Positions 1 to 42,961 of a stretch of 42,961 nt of DNA are shown here, in pieces (positions within the stretch are counted from its first letter, which is position 1; each line of letters starts with the position of its first letter). Source of the DNA: a virus; the IMG/VR virus record IMGVR_UViG_3300045988_175038; one strand, written 5' to 3'. The position numbers were made by a program, and so were the translations under genes. The notes below the pieces were generated by a model. It had not been told where the DNA came from. It ran no database searches and saw only the letters and a program-made list of their open reading frames with translations.

Positions 1-49
1 GGATAAGATGTTGTTGACCAACTTCTTACCCGATCATTGTTGCGGCGGC
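1..49. repeat. Left copy of the 49-bp terminal direct repeat (attL core or contig-end overlap)
   Basis: ggataagatgttgttgaccaacttcttacccgatcattgttgcggcggc is identical to 42913-42961. Confidence 0.9.
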
Positions 50-196
50 AGGACTGATGACAAGCCTACTACCGCCGGATAAGATTTTAGATGCCCAATA
101 TCATAACCAACACATTAATAATATGATATACCTTATTATATATATAGGGGAGAAAAGAACTAAAAAAAATCAGTAAGCACTAATTTTCGTTTGAAT

Positions 197-574
197 TTAG
201 TCCTTTTTATCCTTACTTTCGAGAAGTTTTATATAATTCTCCAATGTATTGATGCGTTTATCCTTTTCCTGGATTAACTCTTTGAGATACTGGGTCTCCA
301 TTTTACTATTGTTAATCCTAACATTCGAGAGAACATTATTAGAACCAATGACTTCTCCCGTCTTTTTCGTGGCCCACTCGGGAGTGGTAAAGAAGTCATC
401 CATCGAGCACTTGAGTACATCACGCATACGCTCAAGGGTATTGCAAGTGACACTCGTTGCCGTTTCAACATGATACAAGCCAGTTGATTTTCCCTGAAAA
501 ACCTGTTCTTCGAACTGTTTCTTGGTTAAACCAGCTTCTGCTATTAACTTTCTGAGTACCTGACCGTTATACAT
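197..574 (-). CDS. XRE/cI-type HTH transcriptional repressor with a C-terminal coiled coil
   Basis: The N-terminus LRKLIAEAGLTKKQFEEQV...TLERMRDVLKCSMDDFF fits the HTH_3 pattern. It is divergent from the early operon and adjacent to the integrase across the genome ends. Confidence 0.75.
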   Translation of the reverse strand: MYNGQVLRKLIAEAGLTKKQFEEQVFQGKSTGLYHVETATSVTCNTLERMRDVLKCSMDDFFTTPEWATKKTGEVIGSNNVLSNVRINNSKMETQYLKELIQEKDKRINTLENYIKLLESKDKKD

Positions 575-659
575 AACAACACAATTTAATTAATAATATT
601 TAACTAATATCTATTAGTATTTTTACTAAAAGATATTAGCGTTTTCTAATTTTTATTTG

Positions 660-678
660 TAACTTTGCAACAAAGTTA
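660..678. promoter_or_regulatory. Face-to-face pair of -7 promoter boxes forming an 8+3+8 palindrome (candidate lysis-lysogeny switch)
   Basis: TAACTTTG lies at 660-667 on the plus strand and its exact reverse complement CAAAGTTA at 671-678. The pair sits between the repressor (minus) and the early operon (plus). Confidence 0.55.
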
Positions 679-695
679 ATAATAATATTTGAAAT

Positions 696-914
696 ATGAA
701 AGAAAATATGCAAAAAAGTGATGAAAAAAATTCATTGCGCGAATGGTACAACGAGATTCCTCGTAACAAGCGCAACAAGTTCATTTTGGCTCTGCAGCTG
801 AAATTCGGCATGTCGGCATCAGGCATCTACGACAAGATCAAGAAGAACAACTGGTTGCCATACCAGCGTGAGATGGTAGATGAGGTTATCAACGAGGGTA
901 AATGGGAGAAGTAA
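696..914 (+). CDS. Small early protein, possible Cro-like DNA-binding regulator
   Basis: First gene of the rightward early operon, 29 nt after the promoter box. GMSASGIYDKIKK is HTH-like. Confidence 0.5.
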   Translation: MKENMQKSDEKNSLREWYNEIPRNKRNKFILALQLKFGMSASGIYDKIKKNNWLPYQREMVDEVINEGKWEK

Positions 915-1121
915 ATGGGAAAGATGACTATCAAGTGCAACAGCGAACAGCTGAAGTACATCCAGAAGGACTTCGAGGACGCTAGCGTTCCGGTCGATAT
1001 GTCGTACGGACCTTTCCATAAAGGCAAATCTGAGGTTAATCTTTTCTACGATGACGCTGAAGACGGAATTGTAGAAGGAATTGTTAAATATAGAATGAGA
1101 AACAATGAAAAGAAAGGTTAA
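915..1121 (+). CDS. Hypothetical early protein
   Basis: ORF packed directly after the stop of the previous gene. Confidence 0.45.
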   Translation: MGKMTIKCNSEQLKYIQKDFEDASVPVDMSYGPFHKGKSEVNLFYDDAEDGIVEGIVKYRMRNNEKKG

Positions 1122-1410
1122 AACTATGTCTATAGAGGATGCCATCAAGGAAAAATTCCCTGATGCTACTATATATGAAGTTAGAAACGACCGTTTTGGC
1201 AAATGTATATTAGGTATAGTTCCCACCAAAGATGGGAAAGATCATATTGTCGAATGGGATAAATCTGGGACTGCTTCCGAATGTGAGGTAGGCGGTAGAG
1301 ACTTCCGGGAAATCAGATGGAACGAAGAGGAGCAGCGACCAGAATACATCCACACCAAGCTACTTCTCCACGACGATAGATTTAACGTTCAAGTAGATGG
1401 CTCCAAGTAA
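1105..1410 (+). CDS. Hypothetical early protein
   Basis: ORF overlapping its upstream neighbour by 17 nt, in the operon context. Confidence 0.5.
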   Translation: MKRKVKTMSIEDAIKEKFPDATIYEVRNDRFGKCILGIVPTKDGKDHIVEWDKSGTASECEVGGRDFREIRWNEEEQRPEYIHTKLLLHDDRFNVQVDGSK

Positions 1411-1564
1411 ATGCCTAAACTGTGCAATAGGGGTAAACTGTATCAACGGAAGATACTGCCCCCTATTTCACAGATATATAGAACACGGTTCCGAACCACT
1501 TGGGTGCACACCTAAAAGAATTAGCGAATATGAAAGCAATAATAACACTAGAAACAGGATATAA
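1397..1564 (+). CDS. Hand-called 55-aa Cys-rich small protein (possible zinc ribbon)
   Basis: My translation is MAPSKCLNCAIGVNCINGRYCPLFHRYIEHGSEPLGCTPKRISEYESNNNTRNRI. It falls below the ORF-track length cutoff and fills an otherwise empty gap. Confidence 0.3.
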   Translation: MAPSKCLNCAIGVNCINGRYCPLFHRYIEHGSEPLGCTPKRISEYESNNNTRNRI

Positions 1565-1709
1565 GACCATTATAGAATTCCTCACCCCCCCACAGCGTAA
1601 GGAATCCGAGACACAAACAGAGTTTGAAAGACGCGTTCTTTCACTTATCAACCTGTCTCAGCCCAAAGCTGTCAATAAGGCCATAAAGCTTCATATTCTG
1701 AGGCATTAA
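1530..1709 (+). CDS. Hypothetical small protein
   Basis: The track ORF 1500..1709 opens with TTG. The first ATG is at 1530 (MKAIITLETG...). Confidence 0.4.
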   Translation: MKAIITLETGYKTIIEFLTPPQRKESETQTEFERRVLSLINLSQPKAVNKAIKLHILRH

Positions 1710-1751
1710 GACTTTCGGCAGCAAGTATTTTGTTTTGAGTCTGCAGATATT

Positions 1752-1759
1752 TATCTTTG
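1752..1759 (+). promoter_or_regulatory. Bacteroidota -7 promoter box TATCTTTG(C)
   Basis: Matches TAnnTTTG 26 nt upstream of the primase-helicase ATG. Confidence 0.5.
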
Positions 1760-1784
1760 CAGGCGGTTTTAAAGGAAAAGAAAT

Positions 1785-4718
1785 ATGATCAAAGCAGAAC
1801 AAATTTACCAGGCAACCGATGACGGACTGGATATAATCATAGGATTATACCCGGACGCCAAGGAGTGCATACAGAAATACTGTTCGACTGGCACGCCTAA
1901 AAAGCACTTTGCCATTCGTAACGAAAAGACTCCTTCCTGTGCTCTCAAGAAGTTTAAGGACTGCTGGAAGGTAACCGATTTCGGAGGCGAAGGAGTCGCC
2001 GAGTCTCCGATAGACCTCTATATGAAGGAGAAGAATATCGATCGTTTTCCCGATGCCATCCTCAGACTAGCATCGGAGTATAATATTTCCGATGAGTTAA
2101 AGAAGGACGTCAACAAGCCTACGTTCGCCGAGCGTGATGCCACCATCGATGAGAAGGATGGCACTCGTATCTTTGAACTCAACGAGAAGTTTACCGAGGA
2201 CGAACTGAAGGTTCTTGGCCCGAACGTCAAGCAAGACCATGTAGATGCCCTCAACTGGCATTCCGCCAAATGGATAGGCTATGTAAAAGACCGCAAGGTA
2301 AAAATTAAGTACAGCAACGAGCACTACCCTATCTTTATGCGCGAATGCCTGGTTTCTCCTGCCGTAGGAGAGAAACCAGAAGTCAAGTTTTACAAGATTT
2401 ATGAACCGCTTAACTTCAGCAAGCAGTGGAGATTTTCCTACACTCCAGATGGTGTCAAGCCAAAGCAGTATATCAATGGTCTAGCGGAGCTGAAGAAGGC
2501 TTATCATGAGTTCAATGCCCGTGAAATGGCTGAATTCAACAAGACCAACACAGATGATTCCAAGGTATATAAGGAGAAGAAACTTCCAGAAGCCTTCATC
2601 TGCAGCGGTGAGCGTGACAGCCTTTGCTGCCGTTCTCTCGGGTATCACCCATTATGGTTTAATTCCGAAACCTATAAACTCAGTGAAGAAGAGTATAAGG
2701 AAATCATGAAGTATGTAGAGGTACTCTACAATATACCCGATATCGATGAGACTGGTATCGCAAAGGGAACAGAACTTGCGCTCCGCTTCATCGATATACA
2801 TACCATCTGGCTTCCCCAGTGGCTCCGCACCTATCACGACAATCGTGGCAAAGGACGTAAGGATCTCCGCGACTGGATGGAACTCCGCAATACCCGCAAG
2901 GACTTCAGGAACCTCATGACGCTGGCCATGCCGGCACGCTTTTGGGTGAGCAAGCTTAACAAGAAAGCCAACACCTGGGATCATTATATCGATACAGCGT
3001 GTCTGTACAACTTTCTTCGCCTTAACGGCTTCTATACGCTCCATGACGAGAACTCAACCATTACCAGGTACGTTCGTATCACCGGTAATATCGTCAAGCT
3101 CATCACCACGAGAGATATCCGTGAGTTCTGCCGTCAATGGGTCATCGATAGAGCTGAGAAACGTGACATCCTCAACCTGGTACTCAATACCCCGAAACTC
3201 TCAAGCGCAGCACTCGATTCGCTCCAGGAGATAACGCTGGATTTTACCAGCTATACCAATCACTCCCAGCTGTTCTTCTTTCCTCGTGTAAGCGTAGAGG
3301 TAGATAGAAACGGCTTAACAGAGTATCAGCGGGAAGGAAGCTCTCTGAAGAACTACGTATGGCAGGAGAATGTCATCGACCACAACTTCAGAAAACTGGA
3401 CGATATGTTTACCATCACTCGTACCATCGATGAAGATGGTAGACCGAAGTTTGATATCGAGATAAAGAACGTAAGTTCTCATTTCTTCGGCTATTTGATC
3501 AATACTTCCCGAACCTATTGGCGCAAGGAACTGGAATATAGATTCGAGGACAGAAGCATCGACGAGAAGGAGTCATACCATAAAGCGCACCTCTTTGATA
3601 TCGCCGGAGAAGGTCTGGATGAGAAGGAAGTCGCAGAGCAGAAGCAGAACCTGATTAACAAGATATTCACTTTCGGCTATATGCTTCATCACTACAAGTC
3701 ACCATCACGAGCATGGGCGCCTATGGCCATGGATAACAAAATCGGAGAAGACAACGAATGCAATGGCCGTTCAGGTAAAAGTTTCTTCTTCAAGACGCTT
3801 TCCCTGCTGATGAAGACCGTAAAACTGTCCGGACGAAATCCTAAGCTGATGGACAATCCTCACGTCTTCGACCAGGTAACCCAGCACACCCAGATGCTGC
3901 TGCTCGATGACTGCGACCGCTATCTCAACACCGGACTATTCTATGATAATATTACTTCAGATATGACTGTGAATCCAAAGAACAACCAGAGCTTCACCAT
4001 TCCTTTCGAGGACAGTCCGAAGATTGCTTTCACTACCAACTATGTGCCAGCAGACTTCGACCCGTCTTCAGAGGCGAGATTGCTTTATATGGTATTCTCT
4101 GACTATTATCACCAGCGCACCGAGGACAATGACTACCAGGAGACCCGAAGCATACGTGATGACTTCGATAAGGATCTGTTCTCTAAGACATATTCTGAAG
4201 ACGAATGGAATGCAGACATCAACTTTTTCTTGCAGTGCTGCCGATTCTACCTCTCATTGGCCGGAGAACCCATCAAGATACTCCCACCGATGGAGAACAT
4301 CGTGAAGCGCAAGTTCAAGGCTGATATGGGCGTTAACTTCGAGGATTGGGCTAGTTCTTACTTCTCTGAGGAGAGTGGAAGACTGGATCAGTTTATCGTA
4401 AGAGAGAAGGCATTTACCGACTTCAAGCAGTTCTCTGGTCTCAACAAGGCTACTACACAGAGCTTCACCAAGAAGCTGAAGGCTTTTGTTGAACTCTGTC
4501 CTTACGTTGATTCGCTCAACCCTTCAGACCTTTGCAACAGCCAGCATCGCATCATCAGAAGAGATCCTGCGCATCCTGAAGGAAGCCCAGTGGAGATGAT
4601 TTATCTCAGAAGCAAGAAGAGTGATTCTAAAGAAGAGGAAACTCAGGCAAGCAAGGGCGCTCACCAGTCGGAAATCAAATGGAGTAAGGAAGATTTTGAT
4701 AATGTAGAACCTTTCTAG
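1785..4718 (+). CDS. DNA primase/helicase fusion (Toprim-like domain plus P-loop SF3/D5-like NTPase)
   Basis: CSGERDSLCC and NIPDIDETG are Toprim-like acidic motifs. The Walker A motif is NGRSGKSFF and the Walker B motif is MLLLDDCD. The protein is 977 aa and lies in the early region. Confidence 0.8.
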   Translation: MIKAEQIYQATDDGLDIIIGLYPDAKECIQKYCSTGTPKKHFAIRNEKTPSCALKKFKDCWKVTDFGGEGVAESPIDLYMKEKNIDRFPDAILRLASEYNISDELKKDVNKPTFAERDATIDEKDGTRIFELNEKFTEDELKVLGPNVKQDHVDALNWHSAKWIGYVKDRKVKIKYSNEHYPIFMRECLVSPAVGEKPEVKFYKIYEPLNFSKQWRFSYTPDGVKPKQYINGLAELKKAYHEFNAREMAEFNKTNTDDSKVYKEKKLPEAFICSGERDSLCCRSLGYHPLWFNSETYKLSEEEYKEIMKYVEVLYNIPDIDETGIAKGTELALRFIDIHTIWLPQWLRTYHDNRGKGRKDLRDWMELRNTRKDFRNLMTLAMPARFWVSKLNKKANTWDHYIDTACLYNFLRLNGFYTLHDENSTITRYVRITGNIVKLITTRDIREFCRQWVIDRAEKRDILNLVLNTPKLSSAALDSLQEITLDFTSYTNHSQLFFFPRVSVEVDRNGLTEYQREGSSLKNYVWQENVIDHNFRKLDDMFTITRTIDEDGRPKFDIEIKNVSSHFFGYLINTSRTYWRKELEYRFEDRSIDEKESYHKAHLFDIAGEGLDEKEVAEQKQNLINKIFTFGYMLHHYKSPSRAWAPMAMDNKIGEDNECNGRSGKSFFFKTLSLLMKTVKLSGRNPKLMDNPHVFDQVTQHTQMLLLDDCDRYLNTGLFYDNITSDMTVNPKNNQSFTIPFEDSPKIAFTTNYVPADFDPSSEARLLYMVFSDYYHQRTEDNDYQETRSIRDDFDKDLFSKTYSEDEWNADINFFLQCCRFYLSLAGEPIKILPPMENIVKRKFKADMGVNFEDWASSYFSEESGRLDQFIVREKAFTDFKQFSGLNKATTQSFTKKLKAFVELCPYVDSLNPSDLCNSQHRIIRRDPAHPEGSPVEMIYLRSKKSDSKEEETQASKGAHQSEIKWSKEDFDNVEPF

Positions 4719-4854
4719 CCCCTCATATATAATAGAATAAATAGCCCCAAGTTATAGTGCAAAGGTACAAAAAATATCTGAAATATGCAAATTTTTTCGG
4801 CTAATTTTTCAAGCAAAATTCGCTAATTTTTATATATCTTTTCCCATGTTACGA

Positions 4855-4890
4855 GGGAGTGATGAGCATCTGTTCATCGCTCCCTTTTTT
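4855..4890 (+). terminator. Rho-independent terminator
   Basis: A 12-bp stem (4855-4866 pairs with 4873-4884, including two G-U pairs) is followed by a T6 run. Confidence 0.6.
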
Positions 4891-5087
4891 GTTGGGCCCA
4901 GTCGCTATTCCGGCCGTCCGACTGGCTCATTTTAGCCCTTTTCCCACGCCTACTGCCGTTTTCCCCTCAACCCCTTTCCTATTTATTATACAAATCTTTT
5001 GTAACTCTGTAACAGAATGTTGGTAAAAAGGTATAAATAACTAGAAAAGAGTGGGTTAAATCCAATTTCGGACGTTTACAAAGTTGC

Positions 5088-5180
5088 GTTACAACTTTGT
5101 TACAAACTTTTAGGAGTTTGTAACAAACCATTTTTGTATCTGCGGCTTACTTCTCTATATAGGTTATGTTACAACTTTGT
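5088..5180. repeat. Iteron-like repeats (candidate replication origin core)
   Basis: GTTACAACTTTGT occurs at 5088-5100 and 5168-5180. The inverted pair GTTACAAAC (5099-5107) and GTTTGTAAC (5116-5124) lies between them. Confidence 0.5.
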
Positions 5181-5364
5181 TTTGGCCCACTTTTTTGTAT
5201 CTAAAAAATGTATCAAGAAAATAACGCTGATTATCAGCGAGTTATAAAGTCAAAGTTACATGATACAAAAATACAAACTTTTCGGACGAAATTATATCAT
5301 ACCAAGATTGCTGATATTTATTAGCTTTTTACTAATAATTATTAGTTATTCGGATTTTTATTTG

Positions 5365-5372
5365 TATCTTTG
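5365..5372 (+). promoter_or_regulatory. -7 promoter box TATCTTTG(C)
   Basis: Matches TAnnTTTG 15 nt upstream of the ATG at 5387. Confidence 0.55.
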
Positions 5373-5386
5373 CCGAAAAATTGCTT

Positions 5387-5971
5387 ATGAATAGAGTCGT
5401 TTACATCAAAGTTCCTGCGCATATCAGGCAATGGGCGTACCATAGTTATGGAAATCCAATTATTTTCCCAGTCATTGGTAACGAGGTAGCTGTAATACGC
5501 CGACTTACCAGTAAGCCACCTGCAGCCAAGCTTTCTCCCATAGAACAGGAGAACAGGGAAGATATACAAAAGGCAGAAACTGCCCATTTACACCAAAGTG
5601 CCGCCCATGCGTTCATGGATAAAGAGTATGAGGAAGAAAGATGGCTTAGTCATCCTGATGAATACATCGCCATAGAACTTCCAGACTCCAAAGCAAAACC
5701 GGTGCGTGAATACAACTATCTCGGACCACGTGCGAGACTTGCCGTGAAGGAGATGGTAACAGACCTGTTCAAGATGGATCTCTGGGCATCGCTGAAAGAC
5801 ATTGCGAACCGTTCATGCAAGATGTCAACGCTTATTTATGCCTGGTGCGAGATGCGTGGTATTGGCATTGATTATGAAGATACCGTGCGCCAATGCTTCT
5901 ACAGAATTCGTAATCAACACGCAAAAAACGGCGTAATTTTGAATTCAGCAACAAGGTTTAGCAAAGATTAA
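5387..5971 (+). CDS. Hypothetical protein
   Basis: The track ORF begins with TTG at 5381 and the first ATG is at 5387. No motif was recognised. Confidence 0.55.
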   Translation: MNRVVYIKVPAHIRQWAYHSYGNPIIFPVIGNEVAVIRRLTSKPPAAKLSPIEQENREDIQKAETAHLHQSAAHAFMDKEYEEERWLSHPDEYIAIELPDSKAKPVREYNYLGPRARLAVKEMVTDLFKMDLWASLKDIANRSCKMSTLIYAWCEMRGIGIDYEDTVRQCFYRIRNQHAKNGVILNSATRFSKD

Positions 5972-6045
5972 CGGATTTTTTTCCGCTACGGCGAACAACC
6001 CAGAACAAAACAGAAAAAATCGAAATAACCAAATAATTCAGAAAT

Positions 6046-6459
6046 ATGGCATACATAAAGAATATCATAAAAGTAGAGCTTACAGAAGCGAAAAACCTCG
6101 AAGGCTTAATCTATCCGGAGCGTGACAAATGTATCATTCCTTCTGATATCAGCTTCAGGCTGATTAAATGCAAAAATCCGTCAAGTTGTGAAATTACCGA
6201 CAAAATTGAGTCGAAGGTCCGCATTTTTACTTCCAAACTTACGTTCAAGTCATGTGAACAGGTCAAGCCCTCATGGGAACAGTTTGCATATAGAATCACT
6301 ACTGCGGATGGTTGTCAGTACCTTATCGGCCGTAATCATCGTCCCTATCCTGTTATCAGTATCTCCGAAACGATGCCGAGTTCACGTACAGAATCGTCCA
6401 TTACTACCTATACCGTTACATTGTCCGACGTAATAAAGCCGCTCCAGATCATAGAATAA
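6046..6459 (+). CDS. Hypothetical protein
   Basis: A 137-aa ORF with ordinary codon usage and no recognised motif. Confidence 0.5.
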   Translation: MAYIKNIIKVELTEAKNLEGLIYPERDKCIIPSDISFRLIKCKNPSSCEITDKIESKVRIFTSKLTFKSCEQVKPSWEQFAYRITTADGCQYLIGRNHRPYPVISISETMPSSRTESSITTYTVTLSDVIKPLQIIE

Positions 6460-6486
6460 GTTTTTTTATTTGCGTACCTTATTATA

Positions 6487-6494
6487 TAACTTTG
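6487..6494 (+). promoter_or_regulatory. -7 promoter box TAACTTTG(C)
   Basis: It lies inside the TTG-extended track ORF, 24 nt upstream of the ATG at 6518. Confidence 0.55.
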
Positions 6495-6517
6495 CGGCAA
6501 ATAATTCGCTAAGTTAC

Positions 6518-7543
6518 ATGAAATATCAAATATCAATCACCGGTTACATAGGTTCGTGGACCAAAAGGATGGTTCACGATATCCTTAACGAGAACAAAGG
6601 CAAGCATGTCGATGTAGCCATCGATTCGCTAGGCGGTGCGGTATCGGCCGGACTTGCCATCTGTCAGATGTTCAAGAATCACGGCGATGTGACTGTTGAC
6701 TTTCAGGCTGGCTTCTCTGCTTCTGCCGCTACCATCTGCGCGATGGGCGCAAAGACCATTCGAATGAGTAAGTACAGTTTGCTCCTGGTCCATAAGTGTT
6801 CCACAGAACAGTTCTTATGGAGTGCCCTCAACGAGGAGGAAATCGGCACACTCATCGAACAGCTTCAGAAACAGCAGGAAGATCAGCAGAAAATTGACAA
6901 CATCATCGCCAATGTTTACTGCGATCGCTCAGGAAAAAAACACGAGGATATCATCAAGGTAATGTCTGAGGCTAAATGGCATACAGTTGAGGAGTGCATC
7001 AGTCTCGGATTCGTAGATGAAGCTATGGATGGTAAGCCTGTAGAAATTACAGGGTCAACCCAAGACTTCATCAAGTACAACAATCTTCCTGTACTGCCGG
7101 AGGTTGTCAATTCTTGGTACGAAAAAAAGCCGGGTTTCCTGAACCGGTTTTTCGGAAAGGATAACTCACACAAAAATGTTTTAGATATGATTAAGAAATG
7201 GACTCACATCAACAATGTTCTCAACGTAGAGGGCATTGAGGCAGAGGAATCAGCCAAGGACTGCACCATCTCCCAGGAGCAGATGCAGAAGCTGGAGGAT
7301 AAGATTGCTGCCGACTCCAGCTCGATCAAGACCAAGGACGAGGAACTCGATAAGGTCAAGAACGAGAAGAAGGAACTGGAGGATAAGGTCAAGAACCTGG
7401 AGAAGGATAAGAAAGACCTTGAAGAGAAAGTAAAGGATCTGGAGAAAGAACCGGGTGGCGAAACCCACACTGCCGTAGATGACAACAAGGCTCAGGACTT
7501 CTGCTCAGATCAAGTATCGGACGTTTTAATTGATTTTGCATAA
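6518..7543 (+). CDS. ClpP/S49-like prohead protease fused to a coiled-coil scaffold domain
   Basis: DSLGGAVSAGLAI...GFSASAATICAMGA...LLVHKCS fits the ClpP-family Ser/His pattern. The C-terminus is a K/E-rich heptad region (KDEELDKVKNEKKELEDKVKNLEKDKKDLEEKVKDLEKE). It lies directly upstream of the capsid gene. Confidence 0.75.
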   Translation: MKYQISITGYIGSWTKRMVHDILNENKGKHVDVAIDSLGGAVSAGLAICQMFKNHGDVTVDFQAGFSASAATICAMGAKTIRMSKYSLLLVHKCSTEQFLWSALNEEEIGTLIEQLQKQQEDQQKIDNIIANVYCDRSGKKHEDIIKVMSEAKWHTVEECISLGFVDEAMDGKPVEITGSTQDFIKYNNLPVLPEVVNSWYEKKPGFLNRFFGKDNSHKNVLDMIKKWTHINNVLNVEGIEAEESAKDCTISQEQMQKLEDKIAADSSSIKTKDEELDKVKNEKKELEDKVKNLEKDKKDLEEKVKDLEKEPGGETHTAVDDNKAQDFCSDQVSDVLIDFA

Positions 7544-7544
7544 T

Positions 7545-8636
7545 ATGGCAGAGAATGATAAATTTGTTGCACCTGTTGACGTAAAGGAACAGCTGCAAAA
7601 GACGGCAAAGATCTACCGTAATAAGTTAATCACCATGCCTACCAGAGGTCTGAAGAAGTCACTCAGCTACATGACTCTTCGCCCAGGCATCCGTGTATCA
7701 GAGACCGTAGGCGAACTTACAGGCGGTGCTGAGTTCGGTCCATACGATGAGAACCGCGTAGCTGACGGCAACGTCAAGATTACACCTCGTACCCTGGAGG
7801 TGTTCTTTGGCAATGTCGATATCAAGTTCTCACCTAACTCAGTTTATTCCACCATCTGGGGCGCCAACGTCACTAATGGCGATGCCCTGAAGAATGTGCC
7901 TATCACGCTGCAGGTTCTTCAGCTCCTCGCCCTGAAGCTCGGCAAGAACCTCGACAAGGTTCTGTTCAAGGCAGTACGCAACCCTACAGGAACAGGTTCT
8001 GTTGACCTCTTCAATGGTTTTGATACCATTGCCAAGACTGAACTGGATGCCGACAAGCTTTCCGGTGCCCTCGGAAACCTCATCAAGGTTGCAGACATCC
8101 TGGGCGACAACAAGACCATCAACGACGACAACGCCGTAGATTTCGCACAGGGCATCTGTGAATTCGCCGATGAAGAGCTGATGGCAGAGGATAAGGTTTA
8201 CCTTTACGTTCCTCAGTCATTCGTCAACCTCTACAACCGTGCCTTCCTCAAGAAGTTTGGTGCTGCTCCTTACAACAAGGATTACAACCACCTCACCGTA
8301 GAAGGATTCGGCAACGTTGAGTTCGCTGTCCTTTCCAACAAGAAGGATGCTCCTTTCTTTGAACTTACTACCAAGAGCAACATGCTGGTGGGCGTCAACG
8401 AGATCAACAACAACGATGCTGAGCAGATTAAGGTCGAGAAGTATCACCCATGGAAACTCGACTTTATTGCTACCAAGTTCTTCGGTACCCAGTTTGAGAG
8501 CATCAACAAGGAGCGCGCCCTGTTCATCACCGATGATGGTACCAAGCCACTCATCCAGAAGGCAGCCACATCATCTGTCAGCCAGACTGGCGACAAACAG
8601 AGTGGCAAGGACGCTACCGCTGACGGAAACGTCTAA
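7545..8636 (+). CDS. Putative major capsid protein
   Basis: The ATG comes 1 nt after the protease stop. It is about 363 aa and sits immediately after the protease-scaffold gene. No diagnostic motif can be read by eye. Confidence 0.6.
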   Translation: MAENDKFVAPVDVKEQLQKTAKIYRNKLITMPTRGLKKSLSYMTLRPGIRVSETVGELTGGAEFGPYDENRVADGNVKITPRTLEVFFGNVDIKFSPNSVYSTIWGANVTNGDALKNVPITLQVLQLLALKLGKNLDKVLFKAVRNPTGTGSVDLFNGFDTIAKTELDADKLSGALGNLIKVADILGDNKTINDDNAVDFAQGICEFADEELMAEDKVYLYVPQSFVNLYNRAFLKKFGAAPYNKDYNHLTVEGFGNVEFAVLSNKKDAPFFELTTKSNMLVGVNEINNNDAEQIKVEKYHPWKLDFIATKFFGTQFESINKERALFITDDGTKPLIQKAATSSVSQTGDKQSGKDATADGNV

Positions 8637-8669
8637 TGTTTCACCTTATATAATATAGGAGATTAAAAT

Positions 8670-9275
8670 ATGGCATGTACTAACAAAGATTTATATAAAT
8701 CTGTGCGCAAATGTCCGGGTACGATTATTCGTCCCGGCATTAAGCCGAAGTTCCTGGCCATCCCGCTTTCGCAGATTCTTGCATGGCCAAAGCTTCCAGA
8801 TCCTGGCGATACCACCAAGGGACTGGAGGAACTCGCTACCTATAAGGGTGACTTCACTCTTGCCGCTGATGCCAAGTGGCACGCAGTTGACCTCGTAGCA
8901 CTCAAGTCTTCCATCACCACGGAGACTCAGGGCGAAGCTCCATCAGCTACCTTCCTCAACAAGGCAGAGTATATCATCGGCGGCACTGATGCCGATATTA
9001 CCGGTTTCGGCCGTATGGCGATCAATGACGAACTGGTCTATGCCCAGCAGGATCCTAATGGCCGCTTCCGCATTCTCGGTAACGAGATGTTCCCGGTGAA
9101 GACCACATTTGCCCAGAACAGCGGCGCCGGAGCTACCGACTCAAAAACCTCAACTCTCAGCGTAGAGGCTACCGATTTCTGCCCTGCTCCATACTATGAT
9201 GGCAAGCTTGAGACAGATGAAGGTGATATCAAGGGCAGCGATGGCTCTGCTTGGGAAGCAACTGGTCACGCGTAA
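8670..9275 (+). CDS. Hypothetical virion protein
   Basis: A 201-aa ORF directly after the capsid gene. Confidence 0.5.
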   Translation: MACTNKDLYKSVRKCPGTIIRPGIKPKFLAIPLSQILAWPKLPDPGDTTKGLEELATYKGDFTLAADAKWHAVDLVALKSSITTETQGEAPSATFLNKAEYIIGGTDADITGFGRMAINDELVYAQQDPNGRFRILGNEMFPVKTTFAQNSGAGATDSKTSTLSVEATDFCPAPYYDGKLETDEGDIKGSDGSAWEATGHA

Positions 9276-9378
9276 GATTTGCCCAAATTTACATAACTAC
9301 ACATACTGATTTGCTTAGGTGGCTCTCGCTTCGTGCCTGAGCCGCCTTTGTTTGTTTTCACCTTATTATATATTGAAT

Positions 9379-10059
9379 ATGGATCATCAATTTACCAGAC
9401 AGATGCAGGAGTGGCTCAACTCTAAGCACGAATCGGATGCAGAAATCATCAAGGGAGCAGATATGCTCTTCCGTCTCAACCGGAACCGGTTCTATCATGT
9501 CCGAGCAACCCGACAGCCCCAGGCATACCGCACCAACATAGAGTATGAACTGAATAAGTTCCTCAAGATCCGTCTCGACAACATGACCATCGAGGAGGTC
9601 AGGAAGATGAACGATATCGTGATTCCTGAAGCCCAGGCTATCATTGCCGAAGGAGAAGCAGAGAATAACGGAGAAAATCAGGGAAAATCGGAGAAAAACG
9701 GCGATTCCATCGAGGAAAATGCCTCTACCGATGATACAGAACTCCCGTCCTCGGATAGCGATGGAGTGGCTGTTGTCCGTAAGGGCAAGCGCAAGGATCA
9801 CGATTTCCTGCCCAAGGAAGTAGCCGACCTCTGGGATATCAACGCCAAGCGATACAAGGAAATCAAATCTACCTTCGAGACGCTCAAGGCGATGGAAGAC
9901 AAGGAACCATGCGACCGATACGAGCATCTAAAGATTCTTTCGGATCTCGACAAGAAGTATCGTGCCGATATGCTCACCTACGACTCATACCAGGTGACAC
10001 GTGCCGACCGTGACCGTGTAGCTAAAGCCAGACTCGCCGAAAATGCCAGCCAGGGTTAA
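9379..10059 (+). CDS. Hypothetical protein with an acidic central region
   Basis: The first ATG of the track ORF (which opens at 9319 with a non-ATG codon) is at 9379 (MDHQFTRQ...). Confidence 0.5.
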   Translation: MDHQFTRQMQEWLNSKHESDAEIIKGADMLFRLNRNRFYHVRATRQPQAYRTNIEYELNKFLKIRLDNMTIEEVRKMNDIVIPEAQAIIAEGEAENNGENQGKSEKNGDSIEENASTDDTELPSSDSDGVAVVRKGKRKDHDFLPKEVADLWDINAKRYKEIKSTFETLKAMEDKEPCDRYEHLKILSDLDKKYRADMLTYDSYQVTRADRDRVAKARLAENASQG

Positions 10060-10618
10060 AGTTGCCGATATACTCAAACCCATCGATGAGGTGAAGACAC
10101 AGGCATACTTCGGACGGCACCTGCACACACTCGGACTCATCAAGTGGATCCTTTCACAGATTGGTCCTGCTGATGTGTGGGTGTCTTCCTACTCCACCTC
10201 CGAGGAGTTCCTCAGAGGTTTCCGCCTGATGCGGGATTCGGGCAGCATCTCGTCGGCAAAGATGCTGCTGGATGTGAAGGCAAGCAAGAAGACCGTACAC
10301 CTGTGGCGACTTATGTCGGCATGCTTCGATGATGTCTATCTGGGCGAGAACCATTCCAAGGTGACGCTTTTCCGGAATGATCAGCATGTTGTTTCGGTCG
10401 TCACGTCCCAAAACCAGACATACGGCAGCCGTGACGAGAGTACCATCATCACCACGGAACCACAGGTCTTTGCCGACCTGTTCAATGGATATACCAGTCA
10501 TTGTGACAATCAAAGCTTAAGAATCAATGGAAATTACTCAGGAGTTACTCAACAAAGTGCAAGAGCTGGCAGAGAACCTGACTCCGATTTCGGAGATGTC
10601 CGTCCTTTTGGATATTAA
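10043..10618 (+). CDS. PLD-superfamily (HKD-like motif) domain protein, possible nuclease
   Basis: ENHSKVTLFRNDQHVVSVVTSQNQT resembles the HxK...D...(G)SxN pattern of PLD-type nucleases. The 3' end overlaps the next ORF by 92 nt. Confidence 0.4.
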   Translation: MPARVKVADILKPIDEVKTQAYFGRHLHTLGLIKWILSQIGPADVWVSSYSTSEEFLRGFRLMRDSGSISSAKMLLDVKASKKTVHLWRLMSACFDDVYLGENHSKVTLFRNDQHVVSVVTSQNQTYGSRDESTIITTEPQVFADLFNGYTSHCDNQSLRINGNYSGVTQQSARAGREPDSDFGDVRPFGY

Positions 10619-10808
10619 GGAGGATGTTCTGCGTGAAGAGATTCTCGACCCTGCATCAGAGCTCCGGCGCGTCTATTATCTGGGCATGGCAAAAGTCAGG
10701 CAGCAGATTCGCAGGAATGAGCTGGAGCTGGCTGCAGCCGGCTCACCTCAAGCCGTACAGCGCACACATGAATATCTGAATAAAATGATAGAGGAGATCA
10801 AGATATGA
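10527..10808 (+). CDS. Small helical protein of the packaging module (possible DNA-binding terminase partner)
   Basis: A 93-aa ORF linked to the next gene by an ATGA overlap, upstream of the terminase genes. Confidence 0.4.
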   Translation: MEITQELLNKVQELAENLTPISEMSVLLDIKEDVLREEILDPASELRRVYYLGMAKVRQQIRRNELELAAAGSPQAVQRTHEYLNKMIEEIKI

Positions 10809-11437
10809 GAGAACCAGCCAACATCGATGCCATCATCGACCTGATGGACCGCACACCCGAAGAGATGGATGCACAGAATGTTCCCGCACCCGTGCGCGAC
10901 CGCATTCTGCGCATCCGGGCTCTTTATGCCTGGTGGCTCATCAATCCACGCAAGACAGACCAGGAACTTGTCTTCAAGGATATGCAGGACTACAAGGTGC
11001 AGCGCATGATGGCTTATAATGACCTGCACCTCATCAAGCTCATACTGGGCAACCTGCAGAAGGTTTCCAAGGACTTTGCCCGGTACCGTTTCGACCAGAT
11101 GATTCAGCGCACCTACGAGAAAGCAGACAATATGGGCGATGCCAGAGCCATGGCTGCAGCAGCTGCCGCATACGGCAAATACCACCTGCTCGACAAAGAA
11201 GATCCTGTCGACAACGGCTATGACCAGATACAGCCTCAGGTCTTCATACCTACTTCAGACCCTCGCCATCTCGGTCTCAAGCGCATACCTAACGTGATGG
11301 GCACCATCAAGAAGCTCATCAAAAAATACACCGACAACTCCATGGATCTCATCAAGATCGAGAGCGAAGACTATGACGAGCAGCTGCTGGAGTATACACC
11401 TACAGAGGAAATCAAACAAGAGGAGGGCACAACATGA
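10805..11437 (+). CDS. Putative terminase small subunit
   Basis: A 210-aa ORF with ATGA overlaps on both sides, directly upstream of the large terminase. The call rests on position only. Confidence 0.35.
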   Translation: MREPANIDAIIDLMDRTPEEMDAQNVPAPVRDRILRIRALYAWWLINPRKTDQELVFKDMQDYKVQRMMAYNDLHLIKLILGNLQKVSKDFARYRFDQMIQRTYEKADNMGDARAMAAAAAAYGKYHLLDKEDPVDNGYDQIQPQVFIPTSDPRHLGLKRIPNVMGTIKKLIKKYTDNSMDLIKIESEDYDEQLLEYTPTEEIKQEEGTT

Positions 11438-13035
11438 TAGAGCAATACTTCAACCCTGCGCAACAAGAGGTCAACCTCATATCCGCTCGCGACAACGTGG
11501 TCGTGGGCGGTCGAGGCATTGGCAAGAGCATTCTCCATGCCACCTTCAACCTGCGCAACATGCAGCGCATGCCTGGCAGCGATGGCGGCTTCGTCTCCGC
11601 CAACACCAAGCGATGCCTCACCAACACCATACCGTCCATGCTACAGCACTGGGAGCGATGGGGCTTCCACCGTGGCAAGCACTATGTCATCGGCATCAAA
11701 CCGCCCAAAAAGCTGGGGTGGCCTGATCCTGTAATCCCTCCTTCCAACTGGGAGAACACCATATCGTTCTACAACGGCTCCATCGGCACCATCATCTCAC
11801 AAGACCGCAAGGGCACGTCAAACTCCCTCTCGCTCGACTACCTCGACATCGACGAGGCTAAGTTCATCGACTTTGAGCAGCTCAAAGACGAGACTTTCCC
11901 TGCCAACCGAGGCAATGTCAACCTCTTTGGCCAACACTACTATCACCATGGCATGCTCATTACTTCAGATATGCCCATGACTAAAAAAGGCTCCTGGTTC
12001 CTCAACTATAAAAAAGACTGCGACCCTCACCTCATAGAGGCGATATCATCACTCGTGGTCGAGGAGTATGACATACGCAACCGCATCAAGACCTCTGGCC
12101 ACATCAGCCTATATGCCAAGCGCAGACTCAAAGAGATTGGGCTACTCCTGGCACAACTGCGTTCCAAGGCTCTCTTTTACAAGGAGTACTCATCCGTCTA
12201 TAATGTCGAGGTCCTGGGCATGGAGTTCATCAAGCAGATGAAACGTGACCTCCCTGCACTCACCTTCCAGACATCCATCATGTGCAAGCGACCTTCCATC
12301 TCGCTCGATGGCTTCTACTCCAACCTCAGGGATGTCAACCTCTACTCTGCTCCAAACCTCGACTACCTCGATGGACTGGAGTATGATGTGGAAAAGCTGC
12401 AGCATGTCGATTCACGCATGGATGCAGACGTTGACCCAGACCGTCCGCTCTGCATCGCCTTCGATGCCAACGCCCTCATCAACTGGATAGCCATTGGCCA
12501 AGACAACCTGCGTGGAGAGGCCCGCTTGCTCAAGAGCATCTTTGTCAAGTATGAGGAGAAGCTGCCCACCCTGCTCGACAAGTTCATGGCTTACTATGAA
12601 TATCATCGCTGCAAAGAGGTCAACTTCTACTATGACTCCACCTTCGTGGGCAACAACTACGCCCTGATGAATGATGACTTTCACACCTTCATCACCAACT
12701 ATCTCACCGACCATGGTTGGTATGTCAACGAGGTCTATCTGGGCAACCCGATGGGGCATATAGAAAAAATGCTGCTCATTAACCGCATGTTCCTGGGCAA
12801 GGCTGACCACCGTGCCATGATCAATGATGAGAACAACGAGGACATGCTCCTATCCATCCGACTCGCTGGTGTCTACAATGGCAAGAAGGATAAGCGAGGC
12901 GAAAAGCTGGCAGAGACCGAAGAGGACAAGCTGGAGGCTCGCACCGATGGCTCCGATGCCTTCGACTCTCTGATGATTGGCATCGAGAAGTTCCCACAGG
13001 CTGATGGCTACGTCTCCTGTGGCTCCATGCTCTGA
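11434..13035 (+). CDS. terL: Terminase large subunit
   Basis: The Walker A motif is VVGGRGIGKS and the Walker B-like motif is LDYLDIDEAKF. The protein is 533 aa with a C-terminal nuclease-size domain. Confidence 0.85.
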   Translation: MIEQYFNPAQQEVNLISARDNVVVGGRGIGKSILHATFNLRNMQRMPGSDGGFVSANTKRCLTNTIPSMLQHWERWGFHRGKHYVIGIKPPKKLGWPDPVIPPSNWENTISFYNGSIGTIISQDRKGTSNSLSLDYLDIDEAKFIDFEQLKDETFPANRGNVNLFGQHYYHHGMLITSDMPMTKKGSWFLNYKKDCDPHLIEAISSLVVEEYDIRNRIKTSGHISLYAKRRLKEIGLLLAQLRSKALFYKEYSSVYNVEVLGMEFIKQMKRDLPALTFQTSIMCKRPSISLDGFYSNLRDVNLYSAPNLDYLDGLEYDVEKLQHVDSRMDADVDPDRPLCIAFDANALINWIAIGQDNLRGEARLLKSIFVKYEEKLPTLLDKFMAYYEYHRCKEVNFYYDSTFVGNNYALMNDDFHTFITNYLTDHGWYVNEVYLGNPMGHIEKMLLINRMFLGKADHRAMINDENNEDMLLSIRLAGVYNGKKDKRGEKLAETEEDKLEARTDGSDAFDSLMIGIEKFPQADGYVSCGSML

Positions 13036-13103
13036 TACTCTGACCGATTTACTTATTAGATAAATAACATGGTGGCTGGCATTCTTGCTTGACCGCCGAT
13101 GAG

Positions 13104-13135
13104 GGGAGTGCGCTGTGAAGCGTGCTCCCTTTTTT
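13104..13135 (+). terminator. Rho-independent terminator after terL
   Basis: A 10-bp stem (13104-13113 pairs with 13120-13129, two G-U pairs) has loop TGTGAA and is followed by a T6 run. Confidence 0.55.
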
Positions 13136-13956
13136 CGTGCCCTTCCGTGACTATCTCCACATGAAAAACACGTTTTACATTCTTGCAAATTCTTTAACGG
13201 TCCTTTACATATTCCGCCCAATCCAAGGGGGTCGAGGGCGCGCTCGGGCGCAGGGCGGTGGGGGGTCCTTTCGGAGACAAAGGGCAATTCTTTCCCTTTG
13301 AATCCCTTGAAACCACGATAAAATCGGGGTTTTCCACTCTTTGGGTGTGGAAAACCTGTCGTAAAACGACACATTTTGCCCTCTCCGCCCCGAGGTCGAA
13401 GACTGCAAAATGCTGCGATTTCATCGCTCTAAGGTATGTTTTTCTCCCCAAACTCCGAAAAACATGGCTTTTTTGATGCCGCAAATTTACCCTTTCTCAT
13501 ATCGTGTAAATATGTTAAAATTTGCGGTTTCATCGGTCTAACATCCATGACGCTCAAACGCCACTGAGGCTTAACACCAGGGTAAAGGCAAAAAGCCTTT
13601 TCTTTGTCCGCTTTATCCGCTCCGAGAGCTTTTCCTGTATGAGAGTGGTATCCGTCAGTCATTATCTCTTTTTCCTCAGCAAAGGTACGGCGGACGGTAT
13701 CACCAAGTACCGGCACAAGGCACTATTTAGCCAAAACTTTTTGGCAGCCTTCCACTATCTGAGATTGGGTATTCCTTAAAACTTTTGCCTAAATTCCTTG
13801 GCTTTATACCTCTTCTCCGCTCGTCTGCATTGCACCGTAAAAAGCGACAAAAACGACCGACGGACAGAATAAAAAAAACTCTCAGACGGGCAGACAAAGA
13901 CGAGTGAAAGAAAAAGCTCCTTTTCTCCCTCTGGCTAGAATAAAAATTTTGAGCGT

Positions 13957-14481
13957 ATGAAGACTTTCAATTATTACGAGTACAACTCCAAGCGTTTCGA
14001 TACTTCAGCTGAAGCTGAGCAGGTGAGAAACTTCATCTTTGCCTTCAAGGATGGCAAGCAGTGGGCAACAAACTATGCTGCCGACATGGTGGTAAATAGT
14101 TTCGTAGATACCTATGGCGATAAAGCGAGCGACTTTGTTTTGGTGTGCGCTCCAGCTGCCAACAACAAGAAGTACTGCAAGCGTTTCAACCGCTTCGCCC
14201 AAAAGGTGAGCCAAGGCGCAAAGGTACAGAACGGCAACGAGCACCTTGCCATCTATGGCGAGCGCACAGCGAAGCACCTCAGCGCAGACCGAGTTTGCGA
14301 AGACTTCGGCTACAGCGTGAGACTCGACAGAGACTACTTCAAGGGAAAGAAAGTCATCATCTTCGACGATGTCATCACAAGCGGAGCAACCGCCAACGAG
14401 TTTGCAAGCCAACTCGCTGAATGTGGAGCACAGGTCATGGGTGCCATGTTCCTGGCAAGAACAAAAAGAATGTATAACTAA
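13957..14481 (+). CDS. ComF-like type I phosphoribosyltransferase-domain protein
   Basis: The PRPP-binding loop is KKVIIFDDVITSGATANE. The upstream LVCAPAANNKKYCKRFNRF resembles the ComF-family P-x-P...RGFN segment. The N-terminal zinc finger is absent. Confidence 0.7.
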   Translation: MKTFNYYEYNSKRFDTSAEAEQVRNFIFAFKDGKQWATNYAADMVVNSFVDTYGDKASDFVLVCAPAANNKKYCKRFNRFAQKVSQGAKVQNGNEHLAIYGERTAKHLSADRVCEDFGYSVRLDRDYFKGKKVIIFDDVITSGATANEFASQLAECGAQVMGAMFLARTKRMYN

Positions 14482-14497
14482 TCAAAATATAAACGAT

Positions 14498-15181
14498 ATG
14501 CGACAAAATTATAAAGACCTCTGCATGGAGGAAAGACCACAGTACAGAGCCTATAACCAAGGCTTCGAGACACTCACCAACGTGGAACTCATCTCGTTGG
14601 TACTCAATAGAGGAGCAGGCACACGTGAGAGCATGGAGCAAGCTAGGCAGATTTACAACGTCATGCAAGGCTCACTCAAGAACATCAAAAAGGCAAGACT
14701 AGAGGAACTAGAGGTTGTGCAAGGTGTGGGAGACTGCAAGGCGATAGCACTGCAGGCAGCTTTGGAACTGGGCAGACGCTACCAAATGGAAAAGGCTGAG
14801 AAGCAGCCAGCCCTAGGCAGCAGCATAGCACTCTACAGCTATCTCCGACCAATCGTGCAAGACCTAGATACTGAGCGGTTTTACGTCATACTGATGAACC
14901 AAAACTTTCGGCTCATCAAGTGCATCAACCTCAGTCAAGGAGGCATCACAGAGACTGCCGTGGACGTGAGACTCATCATGAAGGAAGCCGTGCTCAACAA
15001 CGCCACCATCATGGCAGTGGCACACAACCACCCATCTAACAGTCCACAGCCAAGCAAGGCAGACGACCTACTCACGCAAAAGATAGCCAAGGCGTGCGAC
15101 ATCATGCGCATCTTCTTCATGGACCATATCATCATGGCAGACGGCAGCTTCTACAGCTATCACGACAAAGGAAAGCTATAA
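14498..15181 (+). CDS. radC: RadC-like JAB/MPN metalloprotease-domain protein
   Basis: The JAMM motif is VAHNHPSNSPQPSKADD. The HhH-like segment LEVVQGVGDCKAIALQAALELGRR precedes it. At 227 aa it has typical RadC length. The first ATG of the track ORF is at 14498. Confidence 0.85.
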   Translation: MRQNYKDLCMEERPQYRAYNQGFETLTNVELISLVLNRGAGTRESMEQARQIYNVMQGSLKNIKKARLEELEVVQGVGDCKAIALQAALELGRRYQMEKAEKQPALGSSIALYSYLRPIVQDLDTERFYVILMNQNFRLIKCINLSQGGITETAVDVRLIMKEAVLNNATIMAVAHNHPSNSPQPSKADDLLTQKIAKACDIMRIFFMDHIIMADGSFYSYHDKGKL

Positions 15182-15200
15182 TATATATATAATAAGGTAA

Positions 15201-15230
15201 GGGGAAGGCTAAAACCTTCCCCCTCATTTT
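15201..15230 (+). terminator. Rho-independent terminator after radC
   Basis: GGGGAAGG (15201-15208) pairs with CCTTCCCC (15215-15222), followed by a T-rich tail. Confidence 0.5.
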
Positions 15231-15370
15231 CCAAAAATTTTCGCCTGCGGCGAAAGCGTCTGGCAAGAGCCAAAAAGCGGTCGAGCATTCTTTATATACC
15301 ATTTTCCAATCTTTATTGCAATTTTTGTTGTTAAATTTATCATTAAATTTGCGATTTACAAAAAATAGCC

Positions 15371-15378
15371 GTATCTTT
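15371..15378 (+). promoter_or_regulatory. -7 promoter box TATCTTTG(C)
   Basis: Matches TAnnTTTG 32 nt upstream of the ATG at 15410. Confidence 0.55.
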
Positions 15379-15409
15379 GCACCGTGTTAATATAAACAGG
15401 ATGTGAATT

Positions 15410-15838
15410 ATGAGCAATACAACGACTATATATACAACATACCAAACTGATGGCAGCCCTGTTGTGGCTATACAAGACAAAGGTACTGACAAGGTTGCAT
15501 TCGCTGGTGTTACCAATAAGGCTAACTTTTTCAACATCAGTACTGCCGACAGACTCAAGGAGTTGATGACTCGTGCCGTTAACAACCGCACACGTGAGCG
15601 CAACTACTTCAAACTATATTGCGAAATGCTTGACGGCAATATTACCGAAGAAGAGTTTGATAAAGAGATTGAAGAGCATGAGGATAAGTACATCATCAAA
15701 CAAGATAAAGATGCTTCCATTGAAGACATTGAGGTGGCTCTTGAGGTCAGCCCATCGCTCATGAGCATCACCTCGCCTGATGATATGGCTGAGGTATTCT
15801 CTTTCAGTGAAAAATCAATGCAAAAAAGTCTCCAATAA
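15410..15838 (+). CDS. Hypothetical protein (accessory cassette gene 1)
   Basis: A 142-aa ORF whose stop overlaps the next start (TAATG). Confidence 0.55.
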   Translation: MSNTTTIYTTYQTDGSPVVAIQDKGTDKVAFAGVTNKANFFNISTADRLKELMTRAVNNRTRERNYFKLYCEMLDGNITEEEFDKEIEEHEDKYIIKQDKDASIEDIEVALEVSPSLMSITSPDDMAEVFSFSEKSMQKSLQ

Positions 15839-16278
15839 TGGCTATATATATCAAAGAAGGTGAAATCATAGAGGGCAAAAAAGCTGATGTCATTGCCAGA
15901 AGGGCTGAGTGGAAGGGACTCAAAGAGGAACCTATCACGGGCAAAAAGATGACATTATACGAACTAGACCGAAATAGTTCCGTAGAAATCACCGAAGCTC
16001 TTGAGCTCAACAAAGAGGACAAGAAAATACGAGAAGATCTCAACGTCCATGGCAATGTGGGTGACAAGATACAAGGCGATGCCATCAGGCTTTGGGTTGA
16101 CTCCAAAAGAAATTCTCTGAAGTTCAATACCAAGGAGGGCATCTCTGGCAGACATGGAGCCAACCTAGTGAGCACAAACAAGCGCACGGTGAGCAAACTC
16201 AAATATTCATTCGACAATTATAAAAAACTTTTCAAACACTCGGCTATCGAGTCTAACATTAAAGGACATATAAAATGA
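15838..16278 (+). CDS. Hypothetical protein (accessory cassette gene 2)
   Basis: A 146-aa ORF linked to the next gene by an ATGA overlap. Confidence 0.55.
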   Translation: MAIYIKEGEIIEGKKADVIARRAEWKGLKEEPITGKKMTLYELDRNSSVEITEALELNKEDKKIREDLNVHGNVGDKIQGDAIRLWVDSKRNSLKFNTKEGISGRHGANLVSTNKRTVSKLKYSFDNYKKLFKHSAIESNIKGHIK

Positions 16279-16667
16279 ACATAGATATTCTTGCATTGTG
16301 TGACTTTGCACAAGATAATGACGGCAAACTTACCATCGTGGGCACTTTTGACCACTATGTGGTAAGAAAAGCACCGCTGCCTAAGAGCAACCTCTTCATG
16401 GTAGCGAGAGTTAAGATGAACAGCGAGGAAAGCAAACTTCAGCAAGAGTTCTCGGCAGAGGTTACAGAGATGAGCACTGGCAAGATGATTCTTGGCCAGC
16501 CCATCAATTCCAAGATTGAGCCACACCCTTCAGATGAGTATCTCTTCAGCAACTTCATCTTCGAGTTTACTGACCTGCAGTTCCCGGCTGAAGGTAATTA
16601 TAAGTTTTCGTTCAAAATCGGCGACGTAGAGAACTCACTACCACTTAAGGTATATTTCCAGAAATAA
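16275..16667 (+). CDS. Hypothetical protein (accessory cassette gene 3)
   Basis: A 130-aa ORF that looks beta-rich (MNIDILALCDFAQDNDGKLTIVGTFD...). Confidence 0.55.
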   Translation: MNIDILALCDFAQDNDGKLTIVGTFDHYVVRKAPLPKSNLFMVARVKMNSEESKLQQEFSAEVTEMSTGKMILGQPINSKIEPHPSDEYLFSNFIFEFTDLQFPAEGNYKFSFKIGDVENSLPLKVYFQK

Positions 16668-16724
16668 GCATAACAAACCCTCGATACTCAATGTACCGGG
16701 GGTATTTTTTTGCGGAATATGCAC

Positions 16725-16915
16725 GGAAAATCGAGGAAAATGCGGGGAAATCGGGGAATTTCCGAGGAATCCATTCCTCGAAGTGGCAGAACTGAAGGGA
16801 GATCCTGCGGTCGTTTTCGGTCGTTTTCGCAGTCATTTCCGGTCATTCCTGGATATGATTCCGATTCTTTCCGTTTTCTTTCCGTTTTTATTCCTTTTCA
16901 TTCCTCATTTTCAAA
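16725..16915. repeat. Dense GGAA(A/T) / (A/T)TTCC motif array with short tandem duplications
   Basis: The left half carries cggaaaatcgaggaaaatgcggggaaatcggggaatttccgaggaat. The palindrome CGAGGAAT-cc-ATTCCTCG lies near the centre. The right half carries ggtcgttttc x2, ttctttccgtt x2 and attcct x2. Confidence 0.6.
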
Positions 16916-16924
16916 TTATATTAT

Positions 16925-16932
16925 TACTTTTG
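16925..16932 (+). promoter_or_regulatory. -7 promoter box TACTTTTG(C)
   Basis: Matches TAnnTTTG 30 nt upstream of the ATG at 16962. Confidence 0.55.
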
Positions 16933-16961
16933 CACCGGATTTTATTCAATTAATTGCAGTT

Positions 16962-17360
16962 ATGAAGAAAATTATTCTAATTTTAGCCATCATTTTTATG
17001 GCTATTGGCGCTAAAGCGCAGAGCACCATCCAGTCTGAGGATGGTAAGTATCCGGTTTATTGCGACCTCAAGGCATATAACTTCTGGGGTGTCGGCAAAG
17101 TGAAGGTCATGCTTGATATGGGAGCGGTCTCCAATGGTGGAGGTTCCTTCGAGAGCTTATATGGTGAGGATGGCAAACAGATCAAGTTCAATACCGTCAT
17201 GGCAGCCGTGAATTATATGGCTAAGAAAGGTTGGATACTTGACAAGACATATTATGTTACAGAGGGTGCCGGCAGGGCTGTTCTCCACTATGTTCTGGTG
17301 AAGAGAGTGAAGAATGATAATGAGATTCGAGAGGGTCTGATTACCAAAGATGAGCAATAA
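16962..17360 (+). CDS. Secreted small protein with a signal peptide (candidate lysogenic-conversion or exclusion factor)
   Basis: MKKIILILAIIFMAIGAKAQ is signal-peptide-like. The track ORF start at 16710 reads through the repeat array and the promoter, so it was trimmed. Confidence 0.6.
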   Translation: MKKIILILAIIFMAIGAKAQSTIQSEDGKYPVYCDLKAYNFWGVGKVKVMLDMGAVSNGGGSFESLYGEDGKQIKFNTVMAAVNYMAKKGWILDKTYYVTEGAGRAVLHYVLVKRVKNDNEIREGLITKDEQ

Positions 17361-17393
17361 TATGTTATTAAGCATGTTTTGAATAGAAAAATA

Positions 17394-17425
17394 AGCGAGG
17401 AATGAAAATTTCTCGCTTTTTTTTT
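17394..17425 (+). terminator. Rho-independent terminator
   Basis: A 10-bp stem (17394-17403 pairs with 17408-17417) has a GAAA tetraloop and is followed by a T9 run. Confidence 0.65.
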
Positions 17426-17446
17426 GGCGGTTCCAAATATTCTTCG

Positions 17447-17454
17447 TACTTTTG
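17447..17454 (+). promoter_or_regulatory. -7 promoter box TACTTTTG(C)
   Basis: Matches TAnnTTTG with no ORF start within 270 nt downstream. Confidence 0.5.
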
Positions 17455-17459
17455 CCAAC

Positions 17460-17728
17460 GCTAACAAGATGATAGTAGTCTATCCGGCAGGGCGACCGTT
17501 TCGCCTATGGCTTCTAGCCGCAGGCTTTTTTTATGCCTAGGAAAATCTTTTTTCCTAACTGGGAAAATAATTTTTTCCAACTGGGAAAATAGATATGCCC
17601 AATACATGGCGGCTGCATGAACCGTAAGATTTGATTTGTCCTCTCGGATAAGCCATCATCTTGTTAGCAACGGGGAATGCAGCCGCCACCCTTTTATACA
17701 ATCGGCTGTTAATGCTAACAAGATGATG
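17460..17728. repeat. Three copies of GCTAACAAGATGAT (two direct, one inverted) plus a tandem 21-22-bp repeat
   Basis: Copy 1 is at 17460-17473. The inverted copy at 17654-17669 is perfectly complementary over 16 nt to copy 3 at 17713-17728. TTTTTTCC(T)AACTGGGAAAATA is tandem at 17548-17569 and 17571-17591. Confidence 0.7.
17461..17532 (+). ncRNA. Candidate ~70-nt small RNA or terminated leader
   Basis: A promoter box lies immediately upstream. It ends in the hairpin 17503-17511/17517-17525 followed by T7. It carries copy 1 of the 14-nt element GCTAACAAGATGAT. Confidence 0.3.
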
Positions 17729-17732
17729 CAAT

Positions 17733-17975
17733 ATGCAGAATTCAATTTTATTAAGTGATGCGCAGGTGAGACCTGCAGGCATCAGCGTTGAGGAGGGCAT
17801 CAATACCCTCAAGTGTGAAATCAAGAAGCTCGCCAAGACCAAGAGTGAGACCTTCAGCTATATCTGCGGGGAGACCGTGACCTATGGAGAGGTTGTGCTC
17901 ACCATGGTTGGTTTCGCAGCTGTGATGGCTGTTGTCATGATTGGTGGTTTCATTTTCGGAGGGGAGATAGCGTGA
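17733..17975 (+). CDS. Small protein with a C-terminal transmembrane helix
   Basis: VVLTMVGFAAVMAVVMIGGFIFGG is hydrophobic. The stop overlaps the next start (TGATG). Confidence 0.5.
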   Translation: MQNSILLSDAQVRPAGISVEEGINTLKCEIKKLAKTKSETFSYICGETVTYGEVVLTMVGFAAVMAVVMIGGFIFGGEIA

Positions 17976-18268
17976 TGAAGAAAAGTAGAAACCGCAGAAG
18001 ACGCACAGCAAAGCTGACAAGAAAGGACATCAGCAGATGCAAGTTCTTCGCTATTAAAGGCAGGCAGATGAACGCCTATAAGGTAGAAATCAAATTTTGG
18101 AGAGACAACAACGTTGTCGCATCAGTTGTTTTCATCGATGATGCTCCAAACAAGCAGACTATTATCCGATGGTATGATCATCGCTACTTTGCTCTTCGAT
18201 ATGGAGCTAAAGAGGCTGAGCCACTCAATATGACTTTGGCCAAGTGGAAAACCATAAACAACGATTAG
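17975..18268 (+). CDS. Hypothetical protein with a basic N-terminus
   Basis: The ATG at 17975 overlaps the previous stop (MKKSRNRRRRTAK...). Confidence 0.5.
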   Translation: MKKSRNRRRRTAKLTRKDISRCKFFAIKGRQMNAYKVEIKFWRDNNVVASVVFIDDAPNKQTIIRWYDHRYFALRYGAKEAEPLNMTLAKWKTINND

Positions 18269-18270
18269 GC

Positions 18271-18540
18271 ATGAAAGAAAATAATTCAACCAACCTGCAC
18301 ATGACAGCAGATGTCTGGAATGCGCTAGTAGATATGATGAACGTTGACCAGCTGGACAACTTCATCGAGACTCTTGAGTTTGCTCAAGACAAGTTTATCT
18401 CAAACGAGGTAATAACCAATGCCGTGGATGATTTTGGCGGTGCCGGACAGGTTCTTCTGATGCTCAATGCATTCAAGCGCATGGAGAACCTCTTCAAGAC
18501 CATCAACAAGGCTCTGAAGGCGAAAGGAGGTGTGGCATGA
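18271..18540 (+). CDS. Hypothetical protein
   Basis: The first ATG of the GTG-started track ORF lies 2 nt after the previous stop. Confidence 0.5.
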   Translation: MKENNSTNLHMTADVWNALVDMMNVDQLDNFIETLEFAQDKFISNEVITNAVDDFGGAGQVLLMLNAFKRMENLFKTINKALKAKGGVA

Positions 18541-18851
18541 AAGAGCGCAAGCACATCATAGGCTTCGGCACATACCAAGCCCCTCCACCAGAGCCAGACA
18601 AGGAGACTGAGGATAATCTAGTGGAGCAAGCCCTAGATCAATATCTCATCGACTACAAGCCATACGACCCAGACGATGAGGTTGATCCACAAGAGTTCAA
18701 GACCTCACGAGAGATACAAGAGGCACTCTCCGATATGGTGACAATCTCTATCTCTACCATCACAAAGTACATGAACTCGCATGGCTATGACATGGTAAAT
18801 GTCGAGGGCGGCGGTCTCACCTGGCACCTGCAGCGAGATGCCCCCTTCTAA
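18537..18851 (+). CDS. Hypothetical acidic protein
   Basis: Linked to the upstream gene by an ATGA overlap. Confidence 0.5.
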   Translation: MKERKHIIGFGTYQAPPPEPDKETEDNLVEQALDQYLIDYKPYDPDDEVDPQEFKTSREIQEALSDMVTISISTITKYMNSHGYDMVNVEGGGLTWHLQRDAPF

Positions 18852-18939
18852 AAAACAAGATCATTTTTTTCATTTTTAGTAAACAATAAAACGACGGATG
18901 GGGCCTTAGGCACATGGCATGGCAGCTCTATCCCCCAGT

Positions 18940-18976
18940 ACCCGGTAGTCGCAAGACTATCGGGTATTTTTATTTT
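18940..18976 (+). terminator. Rho-independent terminator (module shared with 33547-33584)
   Basis: An 11-bp stem (18940-18950 pairs with 18955-18965) has a GCAA tetraloop and is followed by ATTTTTATTTT. Confidence 0.65.
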
Positions 18977-18990
18977 CCTCCTTTTCTTCC

Positions 18991-18998
18991 TAACTTTG
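18991..18998 (+). promoter_or_regulatory. -7 promoter box TAACTTTG(C)
   Basis: It lies 26 nt after the terminator stem and 24 nt before the ATG at 19022. Confidence 0.55.
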
Positions 18999-19021
18999 CA
19001 GTGTTTTAATGAGACAACAAT

Positions 19022-20083
19022 ATGATCACTGCAACAAAACCAACTTCGCCATTGTTTACATCGTCGCTCGATACCTTTACATTTAAGATATCGGGCGACA
19101 CCGCTACCGTCACCATCAAGTGCAACGGCATGGAGCTGCTCAGCGAGACCTACTACCCAGTCTCTGGCTCCATCACCATCTACGACCTCGGCACACTCAT
19201 CGCCGATGCCGTGCGACCTACAGTGACAGCTTCCTTCACCATCGACATCACAGAGCACCAGGGCGAGAGCGATATCGCCACATGGTCGAGCGGTGCCATC
19301 ATCGCCTACTACGCCACCGTTGACATCGACATGTCGTGCTCATCATTCATAGACCGATACTTCCTCACCCTCCTCGATGGCACCAAGCTCACTCGACTGG
19401 GGCATCGTGAATATCTCCATGCCGCTGGCATCAACAGCTCCACCCCTACCGTGGTGGCACAGTTCTTCAAAGACAACCAGGTCACCACCGTTCAGGTTCC
19501 ATCCTCAGCCACACCTACCCACACCGCCAACGGCATCACCTCATTCGATGTCTCACCAGACCGATACTGCGACGCATCAGAGGGCTACCTCTTCGCCTAC
19601 ACCGTCACCGTGGGCGACCGCACCCAGCAATATCAGATTGACCACACAGGCTCCATTGCCGACCCAGTGCTCCTCTTCACCAACAGCTTCGGCTGCCAAG
19701 AGATTTTCTATTGCCTGGGCAAGAAGAAAATCGCACCGATTTTCGAGCGCAAGAGTGCCGTCATCGGGGGCAAAAAGATAAATTACCAAGTCAAAGAGAC
19801 ACGCACTTTCGAGGGCGACACGGGCATCATCCCACCATCCATGGCACACTTCGCCGAAGACCTGCTGCGCTCCGATGAGGTTTACCTGTTCCGTGACTAT
19901 GCCCAGGATAAGCAAATCACCCTCACAGACTCCAAGAGCGAGCGCACCAACGAGGCTGACGACCTCGCTGAGTTCACCTTCTCATACCAGTACTCTCAGC
20001 GCATCCAGAATGTCGTGTTCAAAAACATCGACACCTCGTCAGGCAAGATCTTCGATGCCTCCTTCGATGACACGTTCAATTAA
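19022..20083 (+). CDS. Hypothetical virion-module protein
   Basis: A 353-aa ORF, first gene of the GC-rich late block. Confidence 0.55.
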   Translation: MITATKPTSPLFTSSLDTFTFKISGDTATVTIKCNGMELLSETYYPVSGSITIYDLGTLIADAVRPTVTASFTIDITEHQGESDIATWSSGAIIAYYATVDIDMSCSSFIDRYFLTLLDGTKLTRLGHREYLHAAGINSSTPTVVAQFFKDNQVTTVQVPSSATPTHTANGITSFDVSPDRYCDASEGYLFAYTVTVGDRTQQYQIDHTGSIADPVLLFTNSFGCQEIFYCLGKKKIAPIFERKSAVIGGKKINYQVKETRTFEGDTGIIPPSMAHFAEDLLRSDEVYLFRDYAQDKQITLTDSKSERTNEADDLAEFTFSYQYSQRIQNVVFKNIDTSSGKIFDASFDDTFN

Positions 20084-20100
20084 ACAAAACTCCTTCAGAT

Positions 20101-20373
20101 ATGGCAAAAAACACAGACAACAAGACCGCCAAGGCCATCCACATCAACGAGCTGCGCCGTGCCCTCGACATCTCGCGCATCGACCGCACGCCCGTGGACC
20201 TGGACTGCTGGAAGGCAGCCGATGGTTCCATCATCCAGTACCGGGGCTGGCTGGTGAAGAGCAGTTCCTGGCAGCAGGGAACCCACAACCTCTACAATCC
20301 GGTGAATCACCAGATACGCAAGGTGAGGGATATCTTCATCTTCAGATACAATGACCATCCAATATACTTATAA
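20101..20373 (+). CDS. Hypothetical protein
   Basis: A 90-aa ORF between two late genes. Confidence 0.45.
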   Translation: MAKNTDNKTAKAIHINELRRALDISRIDRTPVDLDCWKAADGSIIQYRGWLVKSSSWQQGTHNLYNPVNHQIRKVRDIFIFRYNDHPIYL

Positions 20374-20378
20374 TAATT

Positions 20379-21782
20379 ATGGCAAGCAACAACAACAGCA
20401 ACAACATAGACATCACCTATGCCACCATGGGCGAGGTGATGGATTATCAGACATCATCGCCCACGAGCGGTTTCACGGAGTCGTCCACAGTCTTCGATGA
20501 TGATGGTACCACGCCTCTCGTCAGCGTGGAAGTCGGGGGAAAGGAATATACCTATGTACCCTTCGGCTACGAGAACCAGCTGCCCTACGAGCTGATCAGC
20601 AACATAGGCAGGAGCAGCGTGATGGCTCAGAACAAACTCTTCAACGTGCTCACCTGCTACGGCATGGGCTTCCAGTATAACGACATCGAGACCAAGCTTC
20701 CGAGCAAGGACCGGGAAGTGAACCTCTTCAGGATGCACAACTCGATGAGCCGCTTCTTCCTGGAACAGATTACCGACATGAAGTATTTCTTCTTCTGCGT
20801 ATCTGCCATCGTGCTCAACAAGAAGGGCGACAAGATTGTGGCGGTAAGACACAAGGAGGCGTGCTACTGCCGGTTTACCAAGAGCGTGAACGGACGCTCG
20901 GAATATGTGCTCTATGCCAACTGGAGAAATGCCACCGTGCCAGCCAACATAGAGGTGCTGCCACTGCTCGACGAGCTGGATCCGCTGGGCGACCTGCAGA
21001 AGCGCATGGGGCTGGACGGCCAGAACGGCAAGGTGAAGGCAAGACAGTCGGGGCAACCGGGATGCAAGGACAGGGTCTTTGCCATCGTTACCCGCTTCCC
21101 TACCCCGGGCTGCCAGTACTATCCCGTGCCCTACTACTCCGCCATCTTCCGGGACAAATGGTATGACATCTCCCGTCTCATCGCCATCGGCAAGATGGCG
21201 AAGCTGAAGAACCACGCCACCATCCCCTACCTGGTAGAGATACACAACGACTACTGGCGCGGCATCTTCAAGGAGGAGCACATCACCAGTACGGAGGAAC
21301 AGAAGAAGCGCAAGCTTGCCGAAAAGGAGAAGATACGCGACTTCATCTCGGGCATAGAGAACAGCGGCAAGCTCTGGATAGCGGGCTACTATACCACGCC
21401 CGACGGCAAGGAGGTGAAGATGGTGCGCATCACCCGCATCGATACCTCGAAGGACGGAGGCGACTACAGCGATGATATCGCCGAGAGCAACAACATGCAG
21501 TGCTATGCCGACAATATCCACCCTAACCTGGTGGGCGCCACTCCCGGCAAGAGTCAGAGCAACAATTCGGGTTCCGACAAGCGCGAGCTCTTCACGCTGA
21601 AGCAGAGCATAGAGAAGGCATTCCACGACCTGATGGAGACGGTTCACTGGGTGATCATCTACTTCAACCACTGGGAGGAGAAGGTTTATCCGGATGTGCC
21701 GCTCATCATGCTCACCACGCTCGATGAGAACAAGGATGCCAAGAAAGTGTCTAACAATCCAAATTCAAAGACAGATGATTAA
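20379..21782 (+). CDS. Putative portal protein
   Basis: It is 467 aa. The segment FISGIENSGKLWIAGYY...NIHPNLVGATPGKSQSNNSGSDKRELF resembles the conserved portal core pattern (NaGK ... vPp.LlG ... gsg). Confidence 0.5.
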   Translation: MASNNNSNNIDITYATMGEVMDYQTSSPTSGFTESSTVFDDDGTTPLVSVEVGGKEYTYVPFGYENQLPYELISNIGRSSVMAQNKLFNVLTCYGMGFQYNDIETKLPSKDREVNLFRMHNSMSRFFLEQITDMKYFFFCVSAIVLNKKGDKIVAVRHKEACYCRFTKSVNGRSEYVLYANWRNATVPANIEVLPLLDELDPLGDLQKRMGLDGQNGKVKARQSGQPGCKDRVFAIVTRFPTPGCQYYPVPYYSAIFRDKWYDISRLIAIGKMAKLKNHATIPYLVEIHNDYWRGIFKEEHITSTEEQKKRKLAEKEKIRDFISGIENSGKLWIAGYYTTPDGKEVKMVRITRIDTSKDGGDYSDDIAESNNMQCYADNIHPNLVGATPGKSQSNNSGSDKRELFTLKQSIEKAFHDLMETVHWVIIYFNHWEEKVYPDVPLIMLTTLDENKDAKKVSNNPNSKTDD

Positions 21783-22617
21783 TATTACCGCAGAACAGTT
21801 TGAGCAGCTCCTTCCATTCGTGGGGGCTGCCACGGAAGACGTCTTCACGAAGGCTCTGCCATCGATGGAGAACGTTTACTTCGACCTCGTGGCCACCGTC
21901 ATCGGTTCCGACTTCGAGGATGCCGCCTGTGCTGAAGGCAGCGCTTTACTGGGCAATGTCCGCTCATACGTCATCCTGAAGGCATTCATCCTGCGTCTCC
22001 GTTCCAACGATCTCATCATGACCGACAACGGTTTCGGTATCGTTTCCAACGAAAACATATCGCCTGCATCCCAAGCCAGGGTGGATGCCCTGCTCAGGGA
22101 GCTGACCTACAAGCAGGACCAGCAGCTGCACGGCGTGCTGAACCGCCTGCGTACGGTGGAAGGCTGGAGCGAGACGGTGCAGGCGTGCAACAACATCGCC
22201 TCTTTCTTCTGGTCGCCATTGACGTTGAGGGCTTACTCGAGTGTACGGGGGTTCGTTACCTTCGACGACCTGGCAGCTCACCGCAACGAGATTGGAATGG
22301 CAGAACTGGTGCTGCGCAAACAGTTCTCCGACTCGCTCATCGAGCAGCTGCTTGAGGAAGAGCGCAAGGCACAATATGAGCCATTCCATCGGCACGCCAT
22401 CGTGAAAATGTGCCATTTCATCGGTGCTCACATTTCTACAAAAGAGGCTCCTGCCGACCCTCGATACAAGGATCTTGCCTATGCTGCAGCAGCCAACTTC
22501 ATAGAAGAGAACCTCGATAAATTCCCAAAATACAAGGATTCACCGGCCTACAAGGCCAATCACATGCAAGCGTATGAGAACAAAGCTGACGACCCGACCT
22601 TCTTCTTTGCAGGATGA
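21775..22617 (+). CDS. Hypothetical head/neck-module protein
   Basis: The first ATG at 21775 overlaps the portal stop by 8 nt. Confidence 0.5.
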   Translation: MINITAEQFEQLLPFVGAATEDVFTKALPSMENVYFDLVATVIGSDFEDAACAEGSALLGNVRSYVILKAFILRLRSNDLIMTDNGFGIVSNENISPASQARVDALLRELTYKQDQQLHGVLNRLRTVEGWSETVQACNNIASFFWSPLTLRAYSSVRGFVTFDDLAAHRNEIGMAELVLRKQFSDSLIEQLLEEERKAQYEPFHRHAIVKMCHFIGAHISTKEAPADPRYKDLAYAAAANFIEENLDKFPKYKDSPAYKANHMQAYENKADDPTFFFAG

Positions 22618-23374
22618 CGGAACACTGAACCTTCACGTTCCCCACTCCTGGAGTGAACTGACACAGGACCAGCTGCGCTATGTGCTCATCCTGCTCACCC
22701 AGGGATGGGAGGAGTGGCACGTAAGAACCTACCTTTTCGCCCGGTTTGCCGGCATCAGGGTGCTCAACGAGAAGAAGGACGGCTGGCTCTGCGAAACCAA
22801 GACGGAGAAGGGCGGAAAGGTGAGATTCTTCCTGGAGCTGTGGCAGGTGCAGAGCTTCTGCGAGGCATTCGACTTCGTGTTTGAAGATACCGGGGCTGAA
22901 AACAGGCTCGATTCCATCGGACTCTACAAGGCGGCAGACCTGGAGCTCTACGATTACCCGTTCGAGTATTACATCTGTGCGGACAACTACTTCCAGCAGT
23001 ATCTGCAGTCGGACAAGACGAGCGATGAGCCGCTGAAGGAACTGGCACGATATCTCTATCTGGACAATGAGGGCAACCAGGCAGCGCACATCAAGTGCTC
23101 TACCTATGAGCTGATGGGTGTGTTCCTCTGGTTTATGTGGATAAAGCACAACTTTTCCACAAAGTTCCCCCATCTCTTCAAGCCTGCAGCTGAAGGAGGC
23201 GAAGGAGAAAATGACATGGAGGCATCGATGAATGCACAGATCCGGGCACTCACGGGCGGGGATATCACCAAGGAGGAGACTATCAGGAAAGCCAATGTGT
23301 GGCGGGCACTCACCGAACTGGATGCCAAGGCACGCGAGGCTGAAGAACTGAACAAAAGACTGAAAAAATCATGA
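22574..23374 (+). CDS. Hypothetical protein
   Basis: A 266-aa ORF whose start overlaps the upstream gene by 44 nt. Confidence 0.5.
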   Translation: MRTKLTTRPSSLQDDGTLNLHVPHSWSELTQDQLRYVLILLTQGWEEWHVRTYLFARFAGIRVLNEKKDGWLCETKTEKGGKVRFFLELWQVQSFCEAFDFVFEDTGAENRLDSIGLYKAADLELYDYPFEYYICADNYFQQYLQSDKTSDEPLKELARYLYLDNEGNQAAHIKCSTYELMGVFLWFMWIKHNFSTKFPHLFKPAAEGGEGENDMEASMNAQIRALTGGDITKEETIRKANVWRALTELDAKAREAEELNKRLKKS

Positions 23375-23898
23375 TTAAGACAGAAATCAATACCCCATCG
23401 GTACAGGTAGGCTTCGATGCCTTCTCTTACTTCAGAGATCTGGCAAAGCGCAATAAACTCTGCAGTAATCTCGGTTTCATGCCTACCACCTGCTCCAGTC
23501 CGACGGCATTTGAGGGTATGCTGAGCAATATGTCGAAGAGCAGAAATTTCATCGTTATAGATGATACCAACGACGGTAACGTAGCCATCAATGGTGACGG
23601 CAGCTTCCGTAAGGTAGTTACCTATACGGTATGGATCCTGATGCGATATAAACTGAACGACATGAACGACCGACAGGAAAAGCTCAATACCTGCAGAAAG
23701 ATATTCCGGCAGTTTCTGAGCAGGATCATCATCGATAAGATGAAATGGGAAAACGACTTCACTTATCTGCTGAGCGACCAGGTGGACAATCGGGAGATAG
23801 GTGCTTATTTCATTAACGGGCTTACTGGCGTGGAATTCCATATCGACGTTAGCGAGCCGCTAGACCTGGTATACAACAATGAAGAATGGAATGAATAA
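23371..23898 (+). CDS. Hypothetical protein
   Basis: Linked to the upstream gene by an ATGA overlap. Confidence 0.5.
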   Translation: MIKTEINTPSVQVGFDAFSYFRDLAKRNKLCSNLGFMPTTCSSPTAFEGMLSNMSKSRNFIVIDDTNDGNVAINGDGSFRKVVTYTVWILMRYKLNDMNDRQEKLNTCRKIFRQFLSRIIIDKMKWENDFTYLLSDQVDNREIGAYFINGLTGVEFHIDVSEPLDLVYNNEEWNE

Positions 23899-24337
23899 CG
23901 TCAAGACTCCCGTCTCTCAGGAAGATATCTATGCTTATGAGCGTGGATGGGCAGAAGAGATGGTGAAAATCTGGAAGGAGAAAATCATGCACTACCGCAT
24001 CCGCCATACGGGTGCTCTCTTCAACAGCGTGCAGGCTACTTCCTTCGGAGGTTCCAGCCGCACGATTGCCCATAAGTTCCTGCTCTATGGTCTCTACCAA
24101 GAGACGGGCACTGGCAATGGCTATTACCATGGCAACCCAGGTGACCTAGAGTTCCTCGACCCAGAATATCGTGCCAAGCACCATCTGGGTGAGCCACGCC
24201 AACGCCGCCCATGGTTCAACCGCAAATACTATGCGTCCATCATGAAGCTCAACGATATGGAGGGCTATTTCTATGGCGAGGAGTACAAGGGATTGATGGC
24301 TGACCTCTTCAAGCAGATGTTCGGCACACCCTTATAA
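23879..24337 (+). CDS. Hypothetical protein, possibly an HK97 gp10-like neck protein
   Basis: RIRHTGALFNSVQ loosely resembles the dTGnLrrSi signature. The call also rests on size and position. Confidence 0.35.
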   Translation: MKNGMNNVKTPVSQEDIYAYERGWAEEMVKIWKEKIMHYRIRHTGALFNSVQATSFGGSSRTIAHKFLLYGLYQETGTGNGYYHGNPGDLEFLDPEYRAKHHLGEPRQRRPWFNRKYYASIMKLNDMEGYFYGEEYKGLMADLFKQMFGTPL

Positions 24338-24365
24338 CGTATTTTTAATTTGCACCATTCCTTCG

Positions 24366-24373
24366 TAACTTTG
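24366..24373 (+). promoter_or_regulatory. -7 promoter box TAACTTTG(C)
   Basis: Matches TAnnTTTG 21 nt upstream of the ATG at 24394. Confidence 0.55.
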
Positions 24374-24393
24374 CAAAAAAATAAACAAATACG

Positions 24394-25893
24394 ATGGCAG
24401 ATAAAATAAATACAGAGATACTGCAGAGGGCGTTCGAGTCCATCAGAGACGAGCGTGCCAAGGGTGCCAATACAGCGAGGCGCATTGGCGATGCCTTCCT
24501 CTCCCTCCTAGCCTATGCCTCACAAGACAATGGTGCATACCTCTCTCGTGAGCATGACGATGCCGCCATGGGACTTATCACCTTCCTAAAGGGGCTTGTC
24601 TCCGAGGGGGTGGCTCACCTCAACCAAGGTGCACAGTTTGGTGGTTTTGTCTCTGGCATGGCCACAGGCAAGGGCGCAGCCATCGACGGCGATGGCAATG
24701 CTGAGGTCGAGAGCATCAAGGTGCGCTCATACATGCAGGTGCTTGAGCTGATAGTCAACAGACTCTCAGCCTTCGAGGGTGACCAGTTCTTCACCGAGAG
24801 CGACACCATCGAGCAGGTCGATGACCTAGGCTCAGGTTGCTACGGTCTCCACCTCCGCTCCAAATACCAGGGCTATTTCACCGCACAGCACGTTAACAAC
24901 GTCATCAAGGGCATGGTCAACAACCTAGCCACAGCCACCACCTCGTCCACATCTGCCAGCTATTACACCTCATGGATGCGCATCAACAGCGTCAATGCCG
25001 TCCAAAACTACATCGAGGTCACCCTATACCCCGACACCGAGGTGCCAGGCGGACAAAACTTTCCGCCGTGCGAACTCATGAACATCGCCCGATTCGGCAA
25101 CCAGACAGACGAGACCCTGCAGAGCTGCTTCTATGTCTCCTCCACCGAGGGGCGCATCGTCAAGCTCACAGGTGTCACCAAGCCCATACTGGATGATTAC
25201 AACTACGGCATGGTCTTCGGCACAGTCCCCGAGTGGGTACAGTCCCTCAACCTTCCACTCGTCAAGGGCAGAGACTACCTATATGCCGCTGGCATCATCA
25301 CACAAGACATCATACAGATAGACTACCATGGCAAGCCCATCGTCACCTACGTTGACAGAGGCCCATGGAGCGAGACCGCCGACTATTACAGCGCATCCCT
25401 CAATGAGGATACCCAAAAATACGAGACCTCCGATGTCTGGTACACCGGCTGCAAGTGGAGATGCCAGAAGACAGGCACACACACCGCCCCACGGTGGAAC
25501 AACACCGACTGGGCGATGATCGAGGGCAACCCCAACTTCACCATCGACTTCATCGAGGCTGAGACCGTCTATGATTACGACAACTTCCGTGCGCCCCTCA
25601 CCATCGTGGCATATCTCTACGGTCAAGACATCACCGCCGACATACTCGACAACGATGTCGCCTGGACACGCTACACTGAGAATTCCAGGGGCGAGCAGCG
25701 CGTCTCCTCCGACAACATCTGGTCACTCAACCGAGGCGGAGCAGGCAAGGCCATCGTCCTCACCCAAGACGACCTATCAGTCGACAGCGACGGCATCCCC
25801 AAGGTCATCCGCTTCACAGCCACCGTCACCCTGCGTGACGGCATGGGCGATGAGGTGGCTCAAGACGCCGCCTCATTCGAGTACGCCGTCTAA
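24394..25893 (+). CDS. Tail-fibre-like structural protein
   Basis: A 499-aa ORF, first gene of the operon that ends in the DGR target. Confidence 0.5.
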   Translation: MADKINTEILQRAFESIRDERAKGANTARRIGDAFLSLLAYASQDNGAYLSREHDDAAMGLITFLKGLVSEGVAHLNQGAQFGGFVSGMATGKGAAIDGDGNAEVESIKVRSYMQVLELIVNRLSAFEGDQFFTESDTIEQVDDLGSGCYGLHLRSKYQGYFTAQHVNNVIKGMVNNLATATTSSTSASYYTSWMRINSVNAVQNYIEVTLYPDTEVPGGQNFPPCELMNIARFGNQTDETLQSCFYVSSTEGRIVKLTGVTKPILDDYNYGMVFGTVPEWVQSLNLPLVKGRDYLYAAGIITQDIIQIDYHGKPIVTYVDRGPWSETADYYSASLNEDTQKYETSDVWYTGCKWRCQKTGTHTAPRWNNTDWAMIEGNPNFTIDFIEAETVYDYDNFRAPLTIVAYLYGQDITADILDNDVAWTRYTENSRGEQRVSSDNIWSLNRGGAGKAIVLTQDDLSVDSDGIPKVIRFTATVTLRDGMGDEVAQDAASFEYAV

Positions 25894-25894
25894 A

Positions 25895-25929
25895 TTCAAC
25901 ACTCAACATTCAACATTCAACACTCATAA
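25895..25929. repeat. Heptanucleotide tandem repeat (TTCAACA/CTCAACA), about 4.5 units
   Basis: ttcaaca ctcaaca ttcaaca ttcaaca ctcataa lies between a stop codon and the next ATG. Confidence 0.85.
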
Positions 25930-25931
25930 AT

Positions 25932-27083
25932 ATGAAGACTCGCAGATTAGACTTCAAGTTCACACCGCTCCAACTCAGCGTCTCCATGACGCTAGAGGGC
26001 AGCGTGCCCAACGAGCAGACCTATGATGCCGACAGTGGCGAATACGCACCAGACTATTCCCTCACACCTGCCGTCATCAAGCCTACCGTGGGCATCATAG
26101 ACAGAGACGGCATATTGCAGAGCGGCTGCGTCAACAGCCAGCTCACAGATGTCTCCTGGTGCCGTGTCGTCGATGGTGTCGAGCAGACTACCCTCGTCAA
26201 CGCCACCAACCAGCAGGTCATCACCTTCTCGGGCGATGACACAGGCAAGATCCTCTGGTATCAGAATGCACAGCCACAAAAGCCCATCACCTTGCGCTTC
26301 AAGGCCAAGTTCCTCGACATACGCACAGGCGAGGTACGCAATATCACCCAAGACTTCCCGTTCACCTGCCGCAATGCCACCCTATACAAGCCAGTCCTCT
26401 TGCTCTCATGCGGTGACCGCTTTTACAACCCCCTGAGAGACGAGAGCCTAGCCACCGTCACAGCCTCCCTCAGACTGGGCACAGAGGAGTGCGCCAAGGC
26501 CAAGCGCAAGTTCGCCTGGCAGATGCTGCGCAACACAGGCTACTACACAGACATCACAGATGACGACCTAGAGGTCAGCGTCTCAGCCGATGGCGACTCC
26601 ATCACCATAGACCAGTCGCTCATGGGCGAGAGGTGCAGCCTCCGCTGCCGTGCCCGATACAGTGCCACAGGCAACCCATCGGCCGTGGCACTCACCGATG
26701 CCAGCCCTACCAAGGTCATCACCTTCGCCCGACGCATACCGTCATTCGACTATGACTACATGGGCGTGACTGACAACCTGCCGCCAGGCACCACCTCCAT
26801 ACAGCCAGAGGCATACATCTACGACAATGCCGGCAAGATACCCGATGCCGAGCGCAATCTCTTGCCACTCTGGTACATGGGTGCCAACCTCTCCGCCACC
26901 AAGATAGACTATCGTCTCAAGGGTCACGGCATGCAGCCCACCATCAAGACCGACCTCGTCGACCCAAGCCGAGGCGCAGTCATGGCGCTCGATGTCAAGA
27001 TACTAGACCCGCTCGCCCTGGCAGCCGATGCCGACGGCAAGGTCTTCACAGATGCCGACGGCACCCCATTCGTCTGGCACTAA
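25932..27083 (+). CDS. Tail-fibre-module structural protein
   Basis: A 383-aa ORF flanked on both sides by the heptamer repeat. Confidence 0.5.
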   Translation: MKTRRLDFKFTPLQLSVSMTLEGSVPNEQTYDADSGEYAPDYSLTPAVIKPTVGIIDRDGILQSGCVNSQLTDVSWCRVVDGVEQTTLVNATNQQVITFSGDDTGKILWYQNAQPQKPITLRFKAKFLDIRTGEVRNITQDFPFTCRNATLYKPVLLLSCGDRFYNPLRDESLATVTASLRLGTEECAKAKRKFAWQMLRNTGYYTDITDDDLEVSVSADGDSITIDQSLMGERCSLRCRARYSATGNPSAVALTDASPTKVITFARRIPSFDYDYMGVTDNLPPGTTSIQPEAYIYDNAGKIPDAERNLLPLWYMGANLSATKIDYRLKGHGMQPTIKTDLVDPSRGAVMALDVKILDPLALAADADGKVFTDADGTPFVWH

Positions 27084-27087
27084 ATAA

Positions 27088-27122
27088 TTCAACACTCAAC
27101 ATTCAACATTCAACATTCAACA
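27088..27122. repeat. Heptanucleotide tandem repeat (TTCAACA/CTCAACA), 5 units
   Basis: It shares 30 identical nt (27086-27115) with 25893-25922. Confidence 0.85.
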
Positions 27123-27132
27123 TTAAAAAGAT

Positions 27133-27420
27133 ATGGAAAGATACATCAAAGCCAACCGCCTCGTGGTGGAGCACCTCCACCTACAGGGCGACCGCACAGA
27201 GCTTCAGGATGGCAACTTCCTCCTCTGGCTCCAAGACCTCATGGTCTTCGGTCCACTCTTCAACCTGGCAGCCATCTGCTCAAAGATCGGAGCCATCGCC
27301 CTCACAGGCCAAGAGGCGCGACAGGAGCAGGAGGGCACTTCATGCCAGCAGCTGCCAGTGGCCACTGACCAGAGATTCGTCATCAGTTCAACCAATAAGT
27401 CAGAGGAGGGTGAGTCATGA
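27133..27420 (+). CDS. Hypothetical small protein
   Basis: A 95-aa ORF linked to the next gene by an ATGA overlap. Confidence 0.45.
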   Translation: MERYIKANRLVVEHLHLQGDRTELQDGNFLLWLQDLMVFGPLFNLAAICSKIGAIALTGQEARQEQEGTSCQQLPVATDQRFVISSTNKSEEGES

Positions 27421-28505
27421 GTGGAGCCAGCAAGAGCGTCAGCATCAAGTTCATCAGCCGTGTCGGCACATACATGGCTATGATACAGTCACCAAACGGA
27501 GACCTATACCAGGAGTATCAGCGCAACGGAGACAAGGTCACCGTCATGCCAGACTTCTCAAAGACCAAGCCGCTACTCAACTTCGTCTGCACATCATCCC
27601 GAGTGGCTGAGGGGGTCTCCACGCCAGTCAGCATGCGCTACTACTTCAACGGCGTTGAGATCACCTTCGACTCCGCAGGCAAGTCCAGCGGACTCTTCAC
27701 AGGCCTCTTCGAGAGAGTCGTGCCGTCAGCCTCACAGCTCTATTACGGTCTCCGCATCGTCGGCAACCTCGTCCAAGCCTCTGGCTATGCCCCCATCGTC
27801 ATCAAGATGGTGGGCAAGATCTCAGCCAAGGCGCAGAGCGCAGAGGTCACAGACGACATCCAGGCAGACTACACCATCCCAGTCGGTCCATACACGGGCA
27901 CGGCATACCGTGTCACCATAGCCGCGGGCGATGCCAAGAGCTTCACCCTCAGCAGCCCAGATGACAGCTGCGTCCTCGTTGCCAAGGCTCTGCAGGGCAA
28001 TGACGAGATTACCTCCACCCTCTATTACAAGTGGTACAAGGCAATCAGCTCAGACACAGGCTGGCAGCTCATCAGCGATGCCACCACCGCCAAGCTCACC
28101 GTCAAGGCCGCTGATGTCACCTGCACACGTGACTACAAGGGCGAGGTCTACAGCGACAAGTCCATGGCGGCAGACAAGCTCATCGGCTACGACTTCGTCA
28201 CCGTCATGGATGCCTCCGACCCATACGACATAGACCCATGTCCGAGTCCACTAGACATCACCATCGAGGAGGACACCAGCGGCAACGGCTCCGTCACATT
28301 CACCCCAAAGCTCGTGGTCCGAGGCAAGTCGCAGACCATAGACACCAAGTTCTACTTCACACTCAAGTCGCCGGCAGGCGTGGTGCTCAACACCGATGCC
28401 GCACGCAAGCCGACCGTGCAGCTCTCATCCTTCAACGTCACCAGAGACGACTGTCTCCATGGCGGAGGCACAGACATATCATTAACCATAGAGTCAGTCA
28501 AGTGA
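27417..28505 (+). CDS. Tail-fibre-module structural protein
   Basis: A 362-aa, beta-rich ORF. Confidence 0.5.
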   Translation: MSGASKSVSIKFISRVGTYMAMIQSPNGDLYQEYQRNGDKVTVMPDFSKTKPLLNFVCTSSRVAEGVSTPVSMRYYFNGVEITFDSAGKSSGLFTGLFERVVPSASQLYYGLRIVGNLVQASGYAPIVIKMVGKISAKAQSAEVTDDIQADYTIPVGPYTGTAYRVTIAAGDAKSFTLSSPDDSCVLVAKALQGNDEITSTLYYKWYKAISSDTGWQLISDATTAKLTVKAADVTCTRDYKGEVYSDKSMAADKLIGYDFVTVMDASDPYDIDPCPSPLDITIEEDTSGNGSVTFTPKLVVRGKSQTIDTKFYFTLKSPAGVVLNTDAARKPTVQLSSFNVTRDDCLHGGGTDISLTIESVK

Positions 28506-28507
28506 TC

Positions 28508-29503
28508 ATGGCAGTCAAGACATTACTCATACATTTCCTCAAGCTCGGTGTTGGCATAGCCAGCACCGAGATGGAGTATGCCGACTCCACCAGCTGCGAT
28601 ACTCCTCCAACAACAGGGTGGCAGACCACTCCACCACAGTGGCAAGATGGTCACTACATCTGGACACGCACACACATCACGTATACCAATGGCAAGGAGA
28701 CATATACCTCTCCAGTCTGCACGACAGGCAGTCAGGGGCAGCAGGGTGAGCGTGGTGCCGTCCTCCGTGGTCCGCAGCTCTGGTCAGACTGCGGCGTGGG
28801 CTATTGCTTCGAGGCTGGAGAGACTGGCAAGGAGTGGAAGGATACCGTCATCTACAACGACAACACCTACTCCTGCGTCAAGAGCCACGTCAAGACAGCC
28901 GACAACTACCCCGGCAGCGCAGATGACATCAACAACGGCTACTGGCGAGTCGGCAGCCCCATCGAGCTGATTGTCGCCAACATAATCATGTCACGCTACC
29001 AGCTCGTCAAAAACCTCGGGGTCGAGACCATTGAGATGAAGGATGCCGATGGCAACATCGTCTTCCGAGCCAAGGATGGTGAGGTGTTGGCCAACAAGGG
29101 CACATTCAACAATATCGTGTGCGACCATGGCGAGTTCACCAATGCAGTTGTCACAGGTGACCTCAACCTGAGCACACTTCGTTATCTAGCCAACAGGGGC
29201 GGCAATATGGGCGCAGCCGTCATGGCCAAGGCTTTCAACATGGGATACGGTCCTTTCATCTTGCCACACCTCAATGACAACGAGTGCATGAGAGTGGTCT
29301 TCTATAATCCAGTGATAACAAGAAGTTCACTGCCAGCCAAGGTCTCATGCCAAGGCAGCAATGATGTGTTGAAGCCAGCTTCTAACATATACATCTCAAC
29401 CTCATATCGTCAGATAGAAGTCTCCGGGTGGTGCGAGATGATCGGCTCAAACTTGACAAGTGGCAAAACCACATGGATATATAACAATATCGTGCAATCT
29501 TAA
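28508..29503 (+). CDS. Tail-fibre-like protein
   Basis: The first ATG of the track ORF lies 2 nt after the previous stop. GWQTTPPQWQDGHYIWTRTHITYTNGKETYTSPVC is a motif type common in phage fibre proteins. Confidence 0.55.
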   Translation: MAVKTLLIHFLKLGVGIASTEMEYADSTSCDTPPTTGWQTTPPQWQDGHYIWTRTHITYTNGKETYTSPVCTTGSQGQQGERGAVLRGPQLWSDCGVGYCFEAGETGKEWKDTVIYNDNTYSCVKSHVKTADNYPGSADDINNGYWRVGSPIELIVANIIMSRYQLVKNLGVETIEMKDADGNIVFRAKDGEVLANKGTFNNIVCDHGEFTNAVVTGDLNLSTLRYLANRGGNMGAAVMAKAFNMGYGPFILPHLNDNECMRVVFYNPVITRSSLPAKVSCQGSNDVLKPASNIYISTSYRQIEVSGWCEMIGSNLTSGKTTWIYNNIVQS

Positions 29504-29515
29504 GATTAATTCATT

Positions 29516-30952
29516 ATGATAGACAAAAAAACTTTCGACAAGGCTCATGACGTTAACACCGTCAACAGCAACCAGTCATTCCTCATGACTGACCAAAAAG
29601 GCAACGTCACCAAGATACCGTTGTCCGCCCTCAAGGCTGACCTCAGCCTGGGCAGCCACACATGGTGCGGCAGAGTGTGGAATACAGCCAACGCCACCCC
29701 CAAGGCGGCCATGGTGGTCGGCGACCTCGATGTCCTCCGTGAGCTGCCGCTCACCCTAGGTCTCGGCGCTTACCTCGTCAAGAATGACCACAGCCGCCGC
29801 AAGCTCGATGCCACAGACCATTACAAGTATGCCACGGGCGAAGCCGCCAAGCTAGACGGTTCACAGGGCCACTACCAGTGGGGATGGGGCAGAGAGTTCT
29901 ACTTCGTCACCAAGGATGTCGGTGGCCTCCATTACGAGATGATCGGTCTCAAGCCTATCCCTGGCGAGTACAACTACAAGATCCCTATCGGCTCCATCTC
30001 CGCCTCAGGCTTCGCCACCATCGAGCGCAGCACAGGCAGACTCGTCAGCTTCATCAACACAGGCTCTGACTACCGAGGAGGCAACAACGATGCCTCCCTT
30101 GACGGCACCAACCGCACCCTCTGCGGCAAGCCGGCAAGCTCGCAGACCACAGAATACTTCCGTGCCGCCGCACGCAAGAATGGCAAGGGGTGGCTCTGCA
30201 CCACCATGCGACACACCACCATCATCGCCGCACTCATAGGGGTCATCATGGGCACACACTACGATCAAGATGCCGTCAAAACCGCCAAAGACTCCAACGG
30301 TCTCTACCAGGGCGGTCTCGGTGCAGGCACCTCAAACTTCAACTGGGATACCTGGGGCACTTACAACTCCTACCGCCCATTCCTCCCCATGTCCGCAGGC
30401 ATCGAGCTGGGCGACAGCGTGGGCGAGACTACCTACGCAGTCAAAAATGACGCTGGCACCACGGTCTACACAGCCAAGGTCTCCAGCTTCTTCGGTCTCA
30501 AGCACGCACAGGGCGGCTACCTCTGGCGCATGATGGATGACGAGCAGGTGCGCATCAACTCCGATACCACAGCCACACACCTCGTCGCACCATCCATCTA
30601 CGGCTCATGGACCATCGGCTCAGCCACGGGCATGAAGGCTTACAGCACATCTCCTGCCACAGGCGAGGGCTACATCACCCGACTCTCCATGGAGCATTTG
30701 GAGAATTTCGCCACGGCCGTCGGAGGCAGCGAGACCACATACTGGACTAGCTATTTCTGGAATACTTCCAAAGCTACGAGCGGTTTCCGTCTCTGCCTGC
30801 GTGGGTGTAACGCTGGCGATGGCGGTCAGTGCGGTTCTTCGACTCTCAACGTTAGCTATGGTGTCTCGTATGCCCACGGTGACGTCGGCGCCGCCCTCTG
30901 CGAAGCAGCATCCGAGTGGTCTGTGGAGCCAGAGTATTACGCAGCTGCCTAA
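29516..30952 (+). CDS. DGR target protein (receptor-binding or tail-fibre candidate) with a C-terminal variable region
   Basis: The VR occupies codons 423-461. The C-terminus reads GFRLCLRGCNAGDGGQCGSSTLNVSYGVSYAHGDVGAALC. It is the last gene of the fibre operon. Confidence 0.85.
   Translation: MIDKKTFDKAHDVNTVNSNQSFLMTDQKGNVTKIPLSALKADLSLGSHTWCGRVWNTANATPKAAMVVGDLDVLRELPLTLGLGAYLVKNDHSRRKLDATDHYKYATGEAAKLDGSQGHYQWGWGREFYFVTKDVGGLHYEMIGLKPIPGEYNYKIPIGSISASGFATIERSTGRLVSFINTGSDYRGGNNDASLDGTNRTLCGKPASSQTTEYFRAAARKNGKGWLCTTMRHTTIIAALIGVIMGTHYDQDAVKTAKDSNGLYQGGLGAGTSNFNWDTWGTYNSYRPFLPMSAGIELGDSVGETTYAVKNDAGTTVYTAKVSSFFGLKHAQGGYLWRMMDDEQVRINSDTTATHLVAPSIYGSWTIGSATGMKAYSTSPATGEGYITRLSMEHLENFATAVGGSETTYWTSYFWNTSKATSGFRLCLRGCNAGDGGQCGSSTLNVSYGVSYAHGDVGAALCEAASEWSVEPEYYAAA
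30782..30898 (+). repeat. DGR variable repeat (VR)
   Basis: It aligns over 117 bp to 31194-31310 with 11 mismatches, all at TR adenines. It is in frame within the target CDS. Confidence 0.9.
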
Positions 30953-30958
30953 AGTCTG

Positions 30959-30995
30959 CAAAAGCTTGCTGGGTGTCCAAAAGTTTGCTAGGTGT
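30959..30995. repeat. Tandem imperfect 18-bp repeat just after the target stop codon
   Basis: caaaagcttgctgggtgt (30959-30976) and caaaagtttgctaggtgt (30978-30995) match at 16 of 18 positions. Confidence 0.7.
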
Positions 30996-31016
30996 GCATC
31001 AGCATACAGGGCAACC

Positions 31017-31078
31017 GCGGCGTAGCCGCAAGCACCCAGCGAGCGCAGCTCGCACCCTCAGATACCGCCTTTGGCGGT
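31017..31078 (+). other. Three consecutive GC-rich triloop hairpins
   Basis: GCGGC-gta-GCCGC lies at 31017-31029, GCGAGC-gca-GCTCGC at 31039-31053 and ACCGCC-ttt-GGCGGT at 31064-31078. Confidence 0.6.
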
Positions 31079-31149
31079 CGGCGACCAAAATTTTTAGCCC
31101 ATATTGGCAAAAAAACGCTCTTTGACTTCTTTCCATCCGATTTTTTTAT

Positions 31150-31157
31150 TAACTTTG
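31150..31157 (+). promoter_or_regulatory. -7 promoter box TAACTTTG(C) driving the TR-RT transcript
   Basis: Matches TAnnTTTG 37 nt upstream of the TR start. No other box lies between the TR and the RT. Confidence 0.55.
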
Positions 31158-31193
31158 CAGTGGTTTTCTAACCAGGGTGTGACCCTTGGTGCT

Positions 31194-31310
31194 GGTTTCC
31201 GTCTCTGCCTGCGTGGGTGTAACGCTAACAATGGCGGTCAATGCGGTTCTTCGACTCTCAACGTTAACAATGATGTCTCGAATGCCAACGGTAACATCGG
31301 CGCCGCCCTC
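31194..31310 (+). repeat. DGR template repeat (TR)
   Basis: A noncoding copy of the VR rich in AAY triplets. By my count it has 23 adenines, 11 of which are substituted in the VR. The 88-aa track ORF across it is an artefact. Confidence 0.9.
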
Positions 31311-31557
31311 AACTTAAACACTAGAGACTCTCTTATACAGGGCTATCGTTTGCTACCCTGTTCGAGATAATAGGGTCAGTCCTCGCCCCATGGCGATACA
31401 TACACACACCAAGATTAGCTGGTAGATGATGACAATAAGGTCATCCGGTCGAAGGTTATGAACATTAAAAAAGCAGACACCATTTTTCCAGTGCAGGCTA
31501 TCTGCACAGATACACAGTTTACACAGATTATTACACAGACTTAACACCGCAAGAGTT

Positions 31558-33129
31558 ATGAGAAGGTTTGGCCATATCTCGCCACAGGTCGAGACACTCG
31601 ACAACTTCAGACGTGCATTCTACGACTATGCACGCCAGAAGATGCATCGCCAGTCGGTGCAGCAGTTCGAGGCAAACCTAGACCATAACCTAGACCGCAT
31701 GCTCGGGGCATACCAGTCAGAGTCCTGGCACACATCACCCTATGTGGCAAAAGACATCGACTATCCCAAGCATCGACAGGTCAACAAGCTGCCAGTGATC
31801 GACCACGTGATGCAGCATGCCGCCCTCGCACCTGTCGAGGCAGACCTGCGCCGCACCATCCATGGTCACAGCCCAGCTGGCACCAAGGGCAAGGGCACAC
31901 ATTATTTCTATCAGCTTGTGAAGCGAGACATTTTCTCCTCGCCACAAGCCGAGACCTTCTATTGCCTGCCCATGGATATCCACCACTATTTTCAGTATAT
32001 CGACCACAACCTGCTTAAGGCAGAGTACCGCCGCAAGATCAAAGACCGCAAGCTCCTCGCCTTCATCGACGAGGTGGTGGATAGCTTCAATCCCGGCATC
32101 GTGCTCGGTGTCAAGCTAGCCCAGCTCTTGGGGCAGCTCTTCCTCGCTCGTTTCGACTACCTCGCCATCCGCTGCTTCGACATCCTCCAAGATGCCGACC
32201 GCTTCCGCTATTGGCAGGCTCGCTACGTCAGCGAAATGCTCGTTACATGCCGCACACCTGAGCAAGCTAGACTGCTAAGTGGGGGGGTGAAATTCCTCAA
32301 TGACCGCTTCGAGCGGTTCTGCCAACAGGGGCTCAGCCATTATTATCGCTTCATGGACAACATCTACATCCTCCACGAGGATAAGGTGTTCCTCCGCCTC
32401 ATGGCAGAGCTCTCCGTCATGCACCTCGCCAGAGACTGGCATCTCTCTATCAACAAGTCATGGGGTGTCCATCGCACTTGCGATGGCATCGACTTCTGCG
32501 GTCAGATCATCTACGCTGACCACGCCCTCTTGCGCAAGAGATTCAAGCATGATCTCTGCGCACAGGTGGCAAAACTCCGCAAGCAAGGTTACTCAGAGCG
32601 TCAGATCCAGCTCAAGGCAGCATCACGCCTAGGGCTGGGCATACACGCCAACACAAAAAATCTATATAAGAAAATCGGTATGGAAAGATTTGGTAAACTC
32701 GTAAAGGCACGCCGTGCGCGCGTCCCTTTCGAGGGAATGGAGAAATCACAGCAGCAGTCCATCGAGGACATCATCTGCAGTGAGGGTCAGGATGAGAACA
32801 AGTTCCTCATCCAAGTCATAGATTACAAGGTCGATGACTCGGTCATTGAGAAGGAGACCGTGCAGGTCGAGGAGACTGCCGCAGACGGCAGCACCCACCT
32901 CGTCACCAAGGAGGTGCCCAAGAAGCGCCTCACCCTGCGCTATCGCATCATCGACCACATCGAGGGCACCACAGAGGTCTGGCAAACCACCGACCACTAC
33001 CTCTATACAGGCTCCAAGATCCTGATAGACCAAGCCCTCAACGACTTCTGTCGTGACGAGCTACCATTCTCAACCGTTGTCAAGGAGCTTCACAACAAGT
33101 TCAAAAAGAAGTTCTATAAATTCACATAA
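31558..33129 (+). CDS. DGR-type reverse transcriptase with a non-canonical motif C (FMDN) and a ~149-aa C-terminal extension
   Basis: The RT motifs in order are KLPVIDHVMQHA, AGTKGKGTH, LPMDIHHYF, GIVLGVKLAQLLGQLF, YYRFMDNIYIL and GIDFCGQII. It lies immediately downstream of the TR. Confidence 0.85.
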   Translation: MRRFGHISPQVETLDNFRRAFYDYARQKMHRQSVQQFEANLDHNLDRMLGAYQSESWHTSPYVAKDIDYPKHRQVNKLPVIDHVMQHAALAPVEADLRRTIHGHSPAGTKGKGTHYFYQLVKRDIFSSPQAETFYCLPMDIHHYFQYIDHNLLKAEYRRKIKDRKLLAFIDEVVDSFNPGIVLGVKLAQLLGQLFLARFDYLAIRCFDILQDADRFRYWQARYVSEMLVTCRTPEQARLLSGGVKFLNDRFERFCQQGLSHYYRFMDNIYILHEDKVFLRLMAELSVMHLARDWHLSINKSWGVHRTCDGIDFCGQIIYADHALLRKRFKHDLCAQVAKLRKQGYSERQIQLKAASRLGLGIHANTKNLYKKIGMERFGKLVKARRARVPFEGMEKSQQQSIEDIICSEGQDENKFLIQVIDYKVDDSVIEKETVQVEETAADGSTHLVTKEVPKKRLTLRYRIIDHIEGTTEVWQTTDHYLYTGSKILIDQALNDFCRDELPFSTVVKELHNKFKKKFYKFT

Positions 33130-33135
33130 ACGGTT

Positions 33136-33537
33136 ATGAAAAAGATTTATCCAGCTCGCAAGAGCTTCGTCAAATATGACGATGATCACTTCTTGCTCTA
33201 CCTCGGTGAGCAAAAAATAGAAGACTATCACCCGGAGACAAACACTCCAGGTTCTTCTTCAGACGACAAGTCCAAGGCAGCGGACAAGGGCATCACCGCC
33301 TTCAGCTACGAGGGCACAGAGCCAGACGGCTCCACCAAGATTGCAGCCCAGTCAGCAACCTACGATGACTTTGCCGCAGGTTTGGTTCGCACCAAATACA
33401 GCCAAAACCAGGTCGAGGCCATCCTGTGCAACCATGGCGATGGCAATGAGGAGCACCAAAAGGAGTATGACACCTTCCAGGCTTGGCGCATCCAAGCCAA
33501 GGAGATGGCTCATGAGGTGCTTGAGAGAGCGGTCTAA
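33136..33537 (+). CDS. Hypothetical acidic protein downstream of the RT
   Basis: A 133-aa ORF 6 nt after the RT stop, upstream of the terminator that closes the operon. Confidence 0.5.
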   Translation: MKKIYPARKSFVKYDDDHFLLYLGEQKIEDYHPETNTPGSSSDDKSKAADKGITAFSYEGTEPDGSTKIAAQSATYDDFAAGLVRTKYSQNQVEAILCNHGDGNEEHQKEYDTFQAWRIQAKEMAHEVLERAV

Positions 33538-33546
33538 TTGATAAAT

Positions 33547-33584
33547 ACCCGATAGCGAGGTGGCTATCGGGTATTTTTATTTTT
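33547..33584 (+). terminator. Rho-independent terminator (module shared with 18940-18976)
   Basis: A perfect 10-bp stem (33547-33556 pairs with 33563-33572) is followed by ATTTTTATTTTT. Confidence 0.65.
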
Positions 33585-33597
33585 CCACCTACCTAAT

Positions 33598-33605
33598 TAC
33601 CTTTG
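33598..33605 (+). promoter_or_regulatory. -7 promoter box TACCTTTG(C) for the lysis operon
   Basis: It lies 26 nt after the terminator stem and 23 nt before the ATG at 33628. Confidence 0.55.
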
Positions 33606-33627
33606 CATAATAAAAAGCAAAAATATC

Positions 33628-33876
33628 ATGCAGAGAAATACTAAAGAATGGATACAATACGGCTCAGCCATCGTGGTGCTCACCTCTGGCATCGTACTGG
33701 CATACGTCAGCTATTTCACATCACAGATGCGAGATGTCACTGACAACGTGCTCTGGTACTTTGCTCAGACACTCATGTATGCTGGCTCCATCTTTGGCGT
33801 GGCTATCGCCATCGATGCCAAGTTCGAGAATATCAAAAACAAATTTTTTAATCATAAAAACAATGAGACAGATTAA
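33628..33876 (+). CDS. Holin-like protein with two transmembrane helices
   Basis: The hydrophobic segments are AIVVLTSGIVLAYVSYF and LMYAGSIFGVAIAI. It lies directly upstream of the amidase and overlaps it. Confidence 0.65.
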   Translation: MQRNTKEWIQYGSAIVVLTSGIVLAYVSYFTSQMRDVTDNVLWYFAQTLMYAGSIFGVAIAIDAKFENIKNKFFNHKNNETD

Positions 33877-34288
33877 ACGCATTTTCGTTCACTGCACAGC
33901 AGGTTCACAGCGTCAGACCATCGATGACCTCAAGGCTGAGTTCCACCGAAAAGGCTGGTCCAATCCTGGTTATCATTATGTCATCGACACCAATGGTGGT
34001 GTCCACCAACTCCTCGCCATCGAGCATGTCAGCAATGGTGTCCAGGGCTACAACTCCACCGCCATCAACGTGGCCTATATCGGTGGCATCGATGCCGACG
34101 GCAAACCTATCGATAACCGCACACCAGCGCAAAAAGACGCTCTTGTGCTCCTACTCCACAAGCTCAAACAAAAGTTCCCAACGGCTCAGATCATGGGCCA
34201 CCGTGACATCTGGGGCACAGACAAGTCCAACTGGCGCAAAATGTGCCCATGCTTCAACGCTATCCAAGAATATAAAGACATCGCATAA
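33863..34288 (+). CDS. N-acetylmuramoyl-L-alanine amidase endolysin (Amidase_2/PGRP, T7-lysozyme-like)
   Basis: The family pattern is IFVHCTAG...GYHYVID...NSTAINVAYIGG...GHRD...KMCPCF. The first ATG of the track ORF is at 33863. Confidence 0.85.
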   Translation: MRQIKRIFVHCTAGSQRQTIDDLKAEFHRKGWSNPGYHYVIDTNGGVHQLLAIEHVSNGVQGYNSTAINVAYIGGIDADGKPIDNRTPAQKDALVLLLHKLKQKFPTAQIMGHRDIWGTDKSNWRKMCPCFNAIQEYKDIA

Positions 34289-34291
34289 ATT

Positions 34292-34873
34292 ATGAAATCT
34301 CCAAAGACCATCATTTCACTCCTGGCAATCATGCTCATCACGACCATGGTTGCCTTCATCAGTTCGGCTAACAAAAACGAGGCTCTGCAGAGAGAACTCG
34401 ACCGCATGACGCAAAATGTGGCAAACGTCAACTATGACATTCAGTATGACAAAGTCCAAGACTCCCTGCCTGTGGCTCAAAACAATGCACTGCAGGTGAA
34501 ATATGACGAGCTTCAAAAACTCCACCTCACCGACGCCCAGCTCATCAAAGACCTCAAGGTTCGACTCAAAGATGCACAGACCATCCATACAGTCTCATCT
34601 GCCACGACCGACACAGTGCCCATCTCACCAGTCCCAGAGACTGCCGATTCCGTCTTCTCATACAGAGACCGATGGCTACAGCTTCACATCGACATCCCTG
34701 CCAGACAATGCCAATATACCGCCTACGATAGCCTCACGACCATCGTCAGCCGCACCTACAAGCACAAGTTTCTGTGGTGGCGCTGGGGGACAAAAGGCTA
34801 TAAGGTTCAAATCGTCAACTTCAACCCTCATTCCAGGATTAACTACTCGAGATACATAGATGTAGTTAAATAA
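34292..34873 (+). CDS. Membrane-anchored coiled-coil protein, spanin-like lysis accessory
   Basis: The N-terminal TM segment is IISLLAIMLITTMVAFISS, followed by a helical region. It lies immediately after the endolysin. Confidence 0.45.
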   Translation: MKSPKTIISLLAIMLITTMVAFISSANKNEALQRELDRMTQNVANVNYDIQYDKVQDSLPVAQNNALQVKYDELQKLHLTDAQLIKDLKVRLKDAQTIHTVSSATTDTVPISPVPETADSVFSYRDRWLQLHIDIPARQCQYTAYDSLTTIVSRTYKHKFLWWRWGTKGYKVQIVNFNPHSRINYSRYIDVVK

Positions 34874-34928
34874 CAAGGTTAAAGCAAAGATTTAACATAA
34901 AAAACTTGCATATTCTGATTTTTATTAT

Positions 34929-34947
34929 TATATTTGCAACAAAGATA
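34929..34947. promoter_or_regulatory. -7 box TATATTTG(C) embedded in a second TTTGCAACAAAG palindrome
   Basis: TATATTTG lies at 34929-34936 and CAAAGATA at 34940-34947, with the same central TTTGCAACAAAG as at 664-675. Confidence 0.5.
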
Positions 34948-35307
34948 ATGACAAACTTTAGAATTATGGTAGGTATATTGATATTCTCAGCTATTGCAGC
35001 TTTCATCACTCTAGGTGTTGGCCATACTCTTAACAGGATGGGGAAGCATGTTTCTTCTTATCCTCACAAGGGTATGGAAGATGAGCCAAAGCTTACTATA
35101 CAAGATATGTATAGCCCAAACAATAACTTGTCTTTATTCTTCAAGGACGGCAATTCATATTCAGTATTGGTATCAAATCATTGTATAGATAAAGAAGAAT
35201 TTGTGTTTGCTGACAATACAATTAACTTAAGGAATAAAGTTGCAAGAGTTCTCAGAAATTATGCAGCTCTTGAAAAATCCCAAAATAAAGACAGCGTAAT
35301 ACTTTAA
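34948..35307 (+). CDS. Small membrane protein
   Basis: The ATG is at 34948, after the promoter box. The N-terminal TM segment is MVGILIFSAIAAFITLGVG. Confidence 0.5.
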   Translation: MTNFRIMVGILIFSAIAAFITLGVGHTLNRMGKHVSSYPHKGMEDEPKLTIQDMYSPNNNLSLFFKDGNSYSVLVSNHCIDKEEFVFADNTINLRNKVARVLRNYAALEKSQNKDSVIL

Positions 35308-35316
35308 TATATACAC

Positions 35317-35351
35317 AGCCATCGAATACAGTTGCATTCGATGGCTTTTTT
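35317..35351 (+). terminator. Rho-independent terminator
   Basis: A perfect 11-bp stem AGCCATCGAAT/ATTCGATGGCT is followed by a T5 run. Confidence 0.65.
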
Positions 35352-35381
35352 ATGGTATTTTTATAGCTTTTCAGCTATTCT

Positions 35382-35389
35382 TACCTTTG
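35382..35389 (+). promoter_or_regulatory. -7 promoter box TACCTTTG(C)
   Basis: Matches TAnnTTTG 26 nt upstream of the tape-measure ATG. Confidence 0.55.
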
Positions 35390-35414
35390 CAGAAAACTAT
35401 AATAAATATCATTT

Positions 35415-38400
35415 ATGGCAAACAGTACACAAACATTCATAGGCCGGGTTCTGCTTGATGACAAACAAGCAAAACAGACTATCGCATTGCTTGAAAAGCA
35501 GCTCGAACAAGTTAAGCAAAAAAAGACTGATGCATTCAAAAAAGGAGATGACACCAAGGCTTTCGATAAAGAGATAAATCGAATAAATGCTTCACTCAAG
35601 ACATTGCGAACCAGCCAAGAGCAGGTGAATAGAACATTCAACAATCTTTCTTCTGCCTCATATAAAGAATTGTCTGTTGTAATGAAAACAGTACAAAAGC
35701 AGCTACGCTCAGGAGCTGTCGAGCGTAATTCTGAGGAATGGAAAAAGCTTCAGCAAAAGCTCAAAGAGGTTAAGCGAGAAATGAATGCCATCAATAGCGA
35801 GTCAAAAGAAACAACAAGTCTTTGGTCTCGTTTCGTTAACGTGCTCAATACCAACTGGGGAGCTGTATCGCAGATTATCGCTGCATACGCAGGACTCTCT
35901 ATGACCATCCGAAAATGCGCCCAAGCCTATGCCGATATGGAGGAATCCATGGCAAACGTCCGCAAATATACAGGTCAGACCGATGAAGAGGTTCACCGGA
36001 TGAACGAAGACTTCAAGCGAATGGACACCCGTACGGCTCGTGAGCAGCTCAATGAACTGGCTGGTTCTGCCGGTCGCCTGGGCATCACCAGCAAGGATAT
36101 GATTGAAGAGTTTGTTGATGGAGCCGACAAGATTAACGTTGCGCTAGGCGATGACTTGGGAGAAGGAGCGGTCGACAAGATTGGCAAACTTGCTCAGATG
36201 TTCGGGGAAGATAAGACCAAAGGACTCCGTGGTGCAATGCTCGCCACTGGTTCTGCCGTCAATGAACTCGCCCAGAATTCATCAGCCAATGCCGGATATA
36301 TAGTCGATTTCACCGCCGATCTTTCCGGTGTAGGCATCCAGGCAGGCATGACTCAAGCACAACTGATGGGTCTCGCTTCTGCACTCGATCAGAATATGCA
36401 GGAAGAGGCAACCTCTGCTACTGTGTTCTCTCAGCTTATAACCAAGATGTATCAGGAACCGGCTAAATTCGCAAAGATTGCCGGTGTAGAAGTCACGAAG
36501 TTCTCAAACTTGATGAAGACCAATGCAAATGAGGGATTGATGACATTCCTTTCTGCCATGAAGTCTAGAGGTGGGTTTGCTGAAATGGCTCCTATGTTTG
36601 AAGAGATGCAGCTGAATGGTACTCGTGCCGTTGGCGTTCTCTCTGCAGTAGCTTCACACCTGGACCAGGTAAGAACTGCCCAGGATCTCGCTACCCAGTC
36701 ATACGCTTCAGGCACAAGTGTCATCAATGAGTTCAATGTCCAGAACAATACTGTGCAAGCCCAGCTGGATAAGGCAAAGAAACGTTTTGAAGACCTCACT
36801 GTAGAACTGGGTGAACAGCTCATCCCAGTAACCAGATATGCCATCTCTACCCTGAGCATAGGCATACATGTGTTATCAACATTGATAACTTTTACGTTCA
36901 CCCACGTCAAACAGCTCACAATAATAGGTTCCACCATCGCTGTCTGCACGGCTCTTTGGTATAAGGAAACTATAGCCATCAAGCTAAAAGCAGCAGCTAC
37001 TACATACGCAGCTGCCATAGACAAAGCATATATAGCTACAACAACCCTTCTGCGTGCTGCCATGGTAGCCCTGCAGGCTACATGGGCGTATTTAACAAAG
37101 GGCGTGCAAGGCTATATCGTTGTAATGAGGGCAGCCCGCTTAGCCAGTCTTACTAATCCATGGGCCGCACTCGCCACCGTTCTTACGGTGGTAGGAGTTG
37201 CGGTTTATGGAGCTGTTAAAGCCTTTACTTCGTATAATGAAGCTATGCGTAACAGCACACAAGAAGCAAAGAACAACAGGGCGGTTGCGGAAGCACAGGC
37301 AAGTCTCGCCAAGAAAGTATCTGATGCAACTCTTGATGAACGCAACAAAGTGGATATGCTTAACAAAGTTATCCATTCCAACGCCTACACCGTAGATGAG
37401 CGCAGGCAAGCTATCGCAGCCATGCAGAAACTGGTTCCGGAGTATCATGCTTCTATATCCAAGGAAGGAAAGCTGTATAATGACAACCAGATTGCAATCC
37501 AGAACTATATCAAAGAGCTGGAGAACGCGGCGATGGCAGAAGCTATATATGAGCGCAAGGTTGAAATCAACAAAAAGAAACTGGAGCTGAAACTTAAAGA
37601 AAGTAAAATACGCCACTCTCTTAAAGCAGTTGATGCCGAACGTAAGTCACATCCTGAACGATATGAAAGCGAAGCTGTTGCAGATGCATTTACCGGTCAG
37701 CTCATTGAACAGAATGATGCATTAAAGAGTAATGAGAAGCAGAAGAAGATTCATACACGGAGACTCAAGGAAAACCTGAGCCTGCAACAGCAACTCAATG
37801 CAGAAGAGTCCTATTATAACACAGAACTCAGGAAGAATGCAAATCTCCAGAAACTATATAAAAAGAAAGAAAAGAAGAGTCTCCAAGACGAAAGCACAGG
37901 AACGAACAGAACAACGGGCTCTACCGGTCATTACACAACAGAGAAGGAGCGTAAAGCAGCCGAAAAGGAGCAAAAGAAGCGTGAAGCTGCTGCACGTAAA
38001 GCAGAAATCAAGCGAAAGGCAGACCTCAAAAAAGAGCTGGATGATGCCAAGAAAAGTACCGAGGCTCAGCAGCTGGAAGCCACTACCCTCTACTCTACCG
38101 GTCAGATTCGCCTGGCAGAATACAACGACCGCATGGCGAAGATTAAGGAGCAGGGACTTCAGCAGCGCATGGACATCCTTCGCAAATACGGAGAGGCTGA
38201 GAGTGAGGAGTACAAGCGTCTGAATGCCCAGAAAGAGAAGATCTCTGCCGATTATGAGCGCAAGCAGACACAAGACCTTCAGGACCTGGAGTACGACCGG
38301 CAAGTGGCAGAACAGGCCATCACTGCCGAATATTACAATAAGGACTCCGACCTCTATCATAACGAGAGTGCTATCAATGAGGCGCTTTTTCAACTCGACC

Positions 38401-39755
38401 AGACGTTTCTCAAAGAGAAACAGGCACTCTATCTGAAGTCCTCTGACGAGTACTGGCAGATAGCCCGAGAGATTGAGCGCAGTGAGCAGCAGCACCAGTA
38501 TGACCGCCAAAAGCAATACGATGACACGCTGATGCAGCTCAAGCAGGAGTATCTCACCCTCGGCAATGAACAGCAGATGCAGCTGGAGCTTGCAGGACTG
38601 GATGAGGTTCACAAGGCTGGTCTTGTAAGCGAAGAGGAGTATCAGCGCATGAAGATGGGCATCGCTAACAAGTATGCATCCTACAAGCCGGACGCCAAAG
38701 ATCAGGCAAAAGACGATGCAACCACCGCTCTCGATACCGCCAAGAAGATGACTAGACAGACCGATGACCGTAGCGGTTCGCTCGGATCAGATAATCTCGC
38801 CACCATTGCGGGAGGCGCCATTGCTGCCATCCAGCAGCAGAAGATGGTTAATGATAATCTTCAGAAGCTTCGAGAAGAGGATAAGATCAGCGAACAGGCA
38901 TACCAGGATGCCAAGAAACAGATGAATCAAGAGACCTATAAGAATATTGCAGCCATAGCAGGTGCAGCCTTCAGTAGTATCAGCAGTATGATGGGAGCAG
39001 CTTCAGCCTACTCTCAGGCATGTTCCGACCTGGAGGTAGCCAAGATTCAGGCGAACTACGACAAGCAGATTTCTGCTGCCGGCAATAACTCTGCCAAGAA
39101 GAAGCGACTCGAGGCGAAACGAGACAAGGAGATTTCTGCGGCAAAGACTAAAGCTAACAAGAAAGCGATGAAGATAGAGATTGCTCAAGCAGTCGCTTCT
39201 ACCGCTATGTCGGCTATCAATGCCTACTCTTCAGCTGCAGCAATCCCTACAGTGGGCTACATCATCGCCCCTATAGCCGCCGGACTCGCTACTGCTGCCG
39301 GTATGCTTCAGATTGCCACAATAAAAAAACAGCATCAGGCAGAGGCAGCAGGATATTATGAGGGCGGTTTCACTGGTCCCGGTCATTGGAAGAAAGAAGC
39401 TGGCGTGGTTCATGCAGGCGAGTTCGTGGCGAATCATAACGCTGTGAATAATCCTCAGCTCCTTCCTGCCCTTCAGCTCATCGATGCAGCACAGCGCAAT
39501 AATACCGTGGCATCGCTCACAGCCCAAGACGTAAGTCGTGCCATGGGAACTGGAAGCGCTGCCGTTGTTGCACCTGTTGTCAATGTTAATGCAGACAACG
39601 AACTGGTAGGTGCATCTCTCGATAACGTGAGTTCAACCATTGAAAGGCTCAATGAACAGCTCAATCTGGGCATCAAATCATACGTGGTCATTACGGGTCC
39701 AGATGGTTTCGACCGCAAATGGAGTCAATATCAGAAAATGAAATCAAACAAATAG
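35415..39755 (+). CDS. Tail tape measure protein
   Basis: It is 1446 aa with long coiled-coil K/E/Q-rich stretches, central hydrophobic helices (LSIGIHVLSTLITFTF, ALATVLTVVGVAVYGAV) and an Ala/Gly-rich C-terminal part. Confidence 0.85.
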   Translation: MANSTQTFIGRVLLDDKQAKQTIALLEKQLEQVKQKKTDAFKKGDDTKAFDKEINRINASLKTLRTSQEQVNRTFNNLSSASYKELSVVMKTVQKQLRSGAVERNSEEWKKLQQKLKEVKREMNAINSESKETTSLWSRFVNVLNTNWGAVSQIIAAYAGLSMTIRKCAQAYADMEESMANVRKYTGQTDEEVHRMNEDFKRMDTRTAREQLNELAGSAGRLGITSKDMIEEFVDGADKINVALGDDLGEGAVDKIGKLAQMFGEDKTKGLRGAMLATGSAVNELAQNSSANAGYIVDFTADLSGVGIQAGMTQAQLMGLASALDQNMQEEATSATVFSQLITKMYQEPAKFAKIAGVEVTKFSNLMKTNANEGLMTFLSAMKSRGGFAEMAPMFEEMQLNGTRAVGVLSAVASHLDQVRTAQDLATQSYASGTSVINEFNVQNNTVQAQLDKAKKRFEDLTVELGEQLIPVTRYAISTLSIGIHVLSTLITFTFTHVKQLTIIGSTIAVCTALWYKETIAIKLKAAATTYAAAIDKAYIATTTLLRAAMVALQATWAYLTKGVQGYIVVMRAARLASLTNPWAALATVLTVVGVAVYGAVKAFTSYNEAMRNSTQEAKNNRAVAEAQASLAKKVSDATLDERNKVDMLNKVIHSNAYTVDERRQAIAAMQKLVPEYHASISKEGKLYNDNQIAIQNYIKELENAAMAEAIYERKVEINKKKLELKLKESKIRHSLKAVDAERKSHPERYESEAVADAFTGQLIEQNDALKSNEKQKKIHTRRLKENLSLQQQLNAEESYYNTELRKNANLQKLYKKKEKKSLQDESTGTNRTTGSTGHYTTEKERKAAEKEQKKREAAARKAEIKRKADLKKELDDAKKSTEAQQLEATTLYSTGQIRLAEYNDRMAKIKEQGLQQRMDILRKYGEAESEEYKRLNAQKEKISADYERKQTQDLQDLEYDRQVAEQAITAEYYNKDSDLYHNESAINEALFQLDQTFLKEKQALYLKSSDEYWQIAREIERSEQQHQYDRQKQYDDTLMQLKQEYLTLGNEQQMQLELAGLDEVHKAGLVSEEEYQRMKMGIANKYASYKPDAKDQAKDDATTALDTAKKMTRQTDDRSGSLGSDNLATIAGGAIAAIQQQKMVNDNLQKLREEDKISEQAYQDAKKQMNQETYKNIAAIAGAAFSSISSMMGAASAYSQACSDLEVAKIQANYDKQISAAGNNSAKKKRLEAKRDKEISAAKTKANKKAMKIEIAQAVASTAMSAINAYSSAAAIPTVGYIIAPIAAGLATAAGMLQIATIKKQHQAEAAGYYEGGFTGPGHWKKEAGVVHAGEFVANHNAVNNPQLLPALQLIDAAQRNNTVASLTAQDVSRAMGTGSAAVVAPVVNVNADNELVGASLDNVSSTIERLNEQLNLGIKSYVVITGPDGFDRKWSQYQKMKSNK

Positions 39756-39758
39756 TCT

Positions 39759-41654
39759 ATGATTACATGTGTTATTAATGGTATGGCAGCCTATCCGGCT
39801 GCCAGCCAATCCATCAAGTTAACATACGCCAACCAGTACGTCACGGACGATGGAGAATATTCATACGACATTAACTTTCCGATGTCGATTATGGATAACC
39901 GTAGAGTTTTCCACAATGTTAGCCGCTTCGATGTATCTAAGGTTACCCAGAAGTTTAATGACTGCAAACTGTACGTGAGCGGTCGTTTGATTCTATCGGG
40001 TGTAGGAACCATCATCAGCGTAACGGAGGCTGAAATAAAACTGCAGATTGTGGGCGGAAAATCCCGCATCAAGTATAATGACAGGATGACCAAGCATTAT
40101 ATCGATGAAATCGCAACATTTGGCACAGCTGACAAACCCGGTTATACTGTCGACAAGGGCTGGTCTCAGGGATTTAAAAACCTTCAAAAGATCAATGACA
40201 TCTATAGACTTGATGAAGATAAGTCGAAGTTCCTGGGAGTAGAAGGTAAATGGTGTTTCGTACCTGTACGGGACGAAACAAATGATATGATTGCTAATTT
40301 TGTTGGAGTGGATAAAACTAAGCAGTTCATCGGCTACAATGCGCCATTTGTCATGAACTTGGCTGTTCAGCCCAACCTGATGTACATATTTCGCAAGGTG
40401 GTGGAGTACGAAGGATATACGCTCAAGCGCAATGACTTTGACTGCAAACCATGGAATCTCCTGTATATTGCTTCAGCTTACAAGACCAGAGAACTCCGTA
40501 AAGCACTACCTCATTGGTCAAGCTATAACTTTATAGAGGAATTCCGCAAGCTGTTCAATGCCACCATCGTCTTTGATGATATCAGGAAGACCTGCTCTGT
40601 TATCAATGCATCAGAACTGACAACCGCAGATTCTGTAGAGATCGAGCCTTTGGATGAATACACTACGGATTACGATGAAGATGGATCCTTCTCCACGTCA
40701 TCTACAGCAAATCTGGAGTATAATCTGGGTGATTCTGCAAACAGAGATAAATATGAAGTTATTTCAAAAAAAGTCTTCGAGAATTTTAAAATAGTCCATA
40801 GTACAGGTACCTGGGACCCGCAAAATCAGTTCAAAGGGACAACACTGTCATGGTCTGAAAAACAAAAAAGACAGACTATCATTGAGTGTAATGGTAGTTA
40901 CTACATATATGTAGAGAATGAGGACGGTTCGAAAACATGGCAGCTGGCAGGCGTTTGGTCACCATTAATCAGGGGCAGTTCTTCTGATGATTATGTTGAT
41001 ATTAACATATCTCCTGCAGCACAAGTTGTAGAAGATATCAATTTCAAAACAGCAGTCATAGGCGAAGATAATTACTACGAGAAGCGATGCCTTCTTTCAA
41101 TACCTAATGATAAGGAGCCGGATTCAAAGGAGTGCGATGTTGATGATGACGGCTACAGCTACACATCCGTGCAGGATGCGATAGACGATGAGTCAACACT
41201 CGACAAATCCGAAGATGATCAGGAATGCATGAATATATTCTTCATTATTCCAGGAGAAGTACAAGATGACAACAAATTTAGTTGGGTTAGAGCGAAGTCT
41301 AGGTGGCCAAAATTCAAAACCGACTACCGAATAAATAAAGAATATTGTGGTAGTACCGAAGGAGGGTTTGGTGGGAACGGAGGAGGTACATTTAAAGAAA
41401 AGTATCCTTACTCTCTGTCGATTTGTGCGAAATCGACTAATGATGTTGTTACTCTAGGCTGCTTACATGATAACGGTCTCAAGATCGACAACAAGAACTG
41501 TCTCCAGGTTAAGTTCAAAAGCGAAGTCATCCCTGATCCTTCCAACACCTACATCATACATAACAAGAAATATGTATGCGAAAAAATCGAGTTGGAAGTC
41601 AAGGATGACCAGATAGAGCCAATCTTCGTTGGCTACTTTTACATGATGTCGTAA
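39759..41654 (+). CDS. Tail protein following the tape measure (distal-tail or baseplate candidate)
   Basis: A 631-aa ORF 3 nt after the tape-measure stop. The call rests on position only. Confidence 0.45.
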   Translation: MITCVINGMAAYPAASQSIKLTYANQYVTDDGEYSYDINFPMSIMDNRRVFHNVSRFDVSKVTQKFNDCKLYVSGRLILSGVGTIISVTEAEIKLQIVGGKSRIKYNDRMTKHYIDEIATFGTADKPGYTVDKGWSQGFKNLQKINDIYRLDEDKSKFLGVEGKWCFVPVRDETNDMIANFVGVDKTKQFIGYNAPFVMNLAVQPNLMYIFRKVVEYEGYTLKRNDFDCKPWNLLYIASAYKTRELRKALPHWSSYNFIEEFRKLFNATIVFDDIRKTCSVINASELTTADSVEIEPLDEYTTDYDEDGSFSTSSTANLEYNLGDSANRDKYEVISKKVFENFKIVHSTGTWDPQNQFKGTTLSWSEKQKRQTIIECNGSYYIYVENEDGSKTWQLAGVWSPLIRGSSSDDYVDINISPAAQVVEDINFKTAVIGEDNYYEKRCLLSIPNDKEPDSKECDVDDDGYSYTSVQDAIDDESTLDKSEDDQECMNIFFIIPGEVQDDNKFSWVRAKSRWPKFKTDYRINKEYCGSTEGGFGGNGGGTFKEKYPYSLSICAKSTNDVVTLGCLHDNGLKIDNKNCLQVKFKSEVIPDPSNTYIIHNKKYVCEKIELEVKDDQIEPIFVGYFYMMS

Positions 41655-41666
41655 TCTCCGAGGAGA

Positions 41667-42830
41667 CTAAAGCCCACCTTTAAAGTGCTTAGTCTCCTCG
41701 TTTACTTTCATCTGGTTCTTGATATAGCGATTAGTCACAGATATATCAGAGTGTCGTGCCTGCTCCTTAGCAACAACTATACCTTGAGCATTGGCCAAGT
41801 CTCTAATGCCGGTATCTTTCAAACTGTAGAACTGATACTCCTTAGGAAAGCCTATGGCATCACGCATCTTGCCCCACTCTACTCGCAACTGATTATAAGC
41901 TGCTCTCTTTTCACCAGGTTTCAGACTCTTTCCGAAAATGTAGCAATGGCTAGGATGCTCGAAGATCTTCAGTTCTATCATCAGCTTCAGGATTTCATCG
42001 TTAAGGGCAACCATTCCGTCCTTGCGGTTCTTACTGATGGCAGAACTGATAAAGACAGTCTGATTCTTGATAGATACATCTCCGATCTTTATCTGGGTCA
42101 ACTCATTCGGACGGATGAAAGTATAATACTCAAAGAGACAAGCCAGAAGGAAATGCTTGTCATGAGTATAGAGATAATCCTTCATCTTCTTGAGAGCTCC
42201 AGGAGTCAATGGATTCCGGAACTTCTCTGTTTGCGCAATATTGCGAATATCGATGGCAGGATTCTCGGAAATATACTTTCGATCCATCAGCCAAGTACCG
42301 AACGAGACAAACCAGGAACGATAGTTATTCCTGGTTGTAGCTGATACATCACGATCATACATCAGATGATCCAGGAAGTCAATGGCAAAGGCTCGGTCTA
42401 TCTGATAAGCATATTTGATACTCCTACACTCCTCTATGAAGGTTTCGAGCATCTTGAGGCGGCTGAGATAGTCAATAGAGGTCTTTTCCTTCATCGACTT
42501 TTTATTAGTCATCGACTTAATATAATCTCTATATCTACTAAAAATTATTGGTATTTCCGTAAATTGGCGCGACTGGTCAGCATTCACCCATGGGTTCCAT
42601 CCTGCTGTCAATTTCGCAGTAATATTGTGAATAAGAAGACTGCCCATCATACGCTTTTTATGATCAGACTTATACTTGTTGAGCATATACTTCTTGCGCT
42701 TCATCACACCGGAAACTGGGTCACGAGCATAAAAGTCAACATACCAGTACCCGCCCTTGGTATGCAACACAGGAAGCGTGAATCCTACTATTTCACGCGA
42801 ACTCAAAAAATCGATTTCTTTTACATTCAT
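41667..42830 (-). CDS. int: Tyrosine recombinase / phage integrase
   Basis: The C-terminal catalytic pattern is FIRPNEL...SLKDTGIRD...ARHSDISVTNRYIK (R, K, HxxR, Y). It is 387 aa and its start lies 82 bp from the right terminal repeat. Confidence 0.9.
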   Translation of the reverse strand: MNVKEIDFLSSREIVGFTLPVLHTKGGYWYVDFYARDPVSGVMKRKKYMLNKYKSDHKKRMMGSLLIHNITAKLTAGWNPWVNADQSRQFTEIPIIFSRYRDYIKSMTNKKSMKEKTSIDYLSRLKMLETFIEECRSIKYAYQIDRAFAIDFLDHLMYDRDVSATTRNNYRSWFVSFGTWLMDRKYISENPAIDIRNIAQTEKFRNPLTPGALKKMKDYLYTHDKHFLLACLFEYYTFIRPNELTQIKIGDVSIKNQTVFISSAISKNRKDGMVALNDEILKLMIELKIFEHPSHCYIFGKSLKPGEKRAAYNQLRVEWGKMRDAIGFPKEYQFYSLKDTGIRDLANAQGIVVAKEQARHSDISVTNRYIKNQMKVNEETKHFKGGL

Positions 42831-42912
42831 TTTTTTTCATTGTCCGTTTTACTGGCCAATGATATTAAACATCTGCTAAATCTAAAAAGTCCCGTTTCTA
42901 AAACGGAAAATC

Positions 42913-42961
42913 GGATAAGATGTTGTTGACCAACTTCTTACCCGATCATTGTTGCGGCGGC
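42913..42961. repeat. Right copy of the 49-bp terminal direct repeat (attR core or contig-end overlap)
   Basis: Identical to 1-49. Confidence 0.9.

Follow-up and report, generated by a model that had tools for sequence, protein, structure and literature searches.

The prototype diversity-generating retroelement (DGR), that of Bordetella phage BPP-1 (mtd-avd-TR-brt), transfers sequence with adenine-specific changes from a template repeat (TR) to a variable repeat (VR) in the C-type-lectin domain at the C terminus of a tail-fibre protein. Its Avd protein is essential in the Bordetella system; Avd is present in most DGRs and is not required by definition. The catalytic triad of the BPP-1 reverse transcriptase (bRT) is D138/D215/D216, and the second motif C aspartate belongs to the triad in other reverse transcriptases (RTs) as well. 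The RNA of BPP-1 and of 207 Avd-containing DGRs was described as forming a duplex from both sides of the TR, with a stem-loop and adenosines after it (bioRxiv 10.1101/2023.10.23.563531), and the RNA motif RT-10 was located between the TR and RT of BPP-1 by Weinberg et al., who speculated that other RT motifs serve DGRs (PMC5737381). One of these, RT-17 (Rfam RF03020, Weinberg et al. 2017), was described only as lying "near RT genes", and a role in retrons or DGRs was raised for it in a general way (PMC5737381). Passages of Wu et al. 2018 (PMC5758913) describe DGRs that lack accessory genes (architecture A1, target-TR-RT, and lineage 3), propose Avd-independent retrohoming, and report that ~20% of DGR RTs are extended at the C terminus by up to ~150 aa to which no function is assigned; no mention of a DN active site was found in those passages. 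Among temperate phages of gut Bacteroidales, the Hankyphage (Bacteroides phage p00 group; Benler et al. 2018, PMC6199706), described as transposable (PMC12135933), encodes a tail-fibre target, a TR, an RT with a C-terminal extension, and a small acidic ORF directly after the RT. The crAss-like gut phages of Bacteroidales (for example cr52_1, Buchavirus copri) carry an Mtd/sulfatase-like tail protein adjoining an RT.

Here we analyzed a 42,961-nucleotide stretch of viral DNA (IMGVR_UViG_3300045988_175038; "the window"), for which the original prediction had proposed a complete DGR at positions 29516-33129 that diversifies the last tail-fibre-like gene of a temperate Bacteroidota phage by mutagenic retrohoming. 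All of the elements named in that proposal are present, and the features of the locus are as follows:

29516-30952, + strand: target gene, last in a run of tail genes, encoding a 478-aa tail protein with a variable domain of C-type-lectin/FGE-like type at its C terminus
30782-30898, + strand: VR, codons 423-461 of the target ORF
31017-31078, + strand: three short GC-rich hairpins with 3-nt loops (31017-31029, 31039-31053, and 31064-31078), with a conserved AAGCACCC motif ahead
31118-31157, + strand: promoter-like boxes for the TR RNA, CTCTTTGAC (31118-31126) and a Bacteroidetes-type -7 box, TAACTTTG (31150-31157)
31162-31173, + strand: 5' leader hairpin of the TR RNA, GGTT-TTCT-AACC, followed by a conserved GGKTG motif (31175-31179)
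31180-31186, + strand: long-range helix bracketing the TR, 5' strand (UGACCCU), pairing with 31372-31378
31194-31310, + strand: TR, non-coding, with 23 adenines and nine AAY codons, unchanged in 15 related loci with differing VRs
31337-31361, + strand: stem-loop just past the TR, ACAGGG ... CCCTGT, with a GTTTGCT-containing loop, read from the sequence
31372-31378, + strand: 3' strand (AGGGUCA) of the long-range helix, directly 5' of RT-17
31379-31480, + strand: RT-17 RNA motif (Rfam RF03020), between TR and RT
31558-33129, + strand: RT of DGR type, 523 aa, with matches to phrog_1423 and to bRT in sequence and fold
33136-33537, + strand: conserved 133-aa acidic protein, 6 nt past the RT stop codon, a candidate accessory gene

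The phage is a temperate, siphovirus-like phage of Segatella (Prevotella) copri. It encodes a tyrosine integrase, a tape measure protein, a head protease, and a terminase, its hosts are Segatella copri isolates and MAGs, and prophage copies are found in the isolates; the integrase and these copies support the predicted temperate lifestyle and Bacteroidota host. The hosts of related cassettes span several Bacteroidales families. Membership in the Hankyphage group, for which a BLAST search had been suggested, was ruled out: a megablast search of 29516-33129 against 50,697 phage records returned no match, the two RTs are only ~24% identical by tblastn (27% by profile alignment), and the Segatella phage has a tyrosine integrase whereas the Hankyphage is described as transposable. 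The crAss-like phages differ in being lytic and podovirus-like.

Direct alignment of the VR with the TR is gap-free at an offset of +412 and contains 11 mismatches in 117 bp. The TR base is A at all 11, where the VR has G (eight times), T (twice), or C (once), and 11 of the 23 TR adenines are thus substituted in the window. If 11 of 117 positions were drawn at random, the probability that all would land on the 23 adenines is 1.6e-9 (hypergeometric). Ten of the changes fall in codon positions 1-2, the lone exception being 30829, in position 3. Similarity starts abruptly at 30782/31194 and stops past a GC-rich common end, CGGCGCCGCCCTC, beyond which the VR side continues with TGCGAAGC and the TR side with AACTTAAA. 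No further VR-like copies were found anywhere in the window. This alignment reproduces the original one in every detail checked (coordinates, offset, 11 mismatches, 23 adenines, and codon positions), and the mismatch opposite a base other than A that had been named as grounds for abandoning the proposal occurred in 0 of 11 cases.

The same specificity extends to related phages, which supply the decisive evidence. Fifteen of these carry an identical TR, and the target gene upstream of the VR is at least 98.6% identical among them, yet their VRs differ at 23/23 of the TR-adenine positions. Non-adenine variation is limited to the last 3 nt of one rearranged copy; with that exception, variation is confined to the positions at which the population comparison suggested in the original prediction would place it. 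Among the 15 full-length copies compared (the window and 14 loci), 12 distinct VR sequences were found. The combination of an invariant TR and a hypervariable VR among close relatives shows unidirectional, ongoing diversification. Members of the 90%-identity cluster of the target protein, which has 3002 distinct members, are hypervariable only at codons with TR adenines, with one exception in 15. Across 107 related TR/VR pairs, 1139 mismatches lie on TR adenines versus 47 elsewhere, and the substitution density of 0.48 agrees with the ~50% reported for Bacteroides and Bordetella DGRs (bioRxiv 10.1101/2024.11.15.621889). In two relatives (L002 and L009) the VR is identical to the TR, which could reflect either non-mutagenic transfer or an assembly artefact. 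Degenerate relatives also occur, with a split RT in L128 and damaged VRs in L003 and L004.

As in other DGRs, the VR occupies the 3' end of its target gene, which encodes a variable protein of the C-type-lectin type. The target ORF matches phrog_5302, annotated "tail protein" (6.7e-45), and its AF2 model (pLDDT 90) finds the DGR variable proteins TaqVP (5vf4, 6e-7) and Mtd (1yu4, 1e-3) as its best folds in the PDB, followed by PvdO (5.7e-2) and TvpA (1.6) at non-significant E-values. The TM-scores are low (0.35/0.42) because of extra N-terminal domains. These models support a tail protein with a C-type-lectin-like fold, as had been suggested from the sequence.

The TR RNA has a predicted promoter of its own, as first proposed, and the assignment is supported by a conserved Bacteroidetes-type box: 23 of the 24 related loci listed have TAnnTTTG at a distance of 31-53 nt ahead of the TR, and most of them also have a CTTTGAC-like box upstream. 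A sigma-70 consensus scan returned nothing in this region, as expected for Bacteroidota. The leader hairpin, with different stem sequences, and a GG[GTC]TG anchor occupy the same place in related loci. The long-range helix is established by covariation: in 21 distinct sequences its seven core pairs are 95-100% paired and each is changed on both sides, whereas slid controls are 38-57% paired. The stem-loop just past the TR recurs by eye in related loci with other stems (GTGGG/CCCAC, CTGCAG/CTGCAG, TCCGGC/GCCGGA, and GCACGG/CCGTGC).

Following the helix, the window contains a full-length member of RT-17, scoring 69.8 bits against a gathering threshold of 40.4 and covering model positions 1-95 of 95. 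It comprises the hairpin P1 (31384-31395) and the interrupted stem-loop P2, with an A-rich linker between them, and a conserved AAAAGCAGACA tail. RT-17 recurs at this position in 10 of 15 genome loci and, in a search with a custom model, in 33 of 48 family loci and the window; in the alignment fitted to that custom model, pairing holds in 93.9% of cells, and both sides change at 9 of the 12 pairs. The custom model had no match in the crAss-like phage locus. Here RT-17 separates the TR from the RT in a DGR whose adenine mutagenesis is demonstrable, and we take the motif to be the "spacer" of the DGR RNA. The preceding long-range helix is outside the Rfam model; together with P1 and the A-rich linker, it gives the structural plan of BPP-1, a TR-bracketing duplex and then a stem-loop and adenosines. 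The spacer is RT-17 here and RT-10 in BPP-1. By this comparison, 31180-31186 is the analogue of the avd strand in the Bordetella "cPRT Stop" duplex.

The flanks beyond the shared CGGCGCCGCCCTC are divergent from one another and conserved in the family, the VR being followed by TGCGAA and the TR by AACTT. The VR-end junction itself offers only a weak 4-bp hairpin (CTGC-GAA-GCAG) within conserved coding sequence, and stronger hairpins occur 119-180 nt downstream of the VR end. An IMH/cruciform-type element, a feature of BPP-1, was not demonstrable at the VR 3' end or in the downstream hairpins. The array of three GC-rich hairpins, which sits past the target stop codon and ahead of the TR promoter and was not reported by a generic terminator scan or repeat search, has counterparts at equivalent positions in related loci with different stem sequences. 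It is probably the terminator of the tail operon and may play a role in target recognition.

The ORF downstream of the TR is, by sequence and modeled fold, a DGR-type RT, as had been predicted. It matches the phrog_1423 RT (2.7e-52), its best PDB sequence match is bRT (8ub7, E 6e-10), and its AF2 model (pLDDT 87) has the same fold as bRT, its best structural match (8ub7_A, E 3.5e-18, TM 0.89, rmsd 2.9 A), although the identity to the BPP-1 RT is only ~22%. Motif A (MDIHHYF) contains D140. The window RT has LGVKLAQ as motif B, where the family has LG[VI]Kx[SAT]Q, a motif of DGR type; relative to the DGR motif 4 signature [LIV]GxxxSQ the window has Ala for Ser. Motif C is RFMDN (D267, N268) in place of YxDD, and aligns with RYMDD of bRT. 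Two residues of the canonical triad are therefore present (D140 and D267), and the third site, the second Asp of motif C, is occupied by N268. The original prediction had not remarked on this DN in place of DD. The RT is atypical in four further ways: it has no Pfam match (no RVT_1 even at E 0.1), it contains a helical insertion of ~50 aa ahead of motif C (at ~206-257), it carries a beta-rich C-terminal domain of ~130 aa (~390-523), and no Avd is detectable in the window. The insertion and the C-terminal domain are both additions relative to the BPP-1 RT. In contrast, the Hankyphage RT has a canonical YCDD and is without the insertion, and the last 25 residues of its C-terminal extension align weakly with those of the Segatella phage RT (E 0.04); the crAss-like phage RT, among the nearest phage-collection matches at 28% identity, is short (341 aa) and has a canonical RYADD. 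This kind of system is already known; what is unusual is an RT with only two of the three "universal" catalytic aspartates and with no Avd as partner.

Taken together, it is very probable that the region is a functional DGR of this temperate Segatella copri phage that operates as follows. The Bacteroidetes-type promoter (about 31118-31157) would drive an RNA consisting of the leader, the 117-nt TR, the structured spacer with RT-17, and probably the RT mRNA. This RNA would fold such that the helix 31180-31186/31372-31378 brackets the TR, with a stem-loop and an A-rich stretch directly after it. The architecture matches that of the "cPRT Stop" in Bordetella, where this structure sets the template in place for cis-primed cDNA synthesis and also ends that synthesis; by analogy with BPP-1 the same priming and stop functions may apply here. 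The 523-aa RT would copy the TR into cDNA, misincorporating opposite about half of the adenines per event, and the cDNA, if integrated as in BPP-1, would replace the VR at the 3' end of the tail-protein gene. Such replacement would rewrite 13 codons on the predicted ligand-binding face of the C-type-lectin-like domain, allowing up to ~1e13 protein variants and so probably altering receptor binding. In this scheme the RT works with Asp-Asn at the motif C site where other RTs have Asp-Asp, and with no recognisable Avd.

An alternative to which we give little weight is that the ancestor was active and the window copy is now inert, its VR/TR differences being historical. The activity of this copy is judged from relatives, the RT active site is non-canonical, and degenerate copies exist in the family (the split RT and damaged VRs described above). 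However, every part is intact in the window, and the RT is 99-100% identical to those of phages whose VRs all differ. The asparagine is also conserved: DN is found in 43 of 44 RT family members and in 105 of 107 related cassettes, with DD in 0 of 107. Its fixation across RTs down to ~37% identity, when a single transition would restore Asp, points to purifying selection on a working protein. Sister RTs with the same insertion keep DD.

Less probable still is that the DN-type protein is not a polymerase but an RNA-binding or structural factor, the cDNA being supplied by an RT from the host or a co-resident element. Canonical RTs that lose the second motif C aspartate are usually regarded as inactive, and bRT has the full triad. 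Against this, the RT family keeps the motif A Asp, the first Asp of motif C, and the DGR-type motif B without exception, and the motif C of mononegavirus RNA polymerases is naturally GDN. No second RT was found among the scanned window ORFs (ten largest, six tail/DGR, and 20 small), and in hosts of several Bacteroidales families the cassette always carries this RT, with its own TR and RNA motif directly before it. For the Ty1 RT, the equivalent change, D211N, is reported to leave polymerase activity in vitro (PMC2148107). A repeat that arose by ordinary duplication or recombination and diverged by neutral drift, with no retroelement, has in its favor only the existence of a 117-bp repeat and is refuted by the window alignment (11/11 differences on adenines of one copy only, P about 1e-9), by the identical-TR phages (one copy invariant, the other hypervariable), and by the same asymmetry over the 107 pairs.

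Avd was searched for in the RT-adjacent ORF and 20 other small window ORFs with no Pfam match, so the DGR is complete, as originally described, only in the minimal sense that target, TR, and RT are all present; in this it resembles the Avd-less DGRs and differs from BPP-1. The gene order of the Hankyphage, with its small acidic ORF after the RT, is the same, but that ORF encodes a DUF4376 protein with no detectable similarity to the 133-aa protein. Pfam and PDB searches with the latter returned no match, and it shows no similarity to the "Avd" of the Hankyphage. Its homologues are encoded directly 3' of the RT in 115 of 124 loci, have a median pI of 4.6, and also follow the RT in Bacteroides thetaiotaomicron-type loci in which the next downstream gene is different.

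The alignment in the original prediction, which had claimed a complete diversity-generating retroelement (DGR) at 29516-33129, was reproduced in every detail when the variable repeat (VR) and template repeat (TR) were re-aligned. The cassette and two ORFs elsewhere in the window comprise the following features.

197-574, minus strand: Cro/C1-type HTH ORF
16275-16667: DUF6941 ORF
29516-30952: ORF for the 478-aa target tail protein
30782-30898: VR, codons 423-461 of the target ORF
31194-31310: TR
31379-31480: RT-17 RNA motif (Rfam RF03020)
31558-33129: ORF for the 523-aa reverse transcriptase (RT)
33136-33537: 133-aa ORF, starting 6 nt past the RT stop codon

The two repeats align without gaps over 117 bp at an offset of +412 with 11 mismatches, at all of which the TR base is A and the VR base is G (eight times), T (twice), or C (once). 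The TR contains 23 adenines, and the probability that 11 random positions would all land on them is 1.6e-9. Ten of the 11 substitutions fall at codon positions 1-2 of the target ORF, and the nine AAY codons in the TR give about 1.2e13 possible peptides. Identity between the repeats starts abruptly and ends directly after CGGCGCCGCCCTC. No second VR was found in the window.

The decisive check of the original prediction was whether population variation in the VR is confined to TR adenines. Related loci were retrieved via the RT, resulting in 79 loci from IMG/VR and 42 from GTDB genomes. Fifteen loci carry the exact window TR together with a target gene at least 98.6% identical upstream of the VR. 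The VRs of these exact-TR loci vary at 23 of the 23 TR-adenine positions and nowhere else, save for the final 3 nt of a single rearranged copy; the 15 full-length copies compared, counting the window, comprise 12 distinct VR sequences. Across 107 TR/VR pairs from the family, TR adenines account for 1139 mismatches (A>G 587, A>T 363, A>C 188) and all other positions for 47. In these pairs 48% of TR adenines are substituted, in agreement with the ~50% density that bioRxiv 10.1101/2024.11.15.621889 gives for DGRs of Bacteroides and Bordetella. The same pattern is seen in the protein, whose 90%-identity cluster holds 3002 distinct member sequences. When 15 members were compared, with two N-terminal lineages set aside, the hypervariable columns (432, 434, 435, 438, 443, 445, 447-449, 452, 454, 456, and 457; up to seven residues per column) were exactly the codons with TR adenines, the sole exception being G455D in one member. 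The diversification is directional, adenine-specific, and recurrent, which is mutagenic retrohoming, and the DGR interpretation is supported.

Three related loci have unusual VRs. In L002 (3224-3340) and L009 (3225-3341), both IMG/VR relatives, the VR equals the TR, with 0 of 23 adenines changed, which could reflect non-mutagenic homing, a recent reset, or assembly collapse. The VR of L003 (about 3262-3340) has lost 39 nt in frame, the counterpart of TR positions 53-91, after which it is back in register up to the GC-rich end; this may be the product of a template jump or a truncated cDNA.

The target gene sits after other tail and tail-fibre genes, and its product matches the phrog_5302 'tail protein' family (6.7e-45). 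The lectin-like fold anticipated for this protein is supported by its AlphaFold2 (AF2) model (pLDDT 90), which is closest in the PDB to TaqVP (E 6e-7) and Mtd (1e-3), both of them DGR variable proteins, followed by non-significant matches to the FGE-like PvdO (5.7e-2) and to TvpA (1.6). The model fits a C-type-lectin/FGE-like fold with extra N-terminal domains, and these domains account for the modest TM-scores. No Pfam match was obtained for the target, the 133-aa ORF, the neighbouring tail genes, or the RT, in the last case even at E 0.1.

Assignment of the 31558-33129 ORF as an RT was confirmed by matches to phrog_1423 'Reverse transcriptase' (2.7e-52) and to the Bordetella phage enzyme bRT, which is the best match in the PDB both in sequence (8ub7, 6e-10) and in fold. 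The AF2 model (pLDDT 87) superimposes on active-state bRT with E 3.5e-18, a TM-score of 0.89 (normalised to bRT), and an rmsd of 2.9 A, with group II intron RTs, G2L4, DRT9, and retron RTs ranking lower. Motif B is of the DGR type (LGVKLAQ; LG[VI]Kx[SAT]Q in the family). A search with NCBIfam returned a sub-threshold group II RT match and nothing else. Since these RTs have no Pfam RVT_1 match and are labelled hypothetical proteins in public records, the lineage is easily missed.

The RT differs from bRT in two regions: four helices are inserted between motifs B and C (~206-257), and the C-terminus carries an extra beta-rich domain of ~130 aa. C-terminal extensions occur on ~20% of DGR RTs according to Wu et al. 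(PMC5758913). No relatives of this C-terminal domain were detectable, and homology with the extension of the Hankyphage (Bacteroides phage p00 group) RT was rejected, as the BLASTP match was non-significant (E 0.83) and hhalign aligned the last 25 residues only (E 0.04). Residues 216-232 (RYWQARYVSEMLV), which HMMER had aligned to RHWARYMDDIVV of bRT, were considered as a relic duplicate of motif C; this was rejected as a structural claim because AF2 predicts helices there. One Bacteroides thetaiotaomicron-type locus (L128, 3355-4998) has its RT broken into two ORFs (394 and 151 aa), and the cassette looks degenerate.

The active site also departs from that of bRT, whose catalytic aspartates are residues 138, 215, and 216 (bioRxiv 10.1101/2023.10.23.563531). 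HMMER placed RYMDDIVVL of bRT opposite RFMDNIYIL, and hhalign placed RYCDD of the Hankyphage RT opposite RFMDN; on these alignments of motif C, the second aspartate of YxDD is replaced by Asn268. Of 44 diverse family members, which reach down to ~37% identity, 43 have DN, as do 105 of the 107 cassettes with adenine-specific VR/TR differences; the other two cassettes were not scorable, and DD was seen in none. In a search of 1.84 billion representative proteins, only ~12 full-length representatives aligned in one stretch across the RT insertion. Some of these (P0286, P0288, P0290, P0293, P0294, and P0310) retain DD at motif C; ordinary DGR RTs, which also have DD, are instead aligned as two separate stretches. 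DN thus appears from sequence comparison to be a derived state that is stably retained. Because it is stable although one transition (AAY to GAY) restores Asp, we infer that the DN enzyme is the working polymerase. Such an active site has precedents. The polymerases of mononegaviruses carry GDN. The D211N variant of Ty1 RT retains polymerase activity in vitro (PMC2148107). A limited literature search, covering sections of Wu et al. (PMC5758913), found no mention of a DN active site, and queries aimed at motifs of the DN type, such as YADN and FMDN, returned irrelevant papers only. These cassettes give natural evidence for adenine mutagenesis at the usual ~50% density by a DN-type RT lineage, which bears on the role of the third catalytic carboxylate in RTs. 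If the distinct lineage suggested below is real, the second aspartate of motif C would be dispensable in a natural RT, and Asn may even aid metal use or fidelity.

No Avd, the accessory protein of the Bordetella prototype, was found beside the RT or among 20 other small ORFs in the window. Cassettes lacking Avd constitute architecture A, which makes up 29% of DGRs in Wu et al. (PMC5758913). In 115 of 124 loci the gene directly after the RT is a homologue of the 133-aa ORF, and such a gene also sits behind the RT in B. thetaiotaomicron-type prophages with a different next gene. The protein is acidic (family median pI 4.6), unlike canonical Avd, for which Wu et al. give a pI of ~9.5 (PMC5758913), and BLASTP, hhalign, a PDB profile search, and Pfam all gave no support for it as an Avd or as a relative of the Hankyphage 'Avd'. 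It is a candidate accessory factor, and conserved phage synteny accounts for the linkage equally well. The 'Avd'-annotated ORF of the Hankyphage Bacteroides phage jmh72_hp (L122, 4302-4787) itself matches Pfam DUF4376 (1.3e-5) and has a pI of 4.7, and is therefore not a canonical four-helix-bundle Avd.

Consensus scans for sigma-70 promoters and intrinsic terminators returned nothing relevant, and the TR promoter was detected only through conservation of a Bacteroidetes-type box, TAnnTTTG (31150-31157), which lies 31-53 nt upstream of the TR in 23 of the 24 loci compared. A CTTTGAC-like box (31118-31126 in the window) is present upstream in most of the 24. The leader of the TR RNA contains a hairpin and a GGKTG motif, and the 7 nt after this motif (UGACCCU, 31180-31186) are complementary to AGGGUCA (31372-31378), immediately 5' of RT-17. 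The helix was assessed on 21 distinct sequences whose alignment relied on anchors and not on complementarity: its seven core pairs are 95-100% paired with both-side changes in each, versus 38-57% in slid controls, and at least 10 distinct helix sequences occur. A long-range duplex thus encloses the TR; behind the duplex come RT-17 P1, which is a short stem-loop, and an A-rich stretch. This order is shared with the 'cPRT Stop' of the Bordetella ribonucleoprotein seen by cryo-EM, which consists of the avd:Sp duplex, a stem-loop, and A-minor adenosines and was predicted in 207 of 278 Avd-containing DGRs (bioRxiv 10.1101/2023.10.23.563531). Its retention in an Avd-less lineage, when surveys have so far covered only Avd-containing DGRs, sharpens the question of what replaces Avd.

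Ten of 15 genome loci have RT-17 at the equivalent position. Of the 48 family loci searched with a model derived from these matches, 33 contain the motif, as does the window itself; in the model-fitted alignment 93.9% of cells are paired and nine of 12 pairs have both-side changes, compared with 21-37% paired in slid controls. Weinberg et al. (PMC5737381) characterised RT-1 to RT-19 only by their proximity to RT genes, placed RT-10 between the TR and RT of BPP-1, and speculated on a DGR role for other motifs of the set. A literature search for 'RT-17' returned irrelevant papers only. The data support RT-17 as a motif that serves a DGR, which gives an orphan Rfam motif a role. The priming nucleotide and template:primer duplex were not identifiable from sequence, and inspection of the TR 3' flank against the spacer by eye yielded nothing convincing. 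Conserved GACC at the 5' end of RT-17 (31379-31382) is complementary to conserved GGUC in the P2 internal loop (31449-31452); covariation across loci is mixed, and by eye the two are unconvincing as a tertiary pair. No cruciform after the VR was found by an inverted-repeat tool, and a custom hairpin scan found GC hairpins far downstream only. The gap separating the target stop codon from the TR promoter contains, at 31017-31078 and at equivalent positions in related loci, a conserved AAAGCACCC motif and, behind it, two or three GC-rich hairpins. The hairpin loops are 3 nt long and the stem sequences vary by lineage; the structure is probably a terminator.

The system is a DGR of a known kind, and its lineage departs from characterised DGRs in its RT active site, domain make-up, and lack of Avd. 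We tentatively suggest, as a possibility that falls short of probable, a distinct and widespread DGR lineage of Bacteroidales phages whose RT naturally works with DN and needs no Avd. In such a lineage, RT-17 and the cPRT-Stop-like long-range duplex may form the scaffold for priming and termination, and the RT C-terminal domain and/or the acidic 133-aa protein may be a new accessory factor. DGRs are well known in phages of gut Bacteroidales and the presence of one is unsurprising; the present cassette is a clean, population-validated case from phages of Segatella copri, a major gut species that is difficult to study.

The window is an entire 42,961-bp IMG contig encoding a tyrosine integrase, a tape measure protein, a head protease, and a terminase (weak match), with a lysis module 3' of the DGR and no tRNA genes. 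RT copies with 84-100% identity are located in S. copri metagenome-assembled genomes (MAGs) and isolates, and remoter copies in Prevotella, Phocaeicola, Alistipes, Parabacteroides, and Muribaculaceae genomes. Membership in the Hankyphage group, raised in the original prediction, did not hold up: a nucleotide match is absent and the RTs are ~24% identical. The Hankyphage cassette, with its target, TR, RT with YCDD, and DUF4376 protein annotated 'Avd', is alike in architecture only. Megablast of the DGR region against phage records gave no match, and a literature search found nothing specific on S. copri DGR prophages.

At 35415-39755 and 41667-42830, the tape measure gene adjoins the integrase and follows the tail-fibre, DGR, and lysis genes, so the contig is probably permuted or prophage-ordered and not in packaging order. 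Two early-region ORFs (13957-14481 and 14369-15181), encoding a phosphoribosyltransferase domain and a RadC-like JAB domain, overlap by ~110 nt. In the crAss-like phage cr52_1 (Buchavirus copri; L124, 2501-3526), an annotated RT has several in-frame stops under standard translation, consistent with stop-codon reassignment. Some cassette members (L092, on contig JBAZIG010000228.1, and protein P0486) come from MAGs assigned to Candidatus Paceibacterota and Roseburia sp., and these assignments are probably binning errors.

Follow-up and report, generated by a model that had tools for sequence, protein, structure and literature searches.

Can a DGR reverse transcriptase (RT) diversify its target gene when the second catalytic aspartate of its YxDD box is an asparagine? 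This question is raised by a locus in the IMG/VR virus record IMGVR_UViG_3300045988_175038, and we have analysed the whole stretch of 42,961 nt, referred to here as the window, by computational means. A sequence-only reading had recognized an RT with FMDN in place of YxDD, AQ in place of SQ and an extra C-terminal domain, together with an apparently recently mutagenized variable region, and had left it undecided whether the element has lately died or the RT is functional with a changed active site. The following features of the locus are concerned:

29516..30952, + strand: DGR target gene encoding a phage tail protein, with the variable region at its C-terminus (phrog_5302 'tail protein', E 6.7e-45)
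30782..30898, + strand: variable region (VR), 117 nt, direct repeat of the template repeat with 91% identity
31194..31310, + strand: template repeat (TR), 117 nt with 23 adenines, recognized as a repeat pair with the VR
31379..31480, + strand: structured spacer RNA between TR and RT, Rfam RF03020 RT-17 RNA (cmscan)
31558..33129, + strand: DGR reverse transcriptase with fused C-terminal domain, 523 aa (phmmer, Foldseek, PHROG)

The closest PDB sequence match of the RT is Bordetella bRT (8ub7, E 6e-10 by phmmer), and the best fold match is the same enzyme (8ub7_A, E 1.5e-16, TMt 0.76 by Foldseek), which places the window protein in the DGR RT clade. It also matches phrog_1423, Reverse transcriptase, in PHROG (E 2.7e-52). 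A Pfam scan of the protein gave no match, and the only match in NCBIfam was a sub-threshold one to group II intron RTs. Because Pfam is blind to this RT, Pfam-based surveys may undercount what is an abundant family of gut-phage enzymes. Megablast of the locus against a phage collection found no match; tblastn against the phage collection returned one close unannotated record, the other matches being distant phage DGR RTs, and for about 79 other phage DGR RTs the alignment is confined to residues 1 to about 375. We conclude that ORF 31558-33129, the sole RT in the window (host genomes were outside the scope), very probably encodes a DGR RT that is active and whose motif C is non-canonical. Its activity is inferred from natural sequence variation, which is also shaped by selection, and there is no biochemistry behind it.

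This conclusion depends on the correct assignment of the motifs, which lie in the RT gene as follows:

31975..31977, + strand: motif A catalytic Asp, D140, in MDIHHYF (invariant in a 99-sequence alignment; aligns with bRT D138)
32104..32124, + strand: motif B, or motif 4, LGVKLAQ (CTC GGT GTC AAG CTA GCC CAG)
32164..32328, + strand: helical segment, residues 203-257 (about 54 aa), that the family has inserted between motifs B and C (loop lengths, AF2)
32350..32361, + strand: motif C, F-M-D-N, residues F265-M266-D267-N268 (TTC ATG GAC AAC)

The catalytic residues of bRT are D138, D215 and D216 (bioRxiv 10.1101/2023.10.23.563531). In the phmmer alignment to the PDB, 'shyyRFMDNiyil' of the query lies over 'rhwARYMDDivvl' of bRT, with D267 in the position of D215 and N268 in that of D216. 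The AF2 model of the RT (pLDDT 88.4 overall, about 97 at motif C) puts D267 and N268 at the turn of the beta-hairpin E261-265/E268-273, the usual geometry of motif C, and ADD-bearing relatives (P0083 with RLADD, and canonical RYADD enzymes) share the alignment columns of FMDN. The replacement of the second Asp by Asn, first noticed by eye, is thus borne out by the bRT alignment, the predicted hairpin and the alignment of relatives. Could motif C nevertheless be misassigned and the true YxDD lie elsewhere in the RT? An overlapping second HMMER alignment does set 'ARYMDD' of bRT on 'ARYVSE' at residues 221-226. However, these residues are inside a confidently predicted helix, and some relatives have Ala at position 226, for which reasons 'ARYVSEM' (221-227) was rejected as motif C. 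Moreover, the entire RT protein contains no YxDD, whereas FMDN occupies the hairpin turn and aligns with the ADD or MDD of relatives and canonical DGR RTs. A YxDD elsewhere would have refuted the sequence-only reading; we consider this virtually ruled out, and the FMDN assignment stands.

Is the asparagine peculiar to this phage? Among the loci that we tabulated, F-x-D-N is present in 70 of 76 RT matches, down to 28% identity, and the Asn codon is AAC 43 times and AAT 24 times. In the clade as a whole the second residue is mostly Asn, with Gly in some members and Asp in a few basal ones, while canonical short-loop DGR RTs have xDD in 88 of the 94 sampled. Throughout the 99-sequence alignment, D140 and D267 do not vary. 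Judging from these comparisons, purifying selection maintains F-x-D-N as a hallmark of the family. The chemistry that this implies is unorthodox for an RT: both aspartates of YxDD were 100% conserved in 155 DGR RTs, in which Phe for Tyr was common (14%; PMC3521204), and the D185N/D186N double mutant of HIV-1 RT is dead (PMC5498913). The window enzyme does not meet the criterion of a YxDD box with both aspartates and, since Asn in place of the second Asp is a real departure, we class it as a variant and not as an ordinary DGR RT. Our full-text literature search found no description of a DGR RT with DN in motif C, and no report of DG in this position was found either.

How might such a site work? 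It retains the motif A Asp (D140) and the first Asp of motif C (D267), the second motif C carboxylate being lost. No acidic or histidine residue that consistently compensates for N268 was found among the relatives. E226 was rejected as a candidate, being Ala in some of them, and so was the HH of motif A, which the DD member P0083 has and the Alistipes DN subclade lacks. From the VR variation described below, it follows that the clade does not need a carboxylate, or third acidic ligand, at the second position of motif C, although no biochemistry is available and the catalytic chemistry of the FMDN site is inferred. A natural GDN motif C is found in the L-protein RNA polymerases of mononegaviruses, an example showing that two-metal catalysis does not in every case need a second acidic residue. 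These are right-hand polymerases with Asp-Asn in motif C like the window RT, but they are RNA-dependent RNA polymerases and not RTs, and the kinship is at the level of the palm fold only.

The alternative left by the sequence-only reading is that the RT is dead or recently inactivated, the VR diversity being left over from a YxDD ancestor. The exchange of the second Asp for Asn, together with D185N, is what was used to kill HIV-1 RT, and the DiGReF survey, besides finding the aspartates invariant, reported DGRs with dead RTs but intact repeats (PMC3521204). The repeats themselves tell against this alternative. In the window, TR and VR differ at 11 positions and 11 of 11 are TR adenines. We then compared copies of the same phage in 18 IMG/VR loci, 14 of which hold the TR, and the RTs in these loci are RFMDN. 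The TR is 100% identical in 14/14, while the VRs of the window and 16 IMG/VR copies exist in 16 distinct versions. Of their substitutions relative to the TR, 167/170 are at TR adenines (A>G 89, A>T 61, A>C 17 for the changes at adenines); all 23 of the 23 TR adenines are altered, and about 45% of adenines are changed per VR. Because the TR is identical while the 16 VRs differ at adenines, diversification must have occurred after these near-identical genomes split, and the VR had been rightly described as recently mutagenized.

The same pattern was seen in distant relatives. Three contigs carry the same RT, P0040 (RFADN, 50% identity), and have a single TR but three VRs, the changes being exclusively at A, and for P0120 (RFVDN, 38% identity) 15/15 changes are at A. 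In the loci L109-L112 the RTs are at least 99% identical, all have RFVDG and share one common TR; their four VRs carry 10-14 changes each, every one at A. Overall, a TR/VR pair with at least 80% of its mismatches at A was present in 61 of the 80 loci scanned. Frozen VRs in the relatives, which would have counted against a working enzyme, are therefore not what is found: RFMDN copies, P0040 and P0120 all diversify at A, and the RFADN and RFVDG lineages match the window in this respect. Moreover, Asn is kept with synonymous codon turnover across a family spanning 28-100% identity, the remaining catalytic motifs are intact and the ORFs are of full length. As far as can be told from sequences alone, the element is not dead and is still diversifying its VRs in nature. 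A dead RT appears very improbable to us, and of the two possibilities an altered active site is favoured.

It may be asked whether the RT is inactive and a canonical DGR RT of the host, or of a co-resident element, mutagenizes the VR in trans. Bacteroidales genomes often contain several DGRs (bioRxiv 10.1101/2024.11.15.621889), and host genomes were outside our screen. However, the window has no second RT, and a dead gene would not be expected to hold more than 500 open codons and invariant motifs in over 100 lineages. In addition, DGR RTs act on their own TR and spacer RNA, and here RT-17 RNA, TR and this RT type are inherited together in genera ranging from Segatella to Alistipes. The RT-17 RNA was detected by cmscan over the full model with 69.8 bits (gathering score 40.4, E 5e-13), and it is found in the equivalent place in relatives (L020, L024, L029, L052, L065 and L083). 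Mutagenesis in trans is hardly credible in our opinion, and we return to an RT that is itself active. By analogy with RT-10/Sp of BPP-1 (PMC5737381), the RT-17 RNA is presumed to be the element that primes cDNA synthesis and recruits the RT. In the first step, TR and the adjoining spacer RNA would be transcribed together; the RT would then copy the TR into cDNA with misincorporation opposite adenines, and this cDNA would replace the VR at the 3' end of the tail-protein gene. The VR stops 54 nt short of the stop codon of this gene, whose product has no match in Pfam; a DGR target is expected to be a binding protein with a C-type lectin or Ig fold.

Two other parts of the polymerase deserve attention. 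In LGVKLAQ, Ala replaces the Ser of [ILV]GxxxSQ while L, G and Q are kept, so that the motif 4 signature of DGR RTs is counted as met. The replacement is real, but it is not as exceptional as it had seemed: AQ is on record as one of the minor variants among functional DGRs, the signature varying in 15 of 155 (PMC3521204), and many relatives of the window RT have SQ. G184, K186 and Q189 of this motif are invariant, and position 188 is S, A or T in the relatives. The second part is the insertion between motifs B and C. The spacing is 53-54 residues in this RT family compared with about 7 in canonical DGR RTs, and the AF2 model fills the insertion with helices at 206-257, with high confidence.

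Beyond the polymerase, the RT gene continues into two further features:

32683..32733, + strand: basic patch after the thumb, ERFGKLVKARRARVPFE, pI 11.6
32773..33126, + strand: C-terminal beta-rich domain, residues ~406-523 (AF2 of the domain alone, pLDDT 84.6)

The alignment to bRT stops at residue 372 of 523, and the extra 149 or so residues noted earlier are therefore real (about 145-150). An extension as such does not set this enzyme apart, since about 20% of DGR RTs are likewise extended, by as much as about 150 aa (PMC5758913), and the basic patch matches a positively charged patch of about 20 aa described after region 7 of DGR RTs (PMC3521204). With AQ in motif B and C-terminal extensions both already documented, it is for the DN/DG motif C that we found no earlier report.

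The C-terminal module is kept at full length down to about 28% identity. In many Prevotella relatives it is either an overlapping ORF or out of frame behind a poly-G tract. A free-standing ORF, which begins at an ATG of its own and overlaps the stop codon of the RT gene, was seen in L060, L078, L098, L101, L103-L106 and L109-L112, and in other loci the module is out of frame behind tracts of G8-G13. Metagenomes scanned for the sequences flanking the G tract of one relative yielded 0 matches; a looser G-tract pattern gave matches in viral contigs. The module was encountered only with, or directly after, this RT type (198 matches). These gene arrangements show it to be a separable module of about 120 aa, which is fused to the RT in the window and in many relatives is encoded by an overlapping gene or joined to the RT via a G tract of variable length. 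We infer that it is the family's own accessory subunit.

What could this subunit do? Its model consists of a long beta-hairpin, a small sheet and one helix, and it is mildly acidic (pI 5.6), unlike Avd. No sequence match was found in Pfam, PHROG or the PDB. A fold search of the PDB gave nothing significant (best E 0.23), although OB folds of SSB and MCM proteins ranked high in it; in BFVD the best match had E 8.8e-4 and several phage SSBs were marginal at E 2e-3 to 8e-2 (TM 0.35-0.57). The TM scores of the best fold matches, 0.4-0.57, are marginal too, and hhalign against E. coli SSB returned a probability of 0.2%. The folds that recur, weakly, are SSB/OB proteins and the C-termini of other viral RTs. 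The C-terminal half of the domain also has weak profile similarity to the extensions of the canonical DGR RTs P0196 (E 2.9e-7) and P0155 (E 1.5e-6). It is possible that the RT is active and the domain has no part in cDNA synthesis, serving instead in regulation, oligomerization or docking to a phage or host protein. This would suit its acidity, the lack of a significant sequence match to nucleic-acid-binding families with only marginal fold matches, and its attachment to the RT, which in relatives is apparently switchable via the G tract, as fits a regulatory role. On the other hand, the domain is tied to this RT type and found nowhere else among the 198 matches, the RT family lacks Avd, and there are the recurring folds and the likeness to P0196 and P0155. 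Such an unrelated role seems unlikely to us, but it cannot be dismissed. We suppose that the module probably handles nucleic acid or the template-primer complex, a function that is inferred and only weakly supported.

Could the module take the place of Avd? None of the 42 small ORFs of the window matched the Avd, HRDC or MutS-like families of Pfam, and Avd was found neither in the neighbours of the cassette nor beside L020-L025 and L109 (four diverse loci). For a Pribosyltran match in Pfam, no underlying ORF was found by a regex search. Avd is thus absent from the window, although a divergent Avd that is invisible to Pfam is not excluded; Avd is also not universal, about 74% of DGRs having it. 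Whether the module substitutes for Avd we regard as evenly balanced. A tentative joint reading, to which we give a little less credit than that, is of a Bacteroidales DGR lineage in which the RT site has two carboxylates (with Asn or Gly at the remaining position) and Avd is replaced by a beta-rich subunit that may be fused, separate, or switched on and off via a slippery G tract. Apart from this joint reading, the locus is best explained as an active Avd-less DGR of a temperate Segatella (Prevotella) copri phage, and its RT belongs to a deep Bacteroidales clade of DGR RTs.

Compared with the BPP-1 DGR (bRT-Avd with TR-Sp RNA; 8ub7), the window has the same set of a target gene with C-terminal VR, TR, structured spacer RNA and RT, and in both the mutagenesis is adenine-specific with a density of about 45-50% (for BPP-1, bioRxiv 10.1101/2024.11.15.621889). 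The two RTs have in common the Asp of motif A and the first Asp of motif C, and motif 4 keeps its Gly and Gln in both. However, they are only about 20% identical, bRT has YMDD and SQ where the window RT has FMDN and AQ, and the latter has in addition the 54-aa insertion between motifs B and C and the extra domain of about 120 aa, without Avd. The spacer RNA is RT-17 in the window and RT-10 in BPP-1. Closer in organization are the Avd-less DGRs (Architecture A; Lineage 3/3A of Wu et al. 2018, from Bacteroides and relatives), which likewise have no accessory gene and Bacteroidales hosts. Wu et al. describe RTs with an extension of at most about 150 aa after the thumb and without a recognized motif, as in the window RT, but DN/DG in motif C, the 54-aa insertion and the extension as a separate ORF are unmentioned (PMC5758913). 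The DGRs of the Bacteroides hankyphage and crAss-like phages also belong to gut Bacteroidales phages and diversify tail proteins. The RTs of these phages match the window RT with 24-28% identity over its residues 1 to about 375 but, unlike it, end after the thumb and are among the canonical short-loop enzymes.

The second Asp of YxDD is regarded as catalytically essential in RTs and, according to the earlier survey, does not vary in DGR RTs. That targets are diversified in a large natural clade whose RTs have Asn or Gly in this position indicates that the residue is dispensable in at least one RT scaffold, and the DD, DN and DG relatives offer a comparison set for metal binding, fidelity and adenine misincorporation. 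DGRs are being engineered for targeted mutagenesis in E. coli, where bRT has to be supplied together with Avd. A simpler tool could come from an RT that is independent of Avd and has its accessory domain fused to it and, if the tentative joint reading holds true, the window enzyme would be a naturally self-sufficient, single-polypeptide adenine mutator.

One more gene directly follows the RT:

33136..33537, + strand: small acidic ORF, 133 aa, directly 3' of the RT (syntenic in relatives; membership in the DGR not established)

It has no match in Pfam or PHROG and was rejected as an Avd, being acidic (pI 5.05) and without a family match. ORFs of 124-129 aa are present at the equivalent position in L020, L023, L024 and L109.

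No Pfam family was recognised in the reverse transcriptase (RT) protein, and NCBIfam gave only a weak match to group II intron RTs. Among solved structures, its top sequence match in HMMER was bRT, the RT of the Bordetella phage BPP-1 diversity-generating retroelement (DGR) (E 6e-10), and the AlphaFold2 (AF2) model (pLDDT 88.4) had the same enzyme, 8ub7_A, as its best fold match in Foldseek (E 1.5e-16, TMt 0.76). The features of the element are as follows.

29516-30952, upstream of the RT: tail-protein gene bearing the variable region (VR), phrog_5302
30782-30898: VR, 117 nt, ending 54 nt before the end of the tail gene coding sequence
31194-31310: template repeat (TR), repeating the VR with 11 differences
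31379-31480: RT-17 RNA (Rfam RF03020; 69.8 bits against a gathering score of 40.4, E 5e-13), in the spacer from TR to RT
31558-33129, plus strand: DGR RT, open reading frame of 523 aa
32104-32124, plus strand: motif 4 (motif B), translated as LGVKLAQ
32350-32361, plus strand: motif C, F265-M266-D267-N268, codons TTC ATG GAC AAC

HMMER pairs the segment shyyRFMDNiyil of the RT with rhwARYMDDivvl of bRT, placing D267 at D215 and N268 at D216; the catalytic aspartates of bRT are D138/D215/D216 (bioRxiv 10.1101/2023.10.23.563531). In the AF2 model D267-N268 lies at the turn of a hairpin (E261-265/E268-273). A second HMMER alignment set ARYVSE (residues 221-226) against ARYMDD of bRT, and this was the only other candidate for motif C; we rejected it as the active site because the segment is helical and position 226 is Ala in some relatives. 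The alignment to bRT ends at residue 372, and those of approximately 79 phage DGR RTs are confined to residues 1 to about 375. The sequence-only reading had reported FMDN in motif C, AQ for SQ in motif B and an additional C-terminal stretch, and all three are borne out.

How unusual is this active site? In a survey of 155 DGR RTs both aspartates were 100% conserved and Phe replaced the Tyr of the catalytic box in 14%; the SQ dipeptide varied in 15/155 elements, and the variants, among them AQ, still showed adenine changes (PMC3521204). Since Phe and AQ are recorded variants, Asn is the only real departure; of the two hallmark departures claimed initially, that in motif C stands while AQ does not. 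Full-text literature searches turned up no account of DN in motif C of a DGR RT. Mononegavirus polymerases function with a GDN motif C, so there is a precedent outside RTs for a two-carboxylate palm. The HIV-1 RT double mutant D185N/D186N is inactive (PMC5498913).

Could the element be recently dead, as the sequence-only reading had allowed, or does the RT work with its altered motif? All 11 differences between VR and TR fall at adenines of the TR, the downstream copy, which constitutes the VR/TR signature. Using a 27-mer from the constant 5' part of the repeat, we fetched 18 IMG/VR loci of the same phage. The TR was 100% identical in all 14 that hold it, and 16 distinct VRs were found, in which 167/170 substitutions lie at TR adenines (A>G 89, A>T 61, A>C 17); the remaining three sit at the 3' edge of a single locus whose VR boundary differs. 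Each of the 23 TR adenines was changed at least 3 times, about 45% of adenines being altered per VR, and the loci that include the RT carry RFMDN. As far as sequences can tell, such a pattern among near-identical genomes could not come from a frozen relic. The impression of recent mutagenesis therefore holds and a recent death of the element does not; we regard the RT as very probably active as encoded, although this is natural sequence variation, from which catalysis is inferred.

Three of the fetched loci deserve mention in their own right. In L004 (4361-4477) and L017 (9106-9222) the VR equals the TR over all 117 nt with zero adenines changed, which is very unlikely following mutagenic homing and could reflect gene conversion, non-mutagenic homing or repeat collapse during assembly. 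In L003 (minus strand) the VR, at about 2616-2700 on the reverse complement, is missing 37 internal nt and lies at a spacing of 375 from the TR as against 412, which would frameshift the C-terminus of the tail protein.

The altered motif is also a property of a family. A search of 5.8 billion proteins gave 219 relatives with 37-99% identity, and across an alignment of 99 sequences D140 and D267 never vary and F265 and N268 almost never do, the only exception being the relative P0083 with RLADD. Scanning one genome per species yielded 74 loci with identity down to 28%, nearly all from Bacteroidales or other Bacteroidota (Segatella, Prevotella, Bacteroides, Phocaeicola, Alistipes, Muribaculaceae, Paludibacteraceae and others). 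Among 76 RT hits from these and the relative loci L020-L025, motif C was F-x-D-N in 70, RLADD in 2 and RYADD in 4, the last being short canonical enzymes without the extension. The Asn is encoded by AAC 43 times and by AAT 24 times in distinct contexts, the mark of purifying selection and not of a fresh mutation.

A frozen VR in such relatives would have counted against activity, but in 61/80 loci at least 80% of the mismatches between TR and VR are at adenine, and most of the others are truncated. The RT P0040 (RFADN) is identical in three contigs with one common TR and three VRs, and P0120 (RFVDN) has 15/15 VR changes at A. In the relative loci L109-L112, which are at least 99% identical, the RT (2770-4020) reads RFVDG (GAT GGA), with Gly in place of the second Asp, and one TR accompanies four VRs with 10-14 changes each, all at adenines. 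Elements that look active can therefore have Asn, Gly or Asp at the second position. We found no earlier account in the literature of DGR RTs that lack the second aspartate and yet, with Asn or Gly in its place, show signs of activity in nature. In a further set of relatives (L063-L085 and L093; Alistipes, Paludibacteraceae, Cryptobacteroides), motif 4 is IGLKIST, Thr replacing the Gln of the SQ signature (Q187 of bRT, which contacts the incoming nucleotide). The VR differences there are still adenine-only (14-15 of 14-15 in, for example, L065, L073 and L083), and ST is absent from the motif 4 variants listed in the DiGReF survey (PMC3521204).

Among the best 150 representatives at 50% identity from 1.84 billion proteins, canonical short-loop DGR-like RTs were xDD in 88 cases and xDN in 6, whereas the family with a 54-aa insertion had 6 xDD and 11 xDN. 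In a rough neighbour-joining tree of low resolution the insertion-plus-extension family is monophyletic, with its DD members placed either at the base of two DN clades or among them, and the D-to-N change may therefore have occurred more than once. The insertion itself (32164-32328, residues 203-257) starts W-x-x-R-Y-V-[ST]-[DE] followed by PEQ, and HMMER aligned it to the motif C segment of bRT (HWARYMDD...PEE); the motif C region may have been duplicated internally and then degenerated, or the likeness may be a coincidence.

The C-terminal part is conserved, given that nearly all 219 relatives are 510-550 aa long. Residues 376-392 form a basic patch (pI 11.6) matching one described at the end of DGR RTs (PMC3521204), followed by an acidic linker of low model confidence and a mildly acidic (pI 5.6), beta-rich domain at about 406-523. 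Modelled from its own alignment (AF2, pLDDT 84.6), the domain has a long hairpin, more strands and one helix. It had no Pfam, PHROG or PDB sequence match and no significant fold match in the PDB (best E 0.23, OB folds of SSB and MCM on top), and hhalign against E. coli SSB was negative. Among viral predicted structures, weak matches recurred to single-strand-binding proteins of phages and to the C-terminal ends of two viral RTs (E 9e-4 to 1e-1, TM 0.35-0.57). Its profile also weakly matches extensions of some canonical YxDD DGR RTs (P0196, E 2.9e-7; P0155, E 1.5e-6), in line with the published finding that about 20% of DGR RTs are extended, by up to approximately 150 aa (PMC5758913). The additional domain is real; the statement that DGR RTs normally end at the thumb was too general. 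M375 (32680-32682), where the basic patch starts, is invariant in 99 relatives, and database proteins of 149-153 aa (P0132, P0271, P0272) begin exactly at its equivalent; it could be an internal start, or these could be gene calls on truncated contigs.

The strongest clue to the role of the domain is a genetic one. Many Prevotella relatives have an RT frame that stops just past a G8-G13 tract (at the position corresponding to residue 405), with the domain resuming in another frame. The 8-13 G lie exactly at the junction in L042-L062, L078, L096, L098 and L101-L112, all outside the window, with TAA or TGA immediately 3'. Depending on tract length, the domain is fused, falls out of frame or is read from its own overlapping ATG. 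Such an ATG overlaps the RT stop (ATGTTAACG9TGA or TAA) in L060, L078, L098, L101, L103-L106 and L109-L112, where a 140-aa gene is called on many contigs; in other loci the domain has no start codon. The near-identical phages L102, L107 and L108 have G8, G9 and G10, with fusion at G9 only. The tract could be a means of phase variation or programmed slippage controlling the DGR. That the domain is sometimes fused and sometimes an adjacent gene is good evidence that it works together with the RT. As the family has no Avd, the accessory protein of many DGRs, we infer that the module would be its accessory subunit, its binding partner not being established; whether it substitutes for Avd is an inference for which the chances seem even. 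Our searches found no prior description of a fused or split accessory module of a DGR RT.

The RT belongs to the DGR clade and the TR/VR differences are adenine-specific, as the definition of a DGR requires. The VR lies near the end of a tail gene, and a spacer RNA is present, its part in priming being presumed by analogy; by inference the element works in the manner of the BPP-1 DGR. Five features set it apart from the canonical description: FMDN in motif C, an insertion of 54 aa, the extra C-terminal domain, the failure to find Avd, and the spacer RNA, which is RT-17 instead of RT-10. DGRs without Avd, among them a Bacteroides lineage, have been recorded before, as have C-terminal extensions (PMC5758913). 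RT-17 is one of the RT-associated RNA motifs of Weinberg et al., who showed the spacer between TR and RT in BPP-1 to be the site of RT-10 and proposed that DGRs elsewhere use other RT motifs (PMC5737381). The 42 small ORFs of the window and the cassette neighbours gave no match to an Avd, HRDC or MutS-like family, and no second RT was found in the window.

The contig L027, from a metagenome-assembled genome, encodes an RT whose protein sequence is 100% identical, and the phage belongs to Segatella copri. Directly downstream of the RT is a small acidic ORF (33136-33537; 133 aa, pI 5.05, no family). The synteny is conserved, since ORFs of similar size (124-129 aa) occupy the equivalent place in the distant relatives L020, L023, L024 and L109. 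Between the DGR and a 1446-aa tape-measure-like gene lies a lysis block (33628-34873) with a small membrane ORF, Amidase_2 (33734-34288) and DUF6549 (34292-34873). Together with a tyrosine integrase on the minus strand at the window end (41667-42830), it suggests a temperate Segatella copri phage. The lysis enzymes differ in protein-level relatives of the phage, for example Amidase_3 in L109. One of the 42 small ORFs has a Pribosyltran Pfam match (E 1.8e-6) and a weak one to PRTase-CE.
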